A DNA stretch of 31,983 nucleotides from an uncultured Planctomycetaceae bacterium (GTDB lineage Bacteria > Planctomycetota > Phycisphaerae > UBA1845 > UTPLA1), in contig CALLKH010000350.1 in the NCBI GenBank assembly GCA_938008425.1, positions 1 to 31,983 on the forward strand. Reading direction: 5' to 3'. Shown piece after piece: positions 1 through 31,983 of this stretch (position 1 is the stretch's first letter; each line of letters begins with the position of its first letter). Below the pieces are notes generated by a model. The model worked only from the letters and a program-made list of their open reading frames with translations, was not told where the DNA came from and did not search any database. Both the position numbers and the translations under genes were made by a program.

Positions 1-1
1 C

Positions 2-481
2 GGCTCGACGTGCACGGTTCTGCTCGGCACGACGACCTACACGGCGACCGCCCCCTCGGTGCTCAGCCCCGGACCGCTGACGGCCGAAACGATCTACTAC
101 TGGCGCGTGGACTCGGTGGCGGCCAACGGCACCACTCGAACCAAGGGCCTCATCTGGCGGTTTACGACGATCACCCAGAACCCGCCGGCGCAGGTGGGCT
201 CACCGTCGCCGTTCAACGGTGCGACAGGCATCGCGCTGAACGTCACCCTGACGTGGGGCGCGGCCGATCGGGCTGATTCCTACGATGTGTACTTCGGTAC
301 GTCGCTCGCGGCCGTCTCGATGGCGACGCTGGCTTCGCCCGAATTCCAGGGGAATCAGATCGTTCGAAGCTTCCAGCCGAGTGGACTGGCGAATAACACG
401 ACCTACTACTGGCGCATCGACTCGGTGAATGATCAGGGCCGTCGAGCCGGTGTGGTCTGGTCGTTCACGACGGTGCCCTGA
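2..481 (+). CDS. C-terminal fragment of a secreted/surface protein with tandem fibronectin-III/Ig-like repeats (5' truncated by the window edge)
   Basis: Frame is open from position 2 to TGA at 479-481. Two similar units: TIYYWRVDSV...GLIWRFTT and TTYYWRIDSV...GVVWSFTT, joined by PSPFNGATGIALNVTLTW. Confidence 0.75.
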   Translation, partial: GSTCTVLLGTTTYTATAPSVLSPGPLTAETIYYWRVDSVAANGTTRTKGLIWRFTTITQNPPAQVGSPSPFNGATGIALNVTLTWGAADRADSYDVYFGTSLAAVSMATLASPEFQGNQIVRSFQPSGLANNTTYYWRIDSVNDQGRRAGVVWSFTTVP

Positions 482-601
482 CCACGGCATCGGCTCGCCT
501 CTTCGGCGGCCGGACAGAATCCTGCATCCGGACGGGTCGCGGCGACTCAGCCAGAACTTGTCAGGGTGCATAGCCTCTCAAGGACTCCGCGCGAAATGGG
601 C

Positions 602-2101
602 TTATGCCTGTTTCGTGCGGAGTTCTGCGATTTTACGTTCGATGAGTTCGCCGGCGAGCTTCGGGTCGGCCTTGCCCTGCGAGATCTTCATGATCTGGCC
701 GCGAAGGAAGCCCGGCGCGGCCTTGGCCTTGCGGTCGTTGTCGCCGAGGGCGTCGGCGACGGCCTGCGGGTTGTTCGCGAACGCCTCGTCGACCCAGGCC
801 TGCGTCGCGCCCTCGTCGCGAACCTGCATCACGCCGAGTTCCTTTGCCACGTCCAGCGGATCGCGGAGGCCGGCTTTTCTGTCCTGATAGATGCGTTCAG
901 CGATCTGGGCCGCGGCACTGGCACTGACGGTGCCGGAGTCGACGAGTTTCGCGAGCCCGGCGGCGGTTTCGGCGGTGATGCCGAGCGTGCTGATCGTCTC
1001 GCCCACGGCCGCGGCGAGGTTGTTCCAGATGCCGACAAACTGCTTGGTGACCAGCTTCGGGTCGACGCCGGCGGAAGCCGCTGTCTCGTAGAGCGCGGCC
1101 GTCTCGACGTCGGCCAGGATGATCTCGCAGTCCTTCTCCGAGAGGCCGTAGTCGGACATGAATCGAATCTGCCGGGCGACGGGGAGTTCACCGATCTTCT
1201 CGCGGATGCGCTCGACGGCGTCATCGTCGGTGGTGACGGGGACGAGATCGGGATCAGGGAAATACCGGTAGTCGTGTGACTCCTCTTTGCCGCGTTGAAA
1301 CTCGGTCACTTCGCGTTCGTCGTTCCAGCCGAAGTTGAGCTTGCCGACCTTGTCGAGCGTGTACTCGTGGTTCGACTGCCACTCGGCGACCTGCCGGCGG
1401 ATTTCGTAGTCGATCGCGCCGCGGACGGAGCGGAAGCTGTTGAGATTCTTGATTTCGCTGATGGGCGTGCGGTACTCCCGGCCTTCATGGGTGATGGCGA
1501 CGTTGACGTTGGGCTCGAATCGCATCTGGCCCTTCTGCATGTCGGCATCGCTGATGCCGAGGAATCGGACGAGCCGCTGAAGTTCGATGCAGAACGTGTA
1601 GGCCTCGTCGGCGTCGGCGAGATCGGGCTGGGTGACGATTTCGAGCAGGGGCGTGCCGGCGCGGTTGAGATCGACGCGGGTGTGATCGAGCCCCTCGTGG
1701 AGATTCTTGCCGGCGTCCTCTTCAAGGTGGGCGCGAATGATGCCGACGCGCCGAAGTTCGCCGCCGGGCCTGGGAATCTCGAAGTAGCCGTCGGCGGAAA
1801 TGGGCAGATCGTACTGGCTGATCTGATAGTTTTTGGGCATGTCCGGGTAGAAGTAACTCTTGCGATCCCACTTGCTGAACGCGGCGATGCGGCAGTTCAG
1901 CGCGACGCCGGCCCGGAGCGAGAGTTCGAGCGCCGCCCGGTTCATCGCCGGCAGCGTGCCCGGCATGCCCATGCAGACGGGGCAGACCCTGCTGTTCGGC
2001 TCGGCCGCGAAGGCGATCTCGCACGAGCAGAAGAGCTTGGTGCGCGTGCGAAGCTGCACGTGAATCTCAAGGCCGATGATGGGGCGAATCTGCAGGTCCA
2101 T
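602..2101 (-). CDS. gatB: Aspartyl/glutamyl-tRNA(Asn/Gln) amidotransferase subunit B
   Basis: IGLEIHVQL, CPVCMGMPGTLP, RKSYFYPDMPKNYQISQY, HLEEDAGK, DLNRAGTPLLEIV, EIKNLNSFR, DYRYFPDPDL motifs and a YqeY-like tail (FLRGQIMKISQGKADP). Start placed at ATG 2101 rather than the ORF-track 2179. Confidence 0.97.
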   Translation of the reverse strand: MDLQIRPIIGLEIHVQLRTRTKLFCSCEIAFAAEPNSRVCPVCMGMPGTLPAMNRAALELSLRAGVALNCRIAAFSKWDRKSYFYPDMPKNYQISQYDLPISADGYFEIPRPGGELRRVGIIRAHLEEDAGKNLHEGLDHTRVDLNRAGTPLLEIVTQPDLADADEAYTFCIELQRLVRFLGISDADMQKGQMRFEPNVNVAITHEGREYRTPISEIKNLNSFRSVRGAIDYEIRRQVAEWQSNHEYTLDKVGKLNFGWNDEREVTEFQRGKEESHDYRYFPDPDLVPVTTDDDAVERIREKIGELPVARQIRFMSDYGLSEKDCEIILADVETAALYETAASAGVDPKLVTKQFVGIWNNLAAAVGETISTLGITAETAAGLAKLVDSGTVSASAAAQIAERIYQDRKAGLRDPLDVAKELGVMQVRDEGATQAWVDEAFANNPQAVADALGDNDRKAKAAPGFLRGQIMKISQGKADPKLAGELIERKIAELRTKQA

Positions 2102-2244
2102 GCGGCGATACCGTGGTGTCCAGAGTTCTGAATCCGCATAGATGCACTCTGATGCGGAGGGGATCAGTTTGGCGCGCACGTTGCGGTGTGTAAAGCGGGG
2201 ATCGAAAGGGACTGGATCGTTCGCCTGGGTTGCGGTTGCGACGT

Positions 2245-4176
2245 CTATTTCGGCTGCGGAATAAACAGCGTGACGCTTGTACCCTTGCCCAGCTGGCTCT
2301 TCAGCAGAATGGTCGCGCGCATGGCCGCGATGGCGTGGCGGACAATGGAAAGTCCGAGTCCCGTGCCCCGGTCGCCGGAGTGCTGTCGCCCGGCGCCCGA
2401 ACGCGCCCGCTCCACCTGGTAGAATCGTTCAAAAACGCGATCCTGATCCTCGGTTGGAATGCCGCAGCCGTCGTCGCGCACCTCTATCGAGATCGACGGC
2501 CCCAGGCGTGCGCAGTGGATCCAGACGTGGCCTTGTGGGTCGGTGAATTTGATCGCGTTGGCGACGAGGTTGTCGAGCGCGAGGCGCAGCAGTCGCCCGT
2601 TTACCATGATCAATCGACAGTTCTCAGGGCATTGAATATCGAAGGTCAGGCCGCGAGCCTTCATGGCGTCATTGAACCGCAGGGCGAGATCGTCGAGCAG
2701 TTCCCGGAGCTGAACCTCCTCCAGGTGGAACTCGTTTGATGCGGCCTCGAGTCGCGACAGCTCGAGCAGATCGCTGACCAGTTCGGAGAGTCGATGCGTG
2801 TGTTTCCCAATGACATTGATGAACCGCGCGACGTTCTGCTGACCTTCGCCGGTGACCATCTGCTCCAGTGTTTCGACCGAGGCGCGAATGGCCGACAGCG
2901 GGGTGCGAAGTTCGTGCGATGCGTTGGCGACGAAGTCGGTCTTCATGCGAATCGTTCGCGTGAGTTCCGTGATGTCGGTCAAGACGACGAGTCGTCCGGC
3001 TGTTCCGGTGTCGCCGCCGTTGTCGCCCGCAGGCAGTCCGATTTCGGAACACCGCGCGAGCAGGTGAACGACGCCGTCGGGCTGTTCAACCTGAAGGCGA
3101 AACTCGCGCACGTTTCGCAATCCGGCGATCGTCGCCTCTTCCATCGGCGGCGCGTCGTCGTCGGGCTTTTCAGGATCAAGGAAGCCGCGAAGCTCGGGAC
3201 TTGAGATGCAATCGGACACGCGTCGGCCGACGAGAAGATCCTGCTGGGCTGTGGTCCGGCCGCGGCCGCCGCGGGACTGATCGGCGTTCTCCGGTTCATT
3301 CGGCTGCGGTGTGCCGAGAAGTCGGCACGCAACGTCGTTCATCAGCACGATTCGACCGTCCGGTCCGGCGACAATGACGCCCTCGGTGAGGCTTCGAATC
3401 AGGTTTTCGAGGTTCTTTCGCTGACGGTCGATGGTATCGAGCTGGCGGGCGATCGAGTCCCGCATCTGATTGAGTGAAACGCCCATCTGTGCGATTTCAT
3501 CGCCGCCGGAGACGTCGGTTCGCGCGGAGAGATCGCCGAGCGAGAGGCTTCGCGCCGCCTCGGTGATGCGCTGGATGGGCTTGCTCCACACCCAGGCGAG
3601 GCCGAGCGCGAGCACGAACGCGGCCGCGAGACCCACGGCGGCGGTCTGCCAGATCAACCGGCTCATGGTGGCGGTCTGTTCGGTGATGCCGGGAATGGGC
3701 ATGGCGACGCGGACGGTGCCGGCGGGACGACCCTGATCGTCCTCGACCCGGACTGCCACGTACTTCATTTCGCGGTTTACGGTGTCGGAGTGTCGTTCGG
3801 CGCCGCCCCAGCCCGAGGCGAGCGCGTCACGGATTTCCGGCCGGTCGCCGTGCGGCGCCATCGCGGCGGGGTCGGCCTCGGAATCAGCCCAGACGGTGCC
3901 GTCCGCGGCGACGATGGTGACGCGAATATCAGCTTCCTTGATGGCGCCAAGTTCGACTGCCACGCGCTGGAGTTCGTCGCGATGCCGGGCGTCGAAGAGA
4001 TTTCGCACTTCGTGTCGGATCGTGACGGCCTGGGCGAGAAGTCGCTGGGTGAGATTCCGTCGATAGGCGTTTTCGACTTCGGCGACGATGAGCCAGACCG
4101 ATGTTCCGAGGAGCAGCGCCATGAGCAGCGCGTTGCCGAGAAAGAGCTTCCAGAAAAAACGACCGGGCTTCGTCAA
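2245..4176 (-). CDS. phoR: PhoR-like membrane sensor histidine kinase (TM, periplasmic Cache-like, TM, HAMP, PAS, HisKA, HATPase)
   Basis: H-box DFVANASHELRTPLSAI, N-box LDNLVANAIKFT, G-boxes DDGCGIP / RVFERFYQVERARS / GTGLGLSIVRH; periplasmic HGDRPEIRDAL...RHSDT...MKYVAV segment typical of PhoR-type kinases. Symbol inferred from motifs and pairing. Confidence 0.8.
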   Translation of the reverse strand: MTKPGRFFWKLFLGNALLMALLLGTSVWLIVAEVENAYRRNLTQRLLAQAVTIRHEVRNLFDARHRDELQRVAVELGAIKEADIRVTIVAADGTVWADSEADPAAMAPHGDRPEIRDALASGWGGAERHSDTVNREMKYVAVRVEDDQGRPAGTVRVAMPIPGITEQTATMSRLIWQTAAVGLAAAFVLALGLAWVWSKPIQRITEAARSLSLGDLSARTDVSGGDEIAQMGVSLNQMRDSIARQLDTIDRQRKNLENLIRSLTEGVIVAGPDGRIVLMNDVACRLLGTPQPNEPENADQSRGGRGRTTAQQDLLVGRRVSDCISSPELRGFLDPEKPDDDAPPMEEATIAGLRNVREFRLQVEQPDGVVHLLARCSEIGLPAGDNGGDTGTAGRLVVLTDITELTRTIRMKTDFVANASHELRTPLSAIRASVETLEQMVTGEGQQNVARFINVIGKHTHRLSELVSDLLELSRLEAASNEFHLEEVQLRELLDDLALRFNDAMKARGLTFDIQCPENCRLIMVNGRLLRLALDNLVANAIKFTDPQGHVWIHCARLGPSISIEVRDDGCGIPTEDQDRVFERFYQVERARSGAGRQHSGDRGTGLGLSIVRHAIAAMRATILLKSQLGKGTSVTLFIPQPK

Positions 4177-4194
4177 GGCGGGCGATCTCCGCGG

Positions 4195-4914
4195 TTAGTC
4201 CGCCGTGGGCGGTCTGAAGCTGTACCCGACGCCGCGAATGGTCTGAATCCATGCCGCGTGATCGGAAGCCGGGTCGGCCTGGGCCAGCTTTTTGCGAAGC
4301 GACGTGATGTGTACGTCGATGGTGCGATCCAGAACGACCGCGCCGTGGCCGAGAACCTTGTCAATGAGCGTTCCGCGGTCGAGCACCTTTCCGCTCGCGG
4401 CCATGAGCGCGCCGAGAAGCCTGAACTCGGTTGCGGTGACGCCGATGGGAATGTCGCCGACCTTGAGCTCGTGGCGATTCCAGTCGATCGAAAAGGGGCC
4501 CTCTCGCATGGCCTCTGAATCGGGGACGGGCGCTTCACCACGGCGCAGCATGGCGGCGACGCGCGCGACGAGCACCTTGGTTGAAAAGGGCTTGGTGACG
4601 TAGTCGTCGGCGCCCAGGGCGAATCCGACGAGCTCGTCGGATTCCTCGGCCTTGGCAGTGAGCATGATGATCGGAATCGCGGAGGTGGCGGGATCGCGGC
4701 GGCACTCCTGTGCCACCTCGTCGCCCGACATGCCGGGCAGCATGCGGTCGAGAAGGATGATATCCGGCGGATCGCGGCGGATTTCCTCCAGGGCCAGATC
4801 TCCACCATCCGCGTGACGCGTCGCGAAACCCTCGCGCTGGAGGTTGAAGCAGATCAACTCCGCGAGATCTTTCTCGTCTTCGACGACGAGTACGGTCTTT
4901 GTTGATTTTGTCAT
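4195..4914 (-). CDS. phoB: OmpR/PhoB-family response regulator
   Basis: Receiver (VLVVEDE, ILLDRMLPGMSG, IIMLTAKAEESDELVGFALGADDYVTKPFS) plus winged helix (TATEFRLL, RTIDVHITSLRKKL, IQTIRGVGYSF). Lies directly upstream of the kinase. Start at ATG 4914; 4959 is an alternative. Confidence 0.82.
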   Translation of the reverse strand: MTKSTKTVLVVEDEKDLAELICFNLQREGFATRHADGGDLALEEIRRDPPDIILLDRMLPGMSGDEVAQECRRDPATSAIPIIMLTAKAEESDELVGFALGADDYVTKPFSTKVLVARVAAMLRRGEAPVPDSEAMREGPFSIDWNRHELKVGDIPIGVTATEFRLLGALMAASGKVLDRGTLIDKVLGHGAVVLDRTIDVHITSLRKKLAQADPASDHAAWIQTIRGVGYSFRPPTAD

Positions 4915-5080
4915 GAGTGGTCGCTCGTTCTGCGGCTGGGACTTTGCGGTCATTAACATCTGATACTCACTCTCGTACTGGTATTCTCGCCCTCGACGGT
5001 ACTTCCGTCCATTCGACCGGCGTCAGACGCCGCTCCGGTAGCCTGTTCATGGCGATCCCCACGCCGATCATGGATCGCAT

Positions 5081-6559
5081 CTAGTCGTTCGCCGCTCGTT
5101 TATCCCCGTCGTTGATGCGGCGGTTGAGGTAGGCGTCCGCCCTTTCGGCCATGTCCTTAAATCGCCGGTCCTCGCAAAGACTCCGGTGATCCTTCACAAA
5201 CTGATCGTGCACCTCCCGGCAGCGCAGCGCCAGCACGGGCGGCAGCGCTCGAGCCAATCCCGCGATGCGTTGACAGCGCGCGGCGTCGTTTCCGATTCCG
5301 GCCGCATGGCCTCGCCCGAGCAAGCCGCCGAGCAGACGCGACATGTCTCTCAGTTCGGCGGGCTTGTTCACGTCTTTCCTTGATGGTTCCTTGGCGAAAG
5401 GGCTCTTGGGTCTGATGAGATACGATCGGCCCCCGATGTTCACACTTCCGATCCAGTCGGAACGATGGCATTGAAGCGCGAGATGGGCTCTCGCCACGAA
5501 CTCGCCGCGGTCCGCGTTCTTTTCAGCGGGGATCAGCGACGCGCGCTCGGCCGCGCAGGCCGGCTCCTCCTTCAGTTGAAGCAGCAGGTGAGGACTCCCA
5601 TTGGTCTTCTGATCAAGCCGCAAGAGAACGATGAACTTGGAGAGCCCCTGGCTTCCGGCGCTGCTCAGTCGGGTCCATTCCGCAATGTCGAGAACGGCGC
5701 CGCCGAAGTCCTCTTCGGATCGGCAACCGATCGCGGCGCGGCGACTCGCAGCCTGCGGTCCATCGAAGTGTCCTCGCCAGAGCGCGGCCAGGATTGACTC
5801 ACGCGTCCTTGCATCCACAGGATCGAGCAGGTCCGACGCCTGCCCTTTTTTCAGAACAATGCGTCGAAGCCGGGGCCTGTCGCCGTCGAAGACGTAATTC
5901 CCGAAGTATTCAGCGGCGTCTTCGTCGGCCGCCTTCTTCACCAGCTTTCGAACGGTCTTGTACCCGGCACTCAGTTCGCGATCGCCGACGCCGCCTGTCA
6001 GGGCCCTGGCGTACTCCTCGCACATCAGGTTGGTGATCGTTCGCAATTCTTCCGGCGTCAGGGTGAGATCCGCCTCGCCCGCGGCAAACTGCAGCGAGAC
6101 GGCGGCACGAAGCAGATCGAACTGGAATGGGCCGTGAAAAGCTTCGTCCAGATCAACGAGTGAGAAGTGAATGTCGCCGTTCTCGCCGGGCGAGCGAAAA
6201 GTTCCAGTGTTGCCGGGGTGCACATCCCCATGAAGCAGGACGTTGCTTCCTGCGTCATCCAACCAATCGGTGCAATGCGCCTTGCACCAATGATAGTAGA
6301 GATCCGCCGTGCCCCTGAAGAACTCATAAGGCGTCTCTCGAATACTTCGAAGCTTCATGGGGAGCCCGCGGGGATCGGCGTCCTTCAGGTGTGGATTCAG
6401 CTCCACGATTCGTTCGAGAACCGAAGGCGCCGGTGGAGCGTCGGCGAATGCCGTCGTCGTCGCGAAGAAGGAGAATGCGGCAAGGAGTACGACACGTGCG
6501 ATAGTCCGGTGCAGGACTTCCGCGACGGCGCCGTGTACTCGATGTCTCATGGTTGTCAT
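5081..6559 (-). CDS. DUF2252-family (kinase-like fold) protein with a predicted N-terminal signal peptide
   Basis: ETPYEFFRGTADLY, LLHGDVHPGNTG, VDLDEAFHGPFQFDLLRAAVSL, AGSQGLSKFIVLL, LLQLKEE and LGRGHA match the DUF2252 pattern as I recall it. N-terminus ...RVVLLAAFSFFATTTAFA|DAPP. Start 6559 or 6550. Confidence 0.75.
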   Translation of the reverse strand: MTTMRHRVHGAVAEVLHRTIARVVLLAAFSFFATTTAFADAPPAPSVLERIVELNPHLKDADPRGLPMKLRSIRETPYEFFRGTADLYYHWCKAHCTDWLDDAGSNVLLHGDVHPGNTGTFRSPGENGDIHFSLVDLDEAFHGPFQFDLLRAAVSLQFAAGEADLTLTPEELRTITNLMCEEYARALTGGVGDRELSAGYKTVRKLVKKAADEDAAEYFGNYVFDGDRPRLRRIVLKKGQASDLLDPVDARTRESILAALWRGHFDGPQAASRRAAIGCRSEEDFGGAVLDIAEWTRLSSAGSQGLSKFIVLLRLDQKTNGSPHLLLQLKEEPACAAERASLIPAEKNADRGEFVARAHLALQCHRSDWIGSVNIGGRSYLIRPKSPFAKEPSRKDVNKPAELRDMSRLLGGLLGRGHAAGIGNDAARCQRIAGLARALPPVLALRCREVHDQFVKDHRSLCEDRRFKDMAERADAYLNRRINDGDKRAAND

Positions 6560-6714
6560 TCTTTTCCGAGCCGCACCGGGAGTTTGCTTCGATTCGTTTG
6601 AATGAGGGCGATTCATTTCTTCGATCGTGAGCATCATTCGGACAATGATACCCGTCGTGTCATTTCTGGATAGTTTGACGAAGTTTGTCGTCGTCCTGCA
6701 ACCGCCCCCCTGCC

Positions 6715-6770
6715 GCTTCACGAAACATTAATGCTCTCCGCATTGAGGCCTAACGCCGTGGTTGTAGCGT
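6715..6770 (+). promoter_or_regulatory. Candidate Pho-box-like array (four 7-mers at 11-bp period) with a downstream -10
   Basis: GCTTCAC (6715), CATTAAT (6726), TCCGCAT (6737), GCCTAAC (6748), then 10 nt, then TAGCGT (6765-6770). Degenerate relative to CTGTCAT; the third unit is weak. Confidence 0.35.
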
Positions 6771-7029
6771 ACCGAACCAACGTGCCAGGGGAGATTGGGC
6801 GAAGCCGTCGTCGAATGCCCTGGCACTGCAAGTGTGACGGTCGACGCCGGCACAGAGTCGTCGAATTCCGGGGCGAGATTTCCGGAGGGGAAAGAAGCGT
6901 CGATGGCTCGGAAGGCGGCGACGCCGACGTCGCGGCCGAGGCGATTCTGCTGGTCGCCCGTCGGAATCGTATCAGCCGGCCACCTGGTCGGACTGATTGT
7001 GGACCGGTCGAATCTGGGACGGAGTTGAT

Positions 7030-7947
7030 ATGTCAGACAATCGACGCTCAATGCGGCCTGCAGGCCCTGGCTTCACACTGATCGAGCTGCTGGTGGTGAT
7101 CTCCATTATCGCCATTCTAATTTCCATCCTGCTTCCGGCGTTGAGCGCGGCACGGGAGAAGGGCCGCGAAACGCAATGCCGGGCGACTCTGCAGCAATTC
7201 GGCGCCGGCTTCATGGCCTATGCGAACTCCAACGACGAGTACCTCTGCAGCGGCGCGTTTGATCCCGAGATCGGAAACGGCCGCGACGGTCCGGTCGATG
7301 CCGTCGGCTGGGTGGCGGATCTCGTCAACGGCCGAACCGGGGAACCGGGCAGGGCGCTCTGTCCGTCGAATCCCGCCCGGTTTAACCAGAAGCTTGGTTC
7401 CAATGGAAACACCTATTCGCCGGCAGACGCGCAGGCGCTCGTCGAGCTCGGCTACAACACCAACTACACACAGTCCTGGTACATGGGCCGAACCGAATGG
7501 CGGCCCGGCACGGGTTCAAACCTGAAGAGTCTTGCCAATACCTACGGCCCGCTGAGCGTCAGCAATCTCAGGAGCGTGCAGTCGTCGCGCGTCCCGATTC
7601 TCGGGGATGGTCGAACCGATACGAACGATCTCGTTCTCGGCGAGCGATCCGTCAAGACGATGACCGACGGCCCGTTCGCCGGACCCTACGGCACCCAGAA
7701 CTACGCCGACTTTGGCCCCGCCCACGGGATGGGCGGATACAACCCGCTCAAGAAGCACAATCGAATTCGCGCGAACGTCCTCTTCGCCGACGGCCATGTC
7801 AGTTCATTCATGGACGGCGATCGAGATGGAGAGTTCGCGCTTCTTACCTCGGCTAATCCGCACGGCCAGAAGGATCTGAGCAATGAAGTCTTCGACGGCG
7901 TGCTGAGCATTGGTCGGCGATCAGCGAATCGCTTCACGCTGCAGTAG
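7030..7947 (+). CDS. Prepilin-type N-terminal cleavage/methylation protein, DUF1559-like, with H-X9-DG-type C-terminal motif
   Basis: G|[56 protein letters not shown] (H-X10-DG here). GGAG at 7021-7024 precedes ATG 7030. Confidence 0.9.
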
Positions 7948-8086
7948 GGGTCTTTGAATGAGTCGTGATGGGGAGCCTGTCGGCGTCATGGCGGCCGGCC
8001 GGGCAGAATCCGCGCCAGTTGAAGCCGTCCGACGCGCCATGAGTCAAGCCACGAGAAACATGAATCAGACACTGGGAGAGAAGTTC

Positions 8087-11000
8087 ATGAGAAGAAACCA
8101 AATTGTTCTGCTGCTGACCGGCGTTCTGGCTCTGATGACAACGGCGGCGGCAAACGCGCAGGTTGTCATCAACGAAGTGCTTCAGAACCCGGAGGGCAGT
8201 TCCGACGAAACGTGGGAATACATCGAGCTGTACGGCCGCCCGGGCATGGACCTGACGGGCTACGCGATCATGGTCATCAAGGGCGGTCGTGATCTCGACG
8301 ACAATGGCGTCTTCGATGTCGGCGAAGAGGTGCCGGAAATCGATGAGGCGTTCAGTCTCGACGGACTGTCGCTAGGAGCGAACGGCTTCCTCGTGCTCTA
8401 CAACGATACCGGCGGGTTCAGCAATCTGATTGATCTGAATCTGATCGATCCGGCCGCCACCATCGCATCATTCAACGCCACCCACATCCCGTCGACCGAC
8501 GTGGCCGGAAAGCTGGGCAACGACGGCTCGTCCACCTACGTGCTCGTTCGAAAGCGGTTCGATCACTCCATCAATGGATCTGGCCAGAGCGTCTACGGCC
8601 CGGACTACGCGGTTCGAAAGGACGTCCGGCACGACGTGAACGCCGACGGCGTTGTGGATTTCGGCACCGAGGTGAATCTGATCAACACGTTTGAGCCGGC
8701 GATGCGGGTTGAGCCATACCAAATGGTCGACGATCTCGCCTGGTCGCACGACAACGGTAGGGAATACCACCGCGATCCGCAGTTTGAGATCGAGGAGACG
8801 CCGGGCTTCAATCCCGACATGGTCAGCCGCCTGCGAAACTATCTCTCGAATCCGCAGCGCGGTTACGCCACCAGGGGCAACGCCGGCGGACCGTTCACCA
8901 TTCAGCAGACGTCAATCGCCGACGAGTCGTTCATTTACGGCGAGATGACCACGAGCTTTCCGGGTCCGGGGTTCTTTGAGTACACGACCGCCACCGATCC
9001 GGTCTCGGGCTACATTCGCACCAAGGCGCCAACCGATCCGGCTGCCACGCCGTACAGCGGCTCATGTGATCCGGAGCCGGACAATCAGCCCAATCCCGGT
9101 TGCGCGGCGAGCGCAGGCGGGGCGTATCACATGACGGACCTCGCCTTCGTCGGCTTCAAGCTCACGCCGGGTACCTTCAACGATCATCCCACCGATGCGA
9201 ACCTTCGACAGTTCCGATTCGTTCACGGCGACTTCAACAACGACGGGCAGATCAATCAGATCGACCGGCGGCTGATCGAGGATCGCGTCGGCCGAACCCT
9301 CGATGACACCGAGCCCGCGACCTACGACCCGACGCCGGGCCAGCCGCTCAGTGGAGACGAGGTCGCTTACGATCGCTACCTTCGCCAGGGTGTCGAGTTT
9401 CAACTGGTGCTTCACATGCGTGAAATGGACACCGACGACGGTCCCGGCGGCACGAATGCCGAAGACGTGACACAGGACGACGTCGCCGCCTTTCTGGCGC
9501 TTTGCCCGGTCTGCGGAAACGTCGGAACGCCGCCCGCGGTTCGAATCACCGAATATCTCTACAGCGGCCTGGGCGGAGAATTCGTCGAATTCACCAACCT
9601 CTCCGGCGGACCGGTCGACCTGACGGGCTGGAGCTACAGCGACAACGCCCGCCTCGCGGGGCACGTCGATCTCTCGGCCTTCGGCGTCGTGCAAGACGGC
9701 GAGTCGGTCGTGCTGACGGAAATCGATCGGGCGCTCTTCGCGGTTCGCTGGGGTCTGTCGGGCGTGAAGATCATTGGTGATGTCACGGTCAATCTCAGTC
9801 GAAACGATGAGATTAATCTCTACGACGCGTCGGGCAATCTGGCCAACCGATTGACTTACGGCGATCAGGATTTTCCCGGCTCGATTCGGACGCAGCGATT
9901 CTCCGGCTGGCCGTGCGATACCGCGGTCGGGGCCAACGCCATCGCGAACTGGCGGCTGTCGCTCATCGGCGGTGACGCCCAGTCCTCGTTCTTCTCCAGC
10001 GCCGGCGATGTCGGCAGCCCGGGTTCCTTCGCGCTCAGCGACTGCTCGACCACCATCGCAGTCGGCGCCTGCTGCACCGCCGGCATTTGCGCCAGCGGCC
10101 CCGGCATTACGCAGGCCTTTTGTCAGCAGACGGGCGGCATCTACCAGGGCGACGACGTCAGTTGCGGCAGCGTCACATGCCCGCAGCCGAGCAACGCGGT
10201 CGTGCGAATCACCGAGTACATGTACAGCAGCCCCGGCGGTGAATTCATCGAAATCACCAACATGGGTGCGACGCCGGTCGATATGACCGGCTGGAGCTAT
10301 GACGACTCGGCGCGAATCGTCGGTGCATTCAGCCTCAGCGCCTTCGGCACGCTTGCTGCGGGTGAATCGGCTGTCATTACGGATGCCGACGCGGCGGCAT
10401 TCAGGACCTTCTGGGGCCTTGCCGGTTCGGTGAAGGTGATCGGCAACCTGGGGCTCGCCGGTGTCGGCAACAATCTCGGCCGAAACGACGAAATCAACAT
10501 CTTTGATGCCTCCGGCGCCGTCGTCGATCGCCTGACCTACGGCGATGAGAACTTTCCCGGCACCGTCCGGACGCAGAACGCCTCCGGCTGGCCATGCAAC
10601 TTCGCGGTCGGCGCGAATGACATCACCGGCTGGGTGCTCTCGGCGGTGGCCGACGCACAGGGGTCGGTCACGCTGGGCGGCGCGACGGGTCGGCCCGGAT
10701 CGTTCACGCTCGCACCCTGTGCCGGCGGCGATCCGATCGGCGCGTGCTGCAATCTCGACGGCACCTGCAATGATGCACTGACGCAGGTCGTCTGTGAGTC
10801 GGGCGGTGGCACGTGGCAGGGCGCGGACACCTTGTGTGCGAATGTCCAGTGCTCGCAGCCGTCGGGGCCGATGATGAGAATCACCGAGTGGATGTACAGC
10901 CCGGTCGGAACCGCCGGTGAGTTCGTCGAATTCACCAACATCGGCGCCACGCCGGTGGACATGACAGGCTGGAGCTACGACGACGACAGCCGAATACCCA

Positions 11001-11590
11001 CCACGGTCAGTCTGTCGGCGTTCGGCGTGGTCGCGCCGGGGGAATCGGTCATTCTTGCGGAGTCCGACGCGACGGTGTTCCGAACCGAGTGGGGGCTCGC
11101 AGCGACCGTCAAGGTCATCGGGCTCAACGGCACCAATCTCGGTCGAAATGACGAAATCAACCTTTTTGACGCGACGAATACGCTGGTCGATCGGTTGACC
11201 TTCGGCGATCAGCTCATCCCGGGTTCGATCCGAACGCAGGGCGCCACCGGATGGACCTGCCTTGAAAACCTCGGCGCGAACGACGTCATCACCTGGCAAT
11301 TGTCAGTGGTGGCCGACGCCCAGAATTCGATTGCTGCGACGGGCGGTGATGTCGGCAACCCGGGTTCATACGTGCAAGCCCCGTGCGTGACGCAGTGCTG
11401 CCCCGGCGACCAGGATGAGGACTACGCCATCACAATCGGGGATATCCCCGGCTTCGTGAACTGCGTTCTTGGCAATACGCCCGTCGGCGACTGCGGCTGC
11501 TCTGACATGAACGGCGACAGCGTCATGAACGGACTCGACATCGGGCTCTTCGCGGCCGTTCTGGTGAACAGCCCCGGCGCCTGCCCGTGA
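8087..11590 (+). CDS. Large secreted protein with four lamin-tail-like domains, cysteine-rich GACC linkers and dockerin-like Ca-binding modules
   Basis: Signal peptide MRRNQIVLLLTGVLALMTTAAANA|Q; N-terminal VVINEV...EYIELY; three repeats starting (V/M)RITE at 9539, 10202, 10874; GACC...C...C...GG..QG....C linkers after the first two; dockerin-like GDFNNDGQINQID (9227) and C-terminal CPGDQDED...SDMNGDSVMNGLDIGLF. Confidence 0.8.
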   Translation: MRRNQIVLLLTGVLALMTTAAANAQVVINEVLQNPEGSSDETWEYIELYGRPGMDLTGYAIMVIKGGRDLDDNGVFDVGEEVPEIDEAFSLDGLSLGANGFLVLYNDTGGFSNLIDLNLIDPAATIASFNATHIPSTDVAGKLGNDGSSTYVLVRKRFDHSINGSGQSVYGPDYAVRKDVRHDVNADGVVDFGTEVNLINTFEPAMRVEPYQMVDDLAWSHDNGREYHRDPQFEIEETPGFNPDMVSRLRNYLSNPQRGYATRGNAGGPFTIQQTSIADESFIYGEMTTSFPGPGFFEYTTATDPVSGYIRTKAPTDPAATPYSGSCDPEPDNQPNPGCAASAGGAYHMTDLAFVGFKLTPGTFNDHPTDANLRQFRFVHGDFNNDGQINQIDRRLIEDRVGRTLDDTEPATYDPTPGQPLSGDEVAYDRYLRQGVEFQLVLHMREMDTDDGPGGTNAEDVTQDDVAAFLALCPVCGNVGTPPAVRITEYLYSGLGGEFVEFTNLSGGPVDLTGWSYSDNARLAGHVDLSAFGVVQDGESVVLTEIDRALFAVRWGLSGVKIIGDVTVNLSRNDEINLYDASGNLANRLTYGDQDFPGSIRTQRFSGWPCDTAVGANAIANWRLSLIGGDAQSSFFSSAGDVGSPGSFALSDCSTTIAVGACCTAGICASGPGITQAFCQQTGGIYQGDDVSCGSVTCPQPSNAVVRITEYMYSSPGGEFIEITNMGATPVDMTGWSYDDSARIVGAFSLSAFGTLAAGESAVITDADAAAFRTFWGLAGSVKVIGNLGLAGVGNNLGRNDEINIFDASGAVVDRLTYGDENFPGTVRTQNASGWPCNFAVGANDITGWVLSAVADAQGSVTLGGATGRPGSFTLAPCAGGDPIGACCNLDGTCNDALTQVVCESGGGTWQGADTLCANVQCSQPSGPMMRITEWMYSPVGTAGEFVEFTNIGATPVDMTGWSYDDDSRIPTTVSLSAFGVVAPGESVILAESDATVFRTEWGLAATVKVIGLNGTNLGRNDEINLFDATNTLVDRLTFGDQLIPGSIRTQGATGWTCLENLGANDVITWQLSVVADAQNSIAATGGDVGNPGSYVQAPCVTQCCPGDQDEDYAITIGDIPGFVNCVLGNTPVGDCGCSDMNGDSVMNGLDIGLFAAVLVNSPGACP

Positions 11591-11642
11591 TCGATGCGAT
11601 CTGACCCACTCCACCTTCTGATTCACTTCAGAAGTTTACCCT

Positions 11643-11686
11643 TGCGGCCGATCGGTTCTTTTTGAGCCGATCGGCCGCATCTTTTG
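11643..11686 (+). terminator. Intrinsic terminator after the LTD gene
   Basis: TGCGGCCGATCGGTTC-TTTTT-GAGCCGATCGGCCGCA (16-bp stem with one G:T) followed by TCTTTTG. Confidence 0.75.
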
Positions 11687-11930
11687 TCTCGCCCCGCGCC
11701 CATCGACCAGAGTCCAATCCTCTCGACCCGATCCGATTCACCCTGAATCGGCCGGCCCATCCGGCGCGGGTTCACGGCCACCATCCGGCATGAACCGCAA
11801 AATTCGCCGGATGCCGTACGGTGCGATTGGTATTCCCGGCCGGCGCCGTTTCCGATCACAAGCCGTCGTCGCGATTCGCCGACAACAGGAAGGGAGCGTC
11901 CACGCGCGCACCGCCGAGGGAGTCATCATT

Positions 11931-13292
11931 ATGAGACTGACGATCATTGGAAGCGGCTATGTCGGCCTGGTCACCGGAACCTGCCTGGCCGACTGCGGCA
12001 ATCATGTCTGCTGCCTCGACATCGACGAGGCCAAGATTCGCTCGCTCGGCGCCGGCAAGTGCACCATCTACGAGCCGGGGCTAGAGGAGCTGATGAACCA
12101 GAACATCCGCGCCGGCCGGCTGACGTTCACGACGGATGCCGAGAAGGCGGTTGCCCACGGCGAGATCATCTTCCTTTGCGTCGGCACGCCGCCGAGCGCG
12201 GACGGATCGGCCGACCTCTCCGGCATCGAGGCGGCGGCCAAGGTCGTCGCCGGGCGCATGACCGAGGCGAAGATCGTCGTCATCAAGTCGACGGTGCCGG
12301 TGGGAACGGGCGACCGGATCGAGAAGATCATGCGTCAGATGACGCGGCATCCGGTGGATCTCGTCAGCAATCCGGAGTTTCTCAAGGAGGGGGCCGCGAT
12401 CAGCGACTTCCGCGAGCCCGATCGCGTCGTCATCGGCGCGGTCAATTCGGAAGCGGCCGAGGTGGTCCAGCAGCTCTACCGGCCGATCACACCGACGAAC
12501 ACGCCGATCATCCAGGTCAGCCGGCGTGCGGCGGAGATGTGCAAGTATGCGGCGAACAGCTACCTGGCGATGCGAATCAGCTTCATCAACGAGATGGCGG
12601 CGATCTGCGAGCGGGCCAATGTCGACATTGATGAAATGAAACTCGGCATGGCGACCGACCGGCGCATCGGCTCGCATTTTCTCTATCCCGGCGTCGGCTA
12701 TGGCGGAAGCTGCTTCCCGAAGGACGTGCAGGCGCTGGCGAACGTCGCGGAGAAGGTCGGCTGCGAGCCGCGAATCCTCAGGTCCGTGCACGACACGAAT
12801 GAGCGACAGAAGCACGTGTTCATCGATCGCATTCGCGACGAGTTCGGCGGCGGCCTCGCCGGCAGGAGATTCGCCGTCTGGGGTGTCACATTTAAGGCAC
12901 GAACGGACGACATTCGCGAGGCACCGGCGCTGACGATCATTGAGGGCCTGCTCGAAGCCGGCGCCGACGTGACGGCTTACGATCCGCAGGGGCTGGACAA
13001 TCTGCGGGCGATGTACAACGACCGGCTGACTTACGCGGGCGACGCGTACGGGGCGCTCTCGGACTGCGAGGCGCTGCTCGTTCTCACGGAATGGGACGAG
13101 TTTCGAAGCCCCGACTTCGATCGCATCCGGCAGTGTCTCAAGCAGCCGGTGATCTTCGACGGCCGCAACCTGTACAACGCGAAATGGATGCGACGAAACC
13201 GATTCACGTATTACTCGATCGGCCGTCCGCCGGTGCATGCGGATGCCGAGGAGCGGGCTCGCGCCGAGGAATACGCCGACGCGCTCGGATGA
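11931..13292 (+). CDS. ugd: UDP-glucose/GDP-mannose 6-dehydrogenase family protein
   Basis: IIGSGYVGLV Rossmann motif, IYEPGLEE, FLCVGTP, VIKSTVPVGT, SNPEFLKEG, AEMCKYAANSYLA, PGVGYGGSCFPKD (catalytic Cys), FKARTDDIRE, IFDGRN. Start at ATG 11931. Confidence 0.95.
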   Translation: MRLTIIGSGYVGLVTGTCLADCGNHVCCLDIDEAKIRSLGAGKCTIYEPGLEELMNQNIRAGRLTFTTDAEKAVAHGEIIFLCVGTPPSADGSADLSGIEAAAKVVAGRMTEAKIVVIKSTVPVGTGDRIEKIMRQMTRHPVDLVSNPEFLKEGAAISDFREPDRVVIGAVNSEAAEVVQQLYRPITPTNTPIIQVSRRAAEMCKYAANSYLAMRISFINEMAAICERANVDIDEMKLGMATDRRIGSHFLYPGVGYGGSCFPKDVQALANVAEKVGCEPRILRSVHDTNERQKHVFIDRIRDEFGGGLAGRRFAVWGVTFKARTDDIREAPALTIIEGLLEAGADVTAYDPQGLDNLRAMYNDRLTYAGDAYGALSDCEALLVLTEWDEFRSPDFDRIRQCLKQPVIFDGRNLYNAKWMRRNRFTYYSIGRPPVHADAEERARAEEYADALG

Positions 13293-13335
13293 CGCACTGA
13301 GGCGTTGCTATTTCGGCGGGCGTCAGGTGCCGGCC

Positions 13336-14028
13336 TCAGTCGGGCTTCCTGAATAGACACAGGTCACGATCATTTCTCGCGACAATGGCGAGGCCGTATT
13401 CGCGCGCGATCCAGTCCATGGTGCGATGCGAGTAGAAGGCCACGTGGGTCGGATCGCGCGCGTACCACCAGCTTGCGATGGAATCGGGTCCGGCGTGAAA
13501 ACGCGTCATGACGGCCAGAACGCCCCGCGCCGCGACGAGGGCCGCCAGGCGGTCGAAGTCTTCGCGCGGCCGGGTGAAGTGTTCGATGGTTTCGGTCGAG
13601 ACCACGATGTCGAACGCCGGCGTCTCGGCAGCGATCGCCTCGAGCGGCCTCGTGTAATGCGGGTCGTAGCCGACGGCGTCGTAGCCTTCGCGGCGAAACA
13701 ATTCGACGAGGACCTGTTCGGCGTGACAGCCGTAGTCGAGGAGGGTGGCGGGCGACGGCTGATGTTCGACCACGAGCGCGATCAGTGGTGCAAAGGTGGC
13801 GACATACCCGGCATCGTCGATTGTATTTCGATGACTGTCATAGCGGGCCTTTTCGCCCGCGGTGTCGAGATGCAGGCGCTGCGGCACAGAGATCATGTCG
13901 CAAGTCTGACAGTGCCGGAAACTTCGATGGTGGGCGTCATCGAGGTCGACGACGGCCGACACGCAAAGCGGACAGTCTTGCGGCGATGCGACGGCGTCGG
14001 GTTCGGTTGATCGGGGGCTTGAAGTCAT
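13336..14028 (-). CDS. Class I SAM-dependent methyltransferase with an N-terminal CxxC...CxxC Zn site
   Basis: CPLC...CQTC, EKARYDSHRN, LLDYGC, GYDPHY, FDIVVSTETIEHF, WWYARDPTHVAFYS. Confidence 0.8.
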   Translation of the reverse strand: MTSSPRSTEPDAVASPQDCPLCVSAVVDLDDAHHRSFRHCQTCDMISVPQRLHLDTAGEKARYDSHRNTIDDAGYVATFAPLIALVVEHQPSPATLLDYGCHAEQVLVELFRREGYDAVGYDPHYTRPLEAIAAETPAFDIVVSTETIEHFTRPREDFDRLAALVAARGVLAVMTRFHAGPDSIASWWYARDPTHVAFYSHRTMDWIAREYGLAIVARNDRDLCLFRKPD

Positions 14029-14286
14029 CGTGCAAGCGTCATTTCTCTTGAGTTCGGGCAGCGGATTCGCATCTGATTGGGCGTCCCACGTGGGGCGGAT
14101 TCGCCGGATTTTTTCGGATTAGGCTCGGTCCCAGGATGCTGATTTTATCGGACTTCAGGGGTCGATTCAGCGTCAAATTCAGCAGCAGCACGATGTTAAG
14201 GAACGGTTAACGGCGACCTAGGGAATCTCCCCGACGCCCGCCTGTGTTTTTTTCCTAAGTTTCATGGCTGGATAGCGTTACGCGCC

Positions 14287-14333
14287 ATACCATATTTTGT
14301 AAGGATTTCGTTGACACATACTATATCTTGGGG
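14287..14333 (+). promoter_or_regulatory. Tandem NrdR boxes upstream of nrdJ
   Basis: ATACCATATTTTGTAA (14287-14302) and ATACTATATCTTGGGG (14318-14333) fit the acaCwAtATaTwGtgt consensus, lie 31 bp apart and precede a ribonucleotide reductase gene. Confidence 0.8.
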
Positions 14334-14339
14334 TATTTC
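14311..14339 (+). promoter_or_regulatory. Sigma70-type promoter for nrdJ
   Basis: Perfect TTGACA (14311-14316), 17 nt, then TATTTC (14334-14339). The second NrdR box fills the spacer. Confidence 0.55.
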
Positions 14340-14609
14340 TTCACCTGCCCTCAAGGGCAAGTCGAAGTGTAACCGAAATCAATTCCGTAGGGATTCGAGG
14401 AGCGGAAAGGATCGACTCTGGTGGAACCGGGTTGATCCAGTCGGTGTTTCGTCGACTTTGCTGTCTGGCGAGGGAAATCTGGGGGCGGTGCCGTGGCGCA
14501 GCTTCGGAAGACCCAGCTTCCGGAGTCGCAGTTTATTGACTGGTTTTGTTGCCCCGTCGGCTTTTTTGACGGGACGACCCTGCTAAAGAAAGCTTGAGCG
14601 GTGGGAAAC

Positions 14610-17324
14610 ATGGTCACTCTCTCGACGGATCGAATGATTCAGAGCGACAAGGACGTCGCGCCGGCCTCCCGTTATGTCGACTTCGGATTGACGGAGAACG
14701 CGCTGCGCGTGTTACGCGCCCGCTACCTGGAGAAGAACGAGGCCGGACAGTGCACCGAGACCCCCGATGATCTCTTCGATCGGGTCGCCGACACGATGGC
14801 GGAGCCCGAGAGCAAGTACGGCGGCAATGAGACGACCCGCAGCGAGTGGAAGACCCGCTTCAAGCGTCTCATGATGTCGCGCAAGTTCATGCCCAACAGC
14901 CCGACGCTGATGAACGCGGGTCGGTCGATGGGCATGCTCAGCGCCTGCTTCGTTCTGCCTGTGCCGGACTCGATCGACGGGATCTTTGATTCGATCAAGC
15001 ACACCGCCCTGATCCAGAAGGCGGGCGGCGGAACGGGTTTCGCCTTCGATGCCCTGCGGCCGACGGGCGATTACATCCGCTCCAGCGGCGGAACGACGAG
15101 CGGTCCGATCAGCTTCTGGAAGGCGTTCAGCGAGGCGACCAACGCGATCCAGCAGGGTGCGTTTCGCCGCGGCGCGAACATGGGGATGATGTACGTCCAC
15201 CACCCGGACATTCTGAAGTTCCTCTACGCCAAGCAGGACCTGACGCAGTTCACGAATTACAACATCTCGGTCAAGATGACGGACGAGTGGATGGAGGCCT
15301 TCCTTCGGGAGCCGAACTCGCCGCACCTGACCCGCAACCCGCGCAACGGGCAGGAATTCTACATTCCCCGCGATGTCGTCATCAGCGAATACTGCGTCAA
15401 GGATCTGATCCGAAAGGAAGACTACGACGGCAGCGCGCCGGTGTACTCGCGCCAGGAAATCTGGGACATCATCGTCAAGCACGCCTGGCAGACCGGCGAA
15501 CCGGGCGTCGTCTTCATGGATCGCATCAACGAGGCGAACCCCACACCGCATGTCGGCCGCATGGAAGCGACCAACCCGTGCGGCGAGCAGCCGCTCCTGC
15601 CGTACGAGGCGTGCAACCTCGGCAGCGTGAATCTCGGGCTCTTCATCAAGAACGAGTGTTCGCCGTCGGCCGAGGTTGACTGGGACGCCCTGCGAACCAC
15701 GGTGCACGAGTCGATTCGCTTCCTCGACAACGTGATTGACGCCAACAACTACCCGCTCGAGCAGATTCACGACATCTGCACGGCCAATCGCAAGATCGGC
15801 CTCGGCATCATGGGCTTCGCCGATGCGCTCTATAAGCTCGGCGTGCGCTACAACTCGGAAGAGGGCGTGGCGTGGGGCGAGAAGTTCATGAAGTTCGTGA
15901 ACGACGAATCGCACAACTACTCCGAGAAGCTCGCCAAGGAGCGCGGAAACTTCCCGAACTGGGCCAACAGCCACTGGGATACGAAGTACCACCGGCAGAT
16001 GCGCAACAGCTGTTCGACGACGGTCGCGCCGACGGGCACGATCAGCATCATCGCCGACTGCTCAGGCGGCATCGAGCCGATGTTCAGTCTTGCTTTCTAC
16101 CGCAACGTTCTGAAGGGACAGGCGGAAGGCAAGACGCCGATGATCGAAAGCAACGAGACTTTCGAAAAGGTCGCGAGAGATCGCGGCTTCTACAGCGAGG
16201 GACTCATGGATCGAATTGCCAAGGAAGGCACCCTCGCTCATATTGAAGACGTTCCGGAGGATGTCAGGCACGTCTTTGTCTGCGCCCATGATATTGAACC
16301 CGAGTGGCACGTTCGCATGCAGGCGGCGTTCCAGCGGCATTGTGATTCTTCCATCAGCAAGACCATCAACTTCCCCCATGACGCCGACGCCGCGGAGGTC
16401 GAAAAGATCTACCGCATGGCGTACGAACTTCGCTGCAAGGGTGTGACGGTCTACCGCGACGGCTGCCGATCGAGCCAGCCGATGGCGCTGAAGGACTCCG
16501 AGAAGAAGCACAAGGCCGGCACCACGGGCAGCGAGGCGACGGGTGACTCATGCCCCCCGTCGGCCGCGGCGCAGACGAAGCCGGCCACGACGGAGAACGA
16601 GCCGTCGGCATCCCGGGACGTGCGTGAGGACAAGCCGAGGATCACCACCGAGGTGAATCTCTTCGGCGAACGGGTGACGAAGGTGCAGAAGCCGCAGCAG
16701 ATCCTGGAGCCGCGGGAACTTCCCGCCATCACCAGCGGCCTGCGGATCCGGCAGCAGACGCCGTTCGGCAACATGCACATTCAGATCACGGTCGATCCGC
16801 GAACCGAGCGGGAGATGGAAGTTTTCGCCCAGCTCGGCAAGGGCGGCGACATTGCGACCAGCGATCTGGAGGCGATCTGCCGAATGATCAGCCTCTGGCT
16901 TCGCGCCGGCGGAAACCTCCAGCATGTGATCAAGCAGTTGTCCGGGATCGGATCGCACCTGCAGATTCCCACCCGCGACGGTCGCATCATGTCGCTCGGC
17001 GACGGCCTCGCCCAGGCGCTCAAGCGGTACACCCGGGCGAAGGAGCGACACGGTCTGCGGACGCTGCTTCTCGGCGAGATCGATCCTTCGGACATCGAGC
17101 GGGCGCCCACCGAGGGACGGACGAATGGCAACGGCAACGGCCATTCCGCTCACAGCGAAGAAGTCGACACCGACACGACGCTGGAAGTCAGCCGACTGCT
17201 GGAGCCCCCGGCGAAGCTGGCCGCGCGAGCCGCCTATCGTCTGAAGTGCCCGGAGTGCGGGAGTGATCTCGACATGGGCGAGGGCTGCACAAAATGTCAC
17301 AGCTGCGGATATGCCCAGTGCTAG
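14610..17324 (+). CDS. nrdJ: Vitamin B12-dependent (class II) ribonucleotide reductase with C-terminal TSCPD-like domain and Zn ribbon
   Basis: FMPNSPTLMNAG, QLSAC-like MLSACFV, GGGTGFAF, TNPCGEQPL (thiyl radical Cys), CNLGSVNL, RKIGLGIMG, TTVAPTGTISII, SISKTINF, KGVTVYRDGCR; C-terminal CPEC...GEGCTKCHSCGYAQC. Start uncertain (14601, 14610 or 14634). Confidence 0.93.
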   Translation: MVTLSTDRMIQSDKDVAPASRYVDFGLTENALRVLRARYLEKNEAGQCTETPDDLFDRVADTMAEPESKYGGNETTRSEWKTRFKRLMMSRKFMPNSPTLMNAGRSMGMLSACFVLPVPDSIDGIFDSIKHTALIQKAGGGTGFAFDALRPTGDYIRSSGGTTSGPISFWKAFSEATNAIQQGAFRRGANMGMMYVHHPDILKFLYAKQDLTQFTNYNISVKMTDEWMEAFLREPNSPHLTRNPRNGQEFYIPRDVVISEYCVKDLIRKEDYDGSAPVYSRQEIWDIIVKHAWQTGEPGVVFMDRINEANPTPHVGRMEATNPCGEQPLLPYEACNLGSVNLGLFIKNECSPSAEVDWDALRTTVHESIRFLDNVIDANNYPLEQIHDICTANRKIGLGIMGFADALYKLGVRYNSEEGVAWGEKFMKFVNDESHNYSEKLAKERGNFPNWANSHWDTKYHRQMRNSCSTTVAPTGTISIIADCSGGIEPMFSLAFYRNVLKGQAEGKTPMIESNETFEKVARDRGFYSEGLMDRIAKEGTLAHIEDVPEDVRHVFVCAHDIEPEWHVRMQAAFQRHCDSSISKTINFPHDADAAEVEKIYRMAYELRCKGVTVYRDGCRSSQPMALKDSEKKHKAGTTGSEATGDSCPPSAAAQTKPATTENEPSASRDVREDKPRITTEVNLFGERVTKVQKPQQILEPRELPAITSGLRIRQQTPFGNMHIQITVDPRTEREMEVFAQLGKGGDIATSDLEAICRMISLWLRAGGNLQHVIKQLSGIGSHLQIPTRDGRIMSLGDGLAQALKRYTRAKERHGLRTLLLGEIDPSDIERAPTEGRTNGNGNGHSAHSEEVDTDTTLEVSRLLEPPAKLAARAAYRLKCPECGSDLDMGEGCTKCHSCGYAQC

Positions 17325-17334
17325 TTGTTGTAGG

Positions 17335-17355
17335 AAAAAACCCCAAGGGTTTTTT
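17335..17355. terminator. Weak, possibly bidirectional hairpin just after nrdJ
   Basis: AAAAAACCC-CAA-GGGTTTTTT; the GC core is only 3 bp. Confidence 0.45.
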
Positions 17356-17471
17356 GTAGACGACTGGAAATGTGGTCGATAGGGTAGTTTGTGGCTTCAT
17401 TCATCCAGGAGGGATGCTTGCACGGCTAAGGCCAGTTGGAGCTGACGGAAGCACGGCTTCTTTCCCCTCCG

Positions 17472-17515
17472 GAAAGCGTCGAGATCCCCCAGAGGGCCTC
17501 GACGCTTTCTATTTC
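17472..17515 (+). terminator. Strong intergenic hairpin followed by a T-rich tail
   Basis: GAAAGCGTCGAG (17472-17483) and CTCGACGCTTTC (17498-17509) form a perfect 12-bp inverted repeat, followed by TATTTC. Confidence 0.6.
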
Positions 17516-17591
17516 ATGGCTCTGCCGTTCATCTGACTTCCATTCGGCCGCCCCCCGAAACCAATCGAAAAACCCCTGCTTTTTACGTGAT

Positions 17592-17630
17592 TTCACGGCT
17601 GGCCGGTCCGCGCCTTACAATGTCGCCATG
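17592..17630 (+). promoter_or_regulatory. Probable leaderless promoter of the redoxin gene
   Basis: TTCACG (17592-17597), 18 nt, TACAAT (17616-17621), 6 nt, ATG (17628); no Shine-Dalgarno. Confidence 0.5.
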
Positions 17631-18914
17631 CAGAGGCCTCTCATCCATTTTCTTCTCTTCGGCCTGGTCGCGGCCTTGGCACTGCCGGCCGGTGCCGCCG
17701 ATCCGCCGGCTTCGAAGTCGACGTCGGCGACATCGCAGCCGGTCGACTCACCGCCGGCGAATTTCTCCAGCGAGGAATGCCTGGCCGTCGGGCGGGAGTT
17801 GCTCGAACAGGATAATTTTCCTCGGGCGCGGGCCTGGTTCGAGGCGGCCCTGGACCGGGATTCGAAGCCCGCGGCGGCTTCCGAGGCCAAGCTTGCGCTT
17901 GAACGGCTGGAGTTGCTCGGCCGGTTCGCGCCCCGACTCAGCGTTAAGGAGTGGATCCAGGGCGCGCCGCCGTCCGCCCAGCGGCTGGGCGGCAAGGTGC
18001 TTGTGATTTTCTTCTTCGAGGCGATCGATCCGGCTGTGAAACACGCGGTTTCAGAAATGAACGTGCTCGTCGAGAACAACCGAAAGAACGACTTCGAAGC
18101 GATCGGCATCGCGTCGGTTCTCGGCGAGGTGGAACACCAGCAGCCCGGCGATATCCGAAGCTACCTGGCCGACGAGCGAATCAAGTACCGGGTGGGCATC
18201 GACGACGGCGGCGTGCTCTCGCTGCATGCCTACAAGGGGAAGGGCGTTCCGCATTACGCGGTGATCGATCGGGCGGGACGCGTGCGCCGGCTCGGCGTCT
18301 ATTCGCCGGCGGAGATCGATTTCGCGGTTCGCAAGTTGCTCGCCGAGTCGCCGGATACCAGGCTTCCGGGCGAGCGGCTCGTCATGCCGCAGAGCCGGGA
18401 AGGCCGGGAGCTCATCGATACCCGCGCCCCGAGGCTCAAGTCAGACGTCTGGGCGAACACCACCGACAATCGGCCGCCGGAAATCCTGGGCCGGCCGCGG
18501 CTGGTGCGATTCTTCATGAGCAATTGCCCGTACTGCCGCGCGTCGGCGCCGGCGCTCAATCGCATTCACCGCGACTTCGCCGGGAAGGGGCTCCAGGTGA
18601 TCGGTGTCTATCATCCGAAACCGGAGCCGCGGGCGGTTTCCGAGGATGAGTTTCGCCGGGCGGTGCGGCAATTGGAACTCGAGTTCCCCTGCACGGTGGA
18701 CGCCGACTGGTCGTTTCTTCGCCGGCTCTGGCTCGACGCCGGCGATGGGCATCGCGAATTCACCAGCGCGACATTTCTCATTGATCGTCGCGGGCGGATT
18801 CGATTTGTGCACCCCGGCCCCGATTTCTTCCCCAGCGACAAGCCGGAGAACGCGCGGCAAAATGACGACTATGAGGCCGTTCGGGCCGGTGTCGAAAAGC
18901 TGTTATCGGAGTGA
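17628..18914 (+). CDS. Secreted protein with a TPR-like helix pair and two TlpA/redoxin-type thioredoxin domains
   Basis: Signal peptide MQRPLIHFLLFGLVAALALPAGA|. Domain 1 APRLSVKEWIQG...KVLVIFFF...PHYAVIDRAGRVR has no CxxC. Domain 2 APRLKSDVW...VRFFMSNCPYC...SATFLIDRRGRIRFVH has CPYC. Confidence 0.8.
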   Translation: MQRPLIHFLLFGLVAALALPAGAADPPASKSTSATSQPVDSPPANFSSEECLAVGRELLEQDNFPRARAWFEAALDRDSKPAAASEAKLALERLELLGRFAPRLSVKEWIQGAPPSAQRLGGKVLVIFFFEAIDPAVKHAVSEMNVLVENNRKNDFEAIGIASVLGEVEHQQPGDIRSYLADERIKYRVGIDDGGVLSLHAYKGKGVPHYAVIDRAGRVRRLGVYSPAEIDFAVRKLLAESPDTRLPGERLVMPQSREGRELIDTRAPRLKSDVWANTTDNRPPEILGRPRLVRFFMSNCPYCRASAPALNRIHRDFAGKGLQVIGVYHPKPEPRAVSEDEFRRAVRQLELEFPCTVDADWSFLRRLWLDAGDGHREFTSATFLIDRRGRIRFVHPGPDFFPSDKPENARQNDDYEAVRAGVEKLLSE

Positions 18915-18942
18915 CGTCGTTTCGTATTCGGGGACTGCGTGA

Positions 18943-21003
<2,061 letters not shown>

Positions 21004-21049
21004 TCGTTCCCGGACACCCGCTCGCAGCGACGCCGATCAGTGCCGCCTG

Positions 21050-21682
21050 CTAGTCGTCGTTCGACTTTTTGCGCTTCTCCTCCGCCTTCCTGCGTTCGGC
21101 CTCTTTGCGTTCCTTCTTTTTCCTGCGTTCCTCGGAGTCTTTCACGTCGTCGAAATCGCCTTCCTTGCGAGCCTCGAACCAGCCGACCAATTCCTCAACA
21201 TTCGACTTGGCAAGGTCGTCATCGCCGGTGCGCGCCGCGGCGCTTTTCGTCACGATCTGGACCCGGTCAAGCGGCTTTCCATCGGCAGAAATGGTGTAGA
21301 GCACCACAGAGTAGGAATCACTCCCGAGCAGGTCTCCCATGCCCGAGGTGGCGTGAAACCACAGCACCTTGGGCTCAATCTGGATCGACGGCTCGCCGCT
21401 GCGAAAAACCGGCTCCTCCGCCTTCGTCAACTGCTCGATGAGCTCCCGGCGAAGCGCGGCGGTGAATTCGCGCGAGACGAAAGGACTGACGTCGCTCGTC
21501 GGCTGGGCGACGGTTACGCCCTTGTAGCTCTGATAGGTGTTCCTCGAACTGTCGGGAAACGTTTGTGACTTGGAACTCGCGCCTTTGGCCTCCTTGAGCA
21601 CGCGCTTGGCGGCCGTCATGCAACCGGTGCTGAGCGTCAGGGCCGTAAGAACTACGGTGAGACCCATGAGTGGTGTTTTCAT
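21050..21682 (-). CDS. Putative lipoprotein (possibly DUF4410-like) with a Lys/Glu/Arg-rich tail
   Basis: MKTPLMGLTVVLTALTLSTG|C lipobox-like N-terminus from ATG 21682; good coding-like sequence; the family guess is weak. Confidence 0.65.
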   Translation of the reverse strand: MKTPLMGLTVVLTALTLSTGCMTAAKRVLKEAKGASSKSQTFPDSSRNTYQSYKGVTVAQPTSDVSPFVSREFTAALRRELIEQLTKAEEPVFRSGEPSIQIEPKVLWFHATSGMGDLLGSDSYSVVLYTISADGKPLDRVQIVTKSAAARTGDDDLAKSNVEELVGWFEARKEGDFDDVKDSEERRKKKERKEAERRKAEEKRKKSNDD

Positions 21683-21768
21683 CGCAATATTTCCATGAGC
21701 GCGTCGGACGTGACAGCCCGACCGCACGGCCGGAGCCTGGCGGGATTGTAGGAGCCGGCCGGTTGCGG

Positions 21769-22935
21769 TCAATCAGGATCGGATTCGAACAAATTGGGTT
21801 GCGTCGTTTTCGTGTCTTTCGCAAAGGCCGCCCGTATCCGATCGACCCACTCGGCGGGATCGTGGCCGCGATCGAGACGGATGAAGATGCCGGGCGCTTT
21901 CTCGCGTTGGAACAGAAACCGGGCAACCAGCGAAATCGTTTCGGAGGCCGGTCGGGTGGCGGCCGGGCGATCAAGAATCCGTGGCGCCGCCGCAAACCAT
22001 GCCGGCAATGTCGAGTCGATGGCGCTCAGGGAAGCGGCTTCCCCGGACACCACATCCTCGCCACCGACGTAGTAAGGCCGGATGAGGGTTTTCGCCGGGT
22101 CGCGTCGTGGTTTACCCGCGCGCTGAACGACGAGCCAGCGACACGCGGAGACGTCCGCCACGAACTCGTATTCCATCCCGTGCTGCAGCGACTCGGCGCG
22201 GTCAAGGGTTCTTCGGATGCCGGCCGCTTTTTCAAACTCGAGCGCCGCTGAAGCGTCCTGCATCGCGTCGCGCAGCTCGGCGAGCCGGGAGTCGCATCTT
22301 CCGACAGTGAACTCCGCGGCGTTTGCGATCATTTTTCGATAGGCGTCCATCGAAATCGTGCCGTCGCAGGGCGCGGGGCATTTGCCCATGTCGTAATAGG
22401 CACATCGATCGCCGCGCGGCGCCAGTTCGAGCACATGGTGGTAGCGGCAGAGGTCGAAGGCATCTTCGAGCATCTCGATCCACGCGCCGACATCGCGCTG
22501 AGCGGCGAAGGGACCGAAGTATCGCGCGCCGTCGTCACGCAGTTCGGCGGCGGCAGTGAAGCGCGGGTGCGCGGCCGCGGGATCGACGCGCAGAAACCAG
22601 GCCGGCGGGAACGCGATCATCTCGCGATAGGACTTCGGGTAGAGCTCCCGCGCGACGCGCCAGTGAATCCACTGCGTCTCGAACGGGCTGAACGTCTCGG
22701 CCCAGTAAACGCGCTGCGAGATGGCGGACAAGTCGGCGCGTTTGGTGCGGGTGCCCTCTTCAGGGGTGGTCAATCGATGGGTGATCGCGCGCCGGATGTT
22801 CTCGGCAAAGGCGAGCAGGATCGGCTGATCGGTTTCACTGGCGAGGAGGTACACGCCGCCGGCTGCCGGAATTGAACGCAGCGCGTTCGGATCGGCCGGG
22901 TCGATTTCCAGTCGGTGTGAAAGCAGGGGATGCAC
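21769..22935 (-). CDS. UvrC N-terminal-like (Cho-like) protein: degenerate GIY-YIG, four-Cys cluster and UVR coiled coil
   Basis: IPAAGGVYLL, RYFGPFA, DLCRY...RCAYYDMGKCPAPCDG, LRDAMQDASAALEFEKAAGIRRTL. No RNase H-like or HhH C-terminal half. Confidence 0.78.
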   Translation of the reverse strand: MHPLLSHRLEIDPADPNALRSIPAAGGVYLLASETDQPILLAFAENIRRAITHRLTTPEEGTRTKRADLSAISQRVYWAETFSPFETQWIHWRVARELYPKSYREMIAFPPAWFLRVDPAAAHPRFTAAAELRDDGARYFGPFAAQRDVGAWIEMLEDAFDLCRYHHVLELAPRGDRCAYYDMGKCPAPCDGTISMDAYRKMIANAAEFTVGRCDSRLAELRDAMQDASAALEFEKAAGIRRTLDRAESLQHGMEYEFVADVSACRWLVVQRAGKPRRDPAKTLIRPYYVGGEDVVSGEAASLSAIDSTLPAWFAAAPRILDRPAATRPASETISLVARFLFQREKAPGIFIRLDRGHDPAEWVDRIRAAFAKDTKTTQPNLFESDPD

Positions 22936-22980
22936 GAATCTCGATCGCGCCGCGGCTTGATCGATCCAGATCGACGACTG

Positions 22981-23796
22981 TCAGCCCGCGGTCCTCGGCC
23001 GTCGCACGCGGAAGAGATCGTAGCCGAGCAGGCGCCATTTCAGAAGCCCGGCGAGAACACCCATGAAGCCGATGCGTCCGCGAAAGCCCTTCGACGCCCG
23101 CCAGCCGCGCTGCTTGATCTCCTGAAGGCCGTCATCGATGGACTTCGCAATCGGCAGCGAGGCGTCTTCATGGCGAAGCAGTTCAAAGCCGTGCTTGCGG
23201 AACGCGTTCTTGTAATCAGTGACGGACCAGAGATGCACGTTGGAGTTGAACTGTGACGGCAGCTTGTTCAGCAGTTCGACCGGGGCGAAAAGCAGCTTGC
23301 GGTTCGTCGTGATGTCGCCGCAGCAGAGCGTGCCGCCGGGTTTGAGTACGCGGAAACATTCGGCGATGAACTTGTTCTTATCCGGGTAGTGCAGGGCGGA
23401 TTCGAGATTGAAGATGACATCGATGCTGCCGTCGGCCACGGGCAGATTGTGGGCGTCGCCCTGGAGGAAGAACGGCCGGGAGGCCTGCCCCGAGTAGCGG
23501 GCCTCGGCGGCCTGGGCGCTGGAGCCAAGGTATTCAATGCCGACGAGCCGCGCGGGCTTGTATTTCTGAAAGATCCATCCGGCCGGTCCGCCGATGCCGC
23601 TGCCGACATCGAGTACGTTGGACGACTCGTTGATGGCGGTATCGCCGATGAGCTGCCAGACGAGCGATCGCTGATGTTCGTCGAAGGTCTCGGTCCGATC
23701 CTTGGGGGCGTAGCCGCAGTTGTAGCCGAAGAGGCCCATGGCCTGCGTCAGTTCCCAGTTGGGACGGTAATGGGCCTCCATGGTCCGTTGCGACAT
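22981..23796 (-). CDS. Class I SAM-dependent methyltransferase (Methyltransf_11-like, small-molecule/lipid type)
   Basis: VLDVGSGIGG motif I, FLQGDAHNLPVADGSIDVIFNLESALHYPDK, FRVLKPGGTLCCGD. Confidence 0.85.
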   Translation of the reverse strand: MSQRTMEAHYRPNWELTQAMGLFGYNCGYAPKDRTETFDEHQRSLVWQLIGDTAINESSNVLDVGSGIGGPAGWIFQKYKPARLVGIEYLGSSAQAAEARYSGQASRPFFLQGDAHNLPVADGSIDVIFNLESALHYPDKNKFIAECFRVLKPGGTLCCGDITTNRKLLFAPVELLNKLPSQFNSNVHLWSVTDYKNAFRKHGFELLRHEDASLPIAKSIDDGLQEIKQRGWRASKGFRGRIGFMGVLAGLLKWRLLGYDLFRVRRPRTAG

Positions 23797-23874
23797 GGCG
23801 GTGTGGTGCCTCCTGAGCGGAATCGATCGAATTCGGGCGAGGCGAGCTTCGCGTCCCGCCTCGCAAGGCGCGGA

Positions 23875-23903
23875 ATTGTAATCGAATCGGGGCGGCCGGT
23901 CAC
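23875..23903 (-). promoter_or_regulatory. Sigma70-type promoter for the methyltransferase / UvrC-like / lipoprotein genes
   Basis: Minus strand GTGACC (23903-23898), 17 nt, TACAAT (23880-23875). Confidence 0.5.
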
Positions 23904-23989
23904 ATGACTTCGGGCGATGCTTGACAACCGGCGAATTCGCCCGGAATTTGAGGGTCCGTCGCCTGCCGCGACGAGGGGAGCCCTTCCGC

Positions 23990-24931
23990 GTGACTCAGCC
24001 CGACCTCGCCGTACTCATTGCCAAGGTGCGTCTCAAGAATCCGATCCTGACGGCCTCGGGCACCTGCGGCTACGGGCGCGAGTACGCTCCGTTTCTCGAT
24101 ATGAACCGGCTCGGGGGTTTCACGACCAAGAGTGTGACCCTGAGGCCGCGCAAGGGCAACGCGCCTCAGCGGATCGTGGAGACGCCGGGCGGCATGCTCA
24201 ACGCCATCGGGCTGGCAAACGTCGGGCTGGATGAGTTCATGAAGTCAAAGGCGCCGGAGGCCGCGGCGCTCGGTCCCGCGGTGTTTGTCAACGTCGCAGG
24301 GCACAGCCTGGAGGAATACGTCGAGGTGTGTCGCGTCATCGACACCGCCGACGGCCTTGCGGGTATTGAACTGAATGTCTCGTGCCCAAACGTCAAAGAC
24401 GGCCTCACGTTTGGGACCGATCCCGCGCTGCTGAAGGAACTGGTGTCGGCGGTGCGGTCGGTGGTGAAGCGCGGCGTGTTGATGGTGAAGCTGTCGCCCA
24501 ACGTGACGGACATCACGGCGACGGCGCGGGCGGCGATTGACGGCGGGGCGGATGCGCTCACGATGATCAACACGTTCGTCGGCATGAAGATCGACATTCG
24601 AACAGGCCGGCCGGTGCTGGCGAACGGATCGGGCGGCGTGAGCGGTCCGGGGATCAAGCCGATGGCGATTCACATGGTTCATCGGGTCTATCGCGAAGTC
24701 GCGCGGGATGCGGGCGTGCCGATCGTCGGCATGGGCGGGGTGCGGTGCTGGCAGGACGCGGTGGAGTTCATGCTCGCAGGCGCGACGGCGGTGGCGGTCG
24801 GTACGGCGCTCTTCGCGCATCCCGACGCGCCGATGCGGATCGTTGATGGGCTGGAGAAGTATCTGATGGAACGCGGAATGAAGTCGGCATCGGAGCTGAT
24901 CGGCGCAGCGCATCGACCGGGTGGCGGCTGA
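23990..24931 (+). CDS. pyrD: Dihydroorotate dehydrogenase, family 1 catalytic subunit
   Basis: LKNPILTASGTCGYG, TKSVT, GNAPQR, MLNAIGLANVG, ELNVSCPNV, VKLSPNVTDI, INTFVGM, GGVSGPGIKPMA, IVGMGGV. GTG at 23990 preceded by AGGGGAG. No pyrK in the window. Confidence 0.93.
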   Translation: MTQPDLAVLIAKVRLKNPILTASGTCGYGREYAPFLDMNRLGGFTTKSVTLRPRKGNAPQRIVETPGGMLNAIGLANVGLDEFMKSKAPEAAALGPAVFVNVAGHSLEEYVEVCRVIDTADGLAGIELNVSCPNVKDGLTFGTDPALLKELVSAVRSVVKRGVLMVKLSPNVTDITATARAAIDGGADALTMINTFVGMKIDIRTGRPVLANGSGGVSGPGIKPMAIHMVHRVYREVARDAGVPIVGMGGVRCWQDAVEFMLAGATAVAVGTALFAHPDAPMRIVDGLEKYLMERGMKSASELIGAAHRPGGG

Positions 24932-24934
24932 TAG

Positions 24935-25158
24935 TTTAGCCCAGCTCCGTCAGGAGCAGGGTGACAGCGATGCGGCGGTCAAATGGAGAGGCGACCCCGG
25001 CGGCGAAGCACTCAACCATGCGGATGAATCCACGGGCGAAAGTTGTGCTTGATGCGCGTATCGACTCCGCGGCCGCCGTCGCCCTGACGGGCGTCGGCTA
25101 AACGGGGCGGTTCGCGGCTTCTCTCGCATGCATCGCTGCCCCGTCAGGCGGCGGCTAG
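24935..25158. repeat. Cluster of REP-like imperfect palindromes (inverted doublet plus a third hairpin) between convergent genes
   Basis: Plus 24935-24962 TTTA-GCCC-A-GCTCC-GTCA-GGAGC-A-GGGT; minus 25102-25075 TTTA-GCCG-A-CGCCC-GTCA-GGGCG-A-CGGC; third GTCA-loop hairpin at 25135-25155. Confidence 0.6.
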
Positions 25159-25170
25159 TCGGGAAGCGTC

Positions 25171-26175
25171 CTAGTCGTCGAACCCGATGATTCGACGTTT
25201 CTTCTTTGATCCGGCGCCCGGGTCGTTCGAGAGGCGCGTCTCAATCTCATGACTCTTCTTGCGCTTGTCGGCGGGGCGATCAGCCTCTCCGGCAGTCCGA
25301 TTTGAAGCGCCGGCGGAGTTCTGTCGCTGATCATTGCCGTTTGTACCTGCGGAGGACTTTCGTCTCGCGCCGGGGCCGCTCCTCGATCGATCCGTTCGAG
25401 AACGCCGGGGTTTGTTCACGCCGCTCTCGGCGCTGAATTCCCCGGACTCGCCGCCGGATTCCACGCACTTTTTCAGATATGCGACCTCATCGGGCAGGAG
25501 CGGCCGAACCGCCGCCACGGGCAGCTTGCGAATGTCAATTCGCCCCAGGGCGACGCGGATCATGTGCTTGACCTTCATCCCGTGCTTGGCGAGCACCCGT
25601 GGAATCTCGCGTTGCAGCCGATCATGTGACGAGACTTCGAGAATCGTGCGCTGGCGGTCGCCGTGCACCACCTTGACGACCATCGGCGATATCCGGCCTT
25701 CCGAGAGGCGCATCCCCTGCCGAAGCGCGGCCAGCGCGTCGGGTTCAACGGCGCCCTTGACTTCGACGCGATAGACCTTGGCCGGCCCGCGGCGCGGATC
25801 GGCGATAGCGCGTGCCAGATCCTTGTCATTCGTGAGCAGCACCAGGCCGGCGCAGTCGGGCTCGGTGCGGCCGACGGGATGAACCCGCTCGGGGATTCGG
25901 CTGATCAGCGGAGCGATGGTCTTTCGTCCTTCGAGATCGGATTCGTGGGTGTGGTATCCGGGCGGCTTGTTCAGAATGAAGTAGACGATGCGTGCGGCGC
26001 GGATCGGCTTCTTCTTCACCGTGATTCGATCCACCTCGGGATCAACGAACAGGGGCAGGGTGTCGCGGACGTGGGCATTCACGCGGACGTGGCCTTCCTC
26101 GACGAGTTGTTCACATTCGCGCCGTGAGCCGAAACCGGCGGCCGCGAGTATCTTCTGTATGCGTTCCAACGCCAT
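25171..26175 (-). CDS. RsuA/RluB-family S4-domain pseudouridine synthase homolog with an altered catalytic motif
   Basis: S4 domain ERIQKILAAAGFGSRRECEQLVEEGHV, YFILNKPPGY, HPVGRTEPDCAGLVLLTND, KVYRVEVKG, LIRVALG-like MIRVALG; GGAGG precedes ATG 26175; basic low-complexity C-tail. Confidence 0.85.
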   Translation of the reverse strand: MALERIQKILAAAGFGSRRECEQLVEEGHVRVNAHVRDTLPLFVDPEVDRITVKKKPIRAARIVYFILNKPPGYHTHESDLEGRKTIAPLISRIPERVHPVGRTEPDCAGLVLLTNDKDLARAIADPRRGPAKVYRVEVKGAVEPDALAALRQGMRLSEGRISPMVVKVVHGDRQRTILEVSSHDRLQREIPRVLAKHGMKVKHMIRVALGRIDIRKLPVAAVRPLLPDEVAYLKKCVESGGESGEFSAESGVNKPRRSRTDRSRSGPGARRKSSAGTNGNDQRQNSAGASNRTAGEADRPADKRKKSHEIETRLSNDPGAGSKKKRRIIGFDD

Positions 26176-26358
26176 CCGCGAAAACCTCCAAACCGTAAAG
26201 GTTATCCCGGCGGCGGGTTTCCCGCGACATCGAAGCGTGATCGGTCCTGCCTTTTCGGTCGTTGGTCGGCGCCGTGATGGGCGATCTTGACACGTTTTCG
26301 ACGCGGCGCTACCGTTGCGGCTCACGTTTTGAACAAGAAACCAAGGGGCGATTCAGGT

Positions 26359-26898
26359 ATGTCTAAGAGCGGAAAGCCGCCGGCGGTGGCTCTCAAGGGC
26401 GTATGGAGCGACGAGGCGCTGATCATTCGCGGGGGCAAGGGCGTCATCGACGGCGTCGCGGCCAGGCGGGCCCGGGTGCTGCCAGACGAACGCGGCCGGC
26501 TGGGGGAAATCCTTCGAGCCGACGATCCGTGGTTTCAAAAGTTCGGACAGGTGTACTTCACGACGACTTTTCCCGGTGTGGTCAAGGCCTGGCATTTTCA
26601 TAAGCTGCAAACGGACCATTTCTACTGCCTCCGCGGAACGGTAAAGCTTGGACTGTACGACGCCCGTGATGCATCCCCGACGCGCGGCGAGGTCAACGAG
26701 GTCTATCTCAGCGAGCATCGGCCAGCGCTGGTGCGAATTCCGCCCGGGGTCTATCACGGCTGGATGTGCGTCTCGGACGTCGAGTCCATCGTCGTCAATG
26801 TGACGACCGAGTGCTACAACTACGCGTCGCCGGATGAGTTTCGCGCCCACCCGCATGACAACGAGATTCCCTATGTCTGGTCGCGGCAGGATGGTTGA
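26359..26898 (+). CDS. dTDP-4-dehydrorhamnose 3,5-epimerase (RmlC)-like cupin
   Basis: PDERGRLGEILR, FGQVYFTTTFPGVVKAWHFHKLQTDHF, GTVKLGLYDARDASPT, LVRIPPGVYHGW. Confidence 0.85.
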   Translation: MSKSGKPPAVALKGVWSDEALIIRGGKGVIDGVAARRARVLPDERGRLGEILRADDPWFQKFGQVYFTTTFPGVVKAWHFHKLQTDHFYCLRGTVKLGLYDARDASPTRGEVNEVYLSEHRPALVRIPPGVYHGWMCVSDVESIVVNVTTECYNYASPDEFRAHPHDNEIPYVWSRQDG

Positions 26899-27047
26899 AG
26901 GACCGGCTGCGCACGACTGTTTCTGAAACAACGCCTTTCGGGCGGCCGGGGGATCTTGGGCTGGGCCCCCAATGGCTGCCGGGGCGCCCCGCGATCCGCG
27001 CCGAGGCATTGGGGTCGGGGGGCGTTCAACTTTGAAGGAGGTTTCGC

Positions 27048-28055
27048 GTGTCACGAGTGCAGAATCGATCGTTGATCAGTGCGGCGGTGGCAATCGGTCT
27101 GGCTGCGGTCGCCGGGTGTTCGCCGTCCGGCAGCTTCAAGATCACGGCGGTGCCGGAGGATCAGACGCTTCGCGAACAGGTGGTCTCGCGGGCGAAGGGA
27201 TTCGTCAGCGATCGCGTCGCGATCATCGACATTTCCGGCGTGCTCATGAACGCGCACGAGCCGGGTCTCTTCTCCGAGGGTGAACACGTCGTGTCACTCG
27301 CCGTCGAGAAGCTGGAGATGGCCGCGAATGATTCGCGCGTGAAGGCGGTCGTGCTTCGAATCAACTCCCCCGGCGGATCGGTGACGGCCAGCGATACGCT
27401 CTACCAGGAGATTCTGGCGTTCAAGAAGACGACCGGGAAGCCGGTGGTGGCGTTCTTCCAGGATGTCGCGGCCAGCGGTGGTTACTACCTGGCGTGTGCG
27501 GCTGACGAGATTATGGCCCAGCGATCGACGGTGACCGGATCGATCGGCGTGATCATGCAGATGCTGGATTTTTCCGGCGGCATGGCGAAATTAGGAATTT
27601 CCTCGGACGCGATCGTATCCGGCTCATTCAAGGACTCCGGATCGCCCCTGCGAAACATGCGCCCCGAGGAGCGAAAGCTGTTCCAGGCGATGGTGGACGG
27701 GTTCTACGCCCAGTTCGTGGATGTCGTGGCGGCGGGGCGGCCCAATCTGACCCGGGATCAGATCGTAAAGCTGGCTGACGGCAGGGTTTATCTCGCCCAG
27801 CAGGCCTTGGAACAGGGTCTGGTGGACGGCATCGGAACCATCCATGATGCGCTCGCGTCGGCCATGAAACGGGCGGGAATAAACCGGGCTCACGCAGTGA
27901 TATATCACAGGCCGCTGGCATGGACGCCGAATGTCTACGCACAGTCCCCCGGGGCCCCCAGCGCGGGTCCGACGGTGAATTTGATTAACGTGGAATTGCC
28001 ATTTGACTGGACATTGAGGCCGAAATTCATGTACATTTGGGACTGTCGTTCATGA
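27048..28055 (+). CDS. sppA: Signal peptide peptidase SppA (36K type, S49), lipoprotein-like N-terminus
   Basis: AVVLRINSPGGSVTASD, DVAASGGYYLACAADEI, TVTGSIGVI, SGSFKDSGSP, ADGRVYLAQQALEQGLVD; LAAVAG|C; AAGGAGG at 27035-27041 before the GTG start. Confidence 0.92.
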   Translation: MSRVQNRSLISAAVAIGLAAVAGCSPSGSFKITAVPEDQTLREQVVSRAKGFVSDRVAIIDISGVLMNAHEPGLFSEGEHVVSLAVEKLEMAANDSRVKAVVLRINSPGGSVTASDTLYQEILAFKKTTGKPVVAFFQDVAASGGYYLACAADEIMAQRSTVTGSIGVIMQMLDFSGGMAKLGISSDAIVSGSFKDSGSPLRNMRPEERKLFQAMVDGFYAQFVDVVAAGRPNLTRDQIVKLADGRVYLAQQALEQGLVDGIGTIHDALASAMKRAGINRAHAVIYHRPLAWTPNVYAQSPGAPSAGPTVNLINVELPFDWTLRPKFMYIWDCRS

Positions 28056-28210
28056 ATCTTCGCGCCAGCGTTTTCGACGGTAACCGGCGTCTTTGCCGGG
28101 ATCTACAGCGATCTATCTGATCGCGACAACCGTAGAAATGCTGGCGACCCAGTGGAGTGGAGATTCCTCTTCGGTACCGGTTAACGACAGGTCGTCTGGG
28201 AGCGGTCAAC

Positions 28211-29233
28211 ATGCCGCTGCAAGTGAGATGTCAATCATGCGAGCGAACCCTCGTCCTGGAACAGGTGTTCCAGGGCGCGCACTGCCTTTGCAAGCATTGC
28301 CGGCATCTCGTTGAAGTTCACCGACAGACCGCTGTCACCCGTCGAACCGGAAATCGTCCTGCTCATCCCCCGCGCGTCACCGCAATCGATTCGAATTACG
28401 TCGAACCGCTGCCCAGTCGTCGGGTTTCTCCGGCGCCCGGCCGGCGAGCGGCCTTCGGCTGGATTACCTCGCGAGTCAGCGTCCACCGAATCGCAGCAGG
28501 CTTTTCGATTGTCCTGGCCGTCCTGATCGGCATGGTGGTCTGGACGAATACCGGCGACGACAAGCGGGCCTTGCGACCGACGTACAACTGGGATTTCGCG
28601 GATGCGGGCGGCGAAGCGGCGTCGGACTCGAAAGGCGTCGTCCTCGCGTCGGCCAACCCCCGGGCAGCGATTCTTCGGAATGACCCGCTGTCGTCCTATT
28701 TCGGCGTTCCGCTTACGGGCAGCACCATCGGCTACGTGATCGACTGCGACGCGACCATGGCGCCGTACATCGACAAGCTCGCAGTCGTCACCAACTCGGT
28801 CAACTCGTTCCCGCCGCAGGGTTCGGTCAAGTTCGGCATCGTTCAGGCGATCGACGATCCCGACGGCTCCGAGCTCTATGTCGTTTATGAGCCCGGCACG
28901 GACCTGGCCGGCGCCAAAACGGTGCTGCATACCCGTCTCGCTTCCGGGCAGACCGATCTGCCACGGGCCTTCGGCGTCACCGAGGGTTGGTATTCGGATG
29001 AATTGTTCCTCGTCCTGGCGAAGCCGGTTTCGGAGACCGAAGTGGATCGCCTGACGCAGTTGGCCCAGCAGTCCGGCGCGGTGACCCACGTCATCGCTTT
29101 CGGCAGCGCCGCCGGCCAGCAAGGGCTGTCCCGCATTGCCGAATCGACCTCGGGCCAGTTCGTGCCGGTTTCGGATGAACTGCTCGACGCGCTCGTCGCC
29201 AAGTACGATGCACTCGCGGATCAGCCCGAGTAA
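28211..29233 (+). CDS. Membrane protein: N-terminal Zn ribbon, single TM helix, extracytoplasmic vWA-like domain
   Basis: VRCQSC...CLCKHC; TM AAGFSIVLAVLIGMVVW; YFGVPLTGSTIGYVIDCDATM...ELFLVL...VTHVIAFG...LSRIAESTSGQFV resembles a vWA fold. Start at ATG 28211. Confidence 0.65.
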   Translation: MPLQVRCQSCERTLVLEQVFQGAHCLCKHCRHLVEVHRQTAVTRRTGNRPAHPPRVTAIDSNYVEPLPSRRVSPAPGRRAAFGWITSRVSVHRIAAGFSIVLAVLIGMVVWTNTGDDKRALRPTYNWDFADAGGEAASDSKGVVLASANPRAAILRNDPLSSYFGVPLTGSTIGYVIDCDATMAPYIDKLAVVTNSVNSFPPQGSVKFGIVQAIDDPDGSELYVVYEPGTDLAGAKTVLHTRLASGQTDLPRAFGVTEGWYSDELFLVLAKPVSETEVDRLTQLAQQSGAVTHVIAFGSAAGQQGLSRIAESTSGQFVPVSDELLDALVAKYDALADQPE

Positions 29234-29422
29234 GTGCAAGACTGCTTCCCACCGCTTTAATCAACTCTGCGAATCGCCAGCATTCCAGTCTTTCTGGTTG
29301 ACCGTGGCTTTCGAGGCCGGTTTCATGCCGTTCTGCCGATCTATGATCATGTGCGGCGACTGCCCGCCCGGTTCGCAGGGAAGCGACCCACCGCGCGGCG
29401 AGGTCGCACGCGATCTGGAGAC

Positions 29423-31983
29423 ATGAAACGCGACATGACGGTTCTCAGTTCGCTCATCACGCTCAGTCTCATCACATCTTCGCATGACCTGACGGCTGCG
29501 ACGGTTGAAATGCCGCCCGAGCCGGCCGATGTCCGCAACCCGGCCGAGCCAGGCGATGGCGGTGGCCCGGCTGACCGCGCGGAGACGACCTACGTCAACG
29601 CGTCGTTCGAAGCGGCCGAGGCGCGGAAGAAGGCCCGCGACCGCGCGGCGCGCTCGGACTGGGCCGGCGCGGCGGCGGCGTTTCAGGAACTCTCAGAGAA
29701 GTACGGCGACCAATTGTTCAAGATCGGCGCGAACCGCTACGTGGGCGTTCGGCGGCAGGTATCCGCGGAGATCGCGGCGTGGCCGACGGCCGGGGTTGAA
29801 GCCTATGAAGCCGTGTTCGGCGCGATCGCCGCGGATCAGTTGCGTTCAGCGCTGAGGACGGCCGACCCCGCGCGACTCGCGGCGGTGGCCGAGCGGTATT
29901 TTGCGACGTCGGCCGGCGCATCGGCGCTCGACGCGGCCGCCGAGTCGGCCATCGAGCGCGGAGACTTTGCGACCGCGGAGGAGTGGTATGCCAGGCTCTT
30001 GACGCTGCATCCGGCGCGCGAATCGTCAGGTCCGCAGTGGCGGGTGAAGCGGGCGCTCTGCCAGGCGTGGATGGGTGAGCCCGCGGCGCTCAAGGCGCTG
30101 GCTGCCGCGCCAGACGATGCGGCAATGGAAGTGCGCGTCACCTGGGGCGGTAAGGATCGAACGCTGGGCCGATTCGCCCGTGAGATGGCCGACGAGATTC
30201 AGAACACGTTGTCGAGTGGGGGCTCGGCGCGGGCTGCGAAGGCGCCGGCAGTCTCGATGTTCGGTGGCGGCGCGGAACGGCTGGGCTTCTTCGATACGAC
30301 CGCGGTGCCGGAGGCAAGGCTCTGGCGGGCTTCGCTCGCGGAACCTGAGGACTCCTCGAGTGACCCTGAATTCGATTCAACCGAGTCGGCCGTTCACATC
30401 CGCGCCGTGCAGAGCGGCCGGCTTCTCGGCTCCGTTCCTGCATTTGGCGACGGAAAGGTCTTTATCGCTGACGCGATCGGCGTGCGGGCCTTCGCCGTCG
30501 GCCGATCGGAATCCGCGGAGTGGGAATATCGCGTCACCGGCGCCCCGAGCCGAACGACAGGATGGATCGGCGAAGACGAACCACCGGAGCAGTTCACCGC
30601 GCTTTACGCCGACGGGCGCGTCTATGCGGCGGTCATGCTGCCGTCGGGAAACGATCCCACCGGCGAAGGCGAAAGTGAAGGCGAAGATCGCATCGCGGCG
30701 ATCGTGTGTCTCGACGCCGGCGACGGTCGACTCATCTGGCGGCGCGAGGTGAACTCGCTTGGAACGTCATTCGAGGAGATCTCGCTCGACGGCGCGCCGA
30801 TCCTTCATGCGGGCCGGCTCTTCACCGTGGCGCGGCGCAGAAAGGGGTTCGGCTTCGAGGCGTGTTTGCTGCTCTGTCTTGAGCCCGCCGACGGCCGCCT
30901 CCTCTGGAGCACGCACGTCGGCGAGGCGGCGACGGGCAGTTACGGCTACACACATCCGACGCGCGCCCATCCGGCGGCGTTCGGCGATCGGGTGTTCGTC
31001 AACTCGAATCTGGGCACGGTGGCCGCGGTCTCCGCGTCGACGGGCAGCGTTGAATGGCTGATGACATACTCCTCGCGATTCGCTGACGAAGGCGAAGCCG
31101 TGTGGCCGACGCGATTCGGCCAGCCGATCCGGTCCTGGCAGTATCAGCCGGCAATGGTCTGGAACGACGCCGTCGTGTGTGCGCCGATGGACCTGGAAGA
31201 GCTTCTCATTCTGAATCGAGGCGATGGCGCGATTGTTCGCCGCGTGCGGCTCGAGCGGCTTTTCAATCCGGAGTCGATTCTCGGCGTGCATGGCAGGTAC
31301 CTGTACGCCGTCGGCGGGCAGGTCGTCTGCTTCGATCTCGAACGCGGTGAAGTCAAATGGCAGCGTCCGCTGGCGGAAGGGCGATTGTTCGGCCGCGGCG
31401 CGGTTGCGTCGAACGGTGTCTATGTTCCGACGCCGGCCGCACTCTTGCGCTATCCGCTCGACGGCGGCGGCGCGACGCGTTTTCACTGGCGGATCGAGGA
31501 GGCGGGCAATCTGCTTCCGCTGGATGATCAGATTGTTTCGGCGGGCGCCGATGTGGTCTCGGGTTTCATCGCGAAGAACGAAGCGTACGACCGGCTGGAG
31601 CGGCGGGTTCGCGATCACGCCGAGGGCGATCCTTCGGCCGTTCTCGCCCTCGCGGAACTGGCGTTTTCAACCGGCGACGACGAGCGCGGACTGTCAGAAT
31701 CGCGGGCCGCGTTCGAAATCGCGATGAAGGCGCGGGCAGCGGGTGACGAAGCGATGATCCGTCGATTGTTCCCCCGGCTGATGCGGTTCTCGGAACTGAT
31801 CACGGAGGATCCGAAGCCGGACGCCACCGGGCAGAAGGGAACCGTTGCCCGCGAGCGACTCACAACCGCTGATTCACTGATGCGGCTCGCCGGCGGTTGC
31901 GCGACGGACGCGGCCAGCCAGATCGAATTCCGATTTGTGTCAGGAAGACTCGGGCTGATTCGTGAGGACGCGCGGGCGGCGAT
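29423..31983 (+). CDS. Large secreted TPR / PQQ-binding-like beta-propeller repeat protein (3' truncated; absent from the ORF track because there is no stop in the window)
   Basis: GGAG (29417-29420) then ATG 29423; my translation finds no stop to the window end. Propeller blades CLDAGDGRLIWRR, CLEPADGRLLWST, NLGTVAAVSASTGSVEWL, CFDLERGEVKWQR; TPR-like AAESAIERGDFATAEEWY. Confidence 0.85.
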   Translation, partial: MKRDMTVLSSLITLSLITSSHDLTAATVEMPPEPADVRNPAEPGDGGGPADRAETTYVNASFEAAEARKKARDRAARSDWAGAAAAFQELSEKYGDQLFKIGANRYVGVRRQVSAEIAAWPTAGVEAYEAVFGAIAADQLRSALRTADPARLAAVAERYFATSAGASALDAAAESAIERGDFATAEEWYARLLTLHPARESSGPQWRVKRALCQAWMGEPAALKALAAAPDDAAMEVRVTWGGKDRTLGRFAREMADEIQNTLSSGGSARAAKAPAVSMFGGGAERLGFFDTTAVPEARLWRASLAEPEDSSSDPEFDSTESAVHIRAVQSGRLLGSVPAFGDGKVFIADAIGVRAFAVGRSESAEWEYRVTGAPSRTTGWIGEDEPPEQFTALYADGRVYAAVMLPSGNDPTGEGESEGEDRIAAIVCLDAGDGRLIWRREVNSLGTSFEEISLDGAPILHAGRLFTVARRRKGFGFEACLLLCLEPADGRLLWSTHVGEAATGSYGYTHPTRAHPAAFGDRVFVNSNLGTVAAVSASTGSVEWLMTYSSRFADEGEAVWPTRFGQPIRSWQYQPAMVWNDAVVCAPMDLEELLILNRGDGAIVRRVRLERLFNPESILGVHGRYLYAVGGQVVCFDLERGEVKWQRPLAEGRLFGRGAVASNGVYVPTPAALLRYPLDGGGATRFHWRIEEAGNLLPLDDQIVSAGADVVSGFIAKNEAYDRLERRVRDHAEGDPSAVLALAELAFSTGDDERGLSESRAAFEIAMKARAAGDEAMIRRLFPRLMRFSELITEDPKPDATGQKGTVARERLTTADSLMRLAGGCATDAASQIEFRFVSGRLGLIREDARAA

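Follow-up and report, generated by a model that had tools for sequence, protein, structure and literature searches.

The window, which is the whole 31,983-nucleotide stretch of DNA analysed here, contains a phoB-phoR-type two-component pair, a gene for an exported DUF2252 protein and, divergent from the latter, an operon consisting of a type IV prepilin-like gene and a gene for a secreted multi-LTD protein, which is closed by an intrinsic terminator (Table 1). The genes, signal peptides, and terminator of the original prediction are all real by ORF and domain checks. The absence of pst and phoU genes from the window, which it had also pointed out, holds, and none was found in the whole assembly either, which is 86.7% complete. 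The UDP-glucose dehydrogenase gene further downstream was considered as a member of the unit and rejected, because it lies beyond the terminator and its adjacency is seen only within the genus. The window's own genome (G000) is a fragmented assembly, and the relatives compared with it are Phycisphaerae MAGs.

Table 1. Features of the locus, with coordinates in the window and the basis of each assignment
Feature	Position	Strand	Basis or detail
phoR-type sensor histidine kinase	2245..4176	-	Pfam; N-terminal sequence; orthologue context
phoB-type OmpR-family response regulator	4195..4959	-	Response_reg + Trans_reg_C
Exported DUF2252 protein	5081..6559	-	PF10009; signal peptide; catalytic motifs
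Divergent intergenic region, DUF2252 to prepilin gene	6560..7029	.	~470 bp, sequence
Pho-box-like site TTCAC-N6-TTAAT	6717..6732	+	Two units 11 bp apart; degenerate third unit CGCAT 6739-6743
Type IV prepilin-like pseudopilin (DUF1559-type)	7030..7947	+	N_methyl, TIGR02532, DUF1559
Secreted multi-LTD protein	8087..11590	+	Pfam LTD, segment-wise scan, sequence
Intrinsic terminator of the prepilin-LTD operon	11643..11689	+	16-bp stem 11643-11679, 11 GC pairs, then T tract

The DUF2252 protein scores 154.2 bits for PF10009 against a cut-off of 22.3, with an alignment that spans positions 2-391 of the 392 in the profile. Its gene starts with the ATG at 6559 and not with the GTG at 6721, and the N-terminal signal peptide ends in AFA|DA. 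Across 11 orthologues, neither the signal peptides nor the motifs LHGDVHPGN, VDLDE, SGSQG, and LQLKEE (with the Lys) vary. The order of the motifs is permuted, those of the C-lobe preceding the others. All kinase catalytic motifs are thus intact, and by these motifs the protein is predicted to be a circularly permuted phosphotransferase of protein-kinase-like fold. Its structure model has a pLDDT of 89.8. Foldseek of this model against the PDB gave no match, a sequence search of solved structures returned nothing, and a wide VIA-align search found only weak matches (Z 4.1-4.6) of residues 245-387 to the N-lobes of APH-type kinases.

The prepilin has a class III leader (AGPG|) with the junction G|FTLIELLVV, which places G at -1, F at +1, and E at +5, followed by a hydrophobic helix. 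N_methyl is matched with 26.5 bits and TIGR02532 with 28.3 bits (cut-off 16.3). DUF1559 (PF07596) just exceeds its cut-off of 23.3 with 24.3 bits, and this match is marginal, since it is confined to positions 2-55 of the 268 in the profile. At least 23 paralogues are present in the same genome and resemble the prepilin in the N-terminus only, whereas orthologues from different genera share 48-81% identity with it. The idea that the gene is one of many interchangeable DUF1559 copies is rejected on these grounds, and the prepilin is a distinct orthologous group. No prepilin peptidase, secretion or assembly genes were found in the cluster across the neighbourhoods of the module loci.

The LTD protein comprises 1167 aa counted from the start M44. 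It consists of a signal peptide, a divergent N-terminal LTD-like domain, a dockerin-like segment, three LTDs separated by Cys-rich linkers, and a C-terminal dockerin-like segment. PF00932 scores 201 bits overall and 58-74 bits for the three LTD segments. The N-terminal LTD-like segment reaches 25.8 bits, which is under the cut-off, and every module locus keeps this domain 3' of the prepilin gene. The two dockerin-like Ca-binding segments score 27.5 bits for dockerin type I (PF00404) in the whole protein and 17.5 bits each alone, against a cut-off of 22.9. Neither Pfam nor the segment scan detected a nuclease or phosphatase domain in the LTD protein or in its conserved neighbours at the module loci, and the operon contains no recognisable hydrolase. 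The AlphaFold model of the N-terminal region (pLDDT 52.9) is too poor for a fold search, a sequence search of solved structures found nothing, and the ESM Atlas look-alikes of residues 66-520 are hypothetical Planctomycetota proteins only. The complex of the prepilin globular part with the N-terminal LTD-like domain, predicted from alignments, has a score of 0.01, which speaks neither for nor against binding.

The response regulator is composed of a receiver (Response_reg, 86.8 bits) and a winged-helix OmpR-type output domain (Trans_reg_C, 74.1 bits). Its top NCBIfam model is PhoB (TIGR02154), with 229 bits under an equivalog cut-off of 296.2; this model leads CreB by 34 bits, and the protein is the best match to it genome-wide. 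According to Pfam and the N-terminal sequence, the kinase contains a TM segment, an sCache-like periplasmic domain, a second TM segment, HAMP, PAS, HisKA, and HATPase. Its best NCBIfam matches, WalK, PnpS, and PhoR, are all under their cut-offs, with scores of 223 for PhoR (TIGR02966, cut-off 334) and 282 for PnpS (NF046044, cut-off 400) that concern the C-terminal half only. Orthologues of the pair directly adjoin porin-pstSCAB-phoU in four genomes (G024, G045, G104, and G039), where those of the kinase are full-length, and adjoin PhoU_div-PiT in two (G022 and G009). Homology and this gene context identify the pair as the PhoB/PhoR orthologue, in agreement with the original assignment. The whole host family keeps PhoBR, yet PstSCAB-PhoU has been largely lost, with PstB and PhoU absent from most members, which makes phosphate sensing in this family a point of interest.

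Of the 27 DUF2252 loci of the Phycisphaerae MAGs, 21 have the prepilin cluster and 21 the LTD cluster. The loci with them come from several genera and no fewer than three families, and these counts are not independent because of the kinship among the genomes. The linkage is kept despite rearrangement in G037 and G011, where the LTD gene is co-directional with DUF2252, and in G004 the DUF2252 gene is lost and the prepilin-LTD pair still adjoins phoB. The phoBR pair adjoins the cluster only in the window's genus, where it lies directly downstream of DUF2252, and in two other lineages (G034 and L069), each time in a different arrangement. Of the synteny originally proposed for prepilin, multi-LTD protein, DUF2252, and phoBR, the first three hold together across genera and families and the last does not. 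The conserved unit is the exported DUF2252 protein with the divergent DUF1559-type prepilin and LTD protein, and not the phoBR linkage.

In the alignment of the divergent region, the Pho-box-like site is the sole block conserved across genera. It follows the general form of tandem TTCAY/TTAAY or (C)TTAAY/TTCAY units with a spacing of 11 bp. Of the 21 module regions, 14 have the strict pattern and seven are without a strict box. The same pattern is found directly upstream of pstS or the porin gene in 5 of 13 pst loci, and also upstream of phoB and PhoU_div. An unbiased count of 11-bp-phased 5-mers places CTTAA, TTAAC, and TCTTA at the top both in 12 pst promoters and in the 21 module regions. 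The near-complete genome G009 has nine matches, including phoBR/PhoU_div-PiT (two), a HisPhos-CHAD-Ppx operon, the module, and a second LTD/PEP-CTERM gene. In G002, a near-complete genome from the window's genus, three matches occur in 4.4 Mb, with the PhoU_div-PiT promoter and the module among their locations. G000 itself has a box ~390 bp upstream of PhoU_div-PiT.

Genome-wide counts show no enrichment of the motif: G000 has 64 copies where ~50 are expected, G009 has 9 copies and the control there 14, and the corresponding figures for G002 are 3 and 11. The case therefore rests on the locations of the sites. In the window, the site (TTCAC/TTAAT) is a weak form of the motif, with a score that about 1% of random 500-bp windows reach, and the orientation of the box is ambiguous because the TTAA cores are palindromic. 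In the scan of G000, TTAA-type sites precede, besides the module and the PiT promoter, a LacI-type regulator, a methyltransferase, and unknowns, with no clear phosphate link; no box was found at the other LTD genes of this genome, and its ppx operon is without a strict box. The pattern TTAAY-N6-TTCAY in G002 precedes unrelated genes and is no commoner than the control pattern, and the 121-bp gap between DUF2252 and phoB contains no Pho box. We infer that the site in the divergent region is a local Pho box, the predicted binding site of the PhoB orthologue. Since the box is common to the module and to phosphate-transporter promoters, the trio probably takes part in the phosphate-starvation response, and Pho control of the module is a prediction well supported by computation.

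An unlikely alternative is that the phoBR adjacency is a rearrangement accident in one genus, the box is bound by a regulator other than PhoB or is a promoter element that has nothing to do with phosphate, and the trio is a generic planctomycetal pseudopilin/adhesin cassette that serves, for instance, attachment or the scaffolding of enzymes with dockerins. The missing phoBR linkage in most genera, the lack of genome-wide over-representation, and the many prepilin paralogues of Planctomycetes, numerous in this genome too, are in line with it, and an LTD/dockerin scaffold termed 'planctosome' has been proposed for freshwater Planctomycetes (PMC6461901). However, one phased word tops the independent counts in pst promoters and module regions, the few intergenic sites of G002 and G009 lie not only at the module but also at PiT, phoBR, and ppx, and phoBR has joined the cluster in three arrangements.

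It is considerably less probable that DUF2252 is a periplasmic accessory of PhoR signalling which replaces the lost PstSCAB-PhoU input, with the prepilin-LTD operon as a separate, neighbouring Pho target. Such a role would fit the gene order in the window's genus and in L069, where no prepilin or LTD gene is nearby: DUF2252 immediately precedes phoB-phoR in the same orientation, and no terminator was called in between. The scarcity of PstB and PhoU in the family and the periplasmic Cache-like domain of PhoR, which could take such an input, point the same way. In most genomes, however, DUF2252 lies beside prepilin-LTD and far from phoBR (170 kb in G017), phoBR occurs without DUF2252 in G004, G037 has both Pst and the trio, and about half of the Pst-less family members are without DUF2252.

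Equally improbable is repression by the box, which would make the module a phosphate-replete surface feature shut off on starvation: PhoB sites can also repress, as at orfA-pit in Sinorhizobium, and the box does precede PhoU_div-PiT, whose PiT is a low-affinity transporter with an operon that is PhoB-repressed in some bacteria, but it has the same form, at a comparable upstream distance, before pst operons, which to our knowledge are PhoB-activated in all studied systems. Depletion of a DUF2252 protein under Pi limitation in Burkholderia (PMC13700237) would also agree with repression.

The preferred reading, with a probability of roughly 60%, is a clade-specific Phycisphaerae cluster in which the exported DUF2252 gene is divergent from a pseudopilin-LTD operon, the box is a PhoB target, and expression is phosphate-regulated. 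The window holds a real and new clade-specific candidate module of the Pho regulon, and the original prediction is supported in part. At low phosphate, PhoR would phosphorylate PhoB, and PhoB~P would bind the box and turn the prepilin-LTD operon on, the direction being our reading of the site. PhoB~P may also turn on the divergent DUF2252-phoBR transcript, which would amount to autoregulation. All three products would leave the cytoplasm; the pilin would be processed and built into a pseudopilus, the LTD protein would reach the cell surface, and DUF2252 would act as an extracytoplasmic phosphotransferase. The purpose would most likely be the capture or processing of polymeric phosphorus sources, or phosphate-dependent remodelling of the surface. 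A bolder and rather doubtful proposal is that DUF2252 works together with LTD surface proteins and a pseudopilus of its own as a new kind of phosphate-starvation apparatus, which would capture and process polymeric phosphorus (extracellular DNA or polyphosphate) at the surface, or feed a phosphate signal to PhoR, in a family without PstSCAB-PhoU. If true, it would provide the first physiological roles for DUF2252, a DUF1559 pseudopilin, and stand-alone bacterial LTDs.

Three large families are without assigned physiology: DUF2252 with its permuted kinase fold, the pseudopilins of the DUF1559 type, of which Planctomycetota have a greatly expanded set, and stand-alone bacterial LTD proteins. A predicted Pho box on a conserved set of their members makes phosphate limitation a testable condition in which to seek their function. 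It is also the first candidate Pho box for Phycisphaerae, and the candidate core Pho regulon of this class comprises phoBR, pst, PhoU_div-PiT, ppx-CHAD, and LTD genes.

Like PhoB/PhoR, PhoP/PhoR, and SphR/SphS, the two-component pair consists of an OmpR-family regulator and a PAS/HisKA kinase with orthologues beside pstSCAB-phoU, but both proteins are under the NCBIfam equivalog cut-offs. With HAMP and a Cache-like domain in the periplasm, the kinase is like Bacillus subtilis PhoR, WalK, and PnpS and unlike Escherichia coli PhoR, and in the classical systems PstSCAB and PhoU relay the signal, whereas the host family mostly lacks them. The core CTTAAY resembles the SphR Pho box of the cyanobacterium Synechocystis, CTTAACCT (PMC1906773), and both have tandem direct repeats with 11-bp periodicity. 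The prepilin shares the class III signal peptide (G|F, Glu+5) and the hydrophobic N-terminal helix with the pseudopilins of type II secretion and competence (GspG, ComGC) and with planctomycetal DUF1559 proteins. In contrast to GspG/ComGC, its globular part of ~260 aa is unrelated, and the NCBIfam matches span residues 25-76 only. The LTD protein resembles nucleases of the type of Shewanella ExeM (PMC6085458), an LTD-bearing extracellular nuclease, in being secreted and in having an LTD at the N-terminus, next to the signal peptide, and there is a link to phosphorus scavenging from extracellular DNA. Here, however, no nuclease or phosphoesterase domain accompanies the LTDs, which stand alone with dockerin-like and Cys-rich segments. 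Secreted atypical kinases of the CotH/Fam20 type are often fused to LTDs in Pfam architectures. A possible likeness is that of a kinase-like enzyme outside the cytoplasm associated with LTDs; the family here is DUF2252 and not CotH, and kinase and LTDs are on separate polypeptides. We know of no DUF2252 protein with a known substrate. PF10009 belongs to the PKinase clan and is described as a kinase-like fold with N- and C-lobes swapped (PMC9758233; bioRxiv 10.64898/2026.09.18.752743), and the window protein is a clear member, in which the catalytic-loop and metal-binding motifs before the Gly-rich loop and Lys fit this permutation. The Phycisphaerae subgroup differs in having a signal peptide, the linkage to pilin and LTD genes, and the predicted Pho box.

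The gene list of the original prediction, with phoB- and phoR-like genes beside an exported DUF2252 gene that lies divergent from a DUF1559-type prepilin gene and a secreted lamin-tail domain (LTD) protein gene, was borne out by six-frame ORFs and Pfam/NCBIfam scans, and the terminator that it named is present. The N-terminus of the histidine kinase is a Cache-like periplasmic domain flanked by two membrane segments. The true start of DUF2252 is the ATG at 6559, and its product, like its orthologues, carries a signal peptide, which ends AFA/DA. Of four lamin-tail domains in the LTD protein, three are strong and one is weak; the protein also has two dockerin-like Ca-binding segments and Cys-rich linkers. 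Two similar linkers between the LTDs have the pattern GACC..G.C....C...GG.(Y/W)QG.D..C....C, and no Pfam family matched them. The flanking genes are housekeeping genes: gatB, UDP-glucose dehydrogenase, ribonucleotide reductase, and ligA. UDP-glucose 6-dehydrogenase lies directly past the terminator, an adjacency limited to the genus; its B. subtilis homologue, tuaD, is Pho-induced.

Features of the window and recurrent neighbours of DUF2252 in relatives (L, fetched loci)
Feature	Position	Strand	Remarks
Histidine kinase	2245-4176	-	HAMP, PAS, HisKA, HATPase domains
OmpR-type response regulator	4195-4959	-	
DUF2252 protein	5081-6559	-	154 bits
Conserved intergenic block (box)	6717-6732		TTCAYnAAAnnTTMAY
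Prepilin	7030-7947	+	leader ...GPG/FTLIELLVV
Secreted LTD protein	8087-11590	+	1167 aa
Cys-rich linkers	10040-10190, 10710-10850		residues ~695-745, ~918-965
Strong terminator	11643-11679		16-bp stem, then T run; closes prepilin-LTD operon
UDP-glucose 6-dehydrogenase	11790-13292		
Methyltransferase	13336-14028	-	
Second box match	14195-14210		low-GC gap
Ribonucleotide reductase	14601-17324	+	
DUF2252 neighbour with weak DUF3352 match	L020:6924-9119, L021:5650-7890, L025:11091-13082, L059, L067, L071		no counterpart in window

DUF2252, the prepilin and the LTD protein (the trio) are probably part of the Phycisphaerae Pho regulon, with phoBR moved beside them in the genus of the window, a reading given a probability of about 0.6. 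DUF2252 was located in 13 of 41 relatives, which are Phycisphaerae MAGs, and in 29 public contigs; its neighbours were mapped by tblastn and ORF clustering, the gene calls in relatives being crude ORF picks. The orthologous prepilin and the LTD gene each occur at 21 of 27 distinct DUF2252 loci, counts that are not independent because the genomes are kin. No other gene family recurs at the 27 loci, except a ~700-aa protein in six. At six module loci of other genera, a protein of ~660-870 aa with a weak DUF3352 match adjoins DUF2252. The prepilin-LTD pair is most commonly divergent from DUF2252, and the link survives rearrangement, with the LTD gene downstream of DUF2252 in the relative G037, a small LTD gene upstream in G011, and a convergent order at locus L068. 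The protein that follows the prepilin comprises, in several genera, only an N-terminal LTD-like domain and a C-terminal dockerin-like segment; these genera also encode a separate, PEP-CTERM-anchored small LTD protein ahead of the prepilin. The module prepilin is a specific orthologue (48-81% identity across genera), and the 22 other prepilin genes of the window's genome (G000) resemble it at the N-terminus only. A second divergent LTD-protein/prepilin pair in G000 (G000:C275:1060-3071) is without a box.

The response regulator has PhoB as its top family (229 bits, under the 296 cut-off) and is the best PhoB-model match in its genome. In G024, full-length orthologues of both genes are immediately followed by porin-pstS-pstC-pstA-pstB-phoU, and orthologues adjoin pst operons in G045, G104, and G039 and PhoU_div-PiT in G022 and the complete genome G009. 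This synteny settles the pair as PhoBR orthologues, as had been proposed.

Alignment of the DUF2252/prepilin intergenic regions of five genomes gave a single conserved block; the 11-bp spacing of its two TTMAY units is that of OmpR/PhoB sites, and the box of the window is a weak variant. The pattern TT[CA]A[CT]-N6-TT[CA]A[CT], searched for in every fetched locus, occurs in 14 of 21 module regions, as 4-5 tandem units directly upstream of the G024 pst operon, ahead of pstS or the porin in G099, G029, G045, and G058, and ahead of phoB in G029 and PhoU_div in G022. Circularity was avoided by counting every 5-mer repeated at 11-bp phase. The leading words were CTTAA (6/12), TTAAC, and TCTTA in 12 pst promoters, where binomial p-values overstate significance owing to the GC-rich background, and CTTAA (10/21), TTAAT, TTAAC, and TCTTA in the 21 module regions.

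Genome-wide over-representation of the motif was not found, and the evidence is therefore positional. G009 has nine matches. Two fall in coding sequence; of the seven intergenic ones, two lie between phoBR and PhoU_div-PiT, one precedes a histidine-phosphatase/CHAD/Ppx operon, one is in the module, and one each precedes a second LTD/PEP-CTERM gene, another PEP-CTERM protein, and a PLP enzyme. G002, from the window's genus, has three in 4.4 Mb (module, PhoU_div-PiT promoter, one coding), and in G000 a box lies ~390 bp upstream of the only PiT operon. An accidental linkage around a box unrelated to phosphate is unlikely. The box before the histidine-phosphatase/CHAD/Ppx-GppA operon (L094, G009:C1:2507000-2513000) reads TTAATCCTTTCTTAAT, and the operon is a candidate polyphosphate operon under Pho control; its G000 orthologue (C203:9051-12237) lacks a strict box. 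A second exact match in the window, the near-palindromic TTAACCGTTCCTTAAC between the methyltransferase and ribonucleotide reductase genes, may be chance, because the whole orthologous G002 locus, this gap included, has no strict match.

The original prediction also joined phoBR to the cluster. The trio recurs in relatives, and phoBR adjoins it only in the window's genus (G001-G004), at L069, and in G034, where it lies on the opposite side; elsewhere it is unlinked, e.g., 170 kb off in G017. No true PstB or any PhoU was found in G000 (86.7% complete), G002, G003, G005, or G017, and an order-wide survey found PstB in 3 of 25 genomes from the window's family and in 14-21 of 24-25 genomes from each of three sister families. 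The family has therefore retained PhoBR and PhoU_div-PiT and mostly lost Pst/PhoU. DUF2252 as a PhoR signalling accessory in such a Pst-less lineage is improbable. L069 has DUF2252-phoB-phoR without prepilin or LTD, and G004 (L036, G004:C21:53000-71000) has lost DUF2252 and kept the box, its prepilin-LTD operon being directly divergent from phoB-phoR.

For the trio as Pho regulon members, activation at low phosphate is the favoured prediction, because the box precedes the prepilin-LTD operon much as it precedes pst operons; given that placement, repression through the box is equally improbable. The trio may capture or process polymeric phosphorus at the surface, or may serve phosphate-dependent surface remodelling. 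No catalytic domain was found in the LTD protein; proposed roles of bacterial LTDs include envelope tethering and, in ExeM, a contribution to DNA degradation (PMC6085458).

In 11 DUF2252 orthologues, the catalytic loop HGDxHxGN, the metal-binding DxDE, the Gly-rich SGSQG loop, and the Lys of LQLKEE are invariant. The structure model is confident (pLDDT 89.8); its matches, to the N-lobes of small-molecule kinases of the aminoglycoside/macrolide/choline type, are all weak (Z 4.1-4.6). The C-lobe motifs precede the N-lobe motifs, in agreement with the lobe-swapped kinase fold described for the family (PMC9758233; bioRxiv 10.64898/2026.09.18.752743). The core of the box resembles the Synechocystis SphR Pho box, CTTAACCT (PMC1906773).
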